In this document: piece after piece, positions 1-64,000 of the stretch | Numbering within the stretch: position 1 is the stretch's first letter | Layout: every line of letters starts with the position of its first letter | Assembly: GCF_003018235.1 (NCBI RefSeq) | Contig: NZ_CP027437.1 | Length of the DNA stretch: 64,000 bases | Source of the DNA: Escherichia coli | GTDB taxonomy: Bacteria; Pseudomonadota; Gammaproteobacteria; Enterobacterales; Enterobacteriaceae | Strand: one strand, 5' to 3' | Notes under the pieces: model-generated | What the model saw: only the letters and a program-made list of their open reading frames with translations | Database searches by the model: none | What the model was told of the DNA's origin: nothing | Program-made: the position numbers and the translations under genes

Positions 1-2
1 AG

Positions 3-284
3 CGTCAGTATTGTCTGGAGAAAGGCGCGCCAGTCATCGAACAACATGCGGCGGATTTTGTCGCTAAACGTCTTGCTCCGGCATTACCGACTAATGACGG
101 TAAGCAAACCCCCATGCGCGGGCATCCGGTGTTTATCGCTCAGCACGCCACTGCAACCTGTTGTCGCGGTTGTCTGGCTAAGTGGCATAACATTCCGCAG
201 GGTGTTTCGTTAAGCGAGGAACAACAACGTTATATCGTGGCGGTAATCTATCACTGGTTGGTTATACAGATGAATCAGCCATGA
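3..284 (+). CDS. yneG: 3' end of a small conserved protein (DUF4186-like), partial at window edge
   Basis: Open frame from position 3 to TGA at 282-284; tail ...CCRGCLAKWHNIPQGVSLSEEQQRYIVAVIYHWLVIQMNQP. Assigned by synteny upstream of yneF-uxaB; sequence identity to YneG not verified. Confidence 0.55.
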   Translation, partial: RQYCLEKGAPVIEQHAADFVAKRLAPALPTNDGKQTPMRGHPVFIAQHATATCCRGCLAKWHNIPQGVSLSEEQQRYIVAVIYHWLVIQMNQP

Positions 285-422
285 TAATTGCGGAAAACGA
301 TAAAATAGCATTCCCAGGATATCTTTATTTGCCGCCGCTGTCAGCGAACATGCTATCCTTTATAAGAATTTACTTATTACGTTGAGATAATTGCCACCCG
401 CAATTGTATGGACAGATAATTA

Positions 423-1841
423 ATGCATGTACAGCCCATTTCAACTTTCCGTTTGTTCCAGGAAGGTCATCTGCTACGTAATAGCATCGCTATTTTTGCG
501 CTAACCACGCTGTTCTATTTTATTGGTGCAGAGTTACGGCTGGTTCACGAACTTTCTCTTTTCTGGCCGCTGAATGGCGTAATGGCGGGGGTGTTTGCCC
601 GCTATGTCTGGCTTAATCGACTGCATTACTATGCGATCAGTTATGTGGCAATGCTGGTTTATGATGCCATAACCACCGAATGGGGGCTGGTTTCACTGGC
701 TATCAATTTCTCCAATATGATGTTTATTGTTACCGTCGCCTTACTGGTCGCGCGGGATAAGCGTCTGGGGAAAAATAAGTACGAGCCAGTAAGTGCCTTA
801 CGGCTATTTAATTACTGTCTGATTGCCGCATTATTATGCGCTATTGTCGGGGCGATTGGTTCGGTCAGTATTGATAGTCTGGATTTCTGGCCTTTGCTTG
901 CCGACTGGTTCAGTGAGCAATTCTCAACGGGCGTGTTGATAGTGCCTTGTATGCTGACGTTGGCAATTCCTGGAGTGCTGCCGCGCTTTAAAGCAGAACA
1001 GATGATGCCCGCTATCGCGCTTATTGTGTCGGTTATTGCCTCGGTAGTCATTGGCGGAGCGGGGAGTCTGGCGTTCCCGCTGCCTGCATTAATCTGGTGT
1101 GCAGTGCGCTATACGCCGCAGGTAACATGTCTGTTGACCTTTGTCACCGGTGCGGTGGAAATCGTACTGGTGGCAAATTCGGTGATTGATATCTCGGTCG
1201 GTTCGCCATTCTCCATTCCAGAAATGTTCTCCGCACGTCTCGGTATTGCCACGATGGCGATATGCCCAATTATGGTTTCTTTTAGCGTGGCAGCGATCAA
1301 TTCGCTAATGAAGCAAGTTGCGCTGCGAGCCGACTTTGATTTTCTGACTCAGGTTTACTCACGGTCCGGTCTTTATGAGGCGCTGAAAAGTCCATCGCTG
1401 AAACAGACACAACATCTGACTGTCATGCTGCTTGATATCGACTATTTCAAAAGTATTAACGATAACTATGGACATGAATGTGGCGATAAAGTGTTAAGCG
1501 TGTTTGCAAGGCATATTCAGAAGATTGTCGGTGATAAGGGGCTGGTGGCACGAATGGGCGGCGAAGAATTTGCTGTTGCAGTGCCATCGGTGAATCCTGT
1601 CGATGGTCTGCTAATGGCGGAAAAAATCCGTAAAGGCGTTGAACTGCAACCGTTCACCTGGCAACAAAAAACGCTTTATCTCACGGTAAGTATTGGCGTC
1701 GGTAGTGGTCGCGCATCGTACCGAACGCTGACCGATGACTTTAATAAATTGATGGTCGAAGCCGATACGTGTCTGTATCGCTCGAAGAAAGATGGGCGCA
1801 ACCGTACCAGCACTATGTGTTACGGTGAGGAAGTTGTCTGA
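423..1841 (+). CDS. dgcF: Membrane-anchored diguanylate cyclase (GGDEF domain, GGEEF motif)
   Basis: 472-aa ORF; N-terminal multi-TM region then GGDEF domain with RMGGEEF. Start codon uncertain. Confidence 0.85.
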   Translation: MHVQPISTFRLFQEGHLLRNSIAIFALTTLFYFIGAELRLVHELSLFWPLNGVMAGVFARYVWLNRLHYYAISYVAMLVYDAITTEWGLVSLAINFSNMMFIVTVALLVARDKRLGKNKYEPVSALRLFNYCLIAALLCAIVGAIGSVSIDSLDFWPLLADWFSEQFSTGVLIVPCMLTLAIPGVLPRFKAEQMMPAIALIVSVIASVVIGGAGSLAFPLPALIWCAVRYTPQVTCLLTFVTGAVEIVLVANSVIDISVGSPFSIPEMFSARLGIATMAICPIMVSFSVAAINSLMKQVALRADFDFLTQVYSRSGLYEALKSPSLKQTQHLTVMLLDIDYFKSINDNYGHECGDKVLSVFARHIQKIVGDKGLVARMGGEEFAVAVPSVNPVDGLLMAEKIRKGVELQPFTWQQKTLYLTVSIGVGSGRASYRTLTDDFNKLMVEADTCLYRSKKDGRNRTSTMCYGEEVV

Positions 1842-2067
1842 CATCTTTATTCATTCAGAGCGATTTAAATGCAATGTGTTCTACCACTTTATGATCCAAG
1901 AAAAGGCGTTTTTCCTCGATTAAACCATGATCCGCGCCACACTTTTCTCATAAAACTGCTCATTAATCATCAGGAGTTGATCAAAACAGGGGTTCGGCGT
2001 ATTAAAGTTTGCTAACCTGTCGTACCAATTCAAACAGGTTGTATGACTAATCAGAAGGGAACCCATT

Positions 2068-3519
2068 GTGAAAACACTAAATCGTCGCGATTTTCCCGGT
2101 GCACAGTATCCAGAACGTATCATTCAGTTTGGTGAAGGTAACTTCCTGCGCGCCTTTGTTGACTGGCAAATCGATCTCCTGAATGAGCACACCGATCTGA
2201 ATTCTGGCGTGGTCGTTGTTCGTCCGATTGAAACTTCATTCCCGCCGTCACTGAGCACGCAGGATGGTCTGTATACCACCATTATCCGTGGCCTGAATGA
2301 GAAGGGTGAAGCGGTCAGCGACGCGCGTCTGATTCGCTCGGTTAATCGTGAAATCAGCGTCTACAGTGAATACGATGAATTCCTGAAACTGGCGCATAAC
2401 CCGGAAATGCGCTTTGTTTTCTCTAACACCACCGAAGCGGGTATCAGCTACCATGCGGGCGATAAATTCGATGACGCGCCAGCGGTAAGTTATCCGGCAA
2501 AACTGACCCGTCTGCTGTTCGAACGTTTTAGCCATTTCAACGGTGCGCTGGATAAAGGTTGGATCATCATCCCGTGTGAGTTGATCGACTACAATGGCGA
2601 CGCGTTGCGTGAACTTGTGCTGCGCTATGCGCAAGAGTGGGCACTACCAGAAGCATTTATTCAATGGCTGGATCAGGCTAACAGCTTCTGTTCTACGCTG
2701 GTGGACCGTATCGTTACCGGCTATCCGCGTGATGAAGTGGCTAAACTGGAAGAAGAACTGGGTTATCACGATGGTTTCCTCGACACCGCTGAACACTTTT
2801 ACCTGTTTGTGATTCAGGGGCCGAAATCCTTAGCGACTGAGCTGTGCCTGGACAAATATCCACTCAACGTGCTGATTGTTGACGATATTAAACCGTACAA
2901 AGAACGCAAAGTGGCAATCCTCAACGGTGCGCACACCGCGCTGGTGCCGGTGGCGTTCCAGGCAGGGCTGGATACCGTAGGTGAAGCGATGAACGATGCT
3001 GAAATTTGCGCATTCGTTGAAAAAGCCATCTACGAAGAAATTATTCCGGTACTGGATTTGCCTCGTGATGAACTGGAATCTTTCGCCAGTGCAGTCACCG
3101 GACGTTTCCGTAACCCGTACATCAAACATCAGTTGCTATCTATCGCCCTCAACGGTATGACCAAGTTCCGCACCCGCATCCTGCCGCAACTGCTGGCAGG
3201 GCAGAAGGCAAACGGCACACTTCCGGCGCGCCTGACTTTCGCATTAGCGGCATTGATTGCGTTTTATCGCGGTGAGCGTAATGGAGAAACATATCCGGTA
3301 CAGGACGATGCACACTGGCTGGAACGTTATCAGCAACTCTGGAGCCAGCATCGTGACCGTGTTATCGGTACCCAGGAACTGGTAGCGATTGTGTTGGCAG
3401 AAAAAGACCACTGGGAGCAGGACCTGACGCAAGTGCCTGGTCTGGTCGAGCAGGTGGCTAATGACCTGGATGTGATTCTCGAAAAAGGAATGCGCGAAGC
3501 TGTACGTCCGTTGTGCTAA
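2068..3519 (+). CDS. uxaB: Altronate oxidoreductase (tagaturonate reductase)
   Basis: 483-aa ORF matching UxaB throughout ([30 protein letters not shown]...); GTG start with AAGGGA SD upstream. Confidence 0.95.
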
Positions 3520-3526
3520 TACCCTG

Positions 3527-3555
3527 AACCCGGTTTCGACCGGGTTTCTTATTTC
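3527..3555 (+). terminator. Rho-independent terminator downstream of uxaB
   Basis: AACCCGGT-ttcg-ACCGGGTT hairpin followed by TCTTATTTC. Confidence 0.6.
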
Positions 3556-3715
3556 ACTATATTAGTTACAACATCCTATGTGCCTTAACCATTAACGGGT
3601 GCCATATGCCACACCTGTATATGTTGTAAGCTTGTAGGTAATTTGTAAGTAGTGTCTTGAGAATGTGATCGTAATCACGTTTAATAGGGCGACTTTTCCA
3701 AGCCTGAAGATAACC

Positions 3716-4630
3716 ATGATTGTTCGTCCACAACAACACTGGCTGCGCCGTATTTTTGTCTGGCACGGTTCAGTATTATCCAAGATATCCTCGCGCTTAC
3801 TACTCAATTTTCTCTTTTCTATCGCTGTTATTTTCATGCTGCCCTGGTACACGCATCTGGGCATCAAATTCACCCTCGCACCGTTCAGCATTCTCGGTGT
3901 CGCCATCGCCATTTTTCTTGGTTTTCGTAATAATGCCGGGTACGCCCGTTACGTTGAAGCGCGAAAACTTTGGGGGCAGTTGATGATTGCCTCACGGTCG
4001 TTACTGCGGGAGGTAAAAACGACATTGCCAGATTCGGCAAGTGTAAGGGAGTTTGCCCGGCTGCAAATCGCCTTCGCTCACTGTTTACGCATGACATTAC
4101 GCAAACAACCACAGGCGGAAGTGCTGGCTCAATATCTCAAGACGGAAGATCTTCAGCGTGTACTGGCTTCGAACTCTCCAGCTAACCGTATCTTGTTAAT
4201 AATGGGGGAGTGGTTGGCGGTTCAGCGCCGCAATGGACAGCTTTCAGATATCCTGTTTATTAGCCTCAACGATCGGCTTAATGATATTTCAGCGGTTCTG
4301 GCAGGCTGCGAGCGCATTGCCTATACGCCAATTCCCTTTGCCTACACCCTGATTTTGCATCGTACCGTTTATCTGTTTTGTATCATGCTGCCGTTCGCGC
4401 TGGTCGTGGACCTGCATTACATGACGCCTTTTATCTCTGTGCTGATTTCCTACACTTTTATTTCGCTGGATTGTCTGGCGGAAGAACTGGAAGATCCGTT
4501 CGGTACTGAAAACAATGATTTACCGCTGGATGCCATCTGCAACGCTATTGAAATTGACCTGTTACAGATGAACGATGAAACAGAAATTCCAGCAAAAATT
4601 CTTCCCGATCGTCATTACCAGCTGACGTAA
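3716..4630 (+). CDS. yneE: Bestrophin-family membrane protein
   Basis: ORF 3665..4630; preferred start ATG 3716 (MIVRPQQHWLRRIF...) giving 304 aa as recalled for YneE. Confidence 0.85.
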   Translation: MIVRPQQHWLRRIFVWHGSVLSKISSRLLLNFLFSIAVIFMLPWYTHLGIKFTLAPFSILGVAIAIFLGFRNNAGYARYVEARKLWGQLMIASRSLLREVKTTLPDSASVREFARLQIAFAHCLRMTLRKQPQAEVLAQYLKTEDLQRVLASNSPANRILLIMGEWLAVQRRNGQLSDILFISLNDRLNDISAVLAGCERIAYTPIPFAYTLILHRTVYLFCIMLPFALVVDLHYMTPFISVLISYTFISLDCLAEELEDPFGTENNDLPLDAICNAIEIDLLQMNDETEIPAKILPDRHYQLT

Positions 4631-4633
4631 TAT

Positions 4634-5392
4634 TTAATCCGTACGCCGGGCAACAATAAACAGACGCGGAAATGCCAGCAGTATCTCTCCGTTCTCTTGC
4701 AGTGGATACTGCTCTTCCAGCATCTGATGGTAGCGCGTAAGAAAATGCTGCTGTTCGCTCTCGGTCAGATCCTGTAACCACGGACGTAATCCGGTGGCGG
4801 TCACCCAATCGATAATCGCCTGGTGCGACGGCATCTGGTGATAGTAGGTGGTTCGCCAGATATCGACCTCACATCCGGCTTCGCTCAAAATATCGTAGTA
4901 AGCATGAACGCCAGCCAGCGGCTCACGCCCGCGATCCGGGTAGTTTTGTTCCCAGGCAACTTCGCGCATGAGCACATGGGTCGGCTCTAGCCAGTTATCT
5001 GGCATCTGTACTGCCAACACACCCTGCGGATTAAGTAAAGAAACCAGATGAGGGAACAATTCGTAGTGGTCGGGCAGCCATTGCAGTGAGGCATTAGCAA
5101 AAATCAGATCGAGTGCCTGTTCCGGTTGCCAGTTGCGGATGTCTGCTTCCACGAACTGGCAGTCTGGCAAAGCACTGCGCGCTTCAGCAATCATCGCCGG
5201 AGACGAGTCGATGCCTGTTATCCTGGCCGCAGGCCAACGTTGATGCAGCAGGGCGGTGCTGTTACCTGGGCCACAGCCAAGATCGGCAACGTATTCGATA
5301 TTTTCCAGCGGCACTCTGGCAAGCAGCTCCACCGCCGGACGCGATCGTTCAGCGGCAAAGTGCAGATATAAAGAGGGGTTCCAGTCAGACAT
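4634..5392 (-). CDS. tam: Trans-aconitate 2-methyltransferase
   Basis: 252-aa ORF, SAM-MTase motif [10 protein letters not shown]; located directly downstream of lsrG on the same strand. Confidence 0.95.
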
Positions 5393-5448
5393 TTTTTTAC
5401 TCCCGTCAGCGCGTTACCCCAATTGTAGATAAAATTGATAAATTCGCC

Positions 5449-5739
5449 TCACGGCATCAACCCATTGAACAGACGTTTTTTACGCGGCCCGGTCATTAAA
5501 GATTCCAGTTTCGCGACACAGGTTTTGTAGTGGGGCGTGGTTTTATGGAACGCCACTGCGTCTTCATCTTTATAGGCTTCGTAGATAAAAAAGCGCGAAT
5601 TCACTTCCGGGTCCTGTAAGACATCGAAGCGCAAATTGCCTTCTTCCTGTACCGAGCCCAGGTGGTTCTGGCGAAAAACTTCGATAAACTCGTCAACCTT
5701 GTCTTCATGAACGTTAATTTCAACCAGTGTGACGTGCAT
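5449..5739 (-). CDS. lsrG: (4S)-4-hydroxy-5-phosphonooxypentane-2,3-dione isomerase (AI-2 degradation)
   Basis: 96-aa ABM-fold ORF at the end of the lsr operon. Confidence 0.9.
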
Positions 5740-5762
5740 AATTCTTCTCCTTAATTCCGCAG

Positions 5763-6638
5763 TTACTGTTTTTCACTCAGATAGAGTTCATATGCCCGAT
5801 CAGCCGTTTCGTTATGGTGTACCACCGCCTGTACGGCTTTCATCATCGCCACCGGATGGTCAGACTGGAAAATATTACGCCCCATATCCACACCAGAAGC
5901 GCCCTGATCGATAGCCTGCCAGCACATTTCCAGCGCCTCGCGCTCCGGTAATTTTTTACCGCCAGCAATAACAATGGGTACCGGACATCCGGCAACAATC
6001 CGTTCAAAACCTTTTTCGACATAATAGGTTTTGATAATTTGCGCCCCCATTTCAGCGGCGATTCGAGTCGCGAGCGAGAAATAACGCTGATCGCGCACCA
6101 TATCTTTGCCCACGCCAGTCACGGCCATGGTCGGCATTCCCACTTTCATTCCGGCATCGATCAGCTGAATAATATTTTTGATCGATTGATGTTCATATTC
6201 GCTGCCGATATAAACCTGCGCCGCCACCGCGCAACTGTTCAGGCGCACGGCGTCATCCATCGATAACGCCACGGCTTCATTACTTAATTCCGCCAGAATA
6301 GAGTTCGCACCTGACGCCCGCAGTACCACCGGCTTATTGGTTGCAGGGGGGACTACGCTGCGCAAAATGCCGCGCGTACACATTAATACATCGGCATGTT
6401 CAAACAGCGGGGCGATATTTATATCAATGCGTTCAAGTCCGGTAGTCGGCCCCTGAAAATAACCATGGTCAAAGGCCAGCATCACGGTTTTACCCGTTTT
6501 CGGATTAAATATCCGTGATAAGCGTGACTGCATTCCCCAATCCAGCGCACCGCAACCTTTCAGGGTAAAAGGGATATTTTGTTGCGGTTGATCGGTACGA
6601 AAATCTTTACCATCTTTAATATCGTCTAAATCTGCCAT
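5763..6638 (-). CDS. lsrF: 3-hydroxy-5-phosphonooxypentane-2,4-dione thiolase (aldolase-like)
   Basis: 291-aa ORF, class I aldolase-like; operon context. Confidence 0.9.
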
Positions 6639-6664
6639 AACGTACTCCGGTTAAGTAATGCACA

Positions 6665-7687
6665 TCAGAAATCGTATTTGCCGATATTCTCTTTGTTGAA
6701 TATCACGCGCTCCGGTAACAGTACGATGCCATTACCATCCGCTTCGTAGTCATAGCCCTGAACGCTGTTTGGCGAGACTTCCACCTGACCTACGCCCTGG
6801 ATATCCAGCTTGTCGCCCGTTTTCATTGATCCTTTTTTCAATAATGCATCCGCGACATAAACTGAAATTTTGCCTTGCTGAACCACATCCCACAGGCCAA
6901 ATTCTTTCACCGTGCCGCGCTCTACATACGGGCGCATCACATTTGGCGTACTGAATCCGACAATCGCAACTTTGTCATTTTTCAGGTTTTCTGCGGCTTG
7001 TGCGGCAGCGGGCAGGGCGTTGGCATCGGGGGCGATAATGGCGTCGAGATCGCTATACGCTTTTAATATTCCTTCTGCGGTTTGTAATGATTTAGTGGCA
7101 TCGTTATAGCCAAACTGCGTAGTGACAATTTCCCAGCCAGGATGCTCTTTGGCGATTTTCGCTTTCGCTTCTTTCACCCACTGGTTTTGGTCCGTAACGG
7201 TGGGGCTTGAGTAGAAAAACGCGACTTTGGCTTTGTCTTTATTCACCTGACGCGCCGCCATATCCACCAACATACCTCCCAACTGGGCGGGCGTTCCCTG
7301 ATTAATGTAGTAAGAGCGGCACTCCGGTTTGGTATCAGAGTCCCAGGTCAGCACTCTCACACCACGTTGCATGGCGCGTTTCAGTGCCGGACACAAGCCA
7401 TCAGGCGAAACCGCAGAAACGATAATGGCGTTATACCCCTGATTGACGAAGTTATTAATCAACTGTACCTGACCAGAAACACTGGGTTCTGTCGGCCCGT
7501 CGTAGGTCACATCAACGCCCAGCTCTTTACCCGCTTGTTGTGCGCCGTTGCCACCGCTGGTAAAAAATCCTACGCCAACCAGTTTGGGAATAAATGCAAT
7601 ACGCTCTGCCGCCTGCACATTCATAGAGATTACGGCAATGCCAAGCGCGCTAAGTAAGGCGATTTTCTTAAAGCGATGAAGTGTCAT
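6665..7687 (-). CDS. lsrB: AI-2 periplasmic binding protein
   Basis: 340-aa ORF with signal peptide, sugar-binding-protein fold; lsr operon context. Confidence 0.9.
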
Positions 7688-7698
7688 GAAGATATCCT

Positions 7699-8691
7699 TT
7701 ATGGCAATGGGTTATTGGCCCGACGCGCCAGCCACTCTTTAATTTGCTGGCGATGCAGGCTAACGGAACGACCTACGACAACGACGATAAGTAGCGCACC
7801 GGAAAGGGCGCTGGACACCTGATTTGGCACTCCTGCCATTTGCAAACCTTGTTGCAAATATCCCACTAATAAAACCGCAATGGCGGTGCCGATAATGGAA
7901 CCAGAACCACCATAAATATTGGCACCGCCGAGCACTACGGCGGTGATGGCGGGCATCAGAAACGACGCACCGAGATCGGAACGTGCTGAACCAAAATACG
8001 ATACCAGCAGCACAGCGGCGACCGCAGACGCCAGCCCCGTCATGGCATAGAGCGCACATAAGGTGCGGTTAACTGGAATCGCGCTATAAACCGCCACACG
8101 CGGGCTTTGCCCAATTAAAAACACGTTACGTCCGGCATGGGTTTTATGCAGCCAGAGCCAGAAAACGAGGAGACATATCAGGAAGATAATCAGCGGAACG
8201 GGGAGTCCCAGTACATCCAGGTTAGCGAAATCTGTAAACGCCATCGGGAATCCACCAATACCTTCGTACCCCGTCGCTCCGGCCATCCCGGAAAGCAGCA
8301 GGGCGCTTCCGGCAAACAGATACAGCGTGCCAAGCGTAATCACCAGCGGGTTAACTTTGGTATAGATAATTAATCCGGCGTTGATCAGCCCGCACAATGC
8401 GCCGAGCAGTAAGGTCAGGAGAATCGCCAGCGGCATCGGCACACGACTTTGAAACAGTACGCCCAATGCAATGGCGCAGAGGCCGATAGTCGAACCAAAC
8501 GAAATATCGATCCCACCACTGACAATCACCATCGTCAGCGGTAGGGCGACAATGCCAATGCAGATAAAGTCACTGGTGCTGAACAGCAACATATTGAGAT
8601 CTAACATCCGCGGGTTAATTGCACCAAATGCTACAATCTCAATAACGAGCAGTGCGGCAAGAGCCAGTTCCCAACCGTAGCGAATACGCAT
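7699..8691 (-). CDS. lsrD: AI-2 ABC transporter permease
   Basis: 330-aa polytopic permease; 1-nt overlap with lsrC. Confidence 0.9.
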
Positions 8692-9719
8692 TATGCAGCC
8701 TCCCGTTTTTTACCTGACGAAGCGGGTTTAACGGATGGCGGTGGTGTCATAAAGCGGGCATATTTTTGCCGCCGCAGATTACGTTCCAGCGCACAACGCA
8801 GGCGTCCATCAAACACCAGCACCGCCAGCAGCACGAGGCCCGCGATAAAATCGTTCCACCATGCCGGAATGCGCAACAGCACCAGTACACTATCGATCTG
8901 CGTCAGGAACCATGCGCCTAATACCGCACCGATGATCGCGCCGGAACCGCCGAGCAAACTAATGCCGCCCAGCACGCAGGCTGCAATTGCTTTCATCTCC
9001 AGCCCGGTACCGGTCTGGTTGGGGATAAAACCAATCTGCGAAGCAAACACAATTCCCGCCAGTGCCGCCATGCAGCCGTTCAACGAAAATGCCACAATGC
9101 GAATGGCTTCCGTACGAACGCCCAGTTGACGAGCGCCCTGTAAATTATCGCCCGTGACATAAAAACTGCGTCCAAACGCCGTCTTTGCCAGCAGCCAGGC
9201 CATAAATGCCACCAGAATTATCGTCAACCAACCAATCGCGGAAACGCCAAACAGCAGCGGTGCGGAGAGCTGTTTCAGTTCGGCGGGTAACCCTTCAATC
9301 CATTTGCCGCCAGTCCACAGCAACATGATGCCTCTGTACAACCCTAACGTGCCAAGGGTGGCAACAATGGCAGGGATCTTTAGCCACGCGACCAGGACAC
9401 CGTTGAAAAATCCCGCGAGCAAACCAAGCAGTAAAGTCGCGACACAGGCAACAGGTAGTGAATATCCTGCGTTCAGTAACATCCCCAACAGCACCGCGCA
9501 CATTCCGGTAATCGAACCCACTGAAACATCAATATTGCGCGTAAGCATTACCAGCGTCGCGCCCATTGCCAGCAGGATCAGGATTTGCGCGCTGCTATAA
9601 ACCATGGTCAGCGTTTGCACACTTAAATACTGGCGGTCGAGAAAACCGGGTAATACAAACAGCAGCACCACCGCCAGCAGTGCTGTGATTTCACGGTTGT
9701 TCTGAATAAATTTCAGCAT
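8691..9719 (-). CDS. lsrC: AI-2 ABC transporter permease
   Basis: 342-aa polytopic permease; overlaps lsrA by 7 nt. Confidence 0.9.
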
Positions 9720-11248
9720 GACGCCTCCTGACGCTGACTATCGCCGAAGGCAACGCGCATAATGGTCTCGACATTAATATCGCGTCCGGTCAGTGCAGAG
9801 TGGGCAATTTCGCCCTGATGCATCACATATACGCGATCTGCCATCAGTTCGATCTCTTCCAGATCAGAGGAGATAAGCAGCACTGCCACATTCTGTGCGG
9901 CGATGCTGCGCAACAGCTGGTAGATATCATTACGGGCTGAGACATCCACGCCGCGCGTCGGCTCATCGACAATCAATACTTGCGGCGAGGCTTCCAGACA
10001 TTTGGCAATCAGGATTTTTTGCTGGTTGCCGCCGGATAAGGTCCGCGCAGCTTGTTCCGGTTGGTTAAATTTAATATTCAGCGCCCGACGATAACGTTCC
10101 AGTGTGGCGCTATCTTTCGCGGTTTTCGCCCAGAATCCACGAAGGTTATGAGTAAGGGCGCAGACGTTCCAGGCCAGCGAAGCATCGAGATTCAGTCCGG
10201 ATGACTGGCGATCTTCCGGCAGATAAACCAGACCGCGCAGTAAACGTTCTCCAGTGGATAATTTATTGATCTCTTTACCATTCAGCATAATGCGTCCGCC
10301 ACGCAAAGTACGCAGACCATAGAGCGTCTCGGCCAGTTCTGTGCGTCCGGCCCCCACCAGCCCAGCCAGACCCAGAATTTCTCCGGCATTAAGCGTCAGG
10401 CTGACATTCATAAAACCTTCGCCGGTCAGGTTTTCCAGTGTCAGCACCGGCGTTCCGGCGGCATGTTGTGGGCGGTTGCTAGGTAACTCCAGCCATAATT
10501 TTTGGCTGGCAGAGAGCGATTTTTCCCGTAGCGCTGGCGTGATGGCCTGAATAATGTCGTCGGTAGACAGTTCGCTGGTTTTGCCGCTTAAGGCGATAGT
10601 TCCGTCGCGCATCACGCTAATCCGATCGGCAATCTGGCGAATTTCCGGCAGCTTATGCGAGATAAAAACAATACCCACGCCAGTAGCAAGCAGCTCTTGC
10701 AAGCGAGTAAACAAGCGTTCGGTTTCCGCAGGGGTAAGCGAGGCGGTAGGTTCATCGAGGATCAGAATCCGCGAGTCGCGCATCAGCCCGCGGAGGATTT
10801 CCACCATTTGGCGATCGGCGACATCCAGAGATCCTGCCAGACTATGCAGATCAAACTGGCAGCCCAGCGCCGCCAGCAAGTTCTTCATTTTCTGCATGGA
10901 GAGCTGTTTTTTTGCCAGCCCAAACAGGATGTTTTCTTTTATCGACAGGCTTGGGAAAAGCAGCGGTTCCTGGGGAACGAGATAAATACCCAGCTGATGA
11001 GCATGAACTGGCGTTAATCTGGCGTAGTAGTTGCCCCCAATCTCCAGCGTACCGCTATCAGCAGGGGTAATACCGGCAATAATCTTCATTAACGTCGATT
11101 TACCGGCACCATTGCCGCCGAGCAGGGCGTGGACCTCCCCCTGATGCAACGTAAAATCGATGCCTTTCAGGACATTGACCCCTGAATACTGTTTATAAAC
11201 CGAGCGGGCGCAAAGTAGCGGTAACGCGCGGGTATCACTCGTTTGCAT
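9713..11248 (-). CDS. lsrA: AI-2 ABC transporter ATP-binding protein (duplicated ATPase)
   Basis: 511-aa ORF with two Walker A motifs (GGNGAGKST; second cassette). Confidence 0.95.
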
Positions 11249-11412
11249 ATTTCCCCCGTTCAGTTTTGCAGGTGAGTTTTGAACAAATGTATTTCTGCTT
11301 TTAATTTGTTCATAACCTTAGGTGGACATTGCACATATTTCCGACGAATAGATCACAATTTATGCTATTTTGATTTTCACGGTTGCGTTTGTTCATGCTC
11401 GTAGAGTCAAAC

Positions 11413-11428
11413 TGTGGTTGCCATCACA
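11413..11428. promoter_or_regulatory. Putative CRP site in the lsrR/lsrA divergent promoter region
   Basis: TGTGG-ttgcca-TCACA matches TGTGA-N6-TCACA; the lsr operon is known to be cAMP-CRP dependent. Exact site is inferred. Confidence 0.5.
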
Positions 11429-11496
11429 GATATAAATGCGCAAGAACTGAACAATTGCATTAAAGATTTAAGTATGTTCAAAGTGAAGAATGAATT

Positions 11497-12450
11497 ATGA
11501 CAATCAACGATTCGGTAATTTCAGAACAGGGAATGTGTGAAGAAGAACAGGTCGCGCGGATTGCGTGGTTTTACTACCACGACGGGCTGACCCAGAGTGA
11601 GATCAGCGATCGTCTCGGCCTGACCCGTTTGAAAGTGTCGCGATTACTGGAGAAAGGGCATCAATCCGGCATTATTCGCGTACAGATTAATTCTCGCTTT
11701 GAAGGCTGTCTGGAATATGAAACACAATTACGTCGTCAGTTTTCGCTGCAACATGTCCGGGTGATCCCAGGGCTTGCGGATGCTGATGTCGGCGGGCGAC
11801 TAGGGATAGGCGCGGCGCATATGTTGATGAGTTTACTTCAACCACAACAGATGCTGGCGATTGGTTTTGGCGAGGCAACCATGAATACGCTGCAACGCTT
11901 AAGTGGTTTTATTTCGTCACAGCAAATTCGACTGGTCACGCTCTCCGGTGGAGTCGGTTCTTATATGACGGGTATCGGGCAGCTTAACGCGGCGTGCAGT
12001 GTGAATATTATTCCGGCTCCGTTGCGGGCATCCTCCGCTGACATTGCCCGTACGCTAAAAAATGAAAATTGCGTCAAAGATGTTCTGCTAGCCGCGCAAG
12101 CAGCGGATGTGGCGATTGTCGGCATTGGGGCTGTGAGTCAACAAGACGACGCAACAATCATTCGCTCCGGCTATATCAGCCAGGGCGAACAGTTAATGAT
12201 TGGTCGAAAAGGGGCTGTTGGCGACATTTTAGGCTACTTTTTTGATGCAAAAGGTGACGTTGTCACGGATATCAAAATACATAACGAACTGATTGGCTTA
12301 CCTTTAAGCGCGCTGAAGACTATTCCCGTCCGGGTTGGCGTGGCAGGGGGAGAAAATAAAGCCGAAGCAATTGCCGCTGCAATGAAAGGCGGTTATATCA
12401 ACGCACTGGTTACCGATCAGGATACTGCAGCGGCGATTTTACGTAGTTAA
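11497..12450 (+). CDS. lsrR: Lsr operon transcriptional repressor (SorC family)
   Basis: 317-aa ORF, N-terminal HTH; divergent from lsrA. Confidence 0.95.
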
Positions 12451-12528
12451 ATTTGCATGACCTTATTACCGGGAATGATGGAGAACGTACAGAGGAACAG
12501 ACAGAACGCATAAGCCGAGGATAATCTA

Positions 12529-23296: not shown

Positions 23297-24100
23297 ATGA
23301 AAAGCGTACTTGCAGCAGCGGCTATGTCGCTTGTTATTTCTGATTTTGCTAATGCTGAGGAAACAAGAGGTAAAGCTATGATGAAAATAGAACCGTCAGC
23401 GATTTCGGAAGCTGATATTCGTTCCGTCTCACCGGCTCTCGCGCGCTTTGGTCGCGAAGCTATTACTGAAGATCTGTGGACACGCGACGCCCTCTCACCG
23501 AGGGATCGTAGTGTGGTGACCGTCGCCATGCTGATTGCCCGCAACCAGCCTGCCGAGCTTAAGCACTATATTGACGTCGCTCTCGATAGCGGCGTGACGC
23601 CAGCGGAATTATCAGAAATCATTACCCATCTGGCGTTCTACTCAGGTTGGCCAAATGCAATGTCAGCCGTCAGCGTGACCAAAGCAGTATTTGAAACTCG
23701 TGGCGTCACGCCAGATGCGCTTCCTGACGCTTCTCCGGACCTGCTTCCTCTCAATCAGGAAGCAGAAAAGCAGCGTTCAGAGACAGTGGAAAAAAATGTT
23801 GGCCCAATATCTCCAGGCCTGGTTAAATTCACTGCTGATCCACTCTTCCTGGATCTATGGCAAAGACCCGCGCTGAAACCCCGCGACAGAAGCCTGATTA
23901 CGGTCAGCGCCTTAATCGCATCCGGACAGAGCGCGCAGATTGGCTATCACCTCAATAGAGCAATGGATAATGGACTTTCTGTTGAGGAAGCTGGTGAGAT
24001 CGTTACCCAGGCCGCCTTCTATGCTGGCTGGCCAAACGCATTTACCGCTGCTCCGGTTGTGGGAGAGGTGCTAAACAATCGATCATCGAGTAAAAGGTAA
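23297..24100 (+). CDS. Secreted protein with two carboxymuconolactone-decarboxylase (CMD/AhpD-like) domains
   Basis: 267-aa ORF; signal peptide (MKSVLAAAAMSLVISDFANA|EE); internal duplication (...HLAFYSGWPNAMSAV... and ...QAAFYAGWPNAFTAA...). Confidence 0.7.
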   Translation: MKSVLAAAAMSLVISDFANAEETRGKAMMKIEPSAISEADIRSVSPALARFGREAITEDLWTRDALSPRDRSVVTVAMLIARNQPAELKHYIDVALDSGVTPAELSEIITHLAFYSGWPNAMSAVSVTKAVFETRGVTPDALPDASPDLLPLNQEAEKQRSETVEKNVGPISPGLVKFTADPLFLDLWQRPALKPRDRSLITVSALIASGQSAQIGYHLNRAMDNGLSVEEAGEIVTQAAFYAGWPNAFTAAPVVGEVLNNRSSSKR

Positions 24101-24149
24101 CATTACCGAACACTAAAACTTGACGCACATCACAACATTAGAACGAACA

Positions 24150-24234
24150 GTTCATGAACCAATAAGCGTAACATCGAGTGATTTATGGACAGCGTTTAAC
24201 ACAGTTATGAACCAAAACTGAGTTCATAACTGTG
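24150..24234. promoter_or_regulatory. Palindromic motif cluster: 10-bp palindrome GTTCATGAAC and a perfect 13-bp inverted repeat with 9-bp spacer
   Basis: GTTCATGAAC at 24150-24159; CACAGTTATGAAC (24200-24212) / GTTCATAACTGTG (24222-24234). No T-tract follows, so operator-like rather than terminator-like. Confidence 0.4.
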
Positions 24235-24514
24235 AGTTTGAATCGCCATTTGATTAATATCCATTTAAAACAGTTTGTTATGCTGTTTCTGGTGCTGAAG
24301 TCAATTATGTATATCCCTCAAACCCAGAATAGTTAAATGGAATTTGAGTGATGCGAAGCGATTTTCCAGTCGTCGTTATTACTTCAGGGTTCCAGAACAT
24401 AAAGCCTCTCCTCTTTCATGATTGGCCTGTGCATACCGGATATAGGCTGGCTGGTATGCAGGTTTGCCGTTTGCCGCATCTTCCCTGCGTTGAAGAGTCA
24501 GGCTGGCAAACCGC

Positions 24515-24769
24515 GTGCAAATGAACACCCCCACTTTCCATCAACACTTCAGACAGCTTGCGGGAATGAGTCCACTCCGGTATCAGAAATGGCTACGCCT
24601 CAATGAAGCCAGGCGACTGATGCTGAATGAACATTACGATGTCACCACTGCAGCCTATGCTGTCGGTTACGAAAGCTTATCCCATTTCAGTCGGGAATAT
24701 TCGCGGATGTTTGGAGAGTCACCTAAGAGAGATATTACCGGGTTAAGAAAGTCTGTCGGTCAGCTTTAA
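24515..24769 (+). pseudogene. C-terminal fragment of an AraC/XylS-family regulator (second HTH only)
   Basis: 84-aa ORF with the AraC signature region (...GYESLSHFSREYSRMFGESPKR); no ligand-binding domain or first HTH in any upstream frame. Confidence 0.6.
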
Positions 24770-25202
24770 TAAACCCTGCACTTATCTGTTTAGAGCAATT
24801 CCGTGTTAGTTACACCAGTCAAACATTAACCATAGCTAATGTTTTATAGCCATATAAACCATTGGCCGCTCTTGACCTTTCCTGACACTTCCCTTGTTCG
24901 CAATAATATTCTGTTTAGTCGCTGTTTATAAATAACATGCATAATGAAATCGTAATGTTATTTAGCGACATAAAATGTCTTTGCAAATACCCTCTACAAC
25001 AAGTGCTGCAATAAACTTGTTGTGATTAGGTGTCCTTGTAATTTAAAGATATTATCGTTCTTCGTGAAATGTAATAACCCTGGAAACTATATTCTCAGGG
25101 CAATATCCCATCAAGAATGATTCTTGTTTTATAAGCAATAACAGAATGACTTAATTGTTAACTTTCTTTATTCAGCTACTTAAATATAAATTTTGGAGAA
25201 TT

Positions 25203-25766
25203 ATGAAACTCAAACATGTCGGTATGATTGTCGTTTCTGTGTTGGCGATGTCGTCTGCTGCGGTAAGCGCAGCCGAGGGTGATGAATCAGTAACGACCAC
25301 TGTTAATGGCGGTGTTATTCATTTTAAAGGTGAAGTGGTAAATGCCGCTTGTGCGATTGATTCAGAATCAATGAACCAAACGGTTGAGCTGGGTCAGGTC
25401 CGTTCTTCTCGTCTGGCTAAAGCGGGTGACCTCAGCTCCGCCGTTGGCTTCAATATCAAGCTGAATGATTGTGATACCAATGTTTCCAGTAATGCAGCTG
25501 TTGCATTCCTGGGTACTACTGTCACCAGTAATGACGATACGTTAGCGCTGCAGAGTTCAGCGGCAGGCTCTGCCCAAAATGTCGGTATTCAAATTTTGGA
25601 CCGTACGGGTGAGGTATTAATACTTGATGGTGCCACTTTTAGCGCTAAAACTGACTTGATTGATGGCACGAATATACTGCCGTTCCAGGCTCGTTATATT
25701 GCTCTCGGGCAGTCAGTAGCTGGTACTGCAAACGCTGATGCGACCTTCAAAGTTCAATATCTATAA
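25203..25766 (+). CDS. Fimbrial major subunit (F9/Fml-type pilin)
   Basis: 187 aa from ATG 25203 (GGAG SD 4 nt upstream); signal peptide then pilin domain with a conserved Cys pair. Confidence 0.85.
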
Positions 25767-25807
25767 TTCAATCTTAAGGTGGCTATACGTCATCTGAAAT
25801 TGAAACA

Positions 25808-25836
25808 GGGTGTGTGTGGCATGGCTACGCACACCC
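25808..25836 (+). other. Intra-operon stem-loop between pilin and chaperone genes
   Basis: GGGTGTG(TG)-loop-(CG)CACACCC, 7-9 bp GC-rich stem, no T-tract. Confidence 0.4.
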
Positions 25837-26128
25837 GAGCAATTCACCAATGTTCATCTCATTATTAATGAGGAATAGTTTGTGTTTTGGAGCGGTATGA
25901 AAAAATCACATAATATCTAAACGATCAATAAACAACAGTAGTTAAACTTACTGTTATTTAAAATATTTACTTTGTAGCAAGGTTTTCCTATTAAAAGAGA
26001 ACCAACATTTATTACAAACGCATTAAGTCTGGAAACCCGGCGAGTCGCCAATGTATTAGCAACATTTACCGATTGTCTGATGTAACGGTTTCCCCGCTTA
26101 TCCTCTTAACACATGGAGAATGCATCAG

Positions 26129-26839
26129 ATGCAAACTACGCGTACCCCCTACTCTATTTCCTTTATGGCGACAGTGTTACTTTTATTGCTCTTTGCTTGC
26201 CATAGCACCGTTGCCAACGCAGCTGTCGCACTGGGTGCGACGCGGGTAATTTATCCGGCAAACCAGAAACAGGTTTTATTGCCTGTCACGAATAATGATC
26301 CTGCCAGTGTCTATCTCATTCAGTCATGGATAGAAAATGAGGGTGACCAAAAAGACACCCAGTTTGTCATTACGCCACCGCTTTTTTCCATGCAAGGTAA
26401 AAAAGAGAATACGCTGCGGATAATCAACGCCACTAATCATCAGTTACCAGGCGACCGTGAAAGCCTGTTCTGGGTTAATGTTAAAGCTATTCCTGCTATG
26501 GAAAAAGATCAGAAGAATGAGAATACATTACAGCTGGCAATTATTAGCCGCATAAAAATGTTTTATCGCCCCACGAACCTGGCAATGGCACCTGAAGAAG
26601 CGCCTGCAATGCTTCGGTTTCGTCGCAGCGGCAGCAAACTCACTCTTATTAATCCAACGCCCTACTTCATTACCGTAACAAATATGAAAGCAGGAAATAG
26701 CAATCTCCCAAACACCATGGTGCCGCCAAAAGGTGAAGTATCGGTGGATATCCCGCATGCTGCAACCGGGGATATCAGTTTTCAGACGATCAATGATTAC
26801 GGTGCATTAACTCCGCGTATTAAGGCAACCATGCAATAA
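26129..26839 (+). CDS. Periplasmic fimbrial chaperone (PapD-like)
   Basis: Track ORF 26120..26839; signal peptide plus PapD-like fold. Start 26129 preferred on SD spacing; 26120 is the in-frame alternative. Confidence 0.85.
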   Translation: MQTTRTPYSISFMATVLLLLLFACHSTVANAAVALGATRVIYPANQKQVLLPVTNNDPASVYLIQSWIENEGDQKDTQFVITPPLFSMQGKKENTLRIINATNHQLPGDRESLFWVNVKAIPAMEKDQKNENTLQLAIISRIKMFYRPTNLAMAPEEAPAMLRFRRSGSKLTLINPTPYFITVTNMKAGNSNLPNTMVPPKGEVSVDIPHAATGDISFQTINDYGALTPRIKATMQ

Positions 26840-26880
26840 GCCAGTGACCTAATTAATAATAAACTCAATCGGAATTAAAA

Positions 26881-29532
26881 ATGACAGCCTTTCGTGCCGC
26901 ATTTAAGGCATATCGTATGCATCAGGTGTTACTACTGCCTCGCTTTGCACGGCTTACCATTGCCCTTGGCTTAGCAACTGCGGTATTTCCCGTTGACGCA
27001 GAGTATTATTTTAATCCACGGTTTTTAAGCAATGATCTTGCTGAATCTGTCGATTTATCCGCCTTTACTAAGGGACGCGAGGCACCATCTGGTACATATC
27101 GGGTCGACATTTATTTGAACGACGAATTTATGACTAGTCGGGATATTACTTTTATTGCAGATGATAATAACGCAGATCTCATCCCATGCCTGAGTACAGA
27201 TCTTCTTGTCAGTCTTGGCATAAAAAAATCAGCGTTATTAGACAATAAAGAACATTTGGCAGAAAAACATGTGCCGGACAACAGCGCATGCACACCACTT
27301 CAGGATCGTTTGGCCGACGCATCAACTGAGTTTGATGTTGGTCAGCAACATTTGTCACTCTCCGTTCCGCAAATTTATGTTGGCAGAATGGCTCGCGGCT
27401 ATGTTTCTCCTGATCTGTGGGAAGAAGGAATAAATGCTGGGCTTCTAAACTATAGTTTTAATGGTAATTCTATTAATAATCGTAGTAACCATAATGCAGG
27501 AAAATCCAACTATGCATATTTGAATTTACAGAGTGGCATCAACATTGGTAGTTGGCGACTGCGCGATAACTCAACGTGGAGTTATAACAGTGGGAGTAGC
27601 AATTCATCTGACAGCAATAAATGGCAGCACATCAATACGTCGGCTGAACGTGACATTATTCCCTTACGCTCACGCTTAACGGTAGGTGATAGTTATACCG
27701 ATGGCGATATTTTTGATAGTGTGAACTTTCGTGGCCTCAAAATAAATTCAACAGAAGCGATGTTGCCCGATAGCCAACATGGTTTCGCTCCGGTGATTCA
27801 TGGTATTGCCCGCGGCACCGCACAAGTGAGTGTAAAACAGAATGGATACGATGTTTATCAGACTACTGTCCCACCCGGCCCTTTTACTATTGATGATATC
27901 AACTCTGCGGCCAATGGTGGTGATCTGCAAGTAACCATAAAAGAGGCAGACGGCAGTATTCAGACATTATATGTTCCTTATTCGTCTGTTCCGGTTCTCC
28001 AACGTGCTGGATATACGCGTTATGCGCTTGCCATGGGGGAATATCGTAGTGGAAATAACCTGCAAAGCTCCCCCAAGTTCATACAAGGTAGCTTGATGCA
28101 TGGACTGGAAGGAAACTGGACACCTTATGGCGGAATGCAAATTGCAGAAGATTATCAAGCCTTCAACCTTGGTATTGGTAAAGATTTAGGACTTTTTGGT
28201 GCCTTTTCTTTCGATATCACGCAGGCCAATACGACACTTGCAGATGGCACCCGTCACAGCGGGCAATCGATTAAATCCGTCTACAGCAAATCCTTCTACC
28301 AGACGGGAACCAATATCCAGGTCGCAGGATATCGCTATTCTACGCAAGGTTTTTATAACTTATCCGACAGTGCCTACAGTCGAATGAGTGGTTACACCGT
28401 CAAGCCTCCTACCGGAGACAGCAATGAGCAGACACAATTTATTGATTATTTTAATCTGTTCTACAGTAAGCGTGGTCAGGAACAAATAAGCATCTCTCAG
28501 CAGCTTGGAAATTACGGTACGACATTTTTCAGTGCCAGTCGCCAAAGTTACTGGAACACGTCACGCAGCGACCAGCAAATATCATTTGGATTAAATGTGC
28601 CGTTTGGTGATATTACGACTTCGCTGAATTACAGCTATTCCAATAATATATGGCAAAACGATCGGGATCATTTACTTGCTTTTACGCTTAATGTTCCCTT
28701 CAGTCATTGGATGCGTACAGACAGTCAGTCGGCATTTCGTAATTCAAACGCCAGTTACAGTATGTCAAACGATTTGAAAGGCGGCATGACCAATCTATCG
28801 GGGGTTTATGGCACTCTGCTGCCGGATAATAACCTGAATTATAGCGTTCAGGTCGGTAACACCCACGGGGGTAATACATCGTCTGCCACCAGTGGTTACA
28901 GTTCTCTTAATTATCGTGGAGCTTACGGTAATACTAATGTCGGTTACAGTCGGAGTGGTGACAGCAGCCAAATTTATTACGGAATGAGTGGTGGGATTAT
29001 TGCTCATGCTGATGGCATCACCTTTGGTCAGCCGCTGGGCGACACAATGGTTCTGGTTAAGGCTCCTGGCGCTGATAATGTCAAAATAGAGAACCAGACC
29101 GGAATTCATACCGACTGGCGTGGCTATGCCATATTACCATTTGCGACAGAATATAGAGAAAATCGTGTCGCTCTTAACGCGAATTCCCTTGCAGATAATG
29201 TTGAACTGGATGAAACCGTTGTCACTGTCATCCCAACTCACGGTGCTATTGCCAGAGCAACATTTAATGCACAAATCGGCGGGAAAGTATTAATGACGTT
29301 GAAGTACGGTAATAAGAGCGTTCCATTCGGTGCAATTGTCATACATGGTGAGAATAAAAATGGCAGCATTGTCGCGGAAAACGGTCAGGTTTATCTGACT
29401 GGACTTCCACAGTCAGGGAAATTACAGGTTTCATGGGGCAAAGATAAAAACTCAAACTGTATTGTCGAGTACAAGCTTCCTGAAGTTTCTCCTGGTACCT
29501 TACTGAACCAGCAGACAGCAATCTGTCGCTAA
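26881..29532 (+). CDS. ydeT: Fimbrial outer-membrane usher
   Basis: 883-aa full-length usher ORF with signal peptide. Confidence 0.9.
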   Translation: MTAFRAAFKAYRMHQVLLLPRFARLTIALGLATAVFPVDAEYYFNPRFLSNDLAESVDLSAFTKGREAPSGTYRVDIYLNDEFMTSRDITFIADDNNADLIPCLSTDLLVSLGIKKSALLDNKEHLAEKHVPDNSACTPLQDRLADASTEFDVGQQHLSLSVPQIYVGRMARGYVSPDLWEEGINAGLLNYSFNGNSINNRSNHNAGKSNYAYLNLQSGINIGSWRLRDNSTWSYNSGSSNSSDSNKWQHINTSAERDIIPLRSRLTVGDSYTDGDIFDSVNFRGLKINSTEAMLPDSQHGFAPVIHGIARGTAQVSVKQNGYDVYQTTVPPGPFTIDDINSAANGGDLQVTIKEADGSIQTLYVPYSSVPVLQRAGYTRYALAMGEYRSGNNLQSSPKFIQGSLMHGLEGNWTPYGGMQIAEDYQAFNLGIGKDLGLFGAFSFDITQANTTLADGTRHSGQSIKSVYSKSFYQTGTNIQVAGYRYSTQGFYNLSDSAYSRMSGYTVKPPTGDSNEQTQFIDYFNLFYSKRGQEQISISQQLGNYGTTFFSASRQSYWNTSRSDQQISFGLNVPFGDITTSLNYSYSNNIWQNDRDHLLAFTLNVPFSHWMRTDSQSAFRNSNASYSMSNDLKGGMTNLSGVYGTLLPDNNLNYSVQVGNTHGGNTSSATSGYSSLNYRGAYGNTNVGYSRSGDSSQIYYGMSGGIIAHADGITFGQPLGDTMVLVKAPGADNVKIENQTGIHTDWRGYAILPFATEYRENRVALNANSLADNVELDETVVTVIPTHGAIARATFNAQIGGKVLMTLKYGNKSVPFGAIVIHGENKNGSIVAENGQVYLTGLPQSGKLQVSWGKDKNSNCIVEYKLPEVSPGTLLNQQTAICR

Positions 29533-29545
29533 GGAACAATAGATT

Positions 29546-30076
29546 ATGAAATACAATAACATTATTTTCCTCGGTTTATGTCTGGGGTTAACCACCTATT
29601 CTGCTTTATCCGCAGATAGCGTTATTAAAATTAGCGGGCGCGTCCTCGATTATGGCTGCACAGTCTCATCGGATTCGCTTAATTTTACCGTAGATCTCCA
29701 AAAAAACAGTGCCAGACAATTTCCAACGACCGGTAGCACAAGTCCAGCCGTCCCTTTTCAGATTACGTTAAGTGAATGCAGTAAAGAGACAACGGGGGTT
29801 CGGGTTGCATTTAACGGTATTGAGGATGCAGAAAATAATACTCTGTTGAAACTGGATGAAGGAAGCAATACGGCCTCCGGTTTGGGTATAGAAATACTGG
29901 ACGGAAATATGCGTCCGGTGAAATTGAATGACCTTCATGCCGGGATGCAGTGGATCCCACTGATACCAGAACAGAACAATATTTTGCCTTACTCCGCTCG
30001 TCTGAAGTCAACTCAGAAGTCCGTCAATCCGGGACTGGTGAGGGCTTCGGCAACCTTTACCCTTGAATTTCAATAA
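29546..30076 (+). CDS. ydeS: Fimbrial minor subunit
   Basis: 176-aa ORF with signal peptide and pilin-like domain. Confidence 0.85.
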   Translation: MKYNNIIFLGLCLGLTTYSALSADSVIKISGRVLDYGCTVSSDSLNFTVDLQKNSARQFPTTGSTSPAVPFQITLSECSKETTGVRVAFNGIEDAENNTLLKLDEGSNTASGLGIEILDGNMRPVKLNDLHAGMQWIPLIPEQNNILPYSARLKSTQKSVNPGLVRASATFTLEFQ

Positions 30077-30088
30077 TCAGAGTCAGAT

Positions 30089-30592
30089 ATGAAAAGACTT
30101 CACAAGAGGTTCCTGTTAGCTACGTTTTGCGCGTTATTCACAGTAACTCTCCAGGCCGCCGATGTCACTATCACTGTTAATGGTCGGGTAGTCGCTAAAC
30201 CCTGCACTATTCAAACCAAAGAAGCTAACGTTAATCTCGGGGATCTTTATACGCGCAATCTGCAACAACCTGGTTCTGCATCAGGCTGGCACAATATTAC
30301 TTTGTCATTAACCGATTGTCCGGTTGAAACAAGTGCAGTGACGGCAATCGTGACAGGTTCAACTGACAATACGGGTTATTACAAAAATGAAGGTACTGCC
30401 GAAAATATTCAGATAGAGCTAAGGGATGACCAGGATGCGACGTTAAAAAATGGCGATAGCAAAACGGTTATTGTTGATGAGATCACTCGTAATGCACAGT
30501 TTCCACTTAAGGCAAGAGCTATCACGGTGAATGGAAACGCAAGCCAGGGAACGATCGAGGCGCTAATCAATGTGATCTATACCTGGCAATAA
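30089..30592 (+). CDS. ydeR: Fimbrial minor subunit
   Basis: 167-aa ORF with signal peptide and pilin-like domain. Confidence 0.85.
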   Translation: MKRLHKRFLLATFCALFTVTLQAADVTITVNGRVVAKPCTIQTKEANVNLGDLYTRNLQQPGSASGWHNITLSLTDCPVETSAVTAIVTGSTDNTGYYKNEGTAENIQIELRDDQDATLKNGDSKTVIVDEITRNAQFPLKARAITVNGNASQGTIEALINVIYTWQ

Positions 30593-30652
30593 CATCAATT
30601 TGATTTTTTTTTGCCTCCTTTTTAAATCAATTTTTTAACCTTAGGATATATC

Positions 30653-31567
30653 ATGGGTAAAACATTCAGTATAAAGGTTCTGTTCAGTATTTATCTTCTA
30701 TTAATGGCAGGCAAAGTTTTTGCCTTCAGTTGTAATGTCGATGGCGGGTCAAGTATTGGAGCAGGTACAACCTCTGTTTATGTTAATCTCGATCCTGTAA
30801 TACAACCGGGCCAGAATCTGGTTGTAGACTTGTCTCAGCATATAAGTTGCTGGAATGATTACGGCGGCTGGTACGACACTGATCATATAAACCTGGTACA
30901 AGGCTCAGCTTTCGCAGGCTCTCTACAGTCATATAAAGGATCGCTGTACTGGAATAATGTGACCTACCCCTTCCCGTTGACGACAAATACTAATGTATTA
31001 GATATTGGTGATAAGACACCGATGCCATTACCGTTAAAACTCTATATTACCCCAGTCGGTGCGGCCGGTGGAGTTGTCATAAAAGCCGGGGAAGTTATTG
31101 CCCGTATTCATATGTATAAAATTGCCACGTTAGGAAGCGGAAATCCGCGTAATTTTACGTGGAATATTATTTCAAATAACAGTGTTGTTATGCCAACAGG
31201 CGGCTGCACCGTTGATAGTCGTAATGTCAACGTGAATCTCCCGGACTTTCCTGGAAGCGCAGAAATACCCCTTGGCGTATATTGCTCAAGTGAACAAAAG
31301 CTCTCATTTTATCTTTCGGGTGCTACCACTGACAGTGCCAGACAAGTGTTTGCTAACACAGCACCAGATGCAACAAAAGCATCGGGAGTGGGTGTCTCTC
31401 TGATGCGTAATGGAAAAATACTGGCTACGGGAGAAAATGTTTCCCTCGGAACAGTAAATAAGAGCAAAGTACCTCTGGGTTTAAGCGCAACCTATGGACA
31501 AACAGGAAACAAGGTTGCAGCCGGAACAGTTCAGTCAGTCATTGGTGTCACTTTTATCTATGAATAA
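30653..31567 (+). CDS. ydeQ: FimH-like two-domain fimbrial tip adhesin
   Basis: 304-aa ORF; signal peptide, N-terminal lectin-like and C-terminal pilin-like domains; last gene of the operon. Confidence 0.85.
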
Positions 31568-31639
31568 TTGTGATTTTGACATTAGTCTATGCGTTCCATT
31601 CACGAAAATTGTGCGGATAATTATTTTGTGAAGGCTATT

Positions 31640-31657
31640 ATCCTACACTTGTAAGAA
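31640..31657. promoter_or_regulatory. Putative EvgA box upstream of ydeP
   Basis: ATCCTACA-CT-TGTAAGAA, 17/18 match to my recollection of the published EvgA box, TTCYTACA-NN-TGTARGAA; ydeP is a known EvgA target. Confidence 0.5.
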
Positions 31658-31905
31658 AATCCGCGCACAATTGAAGCCAGAGTCTTATTTTTTATATTGA
31701 AAAACATGTTAATTTAAACACTATGAGAGATGATGCTTAACTTATCGTATTTATACCATTCTATTATTTAACAATAATAGATTAAAAATAGAAAGAGAGT
31801 AGTCCCCTACTCTTATATATCCAGGTTGATGATAAACCTATTATATATACTGTGCATCATCGCTATTACAAATCCTAATAATTCATTTCCACACAGGATA
31901 AGCAG

Positions 31906-34185
31906 ATGAAGAAAAAAATTGAATCCTACCAGGGAGCTGCCGGTGGTTGGGGTGCTGTTAAATCCGTAGCAAATGCAGTACGTAAGCAGATGGATATACG
32001 CCAGGATGTTATTGCCATGTTTGACATGAATAAGCCAGAGGGCTTTGACTGTCCGGGATGTGCATGGCCAGATCCTAAGCACAGTGCGTCATTCGACATT
32101 TGTGAAAACGGCGCAAAAGCAATCGCCTGGGAAGTCACGGATAAGCAGGTAAATGCCTCTTTCTTTGCTGAGAATACGGTTCAATCATTACTTACCTGGG
32201 GAGATCACGAGCTTGAGGCTGCGGGGCGTCTCACTCAGCCTTTGAAATATGATGCCGTCAGCGACTGTTACAAGCCATTAAGCTGGCAACAAGCTTTCGA
32301 CGAAATAGGCGCACGCCTTCAAAGCTATAGTGATCCCAATCAGGTTGAATTCTATACTTCGGGCCGCACTTCCAATGAAGCTGCCTTTCTTTATCAGCTT
32401 TTTGCCCGTGAATACGGGAGCAATAACTTTCCCGACTGTTCCAACATGTGCCATGAACCGACCAGTGTGGGTTTGGCAGCGAGTATCGGTGTAGGTAAAG
32501 GGACCGTGTTGCTGGAAGACTTTGAGAAATGCGATTTAGTCATTTGCATTGGGCATAACCCTGGTACAAACCACCCTCGCATGTTGACTTCGTTGCGCGC
32601 TTTAGTGAAACGGGGAGCGAAAATGATCGCCATCAATCCTCTACAGGAACGTGGCCTGGAGCGATTTACCGCACCGCAAAACCCGTTTGAAATGCTGACG
32701 AACTCTGAGACTCAGTTGGCCAGTGCCTACTACAACGTGCGCATTGGTGGTGATATGGCGTTGCTCAAGGGGATGATGCGCCTGTTAATTGAGCGCGATG
32801 ATGCTGCAAGCGCCGCAGGTCGGCCCTCATTGCTGGATGACGAATTTATTCAAACGCATACCGTCGGCTTTGACGAGCTACGCCGTGACGTTCTCAATTC
32901 CGAGTGGAAAGATATCGAGCGTATTTCTGGACTAAGTCAGACTCAAATCGCCGAACTGGCTGATGCATATGCCGCTGCCGAACGCACCATTATCTGTTAC
33001 GGAATGGGGATCACTCAGCACGAACATGGTACCCAGAATGTACAGCAACTGGTCAATCTGCTGTTGATGAAAGGTAACATTGGCAAGCCTGGTGCGGGTA
33101 TCTGCCCACTACGAGGTCACTCTAATGTACAGGGCGACCGAACCGTCGGTATCACCGAGAAACCGTCTGCAGAGTTTCTGGCTCGCCTGGGTGAGCGCTA
33201 TGGTTTCACCCCACCTCATGCACCTGGACATGCTGCAATTGCCAGCATGCAAGCAATATGTACGGGGCAGGCTCGAGCATTGATCTGCATGGGGGGCAAC
33301 TTTGCACTGGCAATGCCAGATCGGGAAGCGAGCGCTGTACCGTTAACGCAATTAGACCTGGCGGTACACGTTGCCACTAAGCTTAACCGCTCTCATCTGC
33401 TGACCGCACAGCATAGCTATATTCTGCCGGTTCTTGGGCGTAGCGAGATTGACATGCAAAAAAGCGGTGCGCAGGCGGTAACCGTTGAGGATTCAATGTC
33501 GATGATTCATGCCTCGCGTGGCGTGTTAAAACCCGCCGGTGTAATGCTGAAATCAGAGTGTGCAGTGGTCGCGGGAATCGCGCAGGCAGCACTACCCCAG
33601 AGCGTGGTAGCCTGGGAGTATCTGGTGGAAGATTATGATCGCATTCGCAATGACATTGAAGCTGTGCTGCCAGAGTTCGCCGACTATAACCAGCGCATCC
33701 GTCATCCTGGAGGTTTTCACCTGATAAACGCAGCTGCTGAAAGGCGCTGGAGGACGTCGTCAGGTAAGGCTAATTTCATTACCAGTAAAGGGCTGTTAGA
33801 AGATCCCTCTTCAGCGTTTAACAGTAAGCTAGTCATGGCGACAGTACGCAGTCACGATCAGTACAACACGACGATTTATGGTATGGATGATCGCTATCGA
33901 GGGGTATTCGGTCAACGAGATGTGGTCTTTATGAGTGCTAAACAAGCTAAAATTTGCCGTGTAAAAAACGGCGAAAGAGTTAATCTTATTGCGCTTACGC
34001 CAGACGGTAAGCGAAGCTCACGCCGCATGGATAGATTAAAAGTGGTCATTTACCCTATGGCTGACCGCTCACTGGTGACCTATTTTCCAGAATCGAATCA
34101 CATGCTAACACTTGATAACCACGATCCATTAAGTGGCATTCCTGGCTATAAAAGTATTCCGGTTGAATTAGAACCATCAAATTAA
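31906..34185 (+). CDS. ydeP: Molybdopterin oxidoreductase (formate-dehydrogenase-like), acid-resistance associated
   Basis: 759-aa ORF ([25 protein letters not shown]...). Confidence 0.95.
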
Positions 34186-34198
34186 TTCGCCTCCTCAT

Positions 34199-34233
34199 TT
34201 CTTCTGCTGTCATCCGCACAGCAGAAGAATTCC
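34199..34233. terminator. Strong stem-loop downstream of ydeP (putative terminator)
   Basis: TTCTTCTGCTG-(9 nt)-CAGCAGAAGAA, perfect 11-bp stem 14 nt after the ydeP stop; weak T-tract. Confidence 0.5.
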
Positions 34234-34303
34234 TCATTGACCATTGTCGCGCAATTTACTCACATGTGCTAAATTAAACTGCTCGTTATAAGATATATAC
34301 CTC

Positions 34304-34321
34304 CGCCTACAGCTGTAAGAA
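34304..34321. promoter_or_regulatory. Putative EvgA box upstream of safA-ydeO
   Basis: CGCCTACA-GC-TGTAAGAA, same CCTACA-NN-TGTAAGAA core as the ydeP site; safA-ydeO is a known EvgA target. Confidence 0.5.
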
Positions 34322-34432
34322 ACTCCGCTCAGTACCGAAGCGCCAGTCCTATTTCCTCTATTCTCCAGCCTGTTATATTAAGCATACTGATTAACGATGC
34401 TTAACGTCATTCATTTAATAAACACATTTGAA

Positions 34433-34630
34433 ATGCATGCGACCATAGTGAAAAACAAAATCACGCAAAGAGACAACTATAAAGAAATCATGTCTGTAAT
34501 TGTGGTTGTCTTATTACTGACCCTTACGTTGATAGCCATTTTTTCGGCAATTGATCAGCTGGGTATTTCAGAAATGGGTCGCATTGCAAGGGATCTTACA
34601 CATTTCATTATCAATAGTTTGCAAGACTGA
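34433..34630 (+). CDS. safA: Small membrane connector protein (EvgSA to PhoQP)
   Basis: 65 aa from ATG 34433 (MHATIVKNKITQRDNYKEIMSVIVVVLLLTLTLIAIF...), single TM segment. Confidence 0.85.
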   Translation: MHATIVKNKITQRDNYKEIMSVIVVVLLLTLTLIAIFSAIDQLGISEMGRIARDLTHFIINSLQD

Positions 34631-34704
34631 AAATAAACAGCAAATTATAAATATGAAATGTTAAAAAAGTATCGATAAAAACTTTATTGTTTTAAGGAGA
34701 TAAA

Positions 34705-35466
34705 ATGTCGCTCGTTTGTTCTGTTATATTTATTCATCATGCCTTCAACGCTAACATTTTAGATAAAGATTACGCCTTCTCTGACGGCGAGATCCTGATG
34801 GTAGATAACGCTGTTCGTACGCATTTTGAACCTTATGAGCGGCATTTCAAAGAAATCGGATTTAATGAAAATACCATTAAAAAATATCTACAATGCACTA
34901 ACATCCAGACAGTGACGGTGCCTGTTCCTGCGAAGTTTTTACGTGCTTCAAATGTACCGACTGGATTGCTTAATGAAATGATTGCTTATCTCAACTCGGA
35001 AGAACGCAATCATCATAATTTTTCAGAACTTTTGCTTTTTTCTTGCCTGTCTATTTTTGCCACATGCAAAGGTTTCATTACACTATTAACTAACGGTGTG
35101 CTATCCGTTTCCGGGAAAGTGAGAAATATTGTCAACATGAAGCTGGCGCACCCATGGAAGCTGAAAGATATTTGTGACTGCCTGTACATCAGTGAAAGCC
35201 TGCTCAAGAAAAAACTAAAGCAAGAGCAAACGACATTCTCACAGATTCTTTTAGATGCCAGAATGCAGCACGCAAAAAATTTGATACGCGTAGAAGGTTC
35301 AGTTAATAAAATTGCCGAACAATGTGGTTATGCCAGTACATCTTATTTTATTTATGCGTTCCGCAAACATTTCGGCAACAGTCCGAAGAGAGTTTCTAAG
35401 GAGTACCGTTGTCAAAGGCACACGGGAATAAATACGGGCAACACGATGAATGCTTTAGCTATTTGA
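34705..35466 (+). CDS. ydeO: AraC-family acid-resistance regulator
   Basis: 253-aa ORF with C-terminal AraC HTH (...YASTSYFIYAFRKHFGNSPKR). Confidence 0.9.
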   Translation: MSLVCSVIFIHHAFNANILDKDYAFSDGEILMVDNAVRTHFEPYERHFKEIGFNENTIKKYLQCTNIQTVTVPVPAKFLRASNVPTGLLNEMIAYLNSEERNHHNFSELLLFSCLSIFATCKGFITLLTNGVLSVSGKVRNIVNMKLAHPWKLKDICDCLYISESLLKKKLKQEQTTFSQILLDARMQHAKNLIRVEGSVNKIAEQCGYASTSYFIYAFRKHFGNSPKRVSKEYRCQRHTGINTGNTMNALAI

Positions 35467-35868
35467 TTATTTGCTAACAAGTATTCAACCACGCACCCTA
35501 CGTAAAAATTAAAATGGGGCAGCCATTCCCTGCCCCGCGTTGTCTCCAGTCGATATATTATCATGAGATAAATAAGTGACAGCCGTCACATATTTATGCA
35601 TTTACATAACCTGTTGCATGATTATTTATGATCTCAATTCTGGATTTTGTCAGTAAATATAATATTTTATTAAATATCAATGGATTAGATGTTTATCATT
35701 GAGAAATTACTTAGTAGAACAGAAAGTAATGTCAACGCTTTATGGACTGTTATTTCCCTTTTTTTAGCTAAATCTGCTATCTCTTTATGTGACTAACTTC
35801 ACTTACACCCACTTATTTCTCTTCGTAAAATTACTTTGGAATTAAGTACAATAAGAAGAGGAACATTT

Positions 35869-37551
35869 ATGAAGTCTGCATTAAAGAAAAGTGTCGTAAG
35901 TACCTCGATATCTTTGATACTGGCATCTGGTATGGCTGCATTTGCTGCTCATGCGGCAGATGATGTAAAGCTGAAAGCAACCAAAACAAACGTTGCTTTC
36001 TCAGACTTTACGCCGACTGAATACAGTACCAAGGGAAAGCCAAATATTATCGTACTGACTATGGATGATCTTGGTTATGGACAACTTCCTTTTGATAAGG
36101 GATCTTTTGACCCAAAAACAATGGAAAATCGTGAAGTTGTCGATACCTACAAAATAGGGATAGATAAAGCCATTGAAGCTGCGCAAAAATCAACGCCGAC
36201 GCTCCTTTCATTAATGGATGAAGGCGTACGTTTTACTAACGGCTATGTGGCGCACGGTGTTTCCGGCCCCTCCCGCGCCGCAATAATGACCGGTCGAGCG
36301 CCCGCCCGCTTTGGTGTCTATTCCAATACCGATGCTCAGGATGGTATTCCGCTAACAGAAACTTTCTTGCCTGAATTATTCCAGAATCATGGTTATTACA
36401 CTGCAGCAGTAGGTAAATGGCACTTGTCAAAAATCAGTAATGTGCCGGTACCGGAAGATAAACAAACGCGTGACTATCATGACAACTTCACCACATTTTC
36501 TGCGGAAGAATGGCAACCTCAAAACCGTGGCTTTGATTACTTTATGGGATTCCACGCTGCAGGAACGGCATATTACAACTCCCCTTCACTGTTCAAAAAC
36601 CGTGAACGCGTCCCCGCAAAAGGTTATATCAGCGATCAGTTAACCGATGAGGCAATTGGCGTTGTTGATCGTGCCAAAACACTTGACCAGCCTTTTATGC
36701 TTTACCTGGCTTATAATGCTCCGCACCTGCCAAATGATAATCCTGCACCGGAGCAATATCAGAAGCAATTTAATACTGGTAGTCAAACAGCAGATAACTA
36801 CTACGCTTCCGTTTATTCTGTTGATCAGGGTGTAAAACGCATTCTCGAACAACTGAAGAAGAACGGACAGTATGACAATACTATTATTCTCTTTACCTCC
36901 GATAATGGTGCGGTTATCGATGGTCCTCTGCCGCTGAACGGGGCGCAAAAAGGCTATAAGAGTCAGACCTATCCTGGCGGTACTCACACCCCAATGTTTA
37001 TGTGGTGGAAAGGAAAACTTCAACCCGGTAATTATGACAAGCTGATTTCCGCAATGGATTTCTACCCGACAGCTCTTGATGCAGCCGATATCAGCATTCC
37101 AAAAGACCTTAAGCTGGATGGCGTTTCCTTGCTGCCCTGGTTGCAAGATAAGAAACAAGGTGAGCCACATAAAAATCTGACCTGGATAACCTCTTATTCT
37201 CACTGGTTTGATGAGGAAAATATTCCCTTCTGGGATAATTACCACAAATTTGTCCGCCATCAGTCAGACGATTACCCGCATAACCCCAACACCGAGGATT
37301 TAAGCCAATTCTCTTATACGGTGAGAAATAACGATTATTCGCTAGTCTATACAGTAGAAAACAATCAGTTAGGTCTCTACAAACTGACGGATCTACAGCA
37401 AAAAGATAACCTTGCCTCCGCGAATCCGCAGGTCGTTAAAGAGATGCAAGGCGTGGTAAGAGAGTTTATCGACAACAGCCAGCCACCGCTTAGCGAGGTA
37501 AATCAGGAGAAGTTTAACAATATCAAGAAAGCACTAAGCGAAGCGAAATAA
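35869..37551 (+). CDS. ydeN: Periplasmic sulfatase (Ser/Cys-type, needs maturation)
   Basis: 560 aa from ATG 35869 (SD AGGA upstream); signal peptide; sulfatase domain with SGPSRAAIMTGR. Confidence 0.9.
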   Translation: MKSALKKSVVSTSISLILASGMAAFAAHAADDVKLKATKTNVAFSDFTPTEYSTKGKPNIIVLTMDDLGYGQLPFDKGSFDPKTMENREVVDTYKIGIDKAIEAAQKSTPTLLSLMDEGVRFTNGYVAHGVSGPSRAAIMTGRAPARFGVYSNTDAQDGIPLTETFLPELFQNHGYYTAAVGKWHLSKISNVPVPEDKQTRDYHDNFTTFSAEEWQPQNRGFDYFMGFHAAGTAYYNSPSLFKNRERVPAKGYISDQLTDEAIGVVDRAKTLDQPFMLYLAYNAPHLPNDNPAPEQYQKQFNTGSQTADNYYASVYSVDQGVKRILEQLKKNGQYDNTIILFTSDNGAVIDGPLPLNGAQKGYKSQTYPGGTHTPMFMWWKGKLQPGNYDKLISAMDFYPTALDAADISIPKDLKLDGVSLLPWLQDKKQGEPHKNLTWITSYSHWFDEENIPFWDNYHKFVRHQSDDYPHNPNTEDLSQFSYTVRNNDYSLVYTVENNQLGLYKLTDLQQKDNLASANPQVVKEMQGVVREFIDNSQPPLSEVNQEKFNNIKKALSEAK

Positions 37552-37563
37552 CTAAACCTTCAT

Positions 37564-37588
37564 GCGGCGGATTTTTCCGCCGCCTTAT
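37564..37588 (+). other. Stem-loop between ydeN and ydeM
   Basis: GCGGCGGA-tttt-TCCGCCGC, perfect 8-bp stem 13 nt after the ydeN stop; no T-tract. Confidence 0.4.
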
Positions 37589-37602
37589 TGAGCGAGATAG
37601 CG

Positions 37603-38760
37603 ATGCACGTTACAGCCAAGCCCTCCAGTTTTCAATGTAATCTCAAATGTGATTACTGTTTTTACCTTGAAAAAGAGTCGCAGTTTACTCATGAAAAATG
37701 GATGGATGACAGCACTCTGAAAGAGTTCATCAAACAATATATCGCAGCGTCTGGCAATCAGGTCTATTTTACCTGGCAAGGCGGTGAACCCACTCTGGCT
37801 GGCCTGGATTTTTTCCGTAAAGTTATTCACTATCAACAACGCTATGCCGGCCAAAAACGAATTTTTAATGCATTACAAACGAATGGCATTTTATTGAATA
37901 ATGAATGGTGTGCCTTTCTCAAAGAACATGAGTTTCTGGTTGGTATCTCGATCGATGGCCCCCAGGAGCTACATGACCGCTACAGACGCAGTAATTCAGG
38001 TAACGGTACTTTTGCAAAAGTGATAGCAGCCATCGAGCGTCTGAAATCATATCAAATAGAGTTTAATACGTTAACCGTCATTAATAACATTAATGTCCAT
38101 TACCCTCTTGAGGTTTATCATTTTTTAAAATCTATCGGCAGTAAACATATGCAATTTATCGAATTGCTCGAAACCGGGACGCCGAATATTGATTTCAGTG
38201 GTCATAGTGAGAACACATTCCGTATCATTGATTTTTCTGTGCCTCCTACGGCTTATGGCAAGTTTATGTCGACCATTTTTATGCAATGGGTTAAAAACGA
38301 TGTGGGTGAAATTTTCATCCGTCAGTTTGAAAGCTTTGCCAGCCGTTTTTTGGGGAATGGGCATACCAGTTGTATTTTCCAGGAGTCCTGCAAGGATAAT
38401 CTGGTTGTTGAAAGTAATGGAGACATTTACGAATGCGACCATTTTGTCTATCCACAGTACAAAATTGGAAACATTAATAAATCTGAACTTAAAACGATGA
38501 ACAGTGTACAACTGACAGCGCAAAAAAAACGGATTTCAGCGAAATGTCAGCAATGTGCATATAAACCTATCTGCAATGGCGGTTGCCCTAAGCATCGTAT
38601 TACTAAAGTAAACAATGAGACTGTTTCCTATTTTTGCGAAGGTTATAAAATCCTTTTTTCAACCATGGTACCTTATATGAACGCCATGGTGGAGTTAGCC
38701 AAGAACAGAGTACCGCTTTACCACATCATGGATGTTGCAAGACAAATGGAGAATAATTAA
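37603..38760 (+). CDS. ydeM: Anaerobic sulfatase-maturating enzyme (radical SAM/SPASM)
   Basis: 385 aa from ATG 37603 ([21 protein letters not shown]...), CxxxCxxC radical-SAM motif plus C-terminal Cys clusters. Confidence 0.9.
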
Positions 38761-38812
38761 TAACGCTCCCTCTTTGCTCCAGTCTTAGCTTCGTTCTTAT
38801 GGCCTTAACAAG

Positions 38813-38844
38813 ACACCCGACATAAATTACTGTTGGGTGTTTCG
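38813..38844 (+). terminator. Terminator-like hairpin downstream of ydeM
   Basis: ACACCCGACA-(8 nt)-TGTTGGGTGT (one G-U) followed by TTCG. Confidence 0.5.
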
Positions 38845-39050
38845 TCATCATCATCTTCCCTTGCGAAAATTCTGACTTACGTGGTATGCGTCAGGGCATT
38901 AGCAATACCCTTGATTATCAATAGCATAACCATAACCACTGAAAATTAAAAAATTCTTTATATTTCATATTGTTAAATGATACTTAAATAAATTTCATCA
39001 GTAAATCATTGCCATAGATAATCATTGGATGGCACAATCAATTTTCGCTA

Positions 39051-40736
39051 ATGATAACCATTCCCATTACATTTCGTATGTTGATAGCAAAGTATCTCTG
39101 TCTGCTGAAGCCCTTTTGGCTGCGTAAGAATAATAAAACTTCAGTGCTGTTAATCATTATTATCCTCGCCATGATCCTTGGCGTTGTTAAAATTCAGGTC
39201 TGGTTAAACGACTGGAATAATGATTTTTTCAATGCGCTAAGCCAGAAAGAAACCGATAAGCTTTGGCAGCTTGTTCTTTGGTTCCCTGCCCTGCTGGGGA
39301 TCTTTGTATTAATATCCGTAAACAAAACATGGTTAATTAAACTACTGACAATTCGCTGGCGCGAATGGTTAACAGATTACTACCTTAATCGCTGGTTTGC
39401 AGATAAAAACTACTACTTCACGCAGATCTACGGTGAGCATAAAAATACAGATAACCCTGACCAACGTATCGCTGAAGACATTCTCTTACTGATCAGCAAA
39501 ACGCTCAGCCTTTCATTTGGCTTCATCCAGTCACTTAGCATGCTGATCACCTTTACCGTTATTCTTTGGCAAAGCGCGGGTACGCTCTCATTCACTGTTG
39601 GTGGAACTGAATGGAATATCCAGGGGTATATGGTCTATACCGTCGTGCTCATTGTGATCTGTGGAACTTTATTTACCCATAAGGTTGGTAAACGTATTCG
39701 TCCGCTTAATGTGGAAAAACAACGTAGCGAAGCGACATTTCGAACTAATCTTGTGCAGCATAATAAGCAGGCAGAACTGATTGCGCTAAGCAATGCTGAG
39801 TCTTTACAACGCCAGGAGTTGAGCGACAATTTTCATACCATTAAAGAGAACTGGCATCGTTTAATGAATCGTCAGCGCTGGCTTGATTACTGGCAGAATA
39901 TTTATTCGCGCTCGCTTAGCGTTCTTCCCTACTTTCTGTTATTGCCACAGTTTATTAGCGGACAGATCAATCTGGGCGGACTGATGAAATCGCGCCAGGC
40001 ATTTATGCTGGTATCGAACAATTTAAGCTGGTTTATTTATAAATATGACGAACTCGCTGAACTGGCTGCGGTTATCGATCGCTTGTATGAGTTCCATCAA
40101 CTCACCGAACAGCGCCCTACGAATAAGCCAAAAAATTGCCAACATGCGGTTCAAGTGGCTGACGCGAGTATTCGTACTCCTGATAATAAGGTTATATTAG
40201 AGAACCTGAACTTTCATGTTTCGCCAGGCAAATGGCTCTTACTGAAAGGTTACTCTGGTGCGGGAAAAACCACACTGCTTAAAACATTATCCCACTGCTG
40301 GCCGTGGTTTAAAGGTGATATTTCGTCTCCTGCTGACAGTTGGTATGTGTCACAAACACCGTTAATCAAAACCGGCTTACTGAAAGAGATAATTTGTAAA
40401 GCACTTCCCTTGTCCGTAGACGATAAATCGTTGAGCGAAGTACTGCATCAGGTTGGTCTGGGGAAATTGGCTGCGCGTATTCATGACCACGATCGCTGGG
40501 GAGATATTCTTTCCAGCGGCGAAAAACAACGTATCGCCCTGGCACGATTAATTTTACGACGTCCGAAATGGATATTTCTTGACGAAACTACCTCTCATCT
40601 TGAGGAACAAGAGGCTATCCGCTTACTGCGTTTAGTGCGTGAAAAACTACCCACAAGCGGCGTCATTATGGTTACACATCAACCCGGTGTCTGGAACCTG
40701 GCTGATGATATTTGTGACATTAGCGCGGTTTTATAA
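39051..40736 (+). CDS. yddA: Fused ABC transporter permease/ATPase
   Basis: 561-aa ORF; N-terminal TM domain, C-terminal ABC ATPase (GYSGAGKTT, LSSGEKQR). Confidence 0.9.
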   Translation: MITIPITFRMLIAKYLCLLKPFWLRKNNKTSVLLIIIILAMILGVVKIQVWLNDWNNDFFNALSQKETDKLWQLVLWFPALLGIFVLISVNKTWLIKLLTIRWREWLTDYYLNRWFADKNYYFTQIYGEHKNTDNPDQRIAEDILLLISKTLSLSFGFIQSLSMLITFTVILWQSAGTLSFTVGGTEWNIQGYMVYTVVLIVICGTLFTHKVGKRIRPLNVEKQRSEATFRTNLVQHNKQAELIALSNAESLQRQELSDNFHTIKENWHRLMNRQRWLDYWQNIYSRSLSVLPYFLLLPQFISGQINLGGLMKSRQAFMLVSNNLSWFIYKYDELAELAAVIDRLYEFHQLTEQRPTNKPKNCQHAVQVADASIRTPDNKVILENLNFHVSPGKWLLLKGYSGAGKTTLLKTLSHCWPWFKGDISSPADSWYVSQTPLIKTGLLKEIICKALPLSVDDKSLSEVLHQVGLGKLAARIHDHDRWGDILSSGEKQRIALARLILRRPKWIFLDETTSHLEEQEAIRLLRLVREKLPTSGVIMVTHQPGVWNLADDICDISAVL

Positions 40737-40773
40737 AAACAATAAAAGCCCTGCTGTACGGAGATAAAAATAA

Positions 40774-43146
40774 ATGAAGCGAGTTCTTATTCCTGGCGTC
40801 ATTTTATGTGGCGCTGATGTGGCGCAGGCCGTCGATGACAAAAATATGTACATGCATGTTTTTGAAGAGATGACGGTCTATGCTCCTGTCCCTGTACCCG
40901 TAAACGGCAACACGCATTACACCAGTGAAAGCATCGAGCGTTTACCGACCGGGAATGGCAATATCAGCGATCTGCTGAGAACCAACCCTGCGGTACGCAT
41001 GGATTCAACGCAAAGTACCTCATTGAACCAGGGAGATATTCGCCCTGAGAAAATCTCTATTCACGGTGCGTCGCCCTACCAGAATGCCTATTTGATTGAT
41101 GGTATTAGTGCAACTAATAACCTGAACCCAGCGAATGAGTCCGATGCCAGTAGTGCAACCAATATTAGCGGGATGTCACAGGGGTATTATCTAGATGTCA
41201 GCTTACTTGACAATGTGACGCTTTATGACAGTTTTGTGCCGGTTGAATTTGGTCGCTTCAATGGCGGGGTAATTGATGCAAAGATCAAACGCTTCAATGC
41301 TGATGATAGCAGCGTGAAACTGGGTTATCGCACTACGCGTTCGGACTGGTTAACATCGCATATCGATGAGAATAACAAGAGCGCATTTAATCAAGGTTCT
41401 TCAGGAAGTACTTATTACTCTCCAGATTTTAAAAAGAACTTTTATACCTTGTCGTTTAATCAGGAACTGGCTGATAACTTCGGCGTTACCGCCGGTTTAT
41501 CGCGCCGCCAGTCTGATATCACCCGCGCGGATTATGTTTCGAATGACGGCATTGTCGCCGGTCGGGCACAGTATAAAAACGTTATCGATACCGCAGTGAG
41601 CAAATTTACCTGGTTTGCCAGCGACCGCTTTACCCACGATTTAACATTAAAATATACCGGCTCCAGTCGTGATTATAATACCAGCACCTTCCCGCAGTCT
41701 GATCGTGAAATGGGTAATAAATCCTACGGTCTGGCATGGGATATGGATACGCAGCTCGCAAGGGCCAAACTACGTACCACCGTTGGTTGGGATCATATTA
41801 GTGATTATACCCGTCACGATCATGACATCTGGTACACCGAACTTTCATGTACATATGGTGATATTACAGGGCGTTGCACCCGTGGCGGATTAGGACACAT
41901 TTCCCAGGCTGTAGATAATTACACCTTCAAAACACGCCTGGACTGGCAAAAATTCACCGTGGGTAATGTTTCGCATCAACCCTACTTCGGCGCGGAATAC
42001 ATCTATTCCGATGCATGGACTGAACGCCATAACCAGTCTGAATCCTATGTGATTAATGCTGCCGGAAAGAAAACTAACCATACCATTTACCATAAAGGTA
42101 AAGGCAGCCTGGGAATTGACAACTATACGCTGTATATGGCGGATCGCATTAGCTGGCGTAATGTGTCATTAATGCCCGGCGTGCGGTATGACTATGACAA
42201 CTATCTGTCAAACCACAATATCTCCCCGCGCTTTATGACGGAATGGGATATTTTTGCTGATCAAACCTCAATGATTACCGCCGGTTATAACCGTTACTAT
42301 GGCGGGAATATTCTTGATATGGGATTACGTGATATCCGCAATAGCTGGACGGAATCGGTATCAGGCAATAAAACCCTGACGCGTTATCAGGATTTGAAAA
42401 CACCTTATAACGATGAACTGGCAATGGGGTTGCAGCAGAAAATCGGTAAGAACGTTATTGCGCGTGCAAACTATGTTTATCGTGAAGCGCATGATCAAAT
42501 CAGTAAAAGCAGTCGTACCGACAGCGCGACTAAAACCACCATTACTGAATATAACAACGACGGCAAAACCAAAACGCATTCGTTCAACCTCAGTTTTGAA
42601 CTGGCCGAACCCCTGCATATCAGCCAGGTAGATATTAACCCGCAAATTGTCTTTAGCTATATCAAGAGCAAGGGCAACTTGTCGTTAAACAATGGTTATG
42701 AGGAAAGCAATACCGGCGATAACCAGGTGGTTTATAACGGTAATCTGGTCTCTTACGATAGCGTTCCAGTGGCAGATTTTAATAACCCATTAAAGATCTC
42801 CTTAAACATGGATTTCACGCATCAACCGAGCGGGTTGGTGTGGGCGAATACGCTGGCCTGGCAAGAAGCGCGTAAAGCTCGCATTATCCTGGGTAAGACG
42901 AATGCGCAATACATCAGCGAATATTCAGATTACAAGCAGTATGTTGACGAAAAACTGGATAGCAGCCTGACCTGGGACACCCGCTTGTCCTGGACGCCAC
43001 AATTTCTGAAACAACAAAACCTGACGATCAGTGCCGATATTCTCAATGTACTGGATAGCAAAACCGCGGTTGATACAACGAATACCGGTGTGGCGACCTA
43101 CGCCAGTGGCCGTACTTTCTGGCTTGATGTCAGCATGAAATTTTAA
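40774..43146 (+). CDS. yddB: TonB-dependent-receptor-like outer membrane protein
   Basis: 790-aa ORF with signal peptide and a beta-barrel-like C-terminus ending in F. Confidence 0.85.
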   Translation: MKRVLIPGVILCGADVAQAVDDKNMYMHVFEEMTVYAPVPVPVNGNTHYTSESIERLPTGNGNISDLLRTNPAVRMDSTQSTSLNQGDIRPEKISIHGASPYQNAYLIDGISATNNLNPANESDASSATNISGMSQGYYLDVSLLDNVTLYDSFVPVEFGRFNGGVIDAKIKRFNADDSSVKLGYRTTRSDWLTSHIDENNKSAFNQGSSGSTYYSPDFKKNFYTLSFNQELADNFGVTAGLSRRQSDITRADYVSNDGIVAGRAQYKNVIDTAVSKFTWFASDRFTHDLTLKYTGSSRDYNTSTFPQSDREMGNKSYGLAWDMDTQLARAKLRTTVGWDHISDYTRHDHDIWYTELSCTYGDITGRCTRGGLGHISQAVDNYTFKTRLDWQKFTVGNVSHQPYFGAEYIYSDAWTERHNQSESYVINAAGKKTNHTIYHKGKGSLGIDNYTLYMADRISWRNVSLMPGVRYDYDNYLSNHNISPRFMTEWDIFADQTSMITAGYNRYYGGNILDMGLRDIRNSWTESVSGNKTLTRYQDLKTPYNDELAMGLQQKIGKNVIARANYVYREAHDQISKSSRTDSATKTTITEYNNDGKTKTHSFNLSFELAEPLHISQVDINPQIVFSYIKSKGNLSLNNGYEESNTGDNQVVYNGNLVSYDSVPVADFNNPLKISLNMDFTHQPSGLVWANTLAWQEARKARIILGKTNAQYISEYSDYKQYVDEKLDSSLTWDTRLSWTPQFLKQQNLTISADILNVLDSKTAVDTTNTGVATYASGRTFWLDVSMKF

Positions 43147-43163
43147 TAGTTCGGATTTTACTT

Positions 43164-43187
43164 AACCGGGTAAATTTGCCCGGTTTT
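43164..43187 (+). terminator. Hairpin with T-tract between yddB and pqqL (terminator or attenuator)
   Basis: AACCGGG-(8 nt)-CCCGGTTTT ending ~15 nt before the pqqL start. Confidence 0.5.
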
Positions 43188-43202
43188 CGCATGGAGATAA
43201 TT

Positions 43203-45986
43203 ATGAGAAACCTCTGTTTCTTACTGACGTTAGTGGCAACTCTGTTGCTCCCCGGGCGACTGATTGCCGCCGCCTTACCGCAGGATGAAAAGTTAATTAC
43301 CGGGCAACTGGACAATGGCTTGCGATATATGATTTATCCGCATGCTCAACCAAAGGATCAGGTAAATTTATGGCTGCAAATTCATACGGGTTCATTGCAG
43401 GAAGGAGACAATGAGCGCGGCGTGGCTCATTTTGTAGAACATATGATGTTTAACGGCACAAAAACATGGCCGGGTAATAAAGTCATCGAAACATTTGAGT
43501 CGATGGGTCTGCGCTTTGGTCGCGATGTTAATGCCTATACCAGCTATGACGAAACGGTGTATCAGGTGAGTTTGCCGACTACGCAGAAACAAAATCTGCA
43601 ACAAGTGATGGCAATCTTCAGTGAATGGAGTAATGCCGCAACCTTTGAAAAACTCGAAGTAGACGCTGAACGCGGCGTAATTACTGAGGAATGGCGTGCC
43701 CATCAGGATGCGAAATGGCGCACCTCTCAGGCGCGCCGCCCTTTCCTGCTGGCTAATACCCGTAATTTAGACCGTGAACCTATCGGCCTGATGGATACTG
43801 TCGCTACGGTCACACCGGCACAATTGCGCCAATTTTATCAACGCTGGTATCAACCAAATAATATGACCTTTATCGTGGTCGGCGATATCGATAGTAAAGA
43901 AGCGCTGGCGCTGATTAAGGATAATTTAAGTAAGCTTCCGGCTAACAAAGCAGCTGAAAATCGCGTCTGGCCGACAAAAGCCGAAAACCACCTGCGCTTT
44001 AATATCATTAATGATAAAGAAAACCGGGTGAACGGCATCGCACTCTATTATCGCCTGCCAATGGTGCAAGTGAGCGATGAGCAAAGCTTTATCGAACAAG
44101 CTGAATGGAGCATGTTGGTTCAGCTGTTCAATCAGCGTCTGCAGGAACGCATACAGTCGGGCGAGTTGAAGACTATTTCTGGCGGCACTGCGCGCAGCGT
44201 TAAAATTGCACCCGATTATCAGTCGCTGTTTTTCCGTGTAAATGCACGAGACGATAATATGCAGGATGCTGCGAATGCATTAATGGCAGAGTTGGCAACT
44301 ATTGATCAGCATGGTTTTTCTGCTGAAGAACTCGATGATGTCAAATCTACCCGTCTCACCTGGCTGAAAAATGCGGTTGATCAGCAAGCTGAACGTGATT
44401 TACGTATGCTGACCAGTCGCCTGGCATCCAGCTCATTAAATAATACGCCGTTCTTGTCGCCGGAAGAGACATATCAACTTTCGAAACGTCTGTGGCAGCA
44501 AATTACCGTGCAAAGTCTGGCGGAAAAATGGCAGCAGTTAAGAAAGAACCAGGATGCATTTTGGGAGCAAATGGTAAACAATGAGGTTGCTGCCAAAAAC
44601 GCATTGTCTCCTGCGGCTATCCTGGCGCTGGAAAAAGAGTACGCCAACAAAAAGCTGGCGGCTTACATCTTCCCAGGCAGAAATTTATCGTTAACAGTAG
44701 ACGCTGACACACAGGCGGAAATTAGCAGCAAAGAAACGCTGGCTGAGAATCTGACATCATTAACACTTTCCAATGGTGCCAGGGTTATTCTGGCAAAATC
44801 CGCGGGTGAAGAGCAAAAACTACAAATTACTGCCGTATCTAATAAAGGCGATTTAAGTTTCCCTGCGCAGCAAAAATCACTTATCGCGCTGGCAAATAAA
44901 GCAGTAAGCGGAAGCGGCGTTGGTGAACTCTCCTCTTCCAGCCTGAAACGCTGGAGTGCGGAAAACTCGGTAACCATGAGCAGTAAAGTCAGTGGCATGA
45001 ATACATTGCTCTCTGTTAGCACGCGGACTAATAACCCTGAACCTGGTTTCCAGTTGATTAACCAGCGAATCACCCACAGCACGATTAACGATAATATTTG
45101 GGCATCGCTACAAAATGCTCAAATTCAGGCGTTGAAAACGCTCGACCAGCGTCCAGCGGAGAAATTCGCCCAGCAGATGTATGAGACGCGCTATGCTGAT
45201 GACCGCACGAAATTACTGCAAGAAAATCAGATTGCACAGTTTACTGCCGCAGATGCGCTGGCTGCCGATCGCCAGTTGTTTTCATCTCCAGCGGATATCA
45301 CGTTTGTCATTGTCGGTAATGTCGCAGAAGACAAACTCCTGCCGTTAATTACGCGTTACTTAGGATCAATCAAACACTCTGATTCGCCATTAGCCGCAGG
45401 TAAACCATTAACTCGCGCGACGGACAACGCATCGGTTGCTGTAAAAGAACAAAATGAACCTGTGGCACAGGTTTCACAGTGGAAGCGTTATGATTCCCGG
45501 ACACCTGTAAATCTGGAGACGCGTATGGCGCTCGATGCTTTTAACGTCGCACTGGCAAAAGATCTACGCGTTAATATTCGTGAACAGGCATCTGGAGCAT
45601 ACAGCGTTTCTTCTCGCCTCTCGGTTGATCCTCAGGCCAAAGATATCAGTCATTTGCTGGCTTTTACTTGTCAACCGGAACGACATGATGAACTGTTAAC
45701 GTTAGCGAATGAAGTGATGGTTAAACGTCTGGCTAAAGGGATCAGTGAGCAAGAACTGAACGAATACCAGCAAAACGTTCAGCGCAGCCTCGATATCCAA
45801 CAGCGTAGCGTTCAACAATTAGCGAACACCATTGTAAATAGTCTTATTCAATATGACGATCCTGCAGCATGGACTGAGCAGGAGCAATTGTTGAAACAAA
45901 TGACGGTAGAGAATGTTAACACTACCGTTAAACAATATCTTTCTCATCCGGTAAATACTTATACCGGAGTATTATTGCCAAAATAA
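43203..45986 (+). CDS. pqqL: M16-family zinc peptidase, secreted
   Basis: Track ORF 43176..45986; start 43203 preferred (GGAG SD 6 nt upstream; signal peptide MRNLCFLLTLVATLLLPGRLIAA); in-frame ATG 43191 is the alternative. HFVEH zinc motif. Confidence 0.9.
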   Translation: MRNLCFLLTLVATLLLPGRLIAAALPQDEKLITGQLDNGLRYMIYPHAQPKDQVNLWLQIHTGSLQEGDNERGVAHFVEHMMFNGTKTWPGNKVIETFESMGLRFGRDVNAYTSYDETVYQVSLPTTQKQNLQQVMAIFSEWSNAATFEKLEVDAERGVITEEWRAHQDAKWRTSQARRPFLLANTRNLDREPIGLMDTVATVTPAQLRQFYQRWYQPNNMTFIVVGDIDSKEALALIKDNLSKLPANKAAENRVWPTKAENHLRFNIINDKENRVNGIALYYRLPMVQVSDEQSFIEQAEWSMLVQLFNQRLQERIQSGELKTISGGTARSVKIAPDYQSLFFRVNARDDNMQDAANALMAELATIDQHGFSAEELDDVKSTRLTWLKNAVDQQAERDLRMLTSRLASSSLNNTPFLSPEETYQLSKRLWQQITVQSLAEKWQQLRKNQDAFWEQMVNNEVAAKNALSPAAILALEKEYANKKLAAYIFPGRNLSLTVDADTQAEISSKETLAENLTSLTLSNGARVILAKSAGEEQKLQITAVSNKGDLSFPAQQKSLIALANKAVSGSGVGELSSSSLKRWSAENSVTMSSKVSGMNTLLSVSTRTNNPEPGFQLINQRITHSTINDNIWASLQNAQIQALKTLDQRPAEKFAQQMYETRYADDRTKLLQENQIAQFTAADALAADRQLFSSPADITFVIVGNVAEDKLLPLITRYLGSIKHSDSPLAAGKPLTRATDNASVAVKEQNEPVAQVSQWKRYDSRTPVNLETRMALDAFNVALAKDLRVNIREQASGAYSVSSRLSVDPQAKDISHLLAFTCQPERHDELLTLANEVMVKRLAKGISEQELNEYQQNVQRSLDIQQRSVQQLANTIVNSLIQYDDPAAWTEQEQLLKQMTVENVNTTVKQYLSHPVNTYTGVLLPK

Positions 45987-45992
45987 TAACAG

Positions 45993-46023
45993 CCCCGTCA
46001 ACACATCGTTGGCGGGGATTTTA
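45993..46023 (+). terminator. Rho-independent terminator downstream of pqqL
   Basis: CCCCGTCAAC-(5 nt)-GTTGGCGGGG followed by ATTTTATC. Confidence 0.6.
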
Positions 46024-46248
46024 TCAATATTCGCTATTTTTATGTAATAATTTTATAAATGCGTTCAAAATAATAACCAAGTACTAATAGTGATATTTTA
46101 AGGTCTGATTTTTACGTGATAATTCAGGAGGCGTAGAAAGTGCATAAAAATAACAGCATAAAACACCTTGCCACCACCCAAGAATTCAATAATGTATTGA
46201 TTTTCAATGATAAAATATTATTCGCATAATATCTCACGATAAATAACA

Positions 46249-46268
46249 TTAGGATTTTGTTATTTAAA
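46249..46268 (+). promoter_or_regulatory. GAD box (GadE/GadX-dependent activation site) upstream of gadB
   Basis: Exact 20-mer TTAGGATTTTGTTATTTAAA about 80 nt upstream of the gadB start. Confidence 0.85.
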
Positions 46269-46347
46269 CACGAGTCCTTTGCACTTGCTTACTTTATCGA
46301 TAAATCCTACTTTTTTAATGCGATCCAATCATTTTAAGGAGTTTAAA

Positions 46348-47748
46348 ATGGATAAGAAGCAAGTAACGGATTTAAGGTCGGAACTACTCGATTCACGTTT
46401 TGGTGCGAAGTCTATTTCCACTATCGCAGAATCAAAACGATTTCCGCTGCACGAAATGCGCGATGATGTCGCATTCCAGATTATCAATGACGAATTATAT
46501 CTTGATGGCAACGCTCGTCAGAACCTGGCCACTTTCTGCCAGACCTGGGACGACGAAAATGTCCACAAGTTGATGGATTTATCCATTAACAAAAACTGGA
46601 TCGACAAAGAAGAATATCCGCAATCCGCAGCCATCGACCTGCGTTGCGTAAACATGGTTGCCGATCTGTGGCATGCGCCTGCGCCGAAAAATGGTCAGGC
46701 CGTTGGCACCAACACCATTGGTTCTTCCGAGGCCTGTATGCTCGGCGGGATGGCGATGAAATGGCGTTGGCGCAAGCGTATGGAAGCTGCAGGCAAACCA
46801 ACGGATAAACCAAACCTGGTGTGCGGTCCGGTGCAAATCTGCTGGCATAAATTCGCCCGCTACTGGGATGTGGAGCTGCGTGAGATCCCTATGCGCCCCG
46901 GTCAGTTGTTTATGGACCCGAAACGCATGATTGAAGCCTGCGACGAAAACACCATCGGCGTGGTGCCGACTTTCGGCGTGACCTACACCGGTAACTATGA
47001 GTTCCCGCAACCGCTGCACGATGCGCTGGATAAATTCCAGGCCGACACCGGTATCGACATCGACATGCACATCGACGCCGCCAGCGGTGGCTTCCTGGCA
47101 CCGTTCGTCGCCCCGGATATCGTCTGGGACTTCCGCCTGCCGCGTGTGAAATCGATCAGTGCTTCAGGCCATAAATTCGGTCTGGCTCCGCTGGGCTGCG
47201 GCTGGGTTATCTGGCGTGATGAAGAAGCGCTGCCGCAGGAACTGGTGTTCAACGTTGACTATCTCGGTGGTCAGATTGGGACTTTCGCCATCAACTTCTC
47301 CCGCCCGGCGGGTCAGGTGATTGCACAGTACTATGAATTCCTGCGCCTCGGTCGTGAAGGCTATACCAAAGTACAGAACGCCTCTTACCAGGTTGCCGCT
47401 TATCTGGCGGATGAAATCGCCAAACTGGGGCCGTATGAGTTCATCTGTACCGGTCGCCCGGACGAAGGCATCCCGGCGGTTTGCTTCAAACTGAAAGATG
47501 GTGAAGATCCGGGATACACCCTGTACGACCTCTCTGAACGTCTGCGTCTGCGCGGCTGGCAGGTTCCGGCCTTCACTCTCGGCGGTGAAGCCACCGACAT
47601 CGTGGTGATGCGCATTATGTGTCGTCGCGGCTTCGAAATGGACTTTGCTGAACTGTTGCTGGAAGACTACAAAGCCTCCCTGAAATATCTCAGCGATCAC
47701 CCGAAACTGCAGGGTATTGCCCAGCAGAACAGCTTTAAACATACCTGA
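46348..47748 (+). CDS. gadB: Glutamate decarboxylase beta (PLP-dependent)
   Basis: 466 aa from ATG 46348 ([23 protein letters not shown]...); called gadB rather than gadA because gadC follows. Confidence 0.95.
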
Positions 47749-47768
47749 TAACGTTTAACGGTAACGGT

Positions 47769-47858
47769 GTCCCGAAACACACCCGTTTCGGGACAATTTC
47801 CAAAGTCTGTTCACTGGCATTAGCAACGGAAAATATTGTTCTGAATACGCTTCAGAAC
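47769..47858 (+). other. Two perfect hairpins in the gadB-gadC intergenic region
   Basis: GTCCCGAAAC-acaccc-GTTTCGGGAC (47769-47794) and GTTCTGAA-tacgc-TTCAGAAC (47838-47858); no strong T-tracts. Confidence 0.45.
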
Positions 47859-47903
47859 AAAACAGGTTCGGTTCCGACAGGAATACCGTTTTAGGGGGAT
47901 AAT

Positions 47904-49439
47904 ATGGCTACATCAGTACAGACAGGTAAAGCTAAGCAGCTCACATTACTCGGATTTTTTGCCATAACGGCATCGATGGTAATGGCTGTTTATGAATACC
48001 CTACCTTCGCAACATCGGGCTTTTCATTAGTCTTCTTCCTGCTATTAGGCGGGATTTTATGGTTTATTCCCGTGGGACTTTGTGCTGCGGAAATGGCCAC
48101 CGTCGACGGCTGGGAAGAAGGTGGTGTCTTCGCCTGGGTATCAAATACTCTGGGGCCGAGATGGGGATTTGCAGCGATCTCATTTGGCTATCTGCAAATC
48201 GCCATTGGTTTTATTCCGATGCTCTATTTCGTGTTAGGGGCACTCTCCTACATCCTGAAATGGCCAGCGCTGAATGAAGACCCCATTACCAAAACTATTG
48301 CAGCACTCATCATTCTTTGGGCGCTGGCATTAACGCAGTTTGGTGGCACGAAATACACGGCGCGAATTGCTAAAGTTGGCTTCTTCGCCGGTATCCTGTT
48401 ACCTGCATTTATTTTGATCGCATTAGCGGCTATTTATTTGCACTCCGGTGCCCCCGTTGCTATCGAAATTGATTCGAAGACCTTCTTCCCTGACTTCTCT
48501 AAAGTGGGCACCCTGGTTGTATTTGTTGCCTTCATTTTGAGTTATATGGGGGTAGAAGCATCTGCAACCCACGTCAATGAAATGAGCAACCCAGGGCGCG
48601 ACTATCCACTGGCTATGTTACTGCTGATGGTGGCGGCAATCTGCTTAAGCTCTGTTGGCGGTTTGTCTATTGCGATGGTCATTCCGGGTAATGAAATCAA
48701 CCTCTCCGCAGGTGTAATGCAAACCTTTACCGTTCTGATGTCCCATGTGGCACCGGAAATTGAGTGGACGGTTCGCGTGATCTCCGCACTGCTGTTACTG
48801 GGTGTTCTGGCGGAAATCGCCTCCTGGATTGTTGGTCCTTCTCGCGGGATGTATGTCACAGCGCAGAAAAACCTGCTGCCAGCGGCATTCGCTAAAATGA
48901 ACAAAAATGGCGTACCGGTAACGCTGGTCATTTCGCAGCTGGTGATTACTTCTATCGCGTTGATCATCCTCACCAATACCGGTGGCGGTAACAACATGTC
49001 CTTCCTGATCGCACTGGCGCTGACGGTGGTGATTTATCTGTGTGCTTATTTCATGCTGTTTATTGGCTACATTGTGTTGGTTCTTAAACATCCTGACTTA
49101 AAACGCACATTTAATATCCCTGGTGGTAAAGGGGTGAAACTGGTCGTGGCTGTTGTCGGTCTGCTGACTTCAATTATGGCGTTTATTGTTTCCTTCCTGC
49201 CGCCGGATAACATCCAGGGTGACTCTACCGATATGTATGTTGAATTACTGTTCGTGAGTTTCCTGGTGGTACTTGCCCTGCCCTTTATTCTCTATGCTGT
49301 TCATGATCGTAAAGGCAAAGCGAATACCGGCGTCACTCTGGAGCCAATCAACAGTAAGAACGCACCAAAAGGTCACTTCTTCCTGCACCCGCGTGCACGT
49401 TCACCACACTATATTGTGATGAATGACAAGAAACACTAA
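47904..49439 (+). CDS. gadC: Glutamate:GABA antiporter (APC family)
   Basis: 511-aa polytopic ORF directly downstream of gadB. Confidence 0.95.
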
Positions 49440-49464
49440 CCATGTCTGAATGGTTATAAGACAA

Positions 49465-49492
49465 GGGAACGATAATTCATCGCTCCCTTTTT
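49465..49492 (+). terminator. Rho-independent terminator downstream of gadC
   Basis: GGGAACGAT-aattc-ATCGCTCCC (one mismatch) followed by TTTTT. Confidence 0.7.
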
Positions 49493-49569
49493 CGTGCTTG
49501 CTGTCGTATTGACTTAACCGGGATAAGTACGAGAATGAGCGCACATCTGTTTACCGGAAACCAGCACAT

Positions 49570-50889
49570 ATGGATATCTGCTCCCGAAACGAGAAATTAG
49601 CGATTAGAAGACCAGCGATACTGGTTGCACTGGCACTTTTACTGTGTAGTTGTAAAAGCACGCCTCCAGAGTCCATGGTGACACCACCAGCGGGTTCAAA
49701 GCCACCAGCCACGACGCAACAATCGTCACAACCGATGCGTGGCATCTGGCTGGCCACGGTGTCTCGCCTCGACTGGCCACCGGTTTCCTCGATTAACATT
49801 AGTAACCCCACCAGCCGGGCCCGTGTACAACAACAGGCGATGATTGACAAACTGGATCATCTGCAACGTCTCGGCATAAACACGGTCTTTTTCCAGGTCA
49901 AGCCGGACGGTACCGCCCTGTGGCCATCAAAAATTTTGCCGTGGTCCGATCTTATGACCGGAAAGATTGGTGAAAATCCAGGTTACGATCCGCTGCAATT
50001 TATGCTCGACGAAGCCCACAAGCGTGGGATGAAAGTACACGCCTGGTTTAACCCCTATCGCGTATCGGTTAATACGAAGCCCGGTACTATCAGGGAACTG
50101 AATAGCACTCTGGCTCAACAACCAGCGAGCGTCTATGTGCAACACCGCGACTGGATCAGAACGTCCGGCGATCGCTTTGTCCTCGACCCGGGCATCCCTG
50201 AAGTTCAGGACTGGATCACATCAATAGTCGCGGAAGTGGTTTCCCGCTATCCGGTAGATGGCGTGCAGTTTGACGACTATTTCTATACTGAGTCACCGGG
50301 TTCACGGCTAAATGATAACGAAACGTACCGCAAATACGGAGGCGCATTTGCGTCAAAAGCAGACTGGCGGCGCAACAATACTCAGCAGTTAATTGCGAAG
50401 GTATCGCACACCATTAAAAGCATTAAGCCGGAAGTCGAATTTGGCGTTAGCCCGGCAGGCGTGTGGCGTAACCGATCACACGATCCGCTCGGTTCCGATA
50501 CCCGAGGCGCGGCAGCCTATGACGAATCCTACGCTGACACCCGTCGATGGGTGGAACAAGGATTGCTGGATTACATTGCTCCCCAAATTTACTGGCCGTT
50601 CTCACGGAGTGCCGCACGTTATGACGTTTTGGCAAAATGGTGGGCAGATGTCGTTAAACCGACCAGGACCCGCCTGTATATCGGTATCGCCTTCTATAAA
50701 GTGGGTGAACCTTCAAAGATAGAGCCAGACTGGATGATTAACGGCGGCGTACCGGAACTGAAAAAACAGCTCGATCTTAACGATGCCGTGCCAGAAATTA
50801 GCGGCACAATCTTGTTCCGTGAGGACTATCTGAATAAGCCACAGACTCAACAAGCGGTCAGCTATCTGCAAAGTCGTTGGGGCAGTTAA
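49570..50889 (+). CDS. yddW: Outer-membrane lipoprotein, glycoside-hydrolase-like (GH10-type)
   Basis: 439-aa ORF with lipoprotein signal (LALLLCSC); synteny between gadC and dosC. Confidence 0.85.
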   Translation: MDICSRNEKLAIRRPAILVALALLLCSCKSTPPESMVTPPAGSKPPATTQQSSQPMRGIWLATVSRLDWPPVSSINISNPTSRARVQQQAMIDKLDHLQRLGINTVFFQVKPDGTALWPSKILPWSDLMTGKIGENPGYDPLQFMLDEAHKRGMKVHAWFNPYRVSVNTKPGTIRELNSTLAQQPASVYVQHRDWIRTSGDRFVLDPGIPEVQDWITSIVAEVVSRYPVDGVQFDDYFYTESPGSRLNDNETYRKYGGAFASKADWRRNNTQQLIAKVSHTIKSIKPEVEFGVSPAGVWRNRSHDPLGSDTRGAAAYDESYADTRRWVEQGLLDYIAPQIYWPFSRSAARYDVLAKWWADVVKPTRTRLYIGIAFYKVGEPSKIEPDWMINGGVPELKKQLDLNDAVPEISGTILFREDYLNKPQTQQAVSYLQSRWGS

Positions 50890-50906
50890 ACTCCCATTCT
50901 TACTTT

Positions 50907-50940
50907 GTAACAAGCCGGTGCTTTCCCCCCGGCTTGTTAC
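50907..50940 (+). terminator. Terminator-like hairpin downstream of yddW
   Basis: GTAACAAGCCGG-(10 nt)-CCGGCTTGTTAC, perfect 12-bp stem; weak T-tract. Confidence 0.5.
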
Positions 50941-51264
50941 CCTCTTGAAATATCCCACTAGTAATCATGCTTACTTAAGTCAAATTAACTACGCAATTAA
51001 CCACACTTAGTTAAACAGTCATAAATCCCCTAATAAAAATGTATGAATATGAAAAAACATACGATATTCGCTGTCACCGAAAAATAATTACGATGGGCTA
51101 TACTCTTCTGAAGAACAGTAGCGTAGATTGAAACTGTCCTAAGTCGCTTATTTGTTTTCAGTATATCTTCATATTTCAGGAGAATATGGTGCAGTTAGTC
51201 GATCTCGCACGTTGCGTTTCGTTTTGATTCCGTCTGCTTTCCCAGCCTTATAAGGGTGTGAATT

Positions 51265-52647
51265 ATGGAGATGTATTTTAAAAGAATGAAAGATGAGTGG
51301 ACCGGGCTTGTCGAACAAGCAGATCCGCTCATTCGTGCTAAAGCCGCGGAAATTGCCGTTGCGCATGCCCATTATCTGAGTATTGAGTTTTACCGAATTG
51401 TCCGTATCGACCCGCATGCCGAAGAATTCTTGAGTAATGAACAAGTTGAGCGGCAGTTGAAAAGTGCGATGGAACGCTGGATTATTAACGTGCTTTCTGC
51501 CCAGGTTGACGATGTCGAAAGGCTAATACAAATCCAGCATACCGTTGCGGAAGTGCATGCCCGCATAGGAATTCCGGTAGAAATTGTCGAGATGGGGTTT
51601 CGGGTGCTGAAAAAAATCCTCTATCCAGTCATCTTCTCTTCGGATTATTCCGCCGCAGAAAAACTTCAGGTCTACCATTTCTCTATTAACAGTATTGATA
51701 TCGCTATGGAAGTGATGACCCGCGCGTTTACCTTTAGTGACAGTAGTGCCTCAAAGGAAGATGAAAACTATCGTATCTTCTCGTTACTGGAAAATGCCGA
51801 AGAAGAAAAAGAACGGCAAATAGCCTCATTACTTCCATGGGAAATAGATATTATCTATAAAGTCCTGCTGGATTCTGATTTAGGCAGTAGTTTGCCTTTA
51901 AGCCAGGCTGATTTTGGCCTGTGGTTTAACCATAAAGGGCGACATTATTTTAGCGGCATAGCCGAAGTGGGCCATATCTCCCGTCTGATTCAGGATTTTG
52001 ACGGTATTTTCAATCAAACCATGCGTAACACCAGGAATTTGAATAACAGAAGTTTACGGGTGAAATTTTTATTACAGATAAGAAATACCGTATCGCAAAT
52101 TATTACCTTGTTGCGTGAATTGTTTGAAGAAGTATCGCGCCACGAAGTCGGTATGGATGTACTGACGAAATTACTTAACCGCCGTTTCCTGCCGACGATC
52201 TTCAAACGCGAAATTGCCCATGCCAACCGGACCGGCACACCGCTGTCAGTGCTGATTATTGACGTTGATAAATTCAAAGAGATCAACGATACGTGGGGCC
52301 ATAACACTGGCGATGAAATTCTGCGTAAAGTCTCTCAGGCCTTTTATGACAACGTCCGCAGTAGTGATTATGTTTTCCGCTACGGTGGCGATGAATTTAT
52401 CATTGTTTTGACTGAAGCTTCTGAAAACGAAACGTTACGTACCGCAGAACGTATTCGCAGTCGGGTGGAGAAAACCAAACTGAAAGCCGCAAACGGCGAA
52501 GATATTGCCCTCTCACTTTCCATCAGTGCTGCCATGTTTAATGGTCATCCTGACTATGAGCGCCTCATTCAAATAGCCGATGAAGCTCTGTATATCGCCA
52601 AAAGACGAGGTAGAAACCGTGTTGAACTCTGGAAAGCCAGTCTTTAG
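51265..52647 (+). CDS. dosC: Globin-coupled oxygen-sensing diguanylate cyclase
   Basis: 460-aa ORF (MEMYFKRMKDEW...), globin domain plus GGDEF (RYGGDEF). Confidence 0.95.
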   Translation: MEMYFKRMKDEWTGLVEQADPLIRAKAAEIAVAHAHYLSIEFYRIVRIDPHAEEFLSNEQVERQLKSAMERWIINVLSAQVDDVERLIQIQHTVAEVHARIGIPVEIVEMGFRVLKKILYPVIFSSDYSAAEKLQVYHFSINSIDIAMEVMTRAFTFSDSSASKEDENYRIFSLLENAEEEKERQIASLLPWEIDIIYKVLLDSDLGSSLPLSQADFGLWFNHKGRHYFSGIAEVGHISRLIQDFDGIFNQTMRNTRNLNNRSLRVKFLLQIRNTVSQIITLLRELFEEVSRHEVGMDVLTKLLNRRFLPTIFKREIAHANRTGTPLSVLIIDVDKFKEINDTWGHNTGDEILRKVSQAFYDNVRSSDYVFRYGGDEFIIVLTEASENETLRTAERIRSRVEKTKLKAANGEDIALSLSISAAMFNGHPDYERLIQIADEALYIAKRRGRNRVELWKASL

Positions 52648-52733
52648 ATGCGCCAGGATGCAGAGGTAATCATGAAGCTAACCGATGCGGATAATGCCGC
52701 CGATGGCATTTTTTCCCCGCCCTTGAGCAAAAT

Positions 52734-55070
52734 ATGATGGGCGCGGTGTTAATTAACGAAAATGATGAAGTGATGTTTTTCAACCCCGCCGCAGAGAAGC
52801 TCTGGGGGTACAAACGTGAAGAAGTTATTGGCAATAACATTGATATGCTGATTCCGCGGGATTTGCGTCCCGCGCATCCTGAATACATCCGTCACAACCG
52901 TGAAGGCGGTAAAGCGCGCGTCGAGGGGATGAGTCGGGAGCTGCAGCTGGAGAAAAAAGACGGCAGTAAAATCTGGACCCGTTTTGCGCTATCGAAAGTG
53001 AGCGCCGAGGGTAAAATTTATTACCTGGCGCTGGTACGGGATGCCAGCGTAGAAATGGCGCAAAAAGAACAGACCCGACAATTGATTATTGCCGTTGACC
53101 ATCTCGACCGACCGGTGATTGTCCTCGATCCGGAACGCCATATTGTGCAGTGCAATCGCGCATTTACCGAAATGTTTGGTTACTGCATTAGCGAAGCCAG
53201 CGGTATGCAGCCCGATTCACTCCTTAACATTCCAGAATTCCCTGCTGATAACCGCATTCGTTTACAACAGTTGCTATGGAAAACCGCCCGCGATCAGGAC
53301 GAATTTCTGCTGTTGACGCGCACCGGTGAAAAAATCTGGATTAAAGCCTCTATCAGCCCGGTCTATGATGTGCTCGCGCATCTGCAGAACCTGGTAATGA
53401 CTTTCTCGGATATCACCGAAGAACGGCAAATCCGCCAGCTTGAAGGCAATATTCTCGCCGCCATGTGCAGCAGCCCGCCATTTCATGAAATGGGGGAAAT
53501 TATTTGTCGTAACATCGAATCTGTACTCAACGAATCGCATGTTTCGCTGTTCGCGCTGCGCAACGGGATGCCGATACACTGGGCGTCATCTTCGCACGGT
53601 GCAGAAGTTCAAAATGCGCAAAGCTGGTCAGCGACCATTCGTCAGCGTGATGGTGCGCCTGCGGGGATCCTGCAAATTAAAACCTCGTCAGGAGCAGAAA
53701 CCAGCGCCTTTATCGAACGCGTGGCAGATATCAGCCAGCATATGGCCGCGCTGGCGCTGGAACAGGAAAAAAGCCGTCAGCATATTGAACAACTCATCCA
53801 ATTTGATCCGATGACCGGTCTGCCAAATCGCAATAACCTGCACAATTACCTCGATGACCTGGTCGACAAAGCCGTCTCTCCGGTGGTCTATCTCATCGGT
53901 GTTGACCATATTCAGGATGTGATTGATAGCCTTGGCTATGCGTGGGCCGATCAGGCATTGCTGGAAGTAGTCAATCGCTTTCGTGAAAAACTCAAACCGG
54001 ATCAGTATCTCTGTCGTATCGAAGGTACGCAGTTTGTCCTCGTGAGCCTGGAAAACGACGTCAGTAACATAACCCAAATCGCCGATGAGCTACGGAATGT
54101 GGTCAGCAAGCCGATAATGATTGACGATAAACCATTCCCGCTCACCTTGAGCATTGGCATCAGCTACGACGTGGGTAAAAACCGCGATTACCTGCTCTCC
54201 ACTGCTCACAATGCAATGGATTATATTCGCAAGAATGGCGGTAACGGCTGGCAGTTCTTCAGCCCGGCGATGAACGAAATGGTAAAAGAGCGTTTGGTTT
54301 TAGGCGCGGCGCTGAAAGAAGCAATTAGCAATAACCAACTGAAACTGGTTTACCAGCCGCAAATCTTCGCAGAAACGGGTGAACTGTACGGCATCGAAGC
54401 CCTTGCTCGCTGGCACGATCCCCTGCATGGTCATGTGCCCCCTTCACGGTTTATTCCTCTCGCAGAAGAGATCGGTGAAATCGAAAACATTGGGCGCTGG
54501 GTCATCGCGGAAGCTTGTCGTCAGTTAGCAGAATGGCGTAGCCAGAATATTCATATCCCGGCGCTTTCCGTTAACTTGTCGGCGCTGCACTTTCGCAGTA
54601 ATCAACTGCCTAATCAGGTGTCTGATGCAATGCACGCCTGGGGTATTGACGGCCACCAGCTGACGGTGGAAATCACGGAAAGCATGATGATGGAACACGA
54701 TACCGAAATCTTTAAGCGCATTCAGATCCTGCGCGATATGGGCGTGGGTTTATCGGTAGATGATTTTGGCACGGGCTTTTCCGGATTATCCCGCTTAGTC
54801 AGTCTTCCGGTAACGGAAATCAAAATTGACAAAAGTTTTGTCGATCGTTGTCTGACCGAAAAACGCATCCTTGCCTTACTTGAAGCCATTACCAGCATTG
54901 GGCAAAGCCTTAATTTAACCGTCGTGGCGGAAGGCGTCGAAACCAAAGAGCAATTTGAGATGCTACGCAAGATCCACTGTCGCGTTATTCAGGGATATTT
55001 CTTTTCCCGCCCCCTGCCCGCCGAAGAAATTCCAGGCTGGATGAGCAGTGTGTTACCGCTGAAAATCTGA
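52734..55070 (+). CDS. dosP: Heme-PAS oxygen-sensing c-di-GMP phosphodiesterase; 5' end frame-disrupted relative to the expected N-terminus
   Basis: 778-aa ORF with PAS, degenerate GGDEF and EAL domains. An in-frame-expected N-terminal extension (ATG 52648 or 52672) is in the -1 frame here; see findings. Confidence 0.85.
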   Translation: MMGAVLINENDEVMFFNPAAEKLWGYKREEVIGNNIDMLIPRDLRPAHPEYIRHNREGGKARVEGMSRELQLEKKDGSKIWTRFALSKVSAEGKIYYLALVRDASVEMAQKEQTRQLIIAVDHLDRPVIVLDPERHIVQCNRAFTEMFGYCISEASGMQPDSLLNIPEFPADNRIRLQQLLWKTARDQDEFLLLTRTGEKIWIKASISPVYDVLAHLQNLVMTFSDITEERQIRQLEGNILAAMCSSPPFHEMGEIICRNIESVLNESHVSLFALRNGMPIHWASSSHGAEVQNAQSWSATIRQRDGAPAGILQIKTSSGAETSAFIERVADISQHMAALALEQEKSRQHIEQLIQFDPMTGLPNRNNLHNYLDDLVDKAVSPVVYLIGVDHIQDVIDSLGYAWADQALLEVVNRFREKLKPDQYLCRIEGTQFVLVSLENDVSNITQIADELRNVVSKPIMIDDKPFPLTLSIGISYDVGKNRDYLLSTAHNAMDYIRKNGGNGWQFFSPAMNEMVKERLVLGAALKEAISNNQLKLVYQPQIFAETGELYGIEALARWHDPLHGHVPPSRFIPLAEEIGEIENIGRWVIAEACRQLAEWRSQNIHIPALSVNLSALHFRSNQLPNQVSDAMHAWGIDGHQLTVEITESMMMEHDTEIFKRIQILRDMGVGLSVDDFGTGFSGLSRLVSLPVTEIKIDKSFVDRCLTEKRILALLEAITSIGQSLNLTVVAEGVETKEQFEMLRKIHCRVIQGYFFSRPLPAEEIPGWMSSVLPLKI

Positions 55071-55082
55071 CAAATTCCTCTC

Positions 55083-55101
55083 GCCCGCACTCGCGGGTTT
55101 T
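55083..55101 (+). terminator. Rho-independent terminator downstream of dosP
   Basis: CCCGC-actc-GCGGG followed by TTTTCCTTT. Confidence 0.55.
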
Positions 55102-55327
55102 CCTTTAACGTGACACCGTCACTTAAATACTGTGATTTCAGCTACGATTCCGGGAGATTCCTTCTTTAACTTCCCCTCTTGCACCAAAACTGCACTACGC
55201 TGCACGAATGTTGATCAAAAGTTAAAAAATATAACTTTAAGCCAGCATTCTGGCGCTTATCCCGGCATGGCATGAGATCTGCATAAGCGGAAAGCGCAGC
55301 AATTTTTGTCTTATACAGGAACCGTTT

Positions 55328-55909
55328 ATGTCGGATACCACCGAACTGGTTGATTTAGCCGTGATCTTCCCTGATCTGGAGATCGAATTGAAATACGCCT
55401 GCGCTGATAACATCACAGGTAAAGCTATTTATCAGCAAGCGCGTTGTCTGTTACACAAGGATGCGATTACTGCGCTGGCGAAAAGTATCAGTATCGCCCA
55501 GCTGTCAGGCTTACAACTGGTGATTTACGATGCGTATCGCCCACAACAAGCACAGGCGATGTTGTGGCAAGCCTGCCCAGACCCGCAATATGTTGTTGAT
55601 GTGGCGGTCGGTTCTAATCACAGCCGTGGCACGGCGATCGACCTGACGCTTCGTGATGAGCACGGGAACATCCTGGATATGGGTGCAGAGTTCGATGAAA
55701 TGCACGAACGTTCCCATGCTTATCACCCTTCCGTCCCGCCCGCCGCTCAGCGCAATCGGCTGTTGCTGAATGCGATTATGACTGGCGGTGGCTTTGTCGG
55801 TATCCCGAGCGAATGGTGGCACTTCGAATTACCCCAGGCAGCGAGTTACCCACTACTCGCTGATCAATTCACCTGTTTTATATCCCCTGGCACACAGCAC
55901 GCCAGTTAA
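55328..55909 (+). CDS. ddpX: D-alanyl-D-alanine dipeptidase (VanX homologue)
   Basis: 193-aa ORF with VanX-like motifs (SNHSRGTAIDLTL, EWWHFE). Confidence 0.95.
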   Translation: MSDTTELVDLAVIFPDLEIELKYACADNITGKAIYQQARCLLHKDAITALAKSISIAQLSGLQLVIYDAYRPQQAQAMLWQACPDPQYVVDVAVGSNHSRGTAIDLTLRDEHGNILDMGAEFDEMHERSHAYHPSVPPAAQRNRLLLNAIMTGGGFVGIPSEWWHFELPQAASYPLLADQFTCFISPGTQHAS

Positions 55910-55922
55910 TCAGGAAACTGTC

Positions 55923-57473
55923 ATGAAGAGATCGATATCGTTTCGTCCTACATTGCTCGCGATCGTCCTTGCCACAACAATGCCGGTTGCGCACGCCGCC
56001 GTACCGAAAGATATGTTGGTGATCGGTAAAGCTGCCGACCCACAAACCCTCGACCCGGCGGTAACAATTGATAATAACGACTGGACAGTGACCTACCCGT
56101 CTTATCAGCGACTGGTTCAGTACAAAACGGACGGTGATAAAGGCTCAACCGACGTTGAAGGCGATCTGGCGAGTAGCTGGAAAGCGTCTGACGATCAAAA
56201 AGAGTGGACGTTCACCCTGAAGGACAATGCTAAATTTGCCGATGGCACACCTGTCACTGCCGAAGCAGTAAAACTCTCTTTTGAGCGGTTACTAAAAATC
56301 GGCCAGGGGCCAGCAGAAGCATTTCCCAAAGATTTAAAGATTGATGCTCCCGACGAACATACAGTGAGGTTTACCCTTAGCCAGCCATTCGCACCGTTCC
56401 TCTACACACTGGCGAATGACGGTGCATCCATTATCAATCCGGCGGTCTTAAAGGAGCATGCGGCGGATGATGCCCGTGGTTTCCTCGCGCAAAATACCGC
56501 TGGCTCCGGACCGTTTATGCTGAAAAGCTGGCAAAAAGGTCAGCAATTAGTTCTGGTGCCAAATCCGCATTACCCCGGCAATAAACCGAATTTCAAACGG
56601 GTATCGGTAAAAATTATCGGTGAAAGTGCCTCCCGTCGCCTGCAGCTCTCCCGTGGCGACATTGACATTGCCGATGCGCTGCCGGTGGATCAACTCAACG
56701 CACTGAAGCAGGAAAACAAAGTCAATGTGGCAGAGTATCCGTCACTGCGCGTCACCTATCTGTATCTGAATAACAGCAAAGCGCCACTTAATCAGGCGGA
56801 TTTGCGTCGGGCCATTTCCTGGTCTACCGATTATCAGGGCATGGTTAACGGCATTCTGAGTGGTAACGGAAAACAGATGCGCGGCCCGATTCCGGAAGGC
56901 ATGTGGGGATACGATGCGACGGCAATGCAATACAACCATGACGAAACGAAAGCCAAAGCCGAATGGGATAAAGTGACGAGCAAACCCACCAGCGTGACGT
57001 TTCTCTATTCTGATAATGATCCGAACTGGGAGCCTATTGCTCTGGCGACACAATCCAGTCTCAACAAGCTGGGCATCAATGTGAAGCTGGAAAAGCTGGC
57101 GAACGCCACCATGCGCGACAGAGTGGGTAAAGGTGATTACGACATCGCGATTGGCAACTGGAGTCCGGATTTTGCCGACCCGTATATGTTTATGAATTAC
57201 TGGTTTGAGTCCGACAAAAAAGGTCTGCCGGGTAACCGCTCGTTCTATGAAAACAGTGAGGTCGATAAGTTACTGCGCAATGCGCTAGCGACCACCGACC
57301 AGACGCAGCGTACCCGGGACTACCAGCAGGCACAGAAAATCGTCATTGATGACGCTGCTTATGTGTACCTGTTCCAGAAAAACTACCAACTGGCGATGAA
57401 CAAAGAGGTGAAAGGCTTTGTGTTCAATCCCATGCTGGAACAGGTCTTCAATATCAATACCATGAGTAAATAA
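55923..57473 (+). CDS. ddpA: Periplasmic D,D-dipeptide-binding protein (ABC substrate-binding)
   Basis: 516 aa from ATG 55923 (MKRSISFRPTLLAIVLATTMPVAHA..., AGGA SD 7 nt upstream), within track ORF 55788..57473. Confidence 0.9.
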   Translation: MKRSISFRPTLLAIVLATTMPVAHAAVPKDMLVIGKAADPQTLDPAVTIDNNDWTVTYPSYQRLVQYKTDGDKGSTDVEGDLASSWKASDDQKEWTFTLKDNAKFADGTPVTAEAVKLSFERLLKIGQGPAEAFPKDLKIDAPDEHTVRFTLSQPFAPFLYTLANDGASIINPAVLKEHAADDARGFLAQNTAGSGPFMLKSWQKGQQLVLVPNPHYPGNKPNFKRVSVKIIGESASRRLQLSRGDIDIADALPVDQLNALKQENKVNVAEYPSLRVTYLYLNNSKAPLNQADLRRAISWSTDYQGMVNGILSGNGKQMRGPIPEGMWGYDATAMQYNHDETKAKAEWDKVTSKPTSVTFLYSDNDPNWEPIALATQSSLNKLGINVKLEKLANATMRDRVGKGDYDIAIGNWSPDFADPYMFMNYWFESDKKGLPGNRSFYENSEVDKLLRNALATTDQTQRTRDYQQAQKIVIDDAAYVYLFQKNYQLAMNKEVKGFVFNPMLEQVFNINTMSK

Positions 57474-57474
57474 C

Positions 57475-58497
57475 GTGACCTTCTGGAGTATTTTACGCCA
57501 ACGCTGCTGGGGGCTGGTGCTCGTGGTGGCGGGCGTCTGTGTGATTACGTTTATTATCTCGCACCTGATCCCCGGCGATCCGGCGCGGTTACTGGCGGGT
57601 GACCGCGCCAGCGATGCTATCGTGGATAATATTCGCCAGCAACTGGGACTGGACCAGCCACTGTATGTACAGTTTTACCGCTACGTCAGCGACCTGTTTC
57701 AGGGTGACCTGGGAACATCCATTCGTACCGGGCGTCCGGTGCTGGAAGAGTTGCGCATATTTTTCCCGGCGACGCTGGAACTGGCTTTTTGTGCCCTGCT
57801 GCTGGCACTCCTGATTGGCATCCCGCTGGGCATACTCTCTGCAGTCTGGCGAAATCGCTGGCTGGATCATCTGGTGCGAATAATGGCCATTACCGGAATC
57901 TCCACACCTGCGTTCTGGCTTGGGCTGGGCGTCATTGTGCTGTTTTATGGTCATCTGCAAATTCTTCCCGGCGGCGGAAGGCTTGATGACTGGCTGGATC
58001 CACCAACGCACGTTACCGGCTTTTATCTGCTCGATGCGCTGCTTGAAGGCAACGGTGAAGTCTTCTTCAATGCGCTGCAACATCTCATCTTACCGGCATT
58101 AACGCTGGCGTTCGTTCACCTGGGAATTGTCGCTCGCCAGATCCGCTCAGCTATGCTGGAACAATTGAGTGAAGATTACATTCGTACCGCCCGGGCCAGC
58201 GGCTTGCCCGGCTGGTATATCGTTTTATGTTATGCGCTACCCAATGCGTTGATCCCATCGATTACCGTATTGGGTCTGGCGCTGGGCGATTTGTTGTATG
58301 GCGCAGTGCTCACCGAAACCGTTTTTGCCTGGCCCGGAATGGGTGCATGGGTAGTAACATCAATACAGGCGCTCGACTTCCCGGCAGTGATGGGCTTTGC
58401 CGTCGTGGTTTCGTTTGCTTATGTGCTGGTGAACCTGGTGGTGGATTTGCTCTATTTGTGGATTGATCCGCGTATCGGACGTGGAGGTGGTGAATGA
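57475..58497 (+). CDS. ddpB: D,D-dipeptide ABC transporter permease
   Basis: 340-aa polytopic ORF; starts 2 nt after ddpA. Confidence 0.95.
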   Translation: MTFWSILRQRCWGLVLVVAGVCVITFIISHLIPGDPARLLAGDRASDAIVDNIRQQLGLDQPLYVQFYRYVSDLFQGDLGTSIRTGRPVLEELRIFFPATLELAFCALLLALLIGIPLGILSAVWRNRWLDHLVRIMAITGISTPAFWLGLGVIVLFYGHLQILPGGGRLDDWLDPPTHVTGFYLLDALLEGNGEVFFNALQHLILPALTLAFVHLGIVARQIRSAMLEQLSEDYIRTARASGLPGWYIVLCYALPNALIPSITVLGLALGDLLYGAVLTETVFAWPGMGAWVVTSIQALDFPAVMGFAVVVSFAYVLVNLVVDLLYLWIDPRIGRGGGE

Positions 58498-59390
58498 TGC
58501 TAAGCGAGGAAACGTCAGCCGTGCGCCCACCAAAACAAACGCGATTTAACGGTGCAAAACTGGTATGGATGCTGAAAGGCAGCCCGCTTACCGTGACCGG
58601 CGCAGTCATCATTGTATTAATGCTACTGATGATGATTTTTTCACCGTGGCTGGCGACGCATGATCCCAACGCCATTGATTTAACCGCCCGCCTTTTGCCG
58701 CCTTCTGCGGCGCACTGGTTTGGCACCGATGAAGTGGGACGCGATCTGTTTAGCCGCGTACTGGTCGGCAGTCAGCAATCAATTCTCGCCGGATTAGTGG
58801 TGGTCGCCATTGCAGGTATGATGGGGTCGCTACTCGGGTGTCTATCCGGTGTGCTTGGCGGACGTGCAGACGCGATTATCATGCGCATCATGGACATTAT
58901 GCTGTCGATTCCTTCGCTGGTGCTGACAATGGCACTGGCAGCCGCTCTCGGGCCGAGTTTGTTTAACGCCATGCTGGCGATTGCTATTGTGCGAATTCCC
59001 TTTTATGTGCGCTTGGCGCGGGGGCAAACATTAGTTGTTCGCCAGTATACCTATGTTCAGGCGGCGAAAACCTTTGGTGCGTCGCGTTGGCATCTGATCA
59101 ACTGGCATATTTTACGTAACTCCCTGCCGCCGCTGATTGTGCAGGCATCGCTGGATATCGGTAGCGCGATTTTAATGGCCGCCACGTTGGGATTTATTGG
59201 CCTGGGTGCTCAACAACCGAGTGCTGAATGGGGGGCGATGGTGGCGAATGGTCGCAACTATGTACTCGATCAGTGGTGGTATTGCGCATTTCCGGGGGCA
59301 GCGATTTTGCTTACCGCCGTCGGGTTCAATCTCTTTGGTGATGGTATTCGCGATCTGCTTGACCCGAAAGCAGGAGGAAAGCAGTCATGA
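58494..59390 (+). CDS. ddpC: D,D-dipeptide ABC transporter permease
   Basis: 298-aa polytopic ORF; 4-nt overlap with ddpB. Confidence 0.95.
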   Translation: MMLSEETSAVRPPKQTRFNGAKLVWMLKGSPLTVTGAVIIVLMLLMMIFSPWLATHDPNAIDLTARLLPPSAAHWFGTDEVGRDLFSRVLVGSQQSILAGLVVVAIAGMMGSLLGCLSGVLGGRADAIIMRIMDIMLSIPSLVLTMALAAALGPSLFNAMLAIAIVRIPFYVRLARGQTLVVRQYTYVQAAKTFGASRWHLINWHILRNSLPPLIVQASLDIGSAILMAATLGFIGLGAQQPSAEWGAMVANGRNYVLDQWWYCAFPGAAILLTAVGFNLFGDGIRDLLDPKAGGKQS

Positions 59391-60373
59391 CCCAACCCGT
59401 TCTGGACATTCAACAGCTGTATTTGAGTTTCCCCGGTTTTAACGGCGACGTTCACGCGCTCAACAATGTGTCATTGAAAATCAACCGCGGTGAAATTGTC
59501 GGTCTGGTGGGAGAATCCGGCTCGGGTAAATCAGTCACTGCAATGTTGATTATGCGTCTGTTACCGACGGGCAGTTATTGCGTACATCGGGGACATATTT
59601 CACTGCTGGGAGAAGATGCTCTTAACGCTCGGGAAAAGCAGCTTCGTCAGTGGCGCGGCGCACGAGTGGCGATGATCTTTCAGGAACCGATGACCGCCCT
59701 TAATCCGACACGTCGAATAGGTCTTCAGATGATGGACGTGATCCGCCATCATCAACCAAAAAGTCGTCGGGAAGCCAGAGCTAAAGCGATTGCCCTGCTG
59801 GAAGAGATGCAAATCCCGGATGCCGTGGAAGTTATGTCGCGCTATCCGTTTGAGCTTTCAGGTGGTATGCGACAGCGGGTAATGATTGCGCTGGCATTCT
59901 CCTGCGAGCCGCAATTGATTATTGCCGACGAACCGACTACGGCGCTGGACGTCACGGTACAGTTGCAGGTACTGCGTCTGCTTAAACATAAAGCCCGCGC
60001 CAGTGGAACTGCGGTACTGTTCATCAGCCATGATATGGCCGTGGTGTCGCAACTGTGCGATAGCGTTTACGTGATGTATGCCGGAAGCGTGATTGAGAGC
60101 GGCGTGACGGCAGACGTTATCCATCATCCCCGGCATCCGTATACCATTGGTTTGCTGCAATGCGCACCGGAACATGGAATACCGCGCCAGCCATTACCCG
60201 CTATTCCGGGGACGGTACCAAACCTCACCCATTTGCCTGACGGCTGCGCTTTTCGCGATCGTTGCTATGCGGCAGGTGCACAGTGTGAAAACGTCCCGGC
60301 GCTAACAGCGTATGGTGACAACAACCACCGCTGCGCCTGTTGGTATCCTCAGCAGGAGGTCATTAGTGTCTGA
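59387..60373 (+). CDS. ddpD: D,D-dipeptide ABC transporter ATP-binding protein
   Basis: 328-aa ORF with Walker A GESGSGKS; 4-nt overlap with ddpC. Confidence 0.95.
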   Translation: MTQPVLDIQQLYLSFPGFNGDVHALNNVSLKINRGEIVGLVGESGSGKSVTAMLIMRLLPTGSYCVHRGHISLLGEDALNAREKQLRQWRGARVAMIFQEPMTALNPTRRIGLQMMDVIRHHQPKSRREARAKAIALLEEMQIPDAVEVMSRYPFELSGGMRQRVMIALAFSCEPQLIIADEPTTALDVTVQLQVLRLLKHKARASGTAVLFISHDMAVVSQLCDSVYVMYAGSVIESGVTADVIHHPRHPYTIGLLQCAPEHGIPRQPLPAIPGTVPNLTHLPDGCAFRDRCYAAGAQCENVPALTAYGDNNHRCACWYPQQEVISV

Positions 60374-61292
60374 CACGTTATTAACGTTACGCGACGTCCA
60401 TATCAATTTCCCGGCCCGAAAAAACTGGCTTGGTAAAACTACGGAACATGTTCATGCCATCAATGGTATTGATTTACAGATCCGTCGTAGTGAAACCTTA
60501 GGGATCGTCGGTGAGTCAGGCTGCGGCAAAAGCACCCTCGCACAGCTTTTAATGGGTATGCTGCAACCGAGCCACGGGCAGTACATCCGTTCAAGATCAC
60601 AACGCATTATGCAGATGGTGTTTCAGGACCCGCTCTCTTCGCTCAATCCGCGCTTACCGGTGTGGCGCATCATCACAGAACCGCTCTGGATAGCTAAGCG
60701 TAGTAGTGAACAACAGCGGCGAGCGTTGGCAGAGGAGCTGGCTGTGCAGGTGGGTATTCGTCCGGAGTATCTCGATCGCTTGCCTCATGCGTTCTCAGGC
60801 GGGCAGCGGCAACGTATCGCCATTGCCAGAGCACTCTCTTCGCAGCCTGACGTGATTGTGCTTGATGAACCAACCTCGGCGCTGGATATCTCCGTGCAGG
60901 CGCAGATCCTCAATTTACTGGTAACGCTACAGGAAAATCGCGGGCTGACTTATGTGCTGATTTCACACAATGTCTCGGTGATACGTCATATGAGCGATCG
61001 GGTGGCGGTGATGTATCTCGGACAGATTGTGGAACTAGGAGACGCGCAACAGGTGCTGACAGCTCCGGCACATCCATACACCCGATTATTGCTGGATTCC
61101 CTCCCCGCCATTGATAAACCGCTGGAGGAAGAATGGGCATTACGTAAAACGGATCTACCAGGAAACCGCACGTTGCCACAAGGCTGTTTTTTCCGCGAAC
61201 GCTGCCCTCTGGCAACCCACGGATGTGAAGTCCGGCAATCATTAACAATAAGGGAGGACGGACGTGAGATCCGGTGCTGGCGGGCGCTGTAG
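60366..61292 (+). CDS. ddpF: D,D-dipeptide ABC transporter ATP-binding protein
   Basis: 308 aa from GTG 60366 (VSDTLLTLRDVHINF...), Walker A GESGCGKST; 8-nt overlap with ddpD. Track ORF starts at 60312. Confidence 0.85.
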   Translation: MSDTLLTLRDVHINFPARKNWLGKTTEHVHAINGIDLQIRRSETLGIVGESGCGKSTLAQLLMGMLQPSHGQYIRSRSQRIMQMVFQDPLSSLNPRLPVWRIITEPLWIAKRSSEQQRRALAEELAVQVGIRPEYLDRLPHAFSGGQRQRIAIARALSSQPDVIVLDEPTSALDISVQAQILNLLVTLQENRGLTYVLISHNVSVIRHMSDRVAVMYLGQIVELGDAQQVLTAPAHPYTRLLLDSLPAIDKPLEEEWALRKTDLPGNRTLPQGCFFRERCPLATHGCEVRQSLTIREDGREIRCWRAL

Positions 61293-61299
61293 AGACGCT

Positions 61300-61345
61300 A
61301 ACAACGCATCAGGCAATCACGCGCCTGACGCGTCATCCGGCAACG
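61300..61345. repeat. REP-like palindromic element between convergent ddpF and osmC
   Basis: CGCATCAGGC...GCGCCTGACGCGTCATCCGGCA, imperfect GC-rich palindromes resembling enterobacterial REP units. Confidence 0.4.
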
Positions 61346-61347
61346 CT

Positions 61348-61779
61348 TTACGATTTCAACTGGTAATCAAGCGTAATTTCAGCTTTCAGTACCTGAGAAA
61401 CCGGGCATCCTGCTTTTGCTTTCTGGATAATGCCGTCAAAAGTAGAGGCATCAATACCCGGCACCGCAACTTCGCTCTTCAGTGCGATTTTAGTAATCGC
61501 AAAACCTGCATCCACTTTATCCAGCGACACATCGGCGGTGGTATCAATCGATGTTGGCGTGAATCCCGCTTCCCCCAGCATTAATGAAAGCGCCATTGAG
61601 AAACATGCGGCATGCGCTGCGCCAATCAGTTCTTCAGGGTTGGTTCCTTTTTCGCCTTCAAAACGCGTGTTAAATCCATACGGCTGTTGGTTCAGCACGC
61701 CGCTCTCGGTGGATACAGTTCCCTTCCCGCGTTTGATATCGCCTTCCCAGTGTGCCTGACCTTTCTTATGGATTGTCAT
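61348..61779 (-). CDS. osmC: Osmotically inducible peroxiredoxin (OsmC/Ohr family)
   Basis: 143-aa ORF (MTIHKKGQAHWEGDIKRGKGTVSTESGVLNQQPYGFNTRFEG...). Confidence 0.95.
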   Translation of the reverse strand: MTIHKKGQAHWEGDIKRGKGTVSTESGVLNQQPYGFNTRFEGEKGTNPEELIGAAHAACFSMALSLMLGEAGFTPTSIDTTADVSLDKVDAGFAITKIALKSEVAVPGIDASTFDGIIQKAKAGCPVSQVLKAEITLDYQLKS

Positions 61780-62123
61780 TGTTGCTCTCCTGTGGGCTTA
61801 AAAAGGAAATTATAGACTACGTGAGAAACCGCACGAGGATAAGCAGGATATTCCGAATGAAATCCGGCGAAAACATTATCTCTGTACTTAAATTAAATTC
61901 CCACAATAGATAACAGGAAATATATGACTCAAAAGATATTGTATCAATATTAATCGATTCACACCAATAACAATCCCTATCAATATCATAGTGTTAAAAT
62001 ATAAAACTCATCAACCAGGACTAATCTTAACAACGAAGCGGCAAATATTTGCCATGCTGAATGTGCTTTATAAATCTGCGATCCGTAGCAGACACCATAA
62101 ATACACAGACACGGAGAATCACT

Positions 62124-62339
62124 ATGTTTACTTATTATCAGGCAGAAAATTCAACAGCAGAACCCGCTCTGGTTAATGCCATTGAGCAAGGCCTTCGGGC
62201 AGAGCACGGTGTTGTCACTGAAGATGACATTCTCATGGAGCTGACCAAATGGGTGGAAGCTTCTGATAACGACATCCTCAGTGATATCTACCAGCAAACG
62301 ATCAATTATGTGGTCAGTGGCCAGCACCCTACGCTTTAA
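62124..62339 (+). CDS. bdm: Biofilm-dependent modulation protein
   Basis: 71 aa from ATG 62124 (MFTYYQAENSTAEPALVNAIEQG...), GGAG SD 7 nt upstream. Confidence 0.85.
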   Translation: MFTYYQAENSTAEPALVNAIEQGLRAEHGVVTEDDILMELTKWVEASDNDILSDIYQQTINYVVSGQHPTL

Positions 62340-62440
62340 GGTGCTATGCTTGATCGGCAACCTAATTTAGGGGTTTAGCACGTGTTTCTTCGCTACGGCG
62401 ATGTTGTCCTTAAAACTAGCAACAGGATTGAGGAGTTAAA

Positions 62441-62578
62441 ATGAAATCGAACCGTCAGGCACGTCATATTCTTGGACTGGACCATAAAATTTCTAACCAG
62501 CGCAAAATAGTTACCGAAGGTGACAAATCCAGCGTGGTAAATAACCCAACCGGCAGAAAACGCCCCTCTGAAAAGTAA
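62441..62578 (+). CDS. sra: Stationary-phase-induced ribosome-associated protein (45 aa)
   Basis: Hand-translated (below the ORF-track cutoff): AGGAG SD at 62431-62435, ATG 62441, [45 protein letters not shown]. Confidence 0.85.
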
Positions 62579-62609
62579 TTCATAACCATCAGTCCTCAAT
62601 GACGATTAA

Positions 62610-62643
62610 ACACCATTGCCTGCGCAATGGTGTTTTTGTTTTT
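62610..62643 (+). terminator. Rho-independent terminator downstream of sra
   Basis: ACACCATTG-cctgcg-CAATGGTGT followed by TTTTTGTTTTT. Confidence 0.85.
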
Positions 62644-62734
62644 ATCTGCTTTATACTTGGGGCCGACGCCCTGGCGGTAAAGCAAAGACGATAAAAGCGT
62701 GCCAGGGATGGATATTCAAAAAAGAGTGAGTGAC

Positions 62735-64000: not shown

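Follow-up and report, generated by a model that had tools for sequence, protein, structure and literature searches.

The perfect inverted repeat AACCTGT-N13-ACAGGTT in the promoter region of uxaB probably lies at the junction of two adjacent ExuR-type boxes, here called P1 and P2, and would not itself be a single operator; the half-site geometry and the conservation of the two boxes argue for this reading with good confidence. Genetic evidence for control of uxaB by ExuR dates back to about 1980. The initial annotation of the repeat relied on ExuR repression of uxaB, in agreement with the literature (PMC8612250, PMC5934670); the regulation is already-known biology, and the proximal site that overlaps the segment has already been compiled. 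The idea of an ExuR operator was right for the region, which does carry ExuR-type operator sequence, and wrong on which symmetry matters, the AACCTGT/ACAGGTT dyad not being the operator. Where two pseudo-palindromic boxes adjoin, a perfect inverted repeat can arise beside a repressed gene as their by-product, and operator calls are better based on the half-site geometry of the regulator family than on the longest dyad.

Published sites, weight matrix and comparative loci

ExuR, which represses the hexuronate (exu) regulon, belongs to the FadR subfamily of the GntR family. The operators of the FadR subfamily are A/T-rich palindromes with TKGT/ACMA boxes, in which GT and AC are separated by 3 nt in ExuR sites and by 2 nt in UxuR sites (Suvorova, Korostelev & Gelfand 2015, PMC4494728). 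In the available part of supplementary file 2 of that paper (data in RegPrecise), the ExuR sites of b1521/uxaB are GGAAGTTGTCTGACATCTTTA and ACAGGTTGTATGACTAATCAG, and the second, proximal one (P2) is tabulated for b1521, CKO_01541, KPN_01640, EFER_1553, SF1572 and SSO_1607, the last five being the uxaB orthologues of C. koseri, K. pneumoniae, E. fergusonii, S. flexneri and S. sonnei. These "curated" sites are predictions from comparative genomics, not footprints. Full-text search of the accessible literature with the site sequences yielded no relevant hit.

A position weight matrix was built from 49 unique ExuR 21-mers published in the available part of the table, uxaB sites excluded, and was used to score both strands of the window, i.e., the whole 64,000-nt stretch of DNA that was analysed (~128,000 positions). 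The training sites themselves score between 10.7 and 26.5 bits, with a median of 23.0. An 18-bp even palindrome (AAATTGGTATACCAATTT) was also tried as a yardstick and pointed to 2014–2031 and 1873–1890, but it has the UxuR-type spacing and was replaced by the ExuR matrix. Conservation was assessed in 80 uxaB loci of Enterobacteriaceae (83–98% protein identity), which are related sequences, so that the counts given below are not counts of independent events.

The three highest matrix scores in the window all fall upstream of uxaB (boxes D1, D2 and P1), P2 ranks sixth, and at least 10 bits are reached at just four positions in the 64 kb. The features of the region are the following:

423–1841, plus strand: GGDEF diguanylate cyclase gene (dgcF/yneF homologue, 472 aa), upstream of uxaB
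1829–1849, plus strand: D1, distal ExuR box, GGAAGTTGTCTGACATCTTTA, a compiled site in the available table; 17.9 bits, the top score of the window
1871–1891, minus strand: D2, distal ExuR-type box, TAAAGTGGTAGAACACATTGC; 16.9 bits, rank 2
1977–1995, plus strand: conserved block, TTGATCAAAACAGGGGTTC, at least 90% conserved in 80 loci, over the predicted −35 region
2010–2018, plus strand: extended −10-like element, TGCTAACCT (TGnTAnnnT), predicting a start near 2025
2012–2032, minus strand: P1, ExuR-type box, TGAATTGGTACGACAGGTTAG; 14.8 bits, rank 3 of ~128,000
2014–2020, plus strand: left arm AACCTGT of the repeat, the weaker, promoter-side half-site of P1, overlapping the predicted −10 hexamer
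2034–2040, plus strand: right arm ACAGGTT of the repeat, the 5' flank of P2 and the start of its left half-site, within ACAGGTTGTATGACTAATCAG
2034–2054, plus strand: P2, ExuR box, ACAGGTTGTATGACTAATCAG, the compiled comparative-genomics site for uxaB; 9.8 bits, rank 6
2055–2059, plus strand: Shine-Dalgarno-like AAGGG, 8 nt before the GTG, conserved
2068–3519, plus strand: uxaB, tagaturonate reductase, GTG start, 483 aa (NCBIfam NF002969, 807 bits)

The fourth position with at least 10 bits, and the sole one outside the uxaB upstream region, is 14338–14358 (10.75 bits, AAAAGGGGTTTAATAAACTTC), in the gap between the ORFs 12529–14121 and 14651–18202; it is probably a chance match.

The inverted repeat and its two arms

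The repeat reported at 2014–2040 was confirmed by reading the sequence, by a repeat finder and by a pattern search: AACCTGT (2014–2020) and ACAGGTT (2034–2040) are complementary at 7/7 positions, the 13-nt spacer between them is cgtaccaattcaa, and the distance from the end of the repeat to the uxaB GTG at 2068, given earlier as about 30 nt, measures 27 nt. A perfect 7/7 repeat adjoining the promoter of an ExuR-repressed gene is what suggests an operator in which a dimer, of ExuR/UxuR or of another regulator, would touch each arm with one of its subunits. In further support, K-12 MG1655 shows no difference from the window across the aligned 2003–2079, repeat included, and the repeat is kept in E. 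whittamii and in one Citrobacter amalonaticus strain. We nevertheless regard such an operator as very improbable, for reasons of chance, conservation and geometry.

When the intergenic region 1842–2067 was shuffled 2000 times with dinucleotides preserved, a perfect 7-nt inverted repeat with a 3–20 nt spacer occurred in 24% of the shuffles (mean 0.34 per shuffle). The whole 64-kb window holds 173 such repeats, i.e., 0.61 per 226 nt, and the repeat finder returned two further ones within the 226-nt uxaB intergenic region itself, so that the AACCTGT/ACAGGTT repeat is at chance level; the zero expectation obtained from the pattern search applies to the exact 14-base pattern only and not to inverted repeats generally.

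The repeat is also poorly conserved. In the register of the repeat, the arms of the 80 loci are complementary at 7/7 positions in 2, at 6/7 in 5, at 5/7 in 12, at 4/7 in 5 and at 0–3/7 in 56 (1–3/7 in 55), and no compensatory changes (covariation) between the arms were seen across the 80 orthologues. The perfect form is limited to Escherichia and a few Citrobacter, and even within Escherichia/Shigella it is broken, the right arm reading ACGGGTT in S. flexneri and GCGGGTT in Escherichia sp. (L001). In the left arm, conservation of 90% or more is limited to A2014, A2015, T2018 and T2020; C2016, C2017 and G2019 of the window are minority variants and the majority left arm is AAGTTAT. In the right arm CAGG-T is kept and A2034 is the base found in just 10–20% of the orthologues. 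Replacing the three minority bases by the majority ones (C2016G/C2017T/G2019A) abolishes the repeat, yet P1 then scores 19.2 bits instead of 14.8. A change of ACCA (2024–2027) to AGGA, in contrast, brings the P1 score to 0.

The geometry is likewise at odds with a dyad operator, since GT and AC are 13 nt apart in the repeat vs. 3 nt in ExuR and 2 nt in UxuR sites (PMC4494728), and the arms fall in different boxes (P1 centred at 2022, P2 at 2044). The comparison with compiled sites that had been proposed as a check on the repeat goes partly against it: the proximal site in the available table (2034–2054) overlaps the right arm only, and its centre lies 17 bp from that of the dyad (2044 vs. 2027).

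The same complementarity could act at the RNA level, as a 5'-UTR hairpin (AACCUGU/ACAGGUU) affecting the stability or translation of uxaB mRNA, and the minimum-free-energy fold of 2008–2075 does pair both arms. The energy of this fold is ordinary, though (z = −0.65, with 54/200 shuffles folding as well), the 80 loci give no covariation, a search of Rfam returned no match at E-values up to 1, and a start near 2025, as predicted, would leave the left arm untranscribed. A functional hairpin is in our opinion extremely unlikely.

Because of its chance frequency, its poor conservation and the fact that both arms are accounted for by two separate boxes, the perfect repeat is best read as a coincidence, particular to one lineage, between one P1 half-site and the conserved P2 flank CAGGTT. 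In the Escherichia/Citrobacter lineage the outer P1 half-site would have changed from AAGTTAT to AACCTGT, which by chance complements the CAGGTT flank of P2 and would thus have created the 7/7 repeat.

Two tandem ExuR-type boxes, P1 and P2

On the plus strand P1 reads AACCTGT-cgt-ACCAATT (core span 2014–2030, centre 2022), and with cTGT (2017–2020) and ACCA (2024–2027) on either side of cgt it has 7/8 positions of the TKGT-N3-ACMA core and the 3-nt gap of ExuR sites. The left arm of the repeat is its weaker half-site. The strong one is the ACCAATT (2024–2030) that had been pointed out in the spacer, an ExuR half-site that reads TTGGT on the other strand. The P1 score is inside the training range (minimum 10.7, median 23.0). 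In 74/80 Enterobacteriaceae loci P1 scores 10 bits or more, in every case with its start between −55 and −60 and with the strand unchanged (median 16.6, maximum 25 bits), and ACCAAT (2024–2029) and TGTATGACTAAT have at least 90% column conservation vs. 40–60% in the neighbouring columns. The reverse complement of P1 is AGATTGGTGTAATAACTTA or similar in Enterobacter, Kosakonia, Kluyvera, Klebsiella and others, which is nearly the uxaC operator.

P2 reads AGGTTGT-atg-ACTAATC (core span 2036–2052, centre 2044), and its TTGT (2039–2042) and ACTA (2046–2049) likewise match the TKGT-N3-ACMA core at 7/8 positions. Its score is slightly under that of the weakest training site (10.7 bits). At least 8 bits are reached in 55/80 orthologues (median 8.7), and 2035–2052 is mostly conserved at 80–90% or more, position 2039 being T or C. 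P1 outscores P2 in the window and in most orthologues, and the two are offset by 22 bp in 57 loci and by 21 bp in 18 (75/80 altogether). On the K-12 genome P1 corresponds to about 1610716–1610736 and P2 to about 1610694–1610714.

With centres 22 bp apart, i.e., about two helical turns, the boxes would let two ExuR dimers sit next to each other on the same side of the helix. With the predicted start near 2025, P1 (centre at about −3) would lie over the −10 element and the start site, P2 (centre at about +20, from about +10 to +30) over the early transcribed region, and ExuR on these boxes would obstruct RNA polymerase until an inducer derived from a hexuronate frees the operator. The matches, their ranks and their conservation are direct observations, from which we infer ExuR occupancy, cooperativity, the start site and a steric mechanism.

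P1, although the higher-scoring and more widely conserved box, is seemingly missing from the published list: in the available part of the ExuR table neither P1 nor D2 is among the b1521 entries (PMC4494728). The omission of P1 possibly reflects one-strand reporting (gene strand only) with an asymmetric matrix. This absence is one of the points in favour of P2, together with distal D1, being the only working ExuR operator, with P1 conserved through its overlap with the core promoter (−10, discriminator and start); TGnTAnnnT, itself conserved, falls on the left half of P1, and ACCAAT lies at the predicted start site. Against this stand the higher scores of P1 and its near identity with the uxaC operator in many genera. 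In addition, the −10-like element is kept in loci without ACCAAT, and ACCAAT is therefore dispensable for it. To our knowledge, start-site regions are also not normally conserved to a 6-mer that fits a repressor half-site. We thus judge it unlikely that P2 and D1 act without P1.

The left half of P1 does overlap the predicted −10 hexamer, and the conservation of A2014, A2015 and T2018 can therefore not be assigned to ExuR alone. Whether ExuR truly binds P1 would be the main residual doubt about the tandem arrangement, given the absence of the box from the table and the position of its left half on the predicted −10.

Promoter context of uxaB

The extended −10-like element is proposed on the basis of conservation only: TGnTAnnnT occurs between −75 and −40 in 81/81 loci, nearly always at −57 to −63 from the start codon, and the five P1-less loci (Franconibacter, Siccibacter and Buttiauxella among them) retain it. 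A strict sigma-70 scan of the uxaB upstream region gave no promoter. An alternative pair, TTGATC-N17-TATTAA (1977–1982 and 2000–2005), is specific to E. coli/Citrobacter and would give a start near 2012. With that start both boxes would lie just downstream, and either geometry is predicted to suit steric repression or a roadblock. No experimental start site of uxaB was found in the sources covered; the SMRT-Cappable-seq data have no uxaB entry, and Kim 2012 has b1521 in an orthologue table only. A reporter fragment corresponding to window 1765–2066 (uxaBp::lux, Rothe 2013) was induced 3–14 fold by galacturonate or glucuronate (PMC3578941).

The ORF 2068–3519 is annotated as uxaB in E. coli genomes, and window 1500–2500 is matched by 5417/5426 complete E. 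coli genomes. Regarding the upstream gene, K-12 MG1655 lacks the 498 bp at window 358–855, so that the 5' part of the GGDEF gene is missing there, and the protein has 472 aa in the window vs. 315 aa in the DgcF annotated in K-12.

A CRP site was also considered. The best matches (1926–1941 and 2040–2055) have 7/10 specified positions and are poorly conserved across genera; the match at 1926–1941 (minus strand) is a weak CRP-like TGTGGCGCGGATCATG that is semi-conserved in Escherichia only.

Comparison with related operators

The ExuR operators of the exu regulon (uxaC, AAATTGGTGTGATAACTTT; exuT, AAAGTTGTATGACAAGTTA; exuR, AAAGTGGTATAACAAATAT; PMC4494728) share with the uxaB boxes the TKGT-N3-ACMA core within an A/T-rich pseudo-palindrome of 19–21 bp, and they belong to the same regulon and pathway (galacturonate to tagaturonate to altronate). 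Most genera have a P1 identical to the uxaC operator at 16/19 positions, and GTTGTATGAC is common to P2 and the exuT site. Unlike these operators, P1 of E. coli has one weakened half-site (cTGT; ACAGG in place of ACAAn or ATAAC) and a C at the centre position that is usually T, and P2 has a weak right half (ACTAATC). The uxaB boxes differ further in standing in tandem, 22 bp apart, and in that one of them, P1, does not figure in the compiled list as far as it is available.

We also considered that P1 and/or P2 could be bound not by ExuR homodimers but by another regulator of the FadR subfamily, i.e., UxuR, an ExuR-UxuR heterodimer, FadR or a further member. ExuR and UxuR are paralogues for which interchangeable site binding has been reported (PMC11806353), and uxaB is derepressed in the transcriptome of a uxuR deletion (PMC10016265). 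The UxuR operator of the uxuR promoter (AAATTGGTATACCAATTT; PMC8092373) has TTGGT/ACCAA half-sites as well, and ACCAATT fits its right half. P1 matches this box at 12/18 positions, P2 at 9/18, but the half-site gap is of the 3-nt ExuR type in P1, P2, D1 and D2 and not the 2 nt of UxuR, a spacing that speaks against the UxuR-type operator proposed in the initial annotation. Moreover, genomic SELEX with UxuR alone gave a single target, gntP/uxuA (PMC5934670).

Concerning FadR, its 17-bp operators of the CTGGT-N3-ACCAG type have the subfamily architecture and the 3-nt gap, and sites such as AACTGGTCGTACCACAA bear a superficial likeness to the plus strand of P1 (AACCTGTCGTACCAATT). In contrast to them, P1 has CTGT where FadR sites have TGGT, ExuR-type flanks (AA...TT) and a position upstream of a hexuronate gene, not a fatty-acid gene. 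The fadB FadR site, ATCTGGTACGACCAGAT, was compared by eye, and P1 matches it at just 9/17 positions. FadR as the P1 binder was set aside on the mismatch at key positions in spite of the resemblance to tabulated sites. Taken over all its members, occupation of P1 or P2 by such a regulator appears decidedly improbable to us, and ExuR stays the preferred candidate.

Distal boxes and P1-less loci

D1 overlaps the stop codon (1839–1841) of the upstream GGDEF gene and is 42 bp from D2. In Escherichia and Citrobacter, homologues of D2 lie at about −200 to −230 with scores of 12–23 bits. It is mainly in these two genera, where P1 is weaker, that distal boxes reach 10 bits or more (Spearman −0.30, a correlation confounded by phylogeny). 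In the P1-less loci the operator appears to have moved while the −10-like element stayed in place.

Among these loci, Buttiauxella (L080) has neither P1 nor P2 and carries a 26.6-bit ExuR box at about −115, immediately 5' of the conserved TTGATC block; in Franconibacter and Siccibacter (L063, L071, L074 and L076) P1 is missing and only a weak P2-like box is present.

A KdgR-like block over the predicted −35 region

The conserved block at 1977–1995 was scored with the KdgR pattern AATRAAAYRNYRTTTYATT. On K-12 this pattern gave 16/18 for kdgK, 17/18 for kdgT, and 18/18 and 16/18 for kduI. It is matched at 14/18 positions or more in 46/80 orthologues, and most Enterobacteriaceae read AAAACAGGGTTTCA, a majority block that is identical at 13/14 positions to the core of the KdgR-type box of K-12 kdgT (AAAACAGCGTTTCA). 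The placement over the −35 is typical of a repressor. Unlike a proper KdgR box, the copy in the E. coli window is degenerate (less than 13/18), its right half having decayed. No description of uxaB as a KdgR target was found in the accessible papers; from the conservation of the block, uxaB may be under KdgR control in many enterobacteria.

A broader picture can be offered tentatively, as a possibility that we hold to be well short of even. P1 would be the principal ExuR operator, stronger and more widely conserved than P2 though absent from the accessible compilation, and would form with P2 a tandem pair over the −10 and the start. A KdgR-type box would cover the −35 in most Enterobacteriaceae, and in Escherichia/Citrobacter this box and P1 would have weakened while D1 and D2 appeared. 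If true, a single uxaB promoter would answer both the hexuronate signal (through ExuR) and the downstream KDG signal (through KdgR). The promoter may then exemplify compact dual ExuR/KdgR control in enterobacteria, which could be of some use for hexuronate biosensors.

Two of the loci stand out by their titles. One, titled Chryseobacterium sp. (L064), has an Enterobacteriaceae-type uxaB locus with 86% identity, which suggests contamination or mislabelling, and another, titled E. coli (L072), has an upstream region nearer to that of E. whittamii (L002) than to that of K-12.

Follow-up and report, generated by a model that had tools for sequence, protein, structure and literature searches.

How are the sites for LsrR and CRP laid out on the short DNA that separates the divergent lsrA and lsrR genes of Escherichia coli, and does an individual copy of this control region depart from the one known in K-12? 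The lsr switch is a well-studied node of quorum sensing and catabolite control and is also a synthetic-biology part. We analysed the copy found in a 64,000-nt stretch of an E. coli genome (RefSeq assembly GCF_003018235.1, contig NZ_CP027437.1), hereafter the window, in which all coordinates are given. A preliminary description had reported a 248-bp AT-rich gap between lsrA and lsrR, a CRP-like site at 11413–11428 and an intact lsrACDBFG-tam and lsrRK arrangement; it regarded the locus as a known quorum-signal uptake system and proposed an alignment to K-12 as its check. We observed that the gap occupies exactly 11249–11496, the genes on its two sides ending at 11248 and beginning at 11497, and that its 248 nt contain 35.5% G+C (0.355 at 11244–11491, against 0.49–0.56 in the flanking intervals and about 52% in the flanks overall). 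The corresponding region of K-12 MG1655 (b1512/b1513; NC_000913.3 1601242–1601489) is likewise 248 nt long, and the alignment gave 246 identical positions of 248 with no indels, leaving the CRP site and all the published LsrR motifs unchanged. The two differences, C here for the K-12 A at 11439 and G for A at 11472, are substitutions; the former falls in a column that is variable across genera. An Rfam scan of 10800–12000 returned one sub-threshold chance match, inside lsrA, and the gap carried no known RNA element.

The genes on both sides are complete. On the minus strand lie tam (trans-aconitate 2-methyltransferase; 4634–5392), lsrG (5449–5739), lsrF (5763–6638), lsrB (6665–7687), lsrD (7699–8691), lsrC (8691–9719) and lsrA (9713–11248), and on the plus strand lsrR (11497–12450) and lsrK (12529–14121). 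In the open reading frame map the gap is bounded by a 511-aa minus-strand frame, whose start codon ends at 11248, and by a 317-aa plus-strand frame beginning at 11497. All nine proteins were full length and matched their NCBIfam equivalog models over the whole extent and above the curated cut-offs, for example tam with 448 bits against 297 (NF002463), LsrR with 620 against 486 (NF011947) and LsrK with 999 against 528 (NF008187). Their lengths equal those in K-12, and the order of the importer and processing genes matches K-12 b1513–b1518. Judged by these protein matches, the products of lsrA to lsrG (5449–11248) are the AI-2 ABC importer and the phospho-AI-2 processing enzymes. In the RefSeq annotations of K-12 and of a genome 100% identical over 11100–11650, the gene order is in both cases tam-lsrGFBDCA divergent from lsrRK; tam is the last gene of the lsrACDBFG-tam string, and the 56-nt gap between lsrG and tam has no minus-strand terminator-like site. 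Further downstream, related genomes carry genes such as hipBA, the yde fimbrial cluster, ydeP, safA and ydeO, and the window is an ordinary segment of the E. coli chromosome. LsrR itself is identical to the K-12 protein at 315 of 317 residues, matches the crystal structures of K-12 LsrR (PDB 4L5I and 4GO1, E about 2e-202) and belongs to the SorC/DeoR subfamily (NCBIfam DeoR model, E 1e-46).

The elements of the gap were delimited by comparison with related loci, which were collected in one scan of species-representative genomes, the Salmonella locus being taken from a plasmid collection. We observed that lsrA is divergent from lsrR in all the 25 enterobacterial loci. In 18 of them, from other Escherichia, Citrobacter, Kluyvera, Superficieibacter, Serratia, Mangrovibacter, Edwardsiella and Izhakiella, the gap is 248–255 nt long. 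An alignment of 14 sequences from about 10 genera (mean identity 69%) displayed a small number of invariant blocks: the lsrA ribosome-binding site, the arms of two LsrR boxes, a GATCAC element and the half-sites of the CRP-like site, with a GTTCA element nearly so. The first of these, at 11253–11258 on the minus strand, reads CGGGGG on the coding strand and CGGAGG in most other genera; its CC.CCG columns are invariant, and its position 5–10 nt before the ATG points to the role of a ribosome-binding site.

The two LsrR boxes emerged from a repeat search as 33-nt elements with perfect inverted arms, TGAACA-N21-TGTTCA, that are 73% identical to each other: O_A on the lsrA side (11280–11312) and O_R on the lsrR side (11448–11480). 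Such an exact layout is expected about 0.004 times per 64 kb (4^-12 per position), and here two copies stand within 248 nt. A position weight matrix trained exclusively on 23 boxes from outside Escherichia scored O_A at 32.4 bits and O_R at 27.1 bits, the best unrelated of the 63,968 positions reaching 0.1. In every Enterobacterales genus of the E. coli-type layout that was aligned, the arms of both boxes are invariant and the spacer is always 21 nt, and the starts of O_A and O_R are 166–168 nt apart. Bacillus subtilis DeoR, a homologue of LsrR (E 2.9e-28), binds as a tetramer to an operator of 39 bp whose outer arms read ATTGAACA...TGTTCAA (PMC11229326). From this homology and the likeness of the operator arms, we infer that each 33-mer would be the operator of one LsrR tetramer. 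Because of the two exact palindromes, the CRP site, the intact genes and the near-identity to K-12, we concluded that the gap is very probably the canonical divergent lsr control region of E. coli in an allele nearly identical to that of K-12. The genes and their order are those of the K-12 lsr locus, so that the view of a known quorum-signal uptake system stands; this control region is already known, and there is nothing surprising in the present copy. The intact switch shows no more than that this strain is probably able to take up AI-2 and to respond to it.

The matrix also pointed to a candidate third LsrR-type box between the two CRP elements, which we call O_M (11363–11395; TGCTATTTTGATTTTCACGGTTGCGTTTGTTCA) and which is degenerate here. 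It is the third-best match of the whole locus of about 5–6 kb in 18 of 18 E. coli-type loci and in Salmonella, and it always starts exactly 83 nt after the start of O_A. Serratia and Salmonella have O_M scores of 24–26 bits (gap position 118 in the Serratia locus, L016; positions 1870–1902 in the Salmonella locus, L030), and Kluyvera, Mangrovibacter and Edwardsiella 16–22 bits; the copy in the window has −5.5 bits and rank 21 of 63,968 positions, its left arm having decayed to TGCTAT. In the right arm, GTTCA (11391–11395), the G, one T, the C and the A are invariant and the other T is kept in at least 90% of the 14 aligned sequences. The starts of O_A, O_M and O_R are 83 and 85 nt apart, about eight helical turns each, and this phasing suggests that bound LsrR may act cooperatively or form a loop. 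The segment may nevertheless be conserved for a reason other than LsrR, for instance as a −35-like TGAACA or an UP element for the lsrA promoter, as a means of keeping the spacing of the CRP dimers, or as the site of another protein, a reading to which we give a little less than an even chance. It agrees with the poor score of the E. coli copy, in which just two inner TG dinucleotides survive besides the right arm, and with two open-access papers, which name just two LsrR boxes (PMC5137460, PMC8487509). The constant third rank by an independently trained matrix, the fixed distance from O_A and the high scores in Serratia and Salmonella argue, on the other hand, for O_M as an LsrR-type box.

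The two CRP elements provide the remaining landmarks. The stronger one, CRPII (11413–11428; TGTGGTTGCCATCACA, centre 11420.5), is the site of the preliminary description, which flagged only the stronger of the two; it differs by one mismatch from TGTGA-N6-TCACA, matching nine of the ten core positions, and is identical in K-12. From the start of its core to that of O_R the distance is 35 nt in every case. The weaker one, CRPI, probably extends over about 11339–11360 on the minus strand (AATTGTGATCTATTCGTCGGAA), with its core running from 11357 to 11342 and its centre at 11349.5. Six of its ten core positions match, five of five (TGTGA) in the left half and one of five in the right half, and it contains the invariant GATCAC (11351–11356), which always starts 71 nt after the start of O_A.

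A scan of 11150–11600 for consensus sigma-70 promoters and for terminators found nothing strong; the absence of a consensus promoter is what weak, activator-dependent promoters would lead one to expect. On the lsrA strand the hexamer from 11320 to 11315 reads TAAGGT, TACCGT, TACTGT or TATGTT according to the genus, so that TAnnnT is kept in all; the corresponding alignment columns (T71, A72 and A66/A67) are invariant, and we take this pattern as the likely signature of a −10 element. The predicted lsrA promoter would then have its −10 at 11315–11320 (minus strand, TAAGGT) and its start near 11308; the CRPI centre is 29.5 nt from this −10 and would stand at −41.5. In the opposite direction, the lsrR promoter would use AACAAT (11450–11455) as its −10 and start near 11462, which would likewise put the centre of CRPII at −41.5. 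Both promoters would accordingly be of CRP class II, with O_R lying across that of lsrR (−14 to +19) and O_A across that of lsrA (−4 to +29). These positions are predicted from geometry and conservation, and no experimental start sites of lsrA or lsrR were found in the open-access text. The class II model would account for the constancy of the spacings and for repression by occlusion.

For lsrR, a class I promoter has also to be weighed, with TGAACA (11448–11453) as the −35, AAGTAT (11470–11475) as the −10, a start near 11482 and CRPII at about −61.5. This is also a canonical position for CRP, and TGAACA agrees with TTGACA at four of six positions at a spacer of 16 nt. However, Citrobacter has CGATAT in place of the candidate −10, with no A at position 2, and the 5′ leader would be only about 15 nt long; we consider a class I arrangement possible but rather unlikely. 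For lsrA, two other −10 candidates were rejected: the wild-type TGCAAT (11333 to 11328) is not conserved across genera, and with AACAAA inside O_A, CRPI would fall at about −50.5, where it would no longer be in helical phase.

The switch very probably works as it does in K-12. cAMP–CRP drives transcription in both directions, and LsrR, a repressor of the SorC/DeoR type, keeps the two promoters closed as long as it is not released by phospho-AI-2, the product of LsrK. Once LsrR is released, the importer LsrACDB and the processing enzymes LsrFG are expressed. O_M may contribute to repression through cooperative binding or looping.

How do these boxes relate to the LsrR sites of the literature? 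As quoted from Xue 2009 in PMC8487509, the p-lsrR-box consists of AACAAT and AAGATTTAA, and the p-lsrA-box of AAAACT and AAAACTGAA. All the four motifs are present in the window at their K-12 positions and unchanged. Those of the p-lsrR-box lie inside O_R (AACAAT at 11450–11455, AAGATTTAA at 11463–11471), and those of the p-lsrA-box occupy 11259–11280 on the minus strand (AAAACTGAA from 11267 to 11259, AAAACT from 11280 to 11275), where they adjoin the O_A palindrome. In the numbering of PMC5137460, which counts from the lsrA start, positions −214 to −208 read TAATGCA and map exactly onto 11456–11462, which confirms the register. In that study, mutations introduced by error-prone PCR into the lsrR-side box raised the output of the lsrA promoter in 12 of the 14 selected clones (PMC5137460); the lsrR-side box therefore contributes to repressing the lsrA promoter 168 nt away.

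It could be argued that LsrR recognises these short AT-rich motifs (AACAAT with AAGATTTAA, and AAAACT with AAAACTGAA), and that the 33-bp palindromes are not its operators. The motifs were defined experimentally (Xue 2009, as quoted in PMC8487509), and on the lsrR side they lie within the palindrome, so that both descriptions overlap there. On the lsrA side, however, conservation of the motif columns does not extend beyond Escherichia, while the arms of the palindrome never vary in the alignment. The GAACA-N21-TGTTC layout also recurs in a Bacillus lsr locus, as AGAACA-N21-TGTTCT, and the palindrome resembles the structurally characterised operator of the homologue DeoR. We thus regard this reading as quite unlikely, and retain the 33-bp palindromes as the probable operators. 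Among the open-access literature we found no relevant paper on inverted repeats bound by LsrR or on looping, and the palindromes may already have been described.

CRPII as a motif is statistically unexceptional in the window, which contains four sites with at most one mismatch to the CRP core and 22 with up to two, compared with a shuffle mean of 28.8. Its placement and conservation are what make it more than chance. In the 14 aligned sequences from about 10 genera, the half-sites TG.GG and TCACAG (11413–11429) are invariant while the 6-nt spacer varies freely. In the literature, CRPI is placed next to TGTGCAAT, which corresponds to 11335–11328 (minus strand) here, and the order of elements is given as p-lsrR-box, CRPII, CRPI and p-lsrA-box (PMC5137460), so that CRPII is the site noted earlier in the window. 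Expression of lsr needs CRP and collapses in a crp deletion, and LsrR represses it (bioRxiv 10.64898/2026.06.09.730415). A recent preprint predicts CRP sites in the lsrA–lsrR gap of about half of the lsr-encoding Enterobacteriaceae genomes. That the 16-mer at 11413–11428 might be a chance match with no regulatory role, as the ordinary number of such sites in the window would allow, is highly improbable in the face of its invariant half-sites, the constant 35-nt offset to O_R, the collapse of expression in the crp deletion and the CRP box marked at the same place in PMC5137460.

The same study reported promoter-up mutations that convert TGTGCAAT into TGTACAAT (8- and 14-fold, in two carrier clones) or into TGTGTAAT (PMC5137460). 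On the lsrA strand (11328–11335), these mutations turn TGCAAT into TACAAT or TGTAAT, each of which matches the −10 consensus at five of six positions. Where PMC5137460 proposes that a CytR site is lost, it may be simpler to suppose that these mutations create a new −10 element.

We then considered the difference from K-12 that falls within an LsrR box. Position 11472, directly 3′ of AAGATTTAA, is position 25 of O_R and the symmetry partner of a conserved T at box position 9. The A of K-12 is present in the 13 other aligned sequences, the window with its G being the sole exception among the 14, and none of the 23 training boxes has G at this position. This G lowers the matrix score of O_R by about 6 bits, to 27.1 from the 33.4 of the K-12-type box, and is predicted to modestly weaken the binding of LsrR. 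The allele is not private to this strain: a 71-nt stretch carrying the G occurred exactly in 478 of 4172 lsr-positive complete E. coli genomes (about 11.5%) and the K-12 version in 3518, which makes it a minority allele. If the prediction is true, repression of lsr would be leakier in about 11.5% of the lsr-positive E. coli genomes.

The full model, in which the LsrR operators are three phased 33-bp palindromes interleaved with two CRP sites and mediating cooperative or looped repression over both class II promoters, with O_M decayed in Escherichia and 11472 G causing leakier repression, is put forward tentatively; as a whole we judge its chance to be well short of even. Palindromic 33-bp boxes, a third box, fixed spacings and a natural variant could sharpen the definition of the LsrR operator. 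The comparative detail leaves the picture of the lsr system unchanged, and these refinements have possibly been published already.

Among the known systems beyond K-12 is the archetypal lsr locus of Salmonella enterica, where lsrA and lsrR are likewise divergent, with a gap of 255 nt. Both TGAACA-N21-TGTTCA boxes are present there, 166 nt apart, and GATCAC and the CRP-like site stand at the same offsets. The central box is nearly intact in Salmonella (TGAATA...TGTTCA, 26 bits), whereas its left arm is lost in E. coli (−5.5 bits); the CRPII core of Salmonella is weaker, with 8 of 10 positions instead of 9. The DeoR operator of B. subtilis (PDB 8R7Y; PMC11229326) has TTGAACA and TGTTCAA as its outer arms, and a single tetramer, built as a dimer of dimers, binds it. 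The arms are 24 nt apart in the DeoR operator and 21 nt in the LsrR boxes. DeoR has a single operator upstream of its promoter (−60 to −21), in contrast to the two or three phased boxes that would overlap two promoters here, and its effector is deoxyribose-5-phosphate, compared with phospho-AI-2 for LsrR.

An AT-rich divergent region, activation by CRP and a pathway-specific repressor with multiple phased operators are also features of araBAD/araC and of deo with CytR and DeoR. For LsrR, looping is no more than suggested by the 83- and 166–168-nt phasing. Unlike regulons of the araBAD/araC or deo type, lsr has a phosphorylated quorum signal as its inducer. The binding data for cAMP–CRP are attributed to Wang 2005. 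CytR is also considered in PMC5137460.

The reach of the operator layout differs among more distant loci. Klebsiella (L031) and Buttiauxella (L020–L026), whose LsrR is about 64–66% identical to that of E. coli, have a second type of control region. Its gap is shorter in Klebsiella (218 nt) and of uncertain length in Buttiauxella, where gene starts are ambiguous. This type combines a perfect O_A with a degenerate box on the lsrR side (CGAACA...GAGTTCA) and a weaker CRP match, and the matrix scan found no central box in it. The alpha-proteobacterial lsr loci of Sinorhizobium and Thalassospira do not have the TGAACA-N21-TGTTCA layout, and the operator model is therefore not universal for LsrR homologues.

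Within E. coli, a 551-nt query across the gap (11100–11650) had matches in 4182 of 5426 complete genomes. The matched features were annotated as lsrR and lsrA, except where the lsrA part alone matched. The lsrA–lsrR junction gave no match in 1244 of the 5426 genomes (about 23%), so that the lsr switch is accessory within the species; a few genomes keep the lsrA side only, such as an O157:H16 strain with 21% coverage. Two lsrR-carrying "plasmids" of 4.8–4.9 Mb in PLSDB (NZ_CP134663.1 and NZ_OL790696.1) are evidently mislabelled E. coli chromosomes.

Two minor observations concern the surroundings of the locus. Downstream of lsrK, an autotransporter gene of the ECSE_1600 family is present as an 1183-aa open reading frame (14651–18202). 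Compared with strain TUM1886, a stretch of about 1.8 kb that covers its 3′ part is missing (at about 18180), and hipBA follows directly; in K-12, the pseudogene yneO occupies the position of this gene. The gap between uxaB and yneE contains a second good CRP-like core, TGTGATCGTAATCACG (3664–3679), which matches 9 of 10 positions and precedes the yneE start annotated in TUM1886 by about 40 nt.

Follow-up and report, generated by a model that had tools for sequence, protein, structure and literature searches.

What is a perfect inverted repeat doing beside a truncated AraC-type gene? In the window analysed here, a 64,000-nucleotide stretch of Escherichia coli DNA, two symmetric sequences, a 10-bp palindrome and a 13-bp inverted repeat, lie between the stop codon of a CMD gene (24100) and the start of an AraC-type gene fragment (about 24503-24515). 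An earlier note, made from the sequence alone, had taken them for operator-like elements and had proposed that they might be orphaned binding sites of the decayed regulatory system to which the AraC fragment belonged, or else sites for another dimeric regulator. Here we find that both lie within the end of a decayed mobile element, and we suggest that they probably once served the recombination of that element rather than the control of the neighboring gene.

The repeat and the palindrome are versions of one unit

Both features are present as first described, and the two arms of the repeat are complementary at all 13 positions (Table 1). What had been overlooked is that the palindrome and both arms are versions of a single unit, GTTCATGAAC. 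The 13-bp inverted repeat consists of two such units side by side (sites 2 and 3), each bearing a 4-bp outer extension, and one central base is missing from each: the left arm GTT-ATGAAC corresponds to GTT[C]ATGAAC, and the right arm GTTCAT-AAC corresponds to GTTCAT[G]AAC. Perfect 13-bp inverted repeats with spacers of 0-20 bp are expected only 0.025 times per 64 kb in Markov-1 simulations (at least one in 4 of 200), and the one further example that the window contains, at 20160-20198, is a hairpin, GC-rich and of terminator-like form.

Several familiar explanations for such a repeat were considered and rejected. The stem is AT-rich, with G-C pairs at 4 of 13 positions, no T-tract lies 3' of the repeat on either strand, and a consensus scan of 23900-24800 returned neither terminator-like nor promoter-like sites. 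As a result, we rejected an intrinsic (Rho-independent) terminator, and the earlier preference for an operator-like element over a terminator of this kind stands. A known RNA family was set aside when Rfam covariance models gave no match with E <= 1 across 23000-26000, and a dispersed repeat (REP, MITE or IS end) was dismissed on the basis of copy number, given that the repeat occurs at a median of one place per genome, and at most two, among 548 genomes. Nor did a search of the window for the core motif trace an operator network: further copies, sought as possible members of a regulon, amount to two isolated TTCATGAA 8-mers, roughly as many as chance would give.

Two rearrangement junctions, the products of independent events, abut site 1 exactly. 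One, between 24147 and 24148, is an IS3-family end in strain SW07091 (L004 ~4000), and the other, between 24159 and 24160, is a loss of homology in three IncF plasmids (L008 4434). These positions may be coincidental, or site 1 may be a fragile or targeted site. We dropped the IncF breakpoint as evidence of recombination at site 1 on recognizing that IS911 ends and an attB-like copy without an insertion are combined in this mosaic plasmid.

Table 1. Coordinates of the island borders, the right-end module and its sites (positions in the window unless a locus is named).
Feature	Position	Strand	Details
Left junction remnant	20449-20486	+	27-mer GTGCGTATAAGATATATTATGTTAAAT at 20449-20475; hexamer ATGGTG at 20476-20481; GGTTT from 20482
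Surviving cargo	20486-24100	+	Amidohydrolase C-terminal fragment, NAD(P)H oxidoreductase, aldo/keto reductase, ABM monooxygenase, double-CMD-domain protein
Right-end (3') module of the GInt-type island	24090-24338	+	35% GC, against 50% in the cargo
Site 1, intact palindrome GTTCATGAAC	24150-24159	.	Core TTCATGAA at 24151-24158, starting -188 bp from the terminus
Inverted repeat, left arm CACAGTTATGAAC	24200-24212		13/13 complementary to the right arm
Site 2, GTTATGAAC	24204-24212		Left arm minus its 4-bp outer extension
Spacer of the inverted repeat CAAAACTGA	24213-24221		9 nt
Inverted repeat, right arm GTTCATAACTGTG	24222-24234		13/13 complementary to the left arm
Site 3, GTTCATAAC	24222-24230		Right arm minus its 4-bp outer extension
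Element terminus AACCCAGAATAGTTAAAT	24321-24338	+	Core-type end; block from 24296 likewise conserved
Variable 6 bp beside the terminus	24339-24344	.	GGAATT in the window; CATGTC in K-12, KH_005 and SW07091
Chromosomal backbone, attB right arm TGAGTGATGCG...	24345-24434	+	Toward the yneL fragment (24503-24769); K-12 homology resumes at 24345
Motif copies at ginA start codons	L014 ~8440-8450; L013 ~11795; L024 ~818; L028 ~4323; L031 ~4319; L029 ~4315		In relatives

The repeat lies inside an island inserted between hipA and yneL

The window is E. coli chromosome and carries, in order, the lsr genes, an autotransporter gene, hipA, an island, yneL (an AraC-type pseudogene), the ydeT/S/R/Q fimbrial genes and ydeP. 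[quoted passage not shown] The yneL fragment is an 84-codon C-terminal piece of an AraC-type gene with an HTH_18/HTH_AraC domain match, and it is cut back identically in every E. coli examined, K-12 included. An intact AraC orthologue beside the repeat was found in none of the E. coli variants examined, all of which have the same truncated fragment.

Comparison of the empty site of K-12 with the occupied site of strain 1190 reveals that the island is a clean insertion between hipA and yneL. With slashes marking the hexamer at each junction, K-12 reads ...GGTGCGCATAATGTATATTATGTTAAAT/CATGTC/TGAGTGATGCG... from hipA to yneL, while strain 1190 reads ...TATGTTAAAT/ATGGTG/GGTTTGTTC... (longer read GGTTTGTTCTTAAGTTCATGTG) at the left junction and ...CCCAGAATAGTTAAAT/GGAATT/TGAGTGATGCG... 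at the right. The two junctions of strain 1190 are 7.5 kb apart, and its match to the window around the repeat is identical. The island is bordered by the imperfect direct repeats TATGTTAAAT and ATAGTTAAAT, and the K-12 site correspondingly reads ...TATGTTAAAT/CATGTC/TGAGTG. The right border is at 24338, which places the repeat 104 bp inside the island, and the same junction is used in many genomes. The hexamer at 24339-24344 is probably a crossover or footprint hexamer; six-nucleotide staggered cuts or 6-bp footprints are known for the elements called GInt, SE and Tn554, to which we return below. In island-free strains homology with the window resumes at 24345, past the module, and therefore the repeat is not part of the yneL locus.

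The left part of the island is damaged in the window. An insertion of about 300 bp interrupts the 27-mer that precedes the left junction, and a deletion extends from 11 bp inside the left end to the amidohydrolase fragment. Accordingly, the junction remnant matches strain 1190 (L001 728-765), after which the window skips to L001 4437. The insertion (~20144-20448, within 20131-20475) lies between the two copies of an imperfect 13-bp direct repeat, GTGCGCATAATGT and GTGCGTATAAGAT, and holds the hairpin at 20160-20198. The 76 bp with which it opens resemble, in inverted orientation and with 79% similarity, a stretch (L024 1004-1080) of a Salmonella diarizonae GInt remnant. On the other side of the island, the segment 24435-24559, between the attB right arm and yneL, has no K-12 counterpart though both of its flanks align, and it is present in Ecol_881 and others.

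The 27-mer, GTGCGCATAATGTATATTATGTTAAAT, stands directly left of a GInt left end in seven unrelated contexts in Enterobacterales and Vibrionaceae (loci: window 20449-20475; left junctions L013, L024, L025, L028, L029 and L031). It also stands alone, in K-12 (L012) among others: 5,423 of 5,426 E. coli genomes have it, at one copy each. In sequence it resembles the terminus of the module itself minus 15 bp. The 27-mer may be a long attB arm, a solo right-end relic or part of a mobile unit.

The module recurs at the ends of gin-bearing elements

The repeat is embedded in a module of about 250 bp that begins near the stop codon of the CMD gene and beyond which homology stops sharply after ...AATAGTTAAAT, as aligned in four unrelated contexts. 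Sensitive searches recovered copies that are 72-82% identical, limited to 24090-24338, in other settings. In strain KH_005 the module adjoins yneL behind different cargo, on large Klebsiella and Enterobacter plasmids it follows Hachiman and TIGR02391 genes, and in strain 730V1 it stands directly in front of two integrase genes. Every copy ends at ...TCCCTCAAACCCAGAATAGTTAAAT, and the sequence beyond is unrelated. No AraC gene is nearby on the Klebsiella plasmids or in Enterobacter, Tatumella, Pseudocitrobacter and K. grimontii.

The 3' end of the CMD gene accompanies a module of the window type in E. cloacae DSM 26481 (L016) and E. sichuanensis (L023), at different chromosomal sites. Its presence in two Enterobacter species indicates that cargo has moved between genera together with the module. 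The E. cloacae flank carries TTCATAAC at +21 past the terminus, but neither an intact gin operon nor large ORFs follow. On the Klebsiella plasmid (L007 ~5275-5290) and in K. grimontii (L027), a perfect palindrome resembling a LexA box, CTGTATATATATACAG, lies 6 bp past the terminus, and on the plasmid it stands upstream of three small hypothetical genes.

These relatives identify the island. [quoted passage not shown] Their borders are imperfect repeats of 10-11 nt with 6-nt staggered cuts. In 730V1 the order is hipA, the 27-mer, a left end of the strain 1190 type, two integrases, an 845-aa protein, a 167-aa protein, 20 kb of cargo and the module. A second four-gene element (GInt-2) is inserted in tandem exactly at the module terminus, and its Gin proteins are 31-41% identical to those of the first (GInt-1). 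Pfam detects Phage_integrase domains in the paralogous GinA/B of GInt-2, and found no informative domains in the large and small Gin proteins. GInt-2 (L011 21902-36030) carries type I R-M cargo, and its right end is truncated, a deletion having taken everything from yneL up to and including the 5' portion of a TonB-dependent receptor gene beside pqqL; that end still has GTTCATGAAG and, 65 bp on, GTTTATGAAC.

Other genomes likewise join the module to gin genes. ETEC4085 combines in one element a GInt left end, a gin operon disrupted by IS3, an intact ginD, defence cargo, a 93-bp fragment of the CMD 3' end and a module of the window type. A Klebsiella plasmid has a left end of the strain 1190 type, an IS5-riddled gin operon, cargo and then the module, and in Tatumella and Salmonella diarizonae gin remnants lie upstream of the terminus. 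Photobacterium marinum carries a complete 25.4-kb element with matching ends, and its Gin proteins share 65-76% identity with their E. coli counterparts; a gin operon with matching ends is also found in E. cloacae. Thus, elements that bear gin genes end distally in the module in 730V1, ETEC4085, P. marinum, Tatumella and the Klebsiella plasmid, and a left end of the window type stands ahead of ginA in 730V1, on the Klebsiella plasmid, and in Salmonella, E. cloacae and Photobacterium. In Photobacterium leiognathi (L031 35-1596) a hipB/hipA-like pair lies ~2.4 kb left of the GInt left junction, which recalls the neighboring position of hipA in E. coli. For an Aliivibrio salmonicida element whose GinD is 57% identical, no left junction was located within 420 bp upstream of ginA.

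The window island is a decayed GInt-type element, sited at the hipA-yneL hotspot, from which the gin operon and almost the whole left end have been deleted. A tblastn search with eight Gin proteins found no Gin-like coding sequence in the window. Given the absent gin genes and the 11 bp of left end that remain, we regard it as a decayed derivative rather than a functional member of the class. Such remnants are common in E. coli: the module is present in about 548 genomes, and a near-complete left end with ginA in only about 90, such that gin-less remnants outnumber intact elements.

A palindrome array keeps its spacing from E. coli to Vibrionaceae

The terminus 18-mer was used as the query on species-representative genomes, so that the repeat itself was not selected for. 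Exact copies stand at element ends, with unrelated flanks, in 10 gammaproteobacterial species, seven of Enterobacterales and three of Vibrionaceae. The scan also returned three chance hits in unrelated, non-proteobacterial phyla, and these have no TTCATGAA sites. In Photobacterium, Vibrio sp. and Providencia alignment to the E. coli module is confined to the terminus, yet the pattern of sites recurs there, and judging from these comparisons the repeat is part of the inserted island and not of the yneL backbone.

Sites of the TTCATGAA type start at -188, -135 and -117 from the terminus in E. coli, and perfect copies start at -189, -136 and -117 in Photobacterium and at -189, -137 and -118 in Vibrio. 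With Klebsiella included, the three-site spacing is kept in four genera (-188/-189, -135/-137 and -117/-118), while the DNA between the sites cannot be aligned. The outermost site is a perfect TTCATGAA in the right ends of all four, and sites 1 and 2 are 52-53 bp apart throughout, or about five helical turns. Providencia has four sites, of which the proximal two are 19 bp apart, the same pair spacing. At the shared terminus of Vibrio bivalvicida and Salmonella diarizonae the array is absent.

The Vibrionaceae elements also contain undeleted equivalents of the repeat at the same distance from the terminus. In Photobacterium this is GTTCATGAAC-N9-GTTCATGAGC with the spacer TAAATATAG, and in Vibrio it is TTCATGAACC-N7-GGTTCATGAA with the spacer AAATTTC. 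The inner half-sites, TGAAC-N9-GTTCA, are spaced identically in the window, Photobacterium and Vibrio. Among three enterobacterial module lineages, moreover, the invariant columns number 10/10 in site 1, 9/9 in site 2 and 8/9 in site 3. This total of 27/28 compares with a background of 56% and with 39-40% for the DNA between sites, and only 13 of 20,000 random block sets were as conserved. The Klebsiella copy has an alternative but again complementary outer pairing, TGCAC/GTGCA.

The same motif occurs in left ends. TTCATGA(A/G) is found at +21 from the junction in seven elements (E. coli GInt-1 and GInt-2, the Klebsiella plasmid, Salmonella, E. cloacae, P. marinum and P. leiognathi). GInt-1 and GInt-2 share this site despite Gin proteins that are 31-41% identical, and the P. 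leiognathi element has it although its GinD is only 60% identical. Strain 1190, which lacks gin genes, retains about 50 bp of left end beside a right end that is intact, and its +21 site has degenerated to TTCATGTG. In every element of the lineage, those of E. coli, Klebsiella, E. cloacae and Salmonella and both from Photobacterium, the start codon of ginA lies within a further copy, in the variants AAGTTCATGGCA, TTCATGAC and TTCATGGA; this placement suggests autoregulation on the part of the protein that reads the sites.

A probable role in recombination

By analogy with phage attachment sites, we propose that the repeat and the palindrome are probably accessory sites for gin-encoded recombination proteins at the right end of a GInt, orphaned in this chromosome. 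The three palindromic sites, with the consensus GTTCATGAAC and at fixed distances from the 18-bp terminus, would bind one or more gin-encoded proteins, and their palindromic form suggests a dimeric reader. Candidate binders are the small auxiliary GinD, the non-catalytic recombinase-fold protein GinC, or the N-terminal domains of GinA/GinB. Together with the left-end site at +21 bp, the right-end sites would assemble a nucleoprotein complex that joins the two ends for attL x attR recombination and for integration, much like the arm-type or accessory sites of phage attP. The comparisons above establish what the island is and where it ends, and how its sites are conserved and arranged; the binding of Gin proteins and a need for the sites in recombination are what we infer from this likeness. 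With the gin operon gone, the sites in the window would be relics whose cognate protein is no longer encoded nearby. The earlier idea of an orphaned site thus survives in part: the site does appear to be an orphan, but the system that it lost is the island's own ginABCD module and not AraC.

Published work on GInts bears on this proposal. A functional mini-GInt required 481 nt from the 3' end, and none of the four gin genes was dispensable; as a counterpoint, the Pseudomonas GInts used in experiments differ in their att core, CGTA-AGAGCC. Among the Gin proteins GinD is conserved best, and an AlphaFold model (pLDDT 76) predicts it to be all-helical, with a three-helix N-terminal bundle and a 40-residue helix. 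A sequence search of the PDB and a Foldseek search with the model returned no significant match for GinD (best Foldseek E about 2).

Adjacent copies of a palindrome always form an inverted repeat, and for this reason a hairpin cannot be told apart from a pair of duplex sites by sequence alone. Complementarity of the arms may itself matter, as is suggested by the symmetric loss of one base from each of sites 2 and 3 and by the alternative outer pairing in Klebsiella. One rival explanation is therefore a structural hairpin, either an RNA stem that ends or stabilizes cargo transcripts or a DNA hairpin or cruciform recognized in recombination, as the folded single strand of integron attC is. The predicted RNA stem is strong (-19.2 kcal/mol, z = -5.6, with a similar value for the other strand), the bases lost from sites 2 and 3 would have paired with each other, so that the arms remain perfectly complementary, and the differing outer stem of Klebsiella stays complementary too. 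Single-stranded intermediates were also formerly proposed for the related SE elements, although these were later shown to be double-stranded. The Klebsiella stem, however, folds no better than shuffled sequence (z = -0.98), and quasipalindrome-templated correction could produce symmetric changes without selection. The U/T tract, terminator-like call and Rfam match are all absent, as reported above. Furthermore, the adjacent cargo gene is divergent in Klebsiella and 730V1, where the repeat is consequently not at a 3' end, and the motif is also conserved in single copies (site 1 and the +21 site of left ends), from which no useful hairpin could fold. We regard a hairpin as quite unlikely. Slightly less so, but still unlikely, is an operator through which a gin-encoded protein such as GinD, or a host repressor, would chiefly control the gin operon or outward transcription rather than build a recombination complex. 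Short palindromes are typical of dimeric repressors, the motif copies on ginA start codons would fit, and transcription across GInt ends has been reported. The right-end sites, in contrast, lie 20-27 kb from ginA when the element is integrated, no promoter-like site is predicted in the module, and a fixed distance to the terminus suits a role at the end. The two roles are compatible, and one protein may do both.

The remaining explanations fare worse. It is very improbable that the sites are a chance occurrence or a neutral relic devoid of sequence-specific function. The E. coli island is young and nearly clonal, and conservation among copies that are 93-100% identical proves little; but the low expected number of perfect 13-bp repeats per 64 kb (~0.025), the retention of site position and sequence where flanking DNA has diverged beyond alignment, and the significantly greater conservation of site columns than of the rest of the module all speak against chance. 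Least credible of all is an orphaned operator of the truncated AraC-family yneL, or of the LysR regulator encoded in the island. The repeat lies 270 bp upstream of the AraC fragment, its dyad symmetry fits a dimeric regulator, and TGAAC-N9-GTTCA loosely resembles the interrupted dyads of LysR-type regulators. Nevertheless, K-12, Ecol_881 and other island-free strains keep the yneL fragment and lack the module, and the module accompanies unrelated cargo on plasmids and in Vibrionaceae where there is neither an AraC gene nor this LysR gene. Recurrence of TTCATGAA elsewhere in the island and window, at about the level of chance, likewise speaks against such an operator.

More tentatively, the TTCATGAA array, the terminus, and the left-end and ginA sites could together form a previously unrecognized cis-acting code of a widespread Enterobacterales/Vibrionaceae GInt lineage, read by one gin protein, most plausibly as a dimer of GinD, that would synapse the ends and autoregulate the operon. 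We hold this to be a serious possibility and not an expectation. If true, it would offer a first handle on why GInts need four proteins, and would explain how gin-less islands with intact ends could be mobilized in trans.

Implications

For annotation, the repeat is best treated as the fossil border of an island, and an AraC-pseudogene operator should not be recorded at this position. Both the element class, of which the island is a degraded member, and the hotspot are known, and the core of its lineage, ...TAGTTAAAT, is not among the published examples. The site array appears to be undescribed, in that no description was found in a literature search that was not exhaustive. GInts carry defence systems, resistance genes and virulence clusters, and their right ends were hard to delimit for the original authors, who reported that 3' ends have no common feature (PMC5385486). 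The conserved terminus and site array, which extend from E. coli to Photobacterium, constitute a signature for such ends and permit the recognition of gin-less remnants. The conserved architecture of the array is also a testable detail useful to specialists in mobile elements, and it yields a testable hypothesis on what the auxiliary Gin proteins bind.

Comparison with known systems

The closest match is to the GInt (Tn6571-type) elements of the Tn554 family. Relatives of the window island share with them a four-gene operon that includes two RHRY-type integrases, cargo of defence or metabolic genes, an AT-rich 3' end, imperfect direct border repeats, a variable junction hexamer and site-specific insertion. 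The window copy itself retains cargo (20486-24100) followed by a 3' module of 35% GC against 50% in the cargo, along with direct-repeat borders at one specific junction for which K-12 provides the empty site. It differs in having no gin genes and only 11 bp of left end. Its lineage differs in its core, …TAGTTAAAT as opposed to the CGTA-AGAGCC of the studied Pseudomonas elements, and in possessing the conserved terminus and three-site array. The published att sequences of Pseudomonas and other GInts contain neither a GTTAAAT core nor the TTCATGAA motif, and we therefore consider the window lineage to be a different one.

[quoted passage not shown] The SE gene order, intA-tfp-intB-srap, is unlike the order of integrase, integrase, large protein and small protein in the relatives, and SE ends are imperfect terminal inverted repeats of 13-19 bp, not subterminal palindrome arrays (PMC10214605). 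We rejected an SE on finding that the relatives have the GInt gene order and a large protein that is not annotated as an integrase.

The repeat also recalls loxP and FRT, in which 13-bp inverted repeats flank an 8-bp spacer: its perfect 13-bp arms surround a 9-bp spacer, and it belongs to an element run by tyrosine recombinases. Unlike those sites, it lies 104 bp from the junction, its arms are two self-palindromic 10-mers that also occur singly, and no indication of crossover was seen at 24200-24234. A likeness in layout is found in the att arm sites of phages and ICEs, such as the Int arm, Xis, IHF and Fis sites of lambda attP, where short repeated sites occupy both arms at distances of tens to about 190 bp from the crossover. 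In the GInt lineage the motif is likewise present in both arms at conserved distances, in right ends of four genera and at +21 in the left ends of seven elements. The lambda arm sites are non-palindromic and bound by the N-terminal domain of Int, whereas the unit described here is a palindrome with a putative dimeric binder. The fixed spacing is nonetheless common to both systems, and the combined attachment site of the GInt lineage, at about 330 bp, is comparable in size to lambda attP.

Follow-up and report, generated by a model that had tools for sequence, protein, structure and literature searches.

The short open reading frame (ORF) lying between the redox genes and the f9 fimbrial genes of the window (the whole 64,000-nucleotide stretch of Escherichia coli DNA analysed here) is the long-annotated, already known E. 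coli pseudogene yneL. Very probably it is a non-functional relic of a regulator gene that was transcribed divergently from a hydrolase operon and decayed by at least three deletions beside the dif site. The ancestor would have encoded a 304-aa distant paralogue of YqhC, composed of an AraC_N (PF06719) sensing domain and a DNA-binding domain with two HTH motifs, and have faced away from an operon for a signal-peptide-bearing alpha/beta-hydrolase, with or without an Fe-alcohol dehydrogenase (Fe-ADH) and a DUF2255 protein. By analogy with YqhC, it may have activated this operon in response to a small-molecule ligand. The deletions, at least three in the E. coli lineage beside the chromosomal dif and in an order that we infer, would have taken most of the DUF2255 gene, most of the hydrolase gene, the divergent promoter region and regulator codons 1-216. 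What remained, without the sensing/dimerisation domain or the start of the first HTH motif (HTH1), would persist as neutral DNA, with dif (or the redox genes) on one side and the f9 promoter on the other. The yneL stub is of little importance in itself and its value lies in the corrections it brings to annotation and interpretation: it should not be taken for a regulator that the redox genes next to it have lost.

The region is terminus-proximal in E. coli and runs in the order hipB-hipA, dif, yneL and yde/f9 fimbrial operon (Table 1). Truncated regulators are common in E. coli accessory regions.

Table 1. Features of the window around the yneL relic
Feature	Position	Strand	Basis or remark
hipA	18674-20053		ORF
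dif split by a ~320-bp insertion	20130-20475	+	Two ends of a dif-integrated filamentous prophage
Amidohydrolase remnant, residues ~281-344 of 344	20486-20695	+	tblastn E 1.7e-40; Pfam Amidohydro_2 positions 227-289 of 289
Amidohydrolase tail ORF, 63 aa	20504-20695		
Flavodoxin-like NAD(P)H oxidoreductase	20846-21418		ORF
Aldo-keto reductase (AKR339)	21421-22440		ORF
Double-ABM protein	22556-23281		ORF
Double-CMD protein	23297-24100		ORF
Intergenic DNA 3' of the CMD gene	24101-24338		93% to L009 7355-7592; homology stops at GTTAAAT (24332-24338)
DUF2255 gene 5'-end relic, frameshifted, with ribosome-binding region	24348-24420	-	blastn, tblastn, gapped alignment
Partner alpha/beta-hydrolase gene relic, codons ~220-239, LTLQRREDAANGKPAYQPAY	24441-24501	-	Abuts the AraC relic
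AraC-family pseudogene relic (yneL type)	24503-24769	+	Codons 217-304 of a 304-codon AraC_N + 2xHTH regulator, plus stop
84-aa stub ORF, GTG start	24515-24769	+	Direct sequence reading
f9 fimbrial promoter, published	24917-24953	+	-35 TAGTCG, 18-bp spacer, -10 CATAAT; matched to the description in PMC3966885
Complete FimA-like/chaperone/usher operon	from 25203		

A C-terminal fragment of a two-HTH regulator

What is left of the regulator? In Pfam the stub ORF hits HTH_18 with 80 bits (cutoff 33.6; E 1.6e-22) over profile positions 6-76 of 80, and HTH_AraC with E 4.9e-9; the first-pass annotation was right that only the C-terminal ~84 residues of an AraC/XylS regulator remain. A protein homology search with the 88-aa relic returned short ORFs only (up to 154 aa) and no full-length protein; full-length orthologues were obtained through contig look-up and a genome scan with one genome per species. 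The reference locus for collinearity is L009, a Logan contig closest to Enterobacter mori, where the AraC gene is one frame of 304 codons with a single in-frame TAA. The scan found intact copies of 304-309 codons in E. mori, E. vonholyi, Enterobacter sp. MGH 24 and Klebsiella michiganensis. The E. mori protein carries AraC_N at residues 31-181 (E 8.6e-45), HTH_AraC at 204-244 and HTH_18 at 217-291. Over its full length the intact orthologue is 28% identical to E. coli YqhC (E 2e-38), and it gives weak domain-level NCBIfam matches to the single-domain AraC models MarA, SoxS and Rob.

Homology of the stub to these orthologues begins four codons before the GTG, at 24503. In tblastn, residues 217-304 of the 304 in L009 align to window 24503-24766 at 88.6% identity (E 1e-56), and in blastn window 24502-24770, the AraC C-terminus, aligns to L009 10120-10388 at 87%. 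In ~98 complete E. coli genomes (~2%) the argW-intS island carries an intact 304-aa second copy; in one of them, M18, the island regulator WP_000622442.1 is 91% identical to the relic. By descent the stub is therefore an AraC/XylS member, given its HTH_18 and HTH_AraC matches and its identity of 88.6-91% to intact 304-aa regulators. It lacks the complete ~100-aa two-HTH DNA-binding domain of a functional member, as well as the N-terminal effector-binding/dimerisation domain; AraC_N, the mark of the YqhC-like subfamily, is found in the intact orthologues and is gone from the relic. As the first HTH motif spans residues 204-244 of the intact protein and the relic begins at 217 (221 when counted from the GTG), the first 13 residues of this motif are lost (17 from the GTG). 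The stub had been described as reduced to its last HTH: the second motif is indeed whole, but the last ~28 residues of the first are kept too.

Could the rest of the gene be hidden by an error? Searching window 24050-24800 in every frame with a full-length orthologue (tblastn) gave no credible match to residues 1-216 (next-best E 1.7), so no single sequencing correction restores a full gene. This bears out the earlier statement that no ligand-binding domain is encoded in any frame, and the check proposed with it recovered neither degraded N-terminal remnants nor a full-length ORF obtainable by one correction. An assembly or sequencing artefact, whether a frameshift or a short misassembly concealing an intact regulator, is vanishingly improbable: besides the unmatched residues 1-216, the nucleotides 5' of the stub stem from other, opposite-strand genes, and the identical architecture recurs in thousands of independent complete genomes. 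PGAP/RefSeq calls the equivalent of 24503-24769 a pseudogene, 'incomplete; missing N-terminus', in the near-identical strains 1190 and 10035776-3.

Relics of two neighbouring genes 5' of the fragment

The 414 bp 5' of the stub ORF are not a random spacer; they are a string of relics collinear with L009. Window 24000-24338 matches L009 7254-7592 at 93% (blastn), covering the 3' end of the CMD gene and the intergenic DNA behind it. Next comes the DUF2255 relic, with 86% to L009 8045-8087 (window 24377-24420) and 85% to 8001-8026 in blastn; on the minus strand it reads MFWNPEVI and DDWKIASHH, which tblastn aligns to residues 1-8 and 15-23. The hydrolase relic is 80% identical to hydrolase residues 220-239 (tblastn E 2.7e-8). 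Its nucleotides match L009 8547-8599 at 87% over window 24443-24495 and, better still, the argW island of M18 (L023 5989-6043) at 94.5% (E 1e-19, both blastn).

About 2.5 kb of an L009-type locus has thus shrunk to 163 bp of relics, which takes at least three deletions; measured against L009 they are ~408 bp, ~459 bp and ~1.5 kb long. The third junction joins the hydrolase relic (~codon 220, minus strand) to AraC codon 217 (plus strand) and shows GAAG microhomology. The truncation together with its flanking relics makes the stub a pseudogene by deletion rather than the product of an alternative start.

The frames 5' of the stub had also been tried as a degraded AraC N-terminus, with 'IGWLVCRFA' set against 'IDWLKTHIA' and a 7-bp TTTGCCG duplication taken as the frameshift. 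This AraC match has an E of 1.7, and the same nucleotides belong to the opposite-strand hydrolase gene by both blastn and tblastn; the reading was dropped.

A perfect 13-bp inverted repeat, CACAGTTATGAAC-N9-GTTCATAACTGTG, lies at window 24201-24235, with a related half-site at ~24148. L009 carries it identically at 7454-7488, where the CMD and DUF2255 genes converge. The repeat, which has no T-run behind it, may serve as an operator or as a bidirectional terminator-like element.

The left edge of the redox genes is a scar as well, since only residues 281-344 of a 344-aa amidohydrolase, intact in L009, are left in the window. Strain 1190 keeps residues 1-45 and 164-344 of this protein. Both borders of the module are therefore deletion scars, in agreement with the first-pass annotation.

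The partner operon and the regulator of the redox genes

Which genes did the intact regulator serve? In L009 the locus starts with a LysR gene on the minus strand, followed on the plus strand by a small hypothetical gene, a 165-aa gene, AKR315, the amidohydrolase, ABM and CMD; it continues with DUF2255 and a 359-aa alpha/beta-hydrolase, both on the minus strand, and the AraC_N + HTH gene on the plus strand. The DUF2255 and hydrolase genes thus sit between CMD and the regulator. The loci compared were L009 and L011-L014 (Enterobacter and K. michiganensis; five in all), four draft Klebsiella loci (L005-L008) and E. coli M18 (L023). In every intact or near-intact locus examined, the divergent neighbour of the regulator is a secreted alpha/beta-hydrolase operon. 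DUF2255 is also present in L009, L012 and L014 and absent from L011 and L013; Fe-ADH stands between hydrolase and regulator in L012 (as a full gene) and L023. The remaining flank genes vary by locus (TIR/PNP, FGE-sulfatase, Pirin, luciferase-like, MalT-like, LysR), and ABM and CMD lie near the regulator in L009 only among these loci, and in E. coli.

The hydrolase bears a signal peptide and matches Pfam Peptidase_S15, DLH and Abhydrolase_1. It does not belong to the UilS lactonase family, its best NCBIfam match, which scores 64 bits against a cutoff of 400. The same divergent operon beside all intact regulators points to the regulator plus a (Fe-ADH)-hydrolase-(DUF2255) operon as the conserved functional unit, and, judging from this conserved divergent synteny and from the YqhC analogy, the hydrolase operon is the probable target of the intact regulator. 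In M18 the unit occupies L023 5627-9071 as regulator, divergent Fe-ADH and alpha/beta-hydrolase. M18 and E. mori share 97.8% identity in the hydrolase protein, which indicates a recent horizontal transfer of the regulator-Fe-ADH-hydrolase unit of the argW island. The true partner operon is hence accessible in Enterobacter, Klebsiella and the ~2% of E. coli genomes that carry this island.

The relic had been taken for the dedicated regulator of the flavodoxin-like/AKR/ABM/CMD redox module, orphaned by the truncation. Such a role has some appeal: the regulator sits 3' of the ABM-CMD genes in both E. coli and L009, both module edges are scars, and YqhC, a characterised AraC_N-family member, controls the aldehyde reductase genes yqhD and dkgA. 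We nevertheless consider it unlikely. The two opposite-strand genes separate CMD from the regulator in L009, where the regulator diverges from the hydrolase, and the regulator-hydrolase pair occurs without nearby ABM or CMD in E. mori, E. vonholyi, Enterobacter MGH24, K. michiganensis, the Klebsiella loci and M18. The redox operon has a divergent LysR gene of its own at its head, and the flavodoxin-like and AKR339 genes came as an insertion relative to L009 (see below). Comparison with intact loci in other species, which had been proposed as a check, thus upholds the truncation and speaks against the redox role, as the intact copies pair with the hydrolase operon instead.

Have the redox genes lost a regulator at all? 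Probably they have, though not the AraC protein, so that this part of the earlier claim survives with a different regulator in the place of the one named. The redox operon is headed by a divergent LysR gene in L009 and in strain 1190, whose LysR protein is WP_001057775.1 and which also has AKR315 and a glutamine-amidotransferase-like gene. In strain ST2747 a 3' remnant of LysR is fused exactly at window junction 20486, and the LysR gene of the redox operon is absent from the window. LysR is most plausibly the regulator that these genes lost.

The flavodoxin-like and AKR339 pair (window 20807-22515) is a clean 1.7-kb insertion relative to L009, in the amidohydrolase-ABM intergenic space (5768/5770), so the 'redox module' is itself mosaic. 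E. coli and the Enterobacter-type L009 share 93% identity in their ABM-CMD genes, which suggests that the island has been horizontally exchanged. A search of window 19900-25300 against Rfam at a relaxed threshold gave nothing relevant, with one match far below its gathering score at 21265-21418.

The dif setting

The relic belongs to a variable zone directly beside dif, a setting that helps explain the many alternative deletion states found there. A perfect copy of the 28-bp dif site, GGTGCGCATAATGTATATTATGTTAAAT, is present in K-12, O157, strain 1190, ST2747, E. vonholyi and Enterobacter MGH24; the Klebsiella copies have one or two mismatches. The site keeps a constant orientation and lies 0.2-7 kb 5' of the regulator or relic; the literature agrees in placing K-12 dif between hipA and yneL.

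In the 64-kb window there is no perfect dif anywhere, the site being split by an insertion of ~320 bp. The left hybrid dif begins with GGTGCGCATAATGTGATACGCG, its left half dif being GGTGCGCATAATGT, and the right hybrid, AGTGCGTATAAGATATATTATGTTAAAT, has four mismatches to dif. The insert consists of the ends, in permuted order, of a CUS-like filamentous prophage encoding Zot, a secretin and Rep: 20131-20229 corresponds to L022 2703-2801 and 20232-20388 to L022 2501-2656. Being made of two permuted prophage ends, it would be either a gene-less 'mini' Xer-exploiting element or a prophage minus its interior. It folds as single-stranded DNA better than shuffled sequence does (z -3.8), and relatives at 80-90% are found in 940 E. 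coli genomes as well as on 467 plasmids, most of them conjugative. The exact dif/insert junction of the window occurs in no complete E. coli genome of the collection.

In K-12 and O157-type strains the DUF2255 relic starts right after the XerD arm of dif (…TTATGTTAAAT; L003 4766-4800 and L004 5980-6015). The GTTAAAT that closes the homology downstream of CMD in the window (24332-24338) is the same 7 bp as at this dif/relic junction, and the presence/absence polymorphism of the module accordingly looks like a deletion between two copies. An insertion of the redox module beside pre-existing relics, in place of its deletion from K-12/O157-type strains, was judged unparsimonious because in L009 the CMD, DUF2255, hydrolase and AraC genes follow one another without interruption in the same order. 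The right end of the 4-10 kb module polymorphism falls exactly on the oldest relic junction (24338/24339), a coincidence that a simple series of deletions does not fully account for.

In K-12 (L003 ~4900-5000, aligned to window 24438-24560) an unrelated segment of ~120 bp occupies the place of the hydrolase relic and of the AraC relic's initial ~19 codons. A separate deletion is seen in K. pneumoniae ATCC 13883 (L015 9555-10255 against L007): it is 5.3 kb long, begins 430 bp from dif and took the Gp_dh gene, the gene of a GlxA-type regulator, the DUF2255 and hydrolase genes and AraC codons 1 to ~222. The stub left there comprises AraC residues ~223-304 and starts ~6 codons from the E. coli breakpoint (217).

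Distribution, decay and expression of the relic

A 701-bp query around the stub is 100% identical to E. coli strain 1190 and matches 4270 of the 5426 complete E. coli genomes, at full length in 482; the relic is thus kept in 79% and missing from ~21%. With the deleted 1.5 kb as query, none of the 5426 genomes has an intact allele at the yneL site, the only match being the argW-island paralogue.

The relic carries marks of decay beyond its truncation. Over the 88 codons, omega (Nei-Gojobori) is 0.04-0.2 for intact orthologues, whereas comparisons of five E. coli relic alleles give 0.37-1.2; the E. coli values rest on just 2-14 substitutions per pair, so the contrast is suggestive of relaxed selection and not statistically strong. 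O157 alleles have A->V, L->T, S->R and S->L at positions invariant among the intact genes. K-12 yneL has a 1-bp deletion (frameshift) in addition to its ~120-bp replaced segment, the relic of strain ESDR8 is frameshifted by a 17-bp tandem duplication, and the ORFs called across strains are 49-91 aa long. Secondary lesions of independent origin and, on small counts, relaxed selection both fit a pseudogene.

No Shine-Dalgarno sequence precedes the GTG or the next ATG (the ~20 nt 5' of the GTG read GAGTCAGGCTGGCAAACCGC), no promoter-like site was found at 24100-24515, and a promoter and terminator scan of 24000-25300 gave counts no higher than in shuffled sequence and no terminator. The published f9 promoter lies ~150 bp 3' of the relic stop, its transcription start ~251 nt before the ATG at 25203. 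In microarray compendia the signal of yneL, an annotated pseudogene, varies with conditions (PMC9308461), which makes some transcription likely. Deleting 525 bp that include yneL left growth unchanged in a cSDR assay (bioRxiv 10.1101/2025.09.02.673814).

Might the 84-aa product nonetheless have been co-opted as a mini HTH protein, DNA-binding or dominant-negative at the sites of the intact paralogue, and be kept by selection? The frame is still open in many strains, the relic's prevalence is high, the array signal depends on conditions, and K. pneumoniae ATCC 13883 independently holds nearly the same fragment. Co-option is very unlikely all the same: the first 13-17 residues of HTH1 and the entire N-terminal domain are gone, the sequence before it shows neither a Shine-Dalgarno sequence nor, at 24100-24515, a promoter-like site, and the frame is shifted or shortened in K-12, ESDR8 and many variants of 49-71 aa. 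Non-conservative changes (A->V, L->T and S->R among them) hit conserved positions in O157 and other alleles, the intact paralogue is present in only ~2% of genomes, and the one growth assay of a deletion including yneL showed no effect. As the E. coli and ATCC 13883 truncations are independent and only ~6 codons apart, one could also suppose that the breakpoint or the retained segment of ~85 codons was favoured, as a spacer or insulator between dif and downstream promoters or as an interfering HTH peptide. We hold this to be highly improbable; if it were true, a small HTH peptide could interfere with the intact argW-island paralogue in some strains. The reading as a non-functional yneL relic is kept.

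A contig labelled as a Candidatus Nanosynbacter MAG (L016) carries the K-12 type of yneL relic (96.7%, same 1-bp gap) together with a dif site that matches that of E. coli perfectly; the MAG is almost certainly contaminated with E. coli DNA.

Comparison with known systems

Three known systems resemble the stub or its ancestor. MarA and SoxS, like the N-terminal domain of Rob, consist of the AraC DNA-binding fold alone, as a functional 'HTH-only' product would. In MarA and SoxS both HTH motifs are complete, within ~107-127 aa. The relic, in contrast, begins within HTH1, lacking 13-17 residues of it, and its scores stay well under all NCBIfam equivalog cutoffs.

YqhC responds to aldehydes and activates the divergently transcribed yqhD-dkgA operon (PMC6115493, PMC8262776). 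The intact orthologue shares with it the AraC_N domain, two HTH motifs, a length of ~300 aa and a position divergent from a detoxification-type operon, and in E. vonholyi and M18 the partner operon is led by an Fe-ADH of YqhD's family. It differs in being a distant paralogue and not an orthologue, and in a partner operon made of a secreted hydrolase and DUF2255 instead of DkgA; the window copy, moreover, is merely a relic.

The closest counterpart is K-12 yneL (b1506, 'putative HTH-type regulator YneL'), which is the same C-terminal fragment at the same locus, from hipA-dif to the yde/f9 fimbrial genes, and aligns to window 24560-24769 at 96%. Compared with it, the window allele is longer, has no frameshift and keeps 88 homologous codons. 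K-12 lacks the CMD, ABM, AKR and flavodoxin genes and an intact f9 operon, whereas the window has both.

Follow-up and report, generated by a model that had tools for sequence, protein, structure and literature searches.

A six-gene locus of Escherichia coli that is very probably an intact chromosomal F9 (Fml, yde) chaperone-usher fimbrial operon

The six-gene F9 operon of E. coli, its disruption in K-12, its promoter, its repression by H-NS, and its expression at 20 °C have been described by Wurpel et al. 2014 (PMC3966885). The published f9 site lies between hipBA on the 5′ side, with a variable spacer, and ydeP on the 3′ side; 25 of 42 genomes have an intact operon, and K-12 is listed as 'disrupted', as are all phylogroup A strains (PMC3966885). 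A role for F9 in biofilm formation at low temperature was reported in the same study (PMC3966885), and the tip adhesin FmlH has been implicated in chronic colonization of the urinary tract and kidney (PMC5866590). The glycans reported as ligands are Gal-beta1-3GlcNAc for whole CFT073 fimbriae and TF/Tn for the FmlH lectin domain (PMC3966885, PMC5866590), and the plant glycan xyloglucan is reported as a ligand of O157 F9 (PMC7766294). The reported ligand specificities vary between studies and strains. The type 1 (fim) fimbriae share the same chaperone-usher logic. They have a fimI gene, an invertible promoter (fimS), and fimB/fimE, and are regulated by phase inversion, whereas F9 is regulated by H-NS and temperature (PMC3966885).

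I analyzed a window of 64,000 nucleotides from an E. coli chromosome (contig NZ_CP027437.1 of assembly GCF_003018235.1). With little doubt, positions 25203 to 31567 represent an intact chromosomal F9 (Fml, yde) operon. The operon is paralogous to the structural genes of the type 1 fim system but has neither fimI nor the fimB/fimE switch. The features are listed in Table 1.

Table 1. Features of the F9 locus in the window, with their coordinates and the evidence for each
Feature	Position	Strand	Evidence or details
f9 promoter	24916-24952	+	-35 TAGTCG 24916-24921, 18-bp spacer, -10 CATAAT 24940-24945
5′ untranslated leader, AT-rich, 251 nt	24952-25202	+	promoter mapping
Segment absent from MG1655, 3,281 bp	25025-28305 (ambiguous by 1 nt)		BLAST, alignment, K-12 annotation
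Major pilin (F9 major subunit, FimA-like), 187 aa	25203-25766	+	Pfam Fimbrial, E 6e-31
Non-coding spacer, 362 nt, 37% GC	25767-26128	+	position of fimI in the fim operon; stops in six frames
RNA hairpin, 13-bp stem, 3-nt loop	25808-25836	+	GGGUGUGUGUGGC-AUG-GCUACGCACACCC, 42 nt after the pilin stop
Periplasmic chaperone (FimC-like), 236 aa	26129-26839	+	Pfam PapD_N+PapD_C
Outer-membrane usher (FimD-like), 883 aa	26881-29532	+	Pfam PapC_N+Usher+PapC_C, E 8e-200
Minor subunit YdeS (FimF-like adaptor), 176 aa	29546-30076	+	Pfam Fimbrial
Minor subunit YdeR (FimG-like adaptor), 167 aa	30089-30592	+	Pfam Fimbrial
Tip adhesin FmlH/YdeQ, 304 aa	30653-31567	+	Pfam FimH_man-bind+Fimbrial

Gene content, chromosomal position, and comparison with other strains

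The initial annotation had described a complete and tightly spaced operon of six intact genes of the F9/Fml type. It was found that all six ORFs lie on the plus strand with no internal stop codon, and that the span given for them runs exactly from the ATG of the pilin gene (25203) to the stop codon of the adhesin gene (31567). Their order from the ORFs and Pfam domains (major subunit, chaperone, usher, minor subunit, minor subunit, and adhesin) is that of the published F9 definition. The assignment to F9 is borne out by a lectin domain 100% identical to that of the FmlH structures in the PDB, by the position between hipBA and ydeP, and by the presence of the CFT073 promoter motifs. The tight spacing applies to four of the five junctions (41, 13, 12, and 60 nt) but not to the pilin-chaperone junction, where the genes are 362 nt apart.

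Each of the six proteins can be aligned over its entire length with the corresponding solved Fim structure, and FimA, FimC, FimD, FimF, FimG, and FimH are their one-to-one best solved homologues (E-values from 1e-38 to 0). The pilin has a signal peptide and a GGAG ribosome-binding site, matches FimA over its full length (E 8e-68), and is identical to WP_001296758.1 (strain 144; O157:H7 FRIK944). The chaperone matches FimC and SfaE over its full length with an E-value of about 1e-87; its start codon at 26129 fits the PGAP annotation and the GGAG spacing, while an alternative ATG is present at 26120. The usher, rightly described as full-length, has the PapC_N, Usher, and PapC_C domains and matches FimD with 1154 bits (query residues 18-883 on chain residues 23-878). 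Thus, a two-domain PapD-like chaperone and an usher with N-terminal, barrel/plug, and C-terminal domains are both present, as in Fim-like (gamma-1 type) systems. The lengths of all six genes equal the PGAP-annotated lengths in four independent E. coli genomes, and exact copies of all six proteins exist in public collections, the number of contigs with each protein ranging from 22 to over 1,000. With 22 contigs, the usher is a relatively uncommon allele, and it has S at residue 70 where strain 144 has P.

Could this integrity be an artefact, produced by chance ORFs, a chimeric assembly, or frameshifts that escaped detection? The only relevant point in its favor is that no entry in the complete-genome collection exceeds 99.5% identity over the 6.7-kb query. 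Independent assemblies are nevertheless 99.93-99.99% identical to the window over 16-22 kb, and the Logan assembly SRR2102939 covers 22.6 kb of it with 3 mismatches. Since the domain E-values are as low as 1e-200, the gene lengths recur in four independently annotated genomes, and six of six proteins have exact public matches, an artefact is exceedingly improbable.

The operon lies between hipBA (5′, about 18.2-20.1 kb) and ydeP (3′, 31906-34185), the latter being followed by safA-ydeO. This position agrees with the annotation of K-12 and strain 144. The immediate 5′ region contains a fragment of an AraC-family gene and a 4-kb oxidoreductase cluster. An autotransporter gene next to the operon is truncated.

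The initial annotation had described K-12 as having neither the pilin nor the chaperone gene and only a fragment of the usher gene, and the comparison with MG1655 confirmed this. The alignment of MG1655 with the window breaks off at 25025 and resumes at 28306. The deletion of the intervening 3,281 bp took out the pilin and chaperone genes together with part of the 5′ UTR and usher codons 1-475, so that only ydeT′, ydeS, ydeR, and ydeQ are kept and no intact operon exists in MG1655. The ydeT gene of K-12 is annotated as a pseudogene of 408 codons without the N-terminus. The ydeQRST remnant lies at the same site and retains the promoter along with ~73 nt from the start of the leader. Its products are highly similar to those of the window: 404 of 408 residues are identical for usher codons 476-883, 173/176 for YdeS, 165/167 for YdeR, and 296/304 for YdeQ. 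K-12 cannot assemble the pilus alone, since it has no pilin, no chaperone, and none of the first 475 usher codons, all of which are present in the window. The same deletion junction is present in 1,374 of 5,426 complete E. coli genomes (25%), while 3,600 (66%) match 80% or more of the operon query as one continuous piece, as judged by alignment coverage only.

The F9/Fml locus of CFT073 (c1931-c1936) has the same hipBA/ydeP flanks, the same promoter hexamers, and the same 251-nt leader as the window. The differences are only allelic except in the 5′ region, which was published as variable (PMC3966885). A B2-type locus (strain 1448) shows about 96-98% DNA identity in the six genes. In the F9 locus of EHEC O157:H7, the gene lengths are identical and a few amino acids are substituted (identities of 187/187 for the pilin, 299/304 for the adhesin, and 870/883 for the usher).

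Promoter, leader, and pilin-chaperone spacer

The transcription start is a G residue at 24952, 251 nt 5′ of the pilin ATG, and the promoter thus lies upstream of the span first assigned to the operon. The hexamers, their spacing, and the distance from the start to the ATG exactly match the CFT073 promoter mapped by 5′-RACE (PMC3966885). Five intact loci and K-12 share an unchanged -10 hexamer and start G. Of these six loci, five have TAGTCG as the -35 hexamer, and 2017-02-2CC has TAGACG. The real promoter was located only via the published motifs and not by a consensus scan, which returned 16 promoter-like sites between 24300 and 32000 against 19.6 in shuffled sequences. The corresponding scan of 24300-32000 for terminator-like sites returned 7 against 6.7 and was equally uninformative, and folding of 31565-31700 gave no convincing hairpin with a T-run 3′ of the adhesin gene (z = -0.8). 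In CFT073, the region bound by H-NS lies in the leader and just upstream of it (PMC3966885). H-NS may bind at the leader of the present isolate as well.

A 15-nt inverted repeat (24630-24644 and 24945-24959, 93% complementary) encloses 300 nt including the promoter. A fimS-like invertible switch was considered and rejected. With 24540-25060 as the query, no inverted promoter arrangement was found among the matches listed (5,120 matching of 5,426 genomes), all of which are collinear or truncated, and no recombinase ORF exists upstream of the operon in the window. Because of these results, and because the left arm lies in the AraC-family gene fragment, which B2-type loci lack, the inverted repeat was judged to have arisen by chance.

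The spacer between the pilin and chaperone genes has a mean column identity of 95% in five loci. A fimI remnant was rejected, since all six frames are full of stop codons, the GC content is 37%, and no ORF is present. I found that folding of 25767-25880 gives an MFE of -42.4 kcal/mol (z = -5.7 versus shuffles), with a hairpin that is invariant in four of the five loci. The sole substitution occurs in the allele with 90% identity and is non-compensatory, providing no covariation; thus, it is thermodynamics and conservation that argue for the hairpin. No Rfam family matched at the gathering thresholds anywhere in the 64-kb window. It is conceivable, though rather doubtful, that the spacer and the hairpin constitute an uncharacterised post-transcriptional module setting the excess of pilin over the chaperone, usher, and tip subunits. 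If the hairpin does have such a role in pilin stoichiometry, it may act as a partial terminator or as an mRNA-stabilising element, perhaps together with an internal promoter. Separately, termination and anchoring of the F9 pilus would have to proceed without a FimI-like subunit. Neither the hairpin module nor the FimI-less termination is addressed in PMC3966885 or PMC5866590.

Tip adhesin and relation to type 1 fimbriae

The adhesin consists of a signal peptide (residues 1-24), a lectin domain (about 25-184), and a pilin domain (about 185-304), and it is therefore a two-domain lectin adhesin as first proposed. Residues 25-184 are identical at 160 of 160 positions to the crystallised lectin domain of FmlH (PDB 6AOW; also 5LNE and 6AOX). 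The ligand-contact residues reported for FmlH, which contact the TF antigen, are all present (F1, Y46, D53, K132, N140, and R142). The lectin domain scores 362 bits against FmlH versus 275 bits against FimH, the latter being at the level of a paralogue. Judged by its sequence, the tip adhesin qualifies as FmlH with a Gal/GalNAc-type lectin domain and not as FimH. FmlH of F9 binds Gal/GalNAc, whereas FimH of type 1 fimbriae binds mannose (PMC5866590), and the pocket encoded in the window is predicted to follow FmlH.

Is the locus instead a type 1 (fim) operon with a mannose-binding FimH? The pilin is called 'fimA' by PGAP, the FimH_man-bind Pfam domain matches with an E-value of 6e-78, and the closest solved paralogue of every protein is a Fim protein. 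However, the lectin domain is that of FmlH with its contact residues, and FimH is merely paralogous to it. The 362-nt gap with stops in all frames occupies the place of the absent fimI gene. Recombinase genes are also absent, and the promoter is inverted in none of the matches listed (5,120 genomes). Finally, the locus adjoins ydeP and is not at the fim locus. A type 1 operon was thus refuted by the tests of the adhesin, fimI, the switch, and the position, and this identity retains practically no probability.

Expression of the F9 operon and its meaning for the isolate

The dN/dS values of the six genes, compared with alleles at 90-98% DNA identity, range from 0.03 to 0.30, showing that all of them are under purifying selection. 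With the genes intact as well, the suggestion that the isolate potentially makes a functional pilus is a fair reading. In the F9 pathway expected for this isolate, transcription would proceed from the conserved sigma-70 promoter through the 251-nt leader, with H-NS silencing at 37 °C and expression at about 20 °C as extrapolated from the published CFT073 work. Sec would export five pilus subunits and the chaperone. The FimC-like chaperone would fold and cap the subunits via donor-strand complementation, and the FimD-like usher would polymerize them through donor-strand exchange, beginning with the adhesin and continuing with the FimG-like subunit, the FimF-like subunit, and many copies of the pilin. 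FmlH at the tip would then bind terminal Gal, GalNAc, and Gal(beta1-3)GalNAc-type glycans, and not mannose.

A functionally silent operon with intact genes, a cryptic and decaying locus that is kept by drift only or carries a subtle regulatory or missense defect and never yields a pilus, is unlikely in this isolate. In favor of silence, H-NS represses F9 in CFT073, and no F9 is detectable at 37 °C in the wild type (PMC3966885). Between a quarter and a third of E. coli genomes have an eroded locus, the phylogroup A strains examined are all disrupted, and the truncation of the neighboring autotransporter gene shows that decay is under way in the region. Against silence, wild-type CFT073 makes F9 pili at 20 °C (PMC3966885). 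In the window, dN/dS is well below 1 in all six genes, no damage is seen in the promoter motifs, ribosome-binding sites, or signal peptides, and the lectin domain has the sequence of a protein with demonstrated function. This isolate may therefore express and assemble the pilus, but F9 is barely expressed under standard laboratory conditions in the strains studied.

The F9 operon found here is already known, and the interpretation in the initial annotation adds nothing beyond the literature. Since the full-length operon occurs in about two of every three complete E. coli genomes, the finding is unsurprising and opens no new question, and its significance is little outside annotation. FmlH is a vaccine and glycomimetic drug target, and the lectin domain encoded in the window has the same sequence as the drug-target structure. 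The isolate retains the full gene set for F9/Fml pili, unlike K-12 and other phylogroup-A-type strains.

The six genes and their family

Six consecutive ORFs without internal stops run on the plus strand from 25203 to 31567, exactly the start and end proposed in the initial annotation. That annotation described six intact genes with a full-length 883-aa usher, and this was borne out by the ORFs, by their Pfam domains (see the table), and by full-length alignment of every protein to its type 1 counterpart of solved structure (FimA, FimC, FimD, FimF, FimG, and FimH). The usher, for example, aligned from residue 18 to 883 with residues 23-878 of the FimD chain. Frameshifts and premature stops were sought and none was found; the annotations of four other complete genomes give the same length for each of the six genes. 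The exact sequences of all six proteins are present in public collections, on 22 contigs for the usher, 99 for the adhesin, and at least 1,000 for each of the others. Since the window matches independent assemblies at 99.93-99.99% over 16-22 kb, its sequence is real and natural. The chaperone ORF opens mechanically at 26120; the PGAP start at 26129 has the better GGAG spacing. The genes are tightly spaced, as had been stated, at four junctions (41, 13, 12, and 60 nt), but the first junction, between pilin and chaperone, is long (362 nt).

Genes of the F9/Fml operon and of the interval upstream of it
Feature	Coordinates	Strand	Length	Pfam domains
Pilin	25203-25766	+	187 aa	Fimbrial
Chaperone	26129-26839	+	236 aa	PapD_N + PapD_C
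Usher	26881-29532	+	883 aa	PapC_N + Usher + PapC_C (E 8e-200)
Minor subunit YdeS (FimF-like)	29546-30076	+	176 aa	Fimbrial
Minor subunit YdeR (FimG-like)	30089-30592	+	167 aa	Fimbrial
Adhesin FmlH/YdeQ	30653-31567	+	304 aa	FimH_man-bind + Fimbrial
Amidohydrolase fragment	within ~20130-24331		63 aa	
Flavodoxin-like NAD(P)H oxidoreductase	20846-21418			
Aldo/keto reductase	21421-22440			
ABM-domain protein	22556-23281			
Carboxymuconolactone-decarboxylase-family protein	23297-24100			

Residues 25-184 of the adhesin match the lectin domain of FmlH in its crystal structures (PDB 6AOW, 6AOX, 5LNE) at all 160 positions, and the residues reported to make contacts at and around the galactose of the TF antigen are all kept (F1, Y46, D53, K132, N140, R142). 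Downstream of the operon lie ydeP, safA, and ydeO, and some way upstream lies hipBA; this is the published context of f9 (PMC3966885). Thus, gene order, position, FmlH identity, and promoter all agree with F9/Fml, upholding the earlier assignment and its two-domain lectin adhesin. In contrast, the locus lacks fimI and fimS/fimB/fimE of the type 1 fim operon, and its adhesin is not FimH. By its sequence, the locus would work like type 1 pili but represents a separate member of the family, one that has been described before. Its organisation, distribution, regulation, disruption in K-12, adhesin structure, and ligands are already published (PMC3966885, PMC5866590; also PMC7766294, PMC8174762). 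The finding of an intact operon is correct and already known.

Promoter and non-coding elements

In CFT073, the f9 transcription start was mapped to a G that lies 251 nt ahead of the pilin ATG; the -10 is CATAAT and the -35 TAGTCG, separated by an 18-bp spacer (PMC3966885). Identical motifs lie in the window at 24916-24921 (-35), 24940-24945 (-10), and 24952 (start G); thus, the functional unit begins about 290 nt upstream of 25203. Neither the -10 nor the start G varies across five intact loci and K-12; the -35 reads TAGTCG in all six of these loci but the most divergent (strain 2017-02-2CC), where it is TAGACG. Generic promoter and terminator scans gave counts at chance level.

A 15-nt inverted repeat (14/15 complementary; arms 24630-24644 and 24945-24959, 300 nt between) brackets the promoter; its right arm overlaps the -10 at its end and also covers the transcription start. 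Its left arm lies inside a fragment of an AraC-family regulator gene immediately 5′ of the promoter (24515-24769; 84 C-terminal aa, HTH_18/HTH_AraC); the annotations of strain 144, O157, and K-12 all mark this gene as a pseudogene. An invertible promoter switch was considered and rejected: no inversion variant occurs among the matches listed (5,120 matching complete genomes) and no recombinase is nearby. The repeat is probably a chance one.

The pilin-chaperone spacer occupies the position of fimI in the fim operon, has 37% GC, and contains stops in all frames. A 13-bp stem-loop (25808-25836) lies 42 nt past the pilin stop; the surrounding 114 nt have a folding energy of -42.4 kcal/mol (z = -5.7). 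It is unchanged in four of five loci, with one non-compensatory substitution in the most divergent allele. In other pilus operons, hairpins follow the gene for the major subunit, and by analogy this one may raise pilin mRNA relative to the downstream genes. No Rfam family matched anywhere in the 64-kb window, and no clear terminator was found 3′ of the adhesin gene.

Disruption in K-12, prevalence, and neighbouring regions

The alignment of the K-12 MG1655 genome to the window breaks off after 25024 and resumes at 28306, from where identity is 97.4%. The 3,281 bp in between (25025-28305) are missing from K-12 and comprise the pilin and chaperone genes, the first 475 usher codons, and the greater part of the leader. 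K-12 ydeT is annotated as a pseudogene of 1,227 nt that lacks its N-terminus, and ydeS, ydeR, and ydeQ are intact downstream of it; the retained proteins are 97-99% identical to those of the window. The statement that K-12 lacks the pilin and chaperone and keeps a usher fragment is thus correct. The segment left of the deletion (24332-25024; 84.5% identity to K-12) has diverged far beyond the operon itself.

Among 5,426 complete E. coli genomes, 5,358 matched a 6.7-kb operon query in part, and 3,600 (66%) held at least 80% of it in one piece. A 240-nt probe spanning the K-12 junction matched fully in 1,374 (25%). These counts agree with the published figures: the operon was intact in 25 of 42 genomes and disrupted in every phylogroup A strain, and PCR detected f9 in 61% of ECOR and 80% of a UPEC collection (PMC3966885). 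The intact operon is the common, ancestral state and K-12 the derived exception.

The ~4-kb interval that separates hipA from the F9 upstream region (~20130-24331), not in K-12, is the "variable 5′ region" of f9 in the literature (PMC3966885). Strain 144 has an extra 6.7 kb in this interval, not in the window (a SIR2-family protein, an ISNCY transposase remnant, a LysR regulator, and others). Upstream of hipBA, an autotransporter gene (14651-18202; ECSE_1600 family, ESPR signal peptide) is cut to 1,183 aa at a junction near 18179; in strain 144 the protein runs to 1,806 aa and includes autochaperone, pertactin, and beta-barrel domains. Relative to strain 144 and K-12, the window lacks about 1.8 kb here, so that this neighbouring adhesin, unlike the intact F9 operon, is incomplete and without its translocator. 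The 1,183-aa product is also called in two comparison loci (L005 and L007). A close relative of the window (GCA_012128275.1; 99.93% over 19 kb) carries filamentous-phage-like genes (Zot, secretin, DUF2523; its positions 1-3244) in place of hipBA and the autotransporter, which suggests prophage insertion or replacement.

Allelic variation and capacity for pilus formation

The pilin is identical in O157:H7 FRIK944 (L010, 1704-2267; 187/187 residues, 11 synonymous differences, dN = 0) and differs at only two residues from that of the 90%-identity allele. FimA is usually regarded as variable; the F9 pilin is much more tightly conserved by comparison. That divergent allele, in strain 2017-02-2CC (NZ_AP027764.1, 1704-8067; 90.5% DNA identity overall), is fully intact, with dS of 0.18-0.48 and dN/dS of 0.03-0.2. 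Its upstream neighbourhood differs (an ankyrin-repeat protein, IS481 and hydrolase fragments), and it may stem from a deep-branching Escherichia lineage or an old recombination event. From strain 144, the window differs by 0-2 positions per gene from pilin through ydeR, and by 15 in the adhesin gene (11653-12567 of that locus, L002; 98.4% identity), four of which alter an amino acid in the signal peptide. The pattern suggests recombination, with a breakpoint close to the 5′ end of ydeQ/fmlH.

Pairwise Nei-Gojobori comparison with FRIK944, strain 1448, and the 2017-02-2CC allele gave a dN/dS of 0.03-0.30 for each of the six genes, which indicates that all are under purifying selection. The sequences also show signal peptides, ribosome-binding sites, and N-terminal donor strands. 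The suggestion of a potentially functional pilus fits the intact genes, these ratios, the signal peptides, and the ribosome-binding sites. From established chaperone-usher knowledge and the cited papers (PMC3966885, PMC5866590), the promoter is predicted to be repressed by H-NS at 37 °C and expressed at about 20 °C in this isolate. The subunits would cross the inner membrane through Sec, the chaperone would cap them by donor-strand complementation, and donor-strand exchange at the usher would polymerise them. FmlH would stand at the pilus tip and bind Gal, GalNAc, TF, or Gal-beta1-3GlcNAc glycans. The genetic capacity for an F9 pilus is complete in this isolate, and expression of the pilus is putative.

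Follow-up and report, generated by a model that had tools for sequence, protein, structure and literature searches.

The EvgA box of Escherichia coli is said to have been defined by Masuda and Church in 2003 as an 18-bp inverted repeat, TTCPyTACA-N2-TGTAPuGAA (TTCYTACA-NN-TGTARGAA), and EvgA footprints were reportedly published by Itou et al. in 2009. Of the promoters of E. coli, that of ydeP is among those that acid induces most strongly, and it is widely used as an EvgS/EvgA reporter. In Bordetella, promoters activated by BvgA, the orthologue of EvgA, have a high-affinity inverted-repeat primary site far upstream and weaker sites that are filled cooperatively toward the -35 region. Inverted repeats around such sites may suggest cruciforms, the extrusion of which in vivo needs long, near-perfect arms and a short AT-rich centre.

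Here, we compare the ydeP and safA-ydeO promoters with these systems in a stretch of 64,000 nucleotides (‘the window’) from a strain of E. coli that does not belong to K-12. The intergenic region between ydeQ and ydeP is 100% identical to that of strain MEI003 and only 94.4% identical to that of an MG1655 derivative. The original prediction for this region was that EvgA-box-like sites with an identical core lie upstream of ydeP and safA, and that the ydeP site is bracketed by an imperfect inverted repeat that could form a cruciform or bind a second factor. The features discussed below are collected in Table 1.

Table 1. Genes, EvgA boxes, repeat arms and promoter elements of the ydeQ-ydeO region, with positions numbered from the first nucleotide of the window
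Feature	Position	Strand	Description
ydeQ	30653-31567		ORF and annotation of matching E. coli records
Left arm of flanking repeat	31607-31618		AATTGTGCGGAT; ydeP-unique DNA, outside the shared promoter module
Extended imperfect hairpin	31610-31667	+	9-bp outer stem and 4+3+3 nested inner pairs; EvgA box in the right half
EvgA box, ydeP promoter	31640-31657	+	ATCCTACACTTGTAAGAA; palindromic 8-2-8; 1 mismatch to TTCYTACANNTGTARGAA
ydeP copy of the 113-bp module	31642-31754	+	Box, spacer, putative extended -10 and first ~30 transcribed bases
Right arm of flanking repeat	31659-31672		ATCCGCGCACAATT; in the stretch of the common module that separates the box from the -35 region, at a predicted -64 to -51 or so
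Putative extended -10 of ydeP	31707-31715	+	TGtTAATTT; invariant in all alleles; aligned with the safA motif
ydeP CDS	31906-34185	+	759 aa; ORF and annotation of matching records
EvgA box, safA-ydeO promoter	34304-34321	+	CGCCTACAGCTGTAAGAA; 2 mismatches to the consensus
safA copy of the 113-bp module	34306-34418	+	
Putative extended -10 of safA-ydeO	34371-34379	+	TGtTATATT; by homology with ydeP
safA CDS	34433-34630	+	65 aa; ORF and K-12 locus annotation
ydeO	34705-35466		Next gene after safA; ORF and K-12 locus annotation

EvgA boxes of ydeP and safA-ydeO

The two predicted sites are present at the positions in Table 1, and both have CCTACA-NN-TGTAAGAA in common. Matches were scored against the consensus TTCYTACA-NN-TGTARGAA, from which the ydeP and safA sites depart by 1 and 2 mismatches, respectively. 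The only two occurrences of the core CCTACANNTGTAAGAA in the 64 kb of the window are at 31642-31657 and 34306-34321, each with 0 mismatches, and shuffled sequence yields 0.34 matches with up to 2 mismatches permitted. The ydeP box lies 249 bp and the safA box 112 bp upstream of the respective ATG. A scan with the same consensus over 20 kb around evgAS of MG1655 returned four sites (0.28 expected), located before emrK/evgA, frc and yfdX.

The identification of both sites as EvgA boxes is borne out by the genes that follow them, since ydeP is under direct EvgA regulation (PMC7174508, PMC8174306) and the safA-ydeO promoter is bound directly by EvgA (PMC9496106). In the ten E. coli alleles compared, the core CCTACA..TGTAAGAA is invariant wherever the box is intact, with variation confined to box position 2 and the 2-nt spacer. 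The ydeP and safA sites therefore resemble the described EvgA box in consensus fit, in target genes and in having a core that is invariant among strains, and the boxes themselves show no difference from it. They are real and already known, and our analysis adds nothing new to them as EvgA sites. We propose that each 18-bp palindrome would be the primary site for a dimer of phosphorylated EvgA, a response regulator of the NarL/FixJ type, and that, when the pH is mildly acidic, EvgA bound there would switch on the two sigma-70 promoters, that of ydeP and that of safA-ydeO.

One strain carries an interrupted box. In E. coli JML285 (locus L084, NZ_AP024114.1), an IS100 element (IS21 family, istA/istB) occupies positions 1150-3260 and splits the EvgA box of ydeP at its centre. 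It is bordered by a 5-bp target duplication, CCTGT, equivalent to window positions 31647-31651, and holds the half-sites ~2 kb apart. Control of ydeP by EvgA has probably been lost naturally through this insertion.

A promoter module common to ydeP and safA

The identity of the two boxes extends well beyond the binding site. An ungapped alignment of the two promoters at an offset of +2664, beginning at CCTACA of the box, has 75 of 113 positions identical (66%), vs 28.3 +/- 4.75 for random pairs (z about 9.8). With the box left out, 61 of 97 positions are still identical (about 24 expected), and upstream of the box the identity drops to 15-25% in 20-nt windows. Both promoters contain the motif TGTTAWWTT at 50 bp from the box, and the alignment reaches to about +32. 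In nine further strains, the two module copies agree at 68-75 of 113 positions, and the spacing from the box to the TG of the motif is constant in all 10 strains.

In likeness over 113 bp without gaps and in having one and the same distance from box to -10, ydeP and safA behave as paralogous promoters within a regulon. The cores of their boxes are identical because the promoters are paralogous copies of one module of ~113 bp, which would comprise the box, a 50-bp spacer, an extended -10 element of the form TGTTAWWTT and about 30 transcribed bases. We did not find this paralogy described in the accessible literature; the primary papers may show it. It is the more useful outcome of the analysis, flagging positions between the box and the -10 element that are worth mutating.

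The module also helps to place the transcription starts. In a study of CsrA, the ydeP leader was taken from -178 relative to the ATG (PMC11210196). Through the alignment, this end maps to about position 31723, which is 7-8 nt past the putative -10 element, and we infer that ydeP transcription starts there. The centre of the ydeP box would then be near -74.5 and the left arm of the flanking repeat at about -116 to -105. By homology, safA-ydeO transcription would start at about 34386, and the shared spacing of the module would consequently put the box near -74.5 in both promoters. An alternative ydeP promoter, TTGAAG-16-TATATT (31671-31698), was considered and rejected: it lacks conservation in safA, and strain CUVET19 has an altered -35 element, whereas TGTTAWWTT is invariant and fits the -178 leader.

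With this predicted geometry, the ydeP and safA promoters are like the BvgA-activated promoters of Bordetella in having a distal palindromic primary site, and the stretch from the box to the -35 region is conserved. They differ from them in that a weight matrix detects no secondary EvgA half-sites between the box and the -35 region.

Other EvgA promoters resemble the module to a lesser degree or resemble one another. The emrK promoter retains only traces of it, e.g. AGTCC at the same offset as in ydeP and safA. The frc and yfdX promoters of MG1655 (locus L095, minus strand, 15390-15534 and 16385-16528) have a downstream element in common, CAAAATG..CG...CTCTCTGATT, at equal distance from their EvgA boxes, which suggests that frc and yfdX are a second pair of paralogous EvgA promoters.

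In both leaders, GATGCTTAAC is found about 10 nt past the predicted start (window positions 31730-31740 for ydeP and 34396-34404 for safA). In the ydeP leader, a short upstream ORF (MMLNLSYLYHSII* in the window strain) starts from this sequence, and in K-12 the frame of the ORF is altered by a 5-nt indel. In safA, it provides an in-frame ATG 12 codons before the annotated start and hence a 77-aa ORF at 34397-34630; the K-12 copy reads GATGCTTTTC. Within the intergenic region, variation is greatest in the 5' leader of ydeP (window positions 31753-31757 and 31794/31795): a 5-nt indel (ATACC) separates groups of alleles, and OkiPb01691 carries a GC-rich insertion of 23 bp.

Comparison with other genera bears on how ydeP came under EvgA control. 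A protein search with YdeP returned clusters of E. coli and Shigella and then Edwardsiella, at 85-87% amino-acid identity, the latter being the nearest homologues named for another genus; P0001, at 93% identity, is an E. coli allele of the ST131 type that is extended at the C-terminus. The matches kept from a search of contigs with the YdeP N-terminus were distant homologues (Providencia at 74% and below), with no Escherichia among them. In Edwardsiella, the locus consists of moa genes, a Bax1-I family gene, ydeP and nrd genes, and no EvgA-box-like sequence was found in the 141-bp region upstream of ydeP. Taken together, the two module copies in E. coli and the box-less ydeP of Edwardsiella suggest that ydeP may have been recruited to the EvgA regulon by acquiring a copy of the promoter module, a scenario read from sequence comparison.

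The inverted repeat flanking the ydeP box

The imperfect inverted repeat that was predicted around the ydeP site is real as sequence but interrupted. The reverse complement of the left arm, ATCCGCACAATT, aligns with the right arm, ATCCGC-GC-ACAATT, which makes 12 pairs with a 2-nt bulge (GC, in the right arm), and an inverted-repeat search resolves the same arms into a pair of 9-nt registers that overlap (I3, 100%; I7, 89%). The arms are 40 bp apart. The left arm ends 21 nt before the box and the right arm begins 1 nt after it, and because these gaps are unequal, the dyad of the repeat (31639.5) is displaced by 9 bp from that of the box (31648.5).

To express how unusual such an arrangement is, we used a bracket score: the 60 nt upstream of an 18-bp site are aligned locally with the reverse complement of the 60 nt that lie downstream, and the best alignment gives the score. 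For the ydeP site it is 18, a value that is equalled or bettered at 3.2% of 9,115 random window positions and, when the local AT-rich flanks are shuffled, in 7.3% of 3,000 trials, i.e. only marginally beyond chance. No bracketing repeat is present at the five other EvgA boxes examined, which score 10-14 (safA 10-13, emrK/evgA 11, frc 14, yfdX 12 and 11) against a background median of 12. The repeat is no part of the EvgA box as described and, among the boxes examined, occurs at ydeP only.

The two arms have different surroundings. The right arm agrees with safA at 8 of its 14 positions, including TCCGC directly past the box, whereas the left arm lies in DNA to which nothing at safA corresponds. 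In the 10 alleles compared, the right arm is invariant, as its place in the core promoter module would explain. We consider it likely that the flanking repeat is incidental: it would be a by-product without a function of its own, the left arm being ordinary upstream DNA that happens to be complementary by chance. Against this reading count the retention of the repeat in nine other alleles, the continued pairing expected for both natural left-arm variants, and the unusual stability of the K-12 hairpin described in the next section (z -4.9).

Two further origins of the arms were tried and dropped. A weight matrix built from 12 half-sites gave no match in or near the arms, which are thus not additional half-sites for EvgA. 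Almost every genome has a single copy of each arm region (median 1 place, highest 2), so that the arms do not belong to a repeat family or mobile element.

The conservation of the repeat was followed with a 40-mer around the centre of each arm, counted over the roughly 5,300 E. coli genomes that carry the locus. The right arm is intact in 5,109 of them. The common form of the left arm, AATTGCGCGGAT, with C at 31612, is found in 4,820 genomes (91%), the window form, with T at 31612, in 85 (1.6%), and a form with A31607G, in which the outermost pair is lost, in 179. A further 137 genomes have A31620T, 2 bp outside an otherwise intact arm, which makes at least three alleles inside the left arm and one variant next to it. 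The common allele has a perfect 9-bp repeat, TGCGCGGAT/ATCCGCGCA, and the T of the window shifts the register.

Absence of the repeat from other strains would have spoken against the original prediction, and this was not what we observed: an equal-score repeat is kept in all nine of the other alleles with an intact box, though not in the left-arm form of the window, which is rare. The C/T difference at 31612 amounts to a shifted register in DNA or a G-U pair in RNA, and A31607G likewise leaves a G-U, so that pairing would persist. No change involving both arms was seen among the E. coli alleles compared. Polymorphic columns make up about 11% of the stretch from the ydeQ stop codon to the box, which contains the left arm, and about 10% of the rest of the promoter; the repeat is conserved no more than neighbouring promoter DNA, and its conservation is therefore no argument for function.

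One alternative is that the arms are half-sites of a second DNA-binding protein, which would loop or clamp the EvgA site and so modulate activation. The arm centres are about 53 bp apart, which corresponds to five helical turns, so that both face the same side of the helix; the arms stand out as GC-rich stretches from AT-rich surroundings and persist across alleles; and they have a loose likeness to AATTGTGAGC, a half-site of the LacI type. Yet a loop of 53 bp would be unusually small, neither the paralogous safA promoter nor the other EvgA promoters examined have the repeat, its chance level is marginal, and the A31607G genomes do without the outermost pair. Published work points the same way: the ydeP promoter is reportedly free of complex co-regulation through other members of the AR2 network (PMC7174508), and according to EcoCyc, EvgA is the only regulator common to ydeP and emrKY (PMC8174306). 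We find no support for a second factor and hold it to be quite improbable.

A second alternative is cruciform extrusion of the repeat in negatively supercoiled DNA, by which access of EvgA to the box would be altered. The repeat is an imperfect palindrome, and the single-stranded DNA of 31600-31680 folds at -10.4 kcal/mol, but the corresponding z is only -1.94, 11 of 200 shuffles being as stable. Like the inverted repeats known from cruciforms and operators, it has two complementary GC-rich arms; it differs from them in its 2-nt bulge, its 40-bp gap, its off-centre position with respect to the activator site and its failure to recur. The inner pairing, between the arms, is short, interrupted and partly dependent on G-U pairs, which DNA does not support. 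A cruciform is implausible, with a probability that we would put close to nil. The suggestion that the repeat acts as a cruciform or as a second-factor site is accordingly one that we do not uphold, given a structure that is bulged, off-centre, statistically marginal and absent at five other EvgA boxes. If the incidental reading were wrong and the repeat were functional, it would constitute a second layer of control on a strongly acid-induced E. coli promoter.

The left arm and its surroundings (window positions 31607-31627, AATTGTGCGGATAATT) loosely resemble, with two bases missing, AATTGTGAGCGGATAACAATT, the lac operator. The resemblance is probably a coincidence. Resemblances to operators of LacI, CRP, ArgR and RcsAB were dropped as too weak.

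Hairpins downstream of ydeQ and elsewhere in the window

With the repeat as its outer stem and inner pairs that involve the box, the region can form the extended imperfect hairpin listed in Table 1. As RNA, a 75-nt segment containing it folds at -19.1 kcal/mol (z -3.3) in the window allele, -25.8 kcal/mol (z -4.9) in the K-12 type allele, -19.2 kcal/mol (z -2.7) in LR-58-2 and -20.7 kcal/mol (z -3.8) in CUVET19. Among GC-matched 75-nt windows of the 64-kb region, a fold like that of the window allele belongs to the 3% tail and one like that of the K-12 allele to the 0.08-0.18% tail, values that are to be read with the fact that the boundaries of the segment were picked after the structure had been seen. 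In a context of 133 nt, z is -0.77 for the window allele and -2.3 for K-12, and a z of about -3 is likewise attained by the best windows around the boxes of emrK and frc. A search of Rfam with the whole window gave no match at the gathering threshold, and 31400-32000 gave none at E <= 1.

These folds raise a third alternative, in which the repeat and the inner pairs form an RNA hairpin at the 3' end of read-through transcripts of the ydeT-S-R-Q fimbrial genes, stabilizing or ending them and shielding ydeP, with the overlap of the EvgA box being incidental. The stem begins 40 nt past the ydeQ stop codon, a terminator scan finds no other plus-strand terminator between ydeQ and ydeP, a U-rich run follows downstream (31685-31698), the RNA folds are stable in four alleles, and both natural variants of the left arm are compatible with wobble pairing. 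However, the U run begins 13-17 nt past the stem, so that this is no canonical intrinsic terminator, and the terminator scan makes no call here. Two wobble-compatible transitions have a chance of about 0.25, the fold of the window allele weakens in the 133-nt context, the post hoc boundaries apply to every 75-nt value, and Rfam has no match. An RNA hairpin finds no support in this balance of evidence, and we regard it as unlikely. That the 58-nt nested hairpin (31610-31667) is a structured 3' end or insulator for the fimbrial operon, or else supercoiling-sensitive DNA that gates access of EvgA to ydeP, is equally a doubtful proposition.

The usher gene ydeT is intact in the window (26881-29532, 883 aa), and K-12 ydeT is an N-terminally truncated pseudogene.

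At 34199-34229, 14 nt past the ydeP stop codon, there is a perfect 11-bp hairpin (TTCTTCTGCTG / CAGCAGAAGAA) with a 9-nt loop, flanked by CCTCATT direct repeats and without a T run; the safA EvgA box follows 75 bp downstream. This hairpin may be the ydeP terminator. The strongest hairpin of the window, AAAAGGCCGCTGCG...CGCAGCGGCCTTTTT at 20163-20199 (-41 kcal/mol in a 75-nt window), lies past an ORF at 18674-20053 and looks like an ordinary bidirectional intrinsic terminator.

Follow-up and report, generated by a model that had tools for sequence, protein, structure and literature searches.

The 64-kb stretch of Escherichia coli chromosomal DNA analysed here (the window) contains the genes ydeN and ydeM, preceded by ydeP, safA and ydeO and followed by yddA, yddB and pqqL according to the record annotation. 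From position 35700 to 38900 the sequence is 100 % identical to that of ETEC1738 and 98 % identical to that of most other E. coli genomes. The gene ends read from the sequence are the same as those in the RefSeq annotation of a 100 %-identical E. coli record, and both sources confirm the distance of 51 nt between the two genes that had been given in the initial annotation. The stop codon of ydeN (TAA) occupies positions 37549-37551, and ydeM starts with the ATG at 37603 (Table 1). The TTG codon at 37588, upstream of this ATG, was ruled out as the start of ydeM because the orthologues all align at the ATG-CAY start.

YdeM (385 aa) is a radical-SAM/SPASM anaerobic sulfatase maturase. It matches TIGR03942 with 502.8 bits over residues 2-364 (cutoff 349.45), its translation displays the radical-SAM CxxxCxxC motif in the N-terminal sequence QCNLKCDYC, and the solved structure of the maturase anSME (4K36) is matched with an E value of 1e-62. 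The translation of ydeN (560 aa) comprises an N-terminal signal peptide and the active-site sequence S-G-P-S-R, and PF00884 is present in the orthologues of the protein. YdeN is accordingly predicted to be a secreted Ser-type formylglycine (type I) sulfatase. Thus, the identities proposed earlier, a sulfatase and its radical-SAM maturase, both held.

Several other features were observed around the two genes. A GC hairpin (35516-35536) and, at 35576-35589, the short palindrome GTGACAGCCGTCAC are located between ydeO and ydeN; the T-run of the hairpin is on the minus strand, counter to the genes on either side. Downstream, yddB (40774-43146) forms an uninterrupted open reading frame of 790 codons in the window and is listed by RefSeq as a pseudogene ('internal stop') in the near-identical ETEC1738. 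Upstream of ydeP, the window and the ETEC1738 record differ.

Table 1. Features of the ydeN-ydeM locus, in window coordinates.
Feature	Position	Strand	Basis or remark
ydeN	35869..37551	+	RefSeq annotation of identical record, translation, weak NCBIfam sulfatase matches
ydeN-ydeM intercistronic spacer	37552..37602	+	51 nt
RNA hairpin	37564..37583	+	Folding, chance statistics, covariation across 17 orthologues
Hairpin, 5' arm GCGGCGGA	37564..37571		
Hairpin, loop UUUU	37572..37575		
Hairpin, 3' arm UCCGCCGC	37576..37583		
Tail CUUAUUGAG	37584..37592	+	Degraded U-tract, 4 U in first 8 nt
Weak Shine-Dalgarno-like GAGCGAGA for ydeM	37590..37597	+	Sequence; GAGA 5 nt before AUG
ydeM	37603..38760	+	TIGR03942 match, anSME 4K36 match, annotation
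Rho-dependent termination region, approximate	38715..38725	+	PMC7815308 supplementary file 2, converted via MG1655 coordinates

A conserved RNA hairpin between sulfatase and maturase genes

Between the ydeN stop codon and the stem of the intercistronic hairpin lie 12 nt, and a further 19 nt separate the stem from the ydeM ATG. It consists of eight perfect pairs, seven G-C and one A-U. The previous description as a perfect 8-bp GC stem was therefore correct with respect to length and perfection and slightly generous with respect to 'GC'. The folding energy was -16.2 kcal/mol for the hairpin alone and -18.7 kcal/mol for the entire 51-nt spacer, which places the spacer within the best 1.5 % of all 51-nt windows of the 64-kb window. 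In a context of 76 nt, the folding z was -2.5 on the plus strand vs -1.2 on the minus strand. To estimate how often such a structure arises by chance, we counted perfect hairpins of at least 8 bp with at least 7 G-C pairs and a loop of 3-8 nt in the window and in dinucleotide shuffles. Two were observed compared to 0.16 +/- 0.42 in the shuffles, and the chance expectation for the ydeN-ydeM spacer is about 1e-4. The second qualifying GC-rich hairpin of the window is located at 7923-7945, with the arm CACCGCCG and a 7-nt loop.

The 96 nt around the hairpin are those of K-12 MG1655 and were found in 5336 of 5426 complete E. coli genomes, with a median of one copy per genome and two at the highest. 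A REP/BIME element was ruled out, as the hairpin is single-copy, also within the window, and the REP consensus is absent. In three E. coli population variants that were inspected, the SNPs affected positions 37554, 37561 and 37572, the last being a loop base, and left the stem untouched. The loop variant, GGAAUUUUCC, was found on JARKOR010000108.1; this contig was binned as 'Candidatus Nanosynbacter sp.', is 98 % identical to E. coli ydeNM, and almost certainly belongs to E. coli and was binned wrongly. Insertion sequences occur at several places in the region: in ETEC1722, IS2 is inserted at the equivalent of about 37557, past the ydeN stop codon and ahead of the hairpin, and severs the hairpin and ydeM from ydeN, and further E. 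coli strains carry IS903B within ydeN or IS2 within ydeM.

The sampling of orthologues by a species-level genome scan with YdeM and from eleven further homologues yielded 19 distinct loci beyond E. coli. Enterobacterales were represented by E. albertii, Budvicia, two Yersinia, an uncultured enterobacterium, Leminorella, two Citrobacter, Dryocola, Salmonella, Mixta, Shimwellia, Proteus, and Providencia; the loci outside this order belong to Iodobacter, Aeromonas, Photobacterium, Psychromonas, and Vibrio mimicus. All 19 have the same gene order, a sulfatase gene (about 560 aa; 497 aa in Psychromonas) followed by the maturase gene after 42-69 nt. With E. coli included, one strong hairpin dominates the MFE of the spacer in 20 of 20 loci, with a core stem-loop of -12 to -21 kcal/mol, although the identity of YdeM drops to 52-69 %. 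The distance from the stop codon of the ydeN homologue to the stem was 4-24 nt, and that from the stem end to the maturase ATG was fairly constant at 11-26 nt. In Photobacterium, Psychromonas, and V. mimicus, hairpins of unrelated sequence occur at the same place.

A Ser-type sulfatase gene adjoining that of a radical-SAM/SPASM maturase is an arrangement shared with Klebsiella atsBA and with C. perfringens anSMEcpe (4K36). However, ydeNM has the sulfatase first and then the maturase, with a conserved hairpin between them, and the maturase gene comes first in atsBA. The genes flanking the sulfatase-maturase pair differ in each genus. The Proteus cassette (L021, 3403-5559) adjoins a Rep3 replication gene and a relB/yafQ toxin-antitoxin pair, and the Providencia cassette (L022, 3414-3980) adjoins a resolvase. 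Given that the neighbours change and that plasmid-type genes flank the pair in Proteus and Providencia, both genes travel together with the hairpin, apparently as a mobile cassette. Nucleotide matches also placed the ydeNM region at eight sites on E. coli plasmids. A terminator-like hairpin within 150 nt past the maturase gene was present neither in the window (38761-38900) nor in any of 19 orthologous loci; the internal hairpin is therefore the only strong one of the cassette.

To examine whether the stem itself is maintained, 17 spacers were aligned by MAFFT from sequence only, which placed the stem at columns 28-38 with 47-57 (11 pairs). At these columns, 87.5 % of the cells were paired, compared to 39-60 % with the partners slid by 1-3 columns, and none of 500 column shuffles reached the observed pairing values. 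Changes on both sides occurred in all 11 stem pairs, with 29 compensatory cells; these tallies refer to cells and not to independent events, with the slid partners and the alignment from sequence alone serving as safeguards against the main artefacts. The fold was more stable on the plus strand in 14 of the 20 loci and less stable in four, and G-U pairs were tolerated. Terminator-like scores, obtained by a d'Aubenton-Carafa-type heuristic with five well-known terminators as rough calibration and suited for ranking only, were lower on the minus strand in 16 of 20 loci, the exceptions being Proteus, Providencia, Y. pestis, and V. mimicus. Minus-strand scores were poor in 18 of 20 loci and exceeded zero in Proteus (+29.9) and Providencia (+6.5) only.

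These results bear on the notion that the hairpin has no function as RNA, being a chance palindrome, a protein-binding DNA site, a REP-like repeat, or an antisense terminator. The DNA is indeed perfectly palindromic. A search of the region against Rfam gave no match at the gathering thresholds, and weak sub-threshold matches, the best with 20 bits (threshold 50), touch the hairpin on both strands. Against this notion stand the low chance expectation and the single-copy occurrence without REP consensus. A protein-binding site in the DNA is disfavoured because the stem sequence varies freely while pairing is retained, and a palindrome of this type was ruled out by the covariation. An antisense terminator was ruled out on the strand asymmetry of fold energies, with their tolerance of G-U pairs, and of terminator scores. 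We therefore consider the absence of an RNA function very improbable and conclude that the hairpin is a sense-strand RNA structure maintained by selection.

Transcript levels, 3' ends and the tail of the hairpin

ydeN and ydeM are co-transcribed, and AraC is a direct repressor of both (PMC10878103). RNA levels were taken from Table S3 of the same study, which lists featureCounts and DESeq2 mean counts for BW25113 in the gnotobiotic mouse gut; the meaning of its 'Ave.' column was deduced from the methods of that paper. In the araC-deleted strain, the counts were 5399.1 for ydeN and 371.5 for ydeM, corresponding to about 10:1 per kb, and in the araC+ strain they were 92.3 and 21.7 (about 3:1 per kb), gene-level ratios from one study in which termination, decay, and mapping bias are inseparable. 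For comparison, malX:malY was about 1.5:1 and araF:araG about 5.7:1 per kb in this table (PMC10878103), the latter being comparable to the ydeN:ydeM ratio of about 10:1. The unequal counts indicate that the transcript is not uniform across the hairpin. A single uniform transcript, named in the initial annotation as the observation that would count against its proposal, was thus not seen, ydeN exceeding ydeM about 10-fold per kb in the araC-deleted strain.

The mapped termination region lies at the far end of the operon. A bicyclomycin-sensitive (Rho) region was reported at MG1655 position 1579674 on the minus strand, which corresponds to about 38719 in the window, 41 nt before the ydeM stop codon (PMC7815308). 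In the curated Term-seq tables of the same work (Adams 2021), which we searched over MG1655 15807xx-15809xx, no 3' end was listed at the hairpin (MG1655 1580810-1580829) or assigned to ydeN. This is weak evidence, since the operon is poorly expressed in those cultures. The TERMITe supplements likewise had no entry at the hairpin. The GC skew 3' of the hairpin, considered with a view to a rut site, amounts to a mild C excess only. A small antisense open reading frame, yneP (about 38726-38848, minus strand), overlaps the 3' end of ydeM, the Rho region lying just before the overlap, and yneP-ydeM has been described as a convergent 'excludon' (PMC12288877).

Two features of an intrinsic terminator have to be distinguished at the hairpin. 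In E. coli, a GC-rich stem-loop is present on the plus strand, and the run of about 7-9 U directly behind the stem, in which the proximal U matter most, is lacking: a scan for consensus promoters and terminators did not call the hairpin a terminator, and on the ranking score it reached -10.9, below even the weak T7 Te terminator, with +8 to +53 for the calibration terminators. The tails at the same position in Citrobacter, Shimwellia, and Salmonella are UUAAUUUU or UUAUUUUUU, and 'UU' directly follows the stem in nearly all orthologues. A U run does occur in Shimwellia, Leminorella, C. tructae, Mixta, and Dryocola, with plus-strand scores of +32 and +24 for the first two, +9 for both C. tructae and Mixta, and +7 for Dryocola. 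At the low end, scores were about -29 in Yersinia, about -30 in Psychromonas, and -55 in V. mimicus. Shimwellia and Leminorella thus have a canonical U-tract, and Yersinia, Vibrio, and Psychromonas have none. Because the hairpin persists without a U-tract, the conserved property is the stem-loop and not canonical termination.

Interpretation of the hairpin in the operon

Taken together, we give about an even chance to the reading that the hairpin acts as a barrier to 3' exonucleases and terminates transcription weakly at best, with the result that ydeN mRNA exceeds ydeM mRNA. RNA polymerase would mostly read through the hairpin into ydeM, and Rho would terminate transcription diffusely close to the 3' end of ydeM, a region without protective structure. 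PNPase and RNase II would then degrade the ydeM segment from 3' to 5' until stalled at the hairpin, possibly after a cut by RNase E in the A/U-rich stretch behind the stem, and a stable ydeN-only message would be left. A minor share of the polymerases may stop at the hairpin itself, and a larger share in the relatives that bear a U-tract. The net outcome would be many sulfatase messages per maturase message, a ratio that would suit the maturase because it is catalytic and acts once per sulfatase chain.

This reading is favoured because the stem-loop and not the U-tract is conserved, because the tail in E. coli is too poor for a termination of about 90 %, and because the operon ends at a Rho site without protective structure, for which trimming has a precedent: in E. 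coli, Rho-terminated RNAs were shown to have their 3' ends at stable stem-loops that possess no U-tract and offer protection from PNPase and RNase II (PMC6061677). The stem-loops described by Dar and Sorek 2018 resemble the one studied here in being stable, in lacking a U-rich tail, and in that the mapped termination of the operon is Rho-dependent. In contrast to these, the ydeN-ydeM hairpin is intercistronic, precedes the Rho region by about 1.2 kb, and would protect the first gene only, and the curated tables list no 3' end there. As expected of a barrier, a stable stem-loop is located 3' of the upstream co-transcribed cistron with no further 3' structure, and the upstream segment is the more abundant one in the single gene-level data set. 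With 8 bp, the stem is rather short for a barrier to exonucleases.

Stabilising hairpins between cistrons that lead to unequal expression within an operon are known from the malE-malF REP of E. coli, pufQBALMX of Rhodobacter, and papBA. The ydeN-ydeM hairpin shares with these its position 3' of the more abundant upstream cistron, with a scarcer downstream segment. Unlike the malE-malF REP, it is single-copy and without REP consensus, and its stabilising role is putative.

Alternatively, the hairpin could be a leaky intrinsic terminator or attenuator at which a fixed fraction of the polymerases stops, in which case termination efficiency and not decay would set the ratio. Attenuating terminators within operons are known from the rplL-rpoB attenuator and from the terminator between rpsU and dnaG. 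As in these systems, the ydeN-ydeM hairpin lies in a short spacer, no promoter follows it, and read-through feeds the downstream gene; in contrast to them, it has no good U-tract in E. coli, although some orthologues do. Such a function would be consistent with a GC-rich sense-strand stem-loop directly past the stop codon, with the nearly universal 'UU', with the U-rich tails of Shimwellia, Leminorella, C. tructae, Mixta, and Dryocola, and with the fall of the RNA level across the hairpin; the spacer is too small for a promoter, and the promoter scan predicted none on the plus strand nearby. However, a tail such as CUUAUUGAG, with 4 U in 8 nt, fails the terminator scan, a 10-fold drop would need a termination of about 90 %, which is unlikely with this tail, and the hairpin is retained in Yersinia, Psychromonas, and V. 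mimicus, where no usable U-tract is present. The missing 3' end in the Term-seq tables points in the same direction, the operon being weakly expressed there. We therefore regard a leaky terminator in E. coli as possible but doubtful, whereas the sequences of the relatives with terminator-grade U-tracts favour co-transcriptional termination in those species.

A role in translation was also considered, in which the hairpin insulates or positions the ribosome-binding site of ydeM for example by blocking ribosome carry-over or by serving as a standby platform, and YdeM synthesis would thus not depend on the translation of ydeN. The fairly constant distance between stem end and ATG would fit such an element, as would the Shine-Dalgarno-like block behind the stem, an AGAGA/GAGGA block before the ATG that is conserved in the aligned orthologues. 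However, the stem overlaps neither the Shine-Dalgarno sequence nor the start codon in any orthologue and thus cannot occlude them, and the lower level of ydeM RNA would be left unexplained, making this role quite improbable. Since ydeM has its own conserved Shine-Dalgarno-like block, it is probably translated independently and not coupled to translation of ydeN.

The hairpin, its conservation and strand, the absence of another terminator, the unequal RNA levels and the Rho region are observed; that the hairpin acts as an exonuclease barrier and causes the unequal levels is inferred. The earlier proposal that it tunes the ratio of sulfatase to maturase is indirectly supported by the selection on the sense-strand structure, by its being the sole strong hairpin of the cassette, and by the unequal RNA counts. 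It appears unlikely that read-through or processing at the hairpin is conditional rather than fixed, depending on the distance between ribosome and polymerase at the end of ydeN or on anaerobic or envelope signals. If this were the case, the supply of maturase would be gated apart from that of the sulfatase, and the hairpin would be a conserved checkpoint specific to sulfatase maturation.

Substrate of YdeN and significance of the arrangement

The substrate of YdeN had been called undefined in the initial annotation. This agrees with the literature of 2024, in which none is reported (PMC10878103), and with the solved structures, among which YdeN has no close characterised relative. Its nearest relatives of solved structure, with an E value of about 1e-52, are carrageenan (galactose-4-sulfate) sulfatases of the S1_19 type, which gives a weak hint, from sequence similarity, to the kind of substrate that might be used. 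Candidate substrates are possibly sulfated glycans of the gut, of host or dietary origin. With respect to regulation, ydeN was the sole gene induced by FD&C Red 40, a sulfonated azo dye, under anaerobiosis (PMC10653809), and it was among the most strongly repressed genes at pH 4.4 (PMC10746267). The supplements of two further papers, one on Ribo-seq under acid stress and one on fnr, contain neither ydeN nor ydeM.

In our literature search, no paper describing the ydeN-ydeM hairpin was found. That it is so deeply conserved in a mobile cassette of sulfatase and maturase seems to be new, yet of a familiar kind: because the principle is textbook operon biology, it adds an example and not a concept. 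What is seen is an element of 20 nt that has been retained over long evolutionary time in a mobile cassette of two genes, and it offers a testable reason why a co-transcribed sulfatase and its maturase would be made in unequal amounts. The hairpin also provides a practical handle for work on YdeN expression and for the search for its substrate. Removing or strengthening it should alter the supply of maturase and, thereby, the fraction of YdeN that is active and bears formylglycine.
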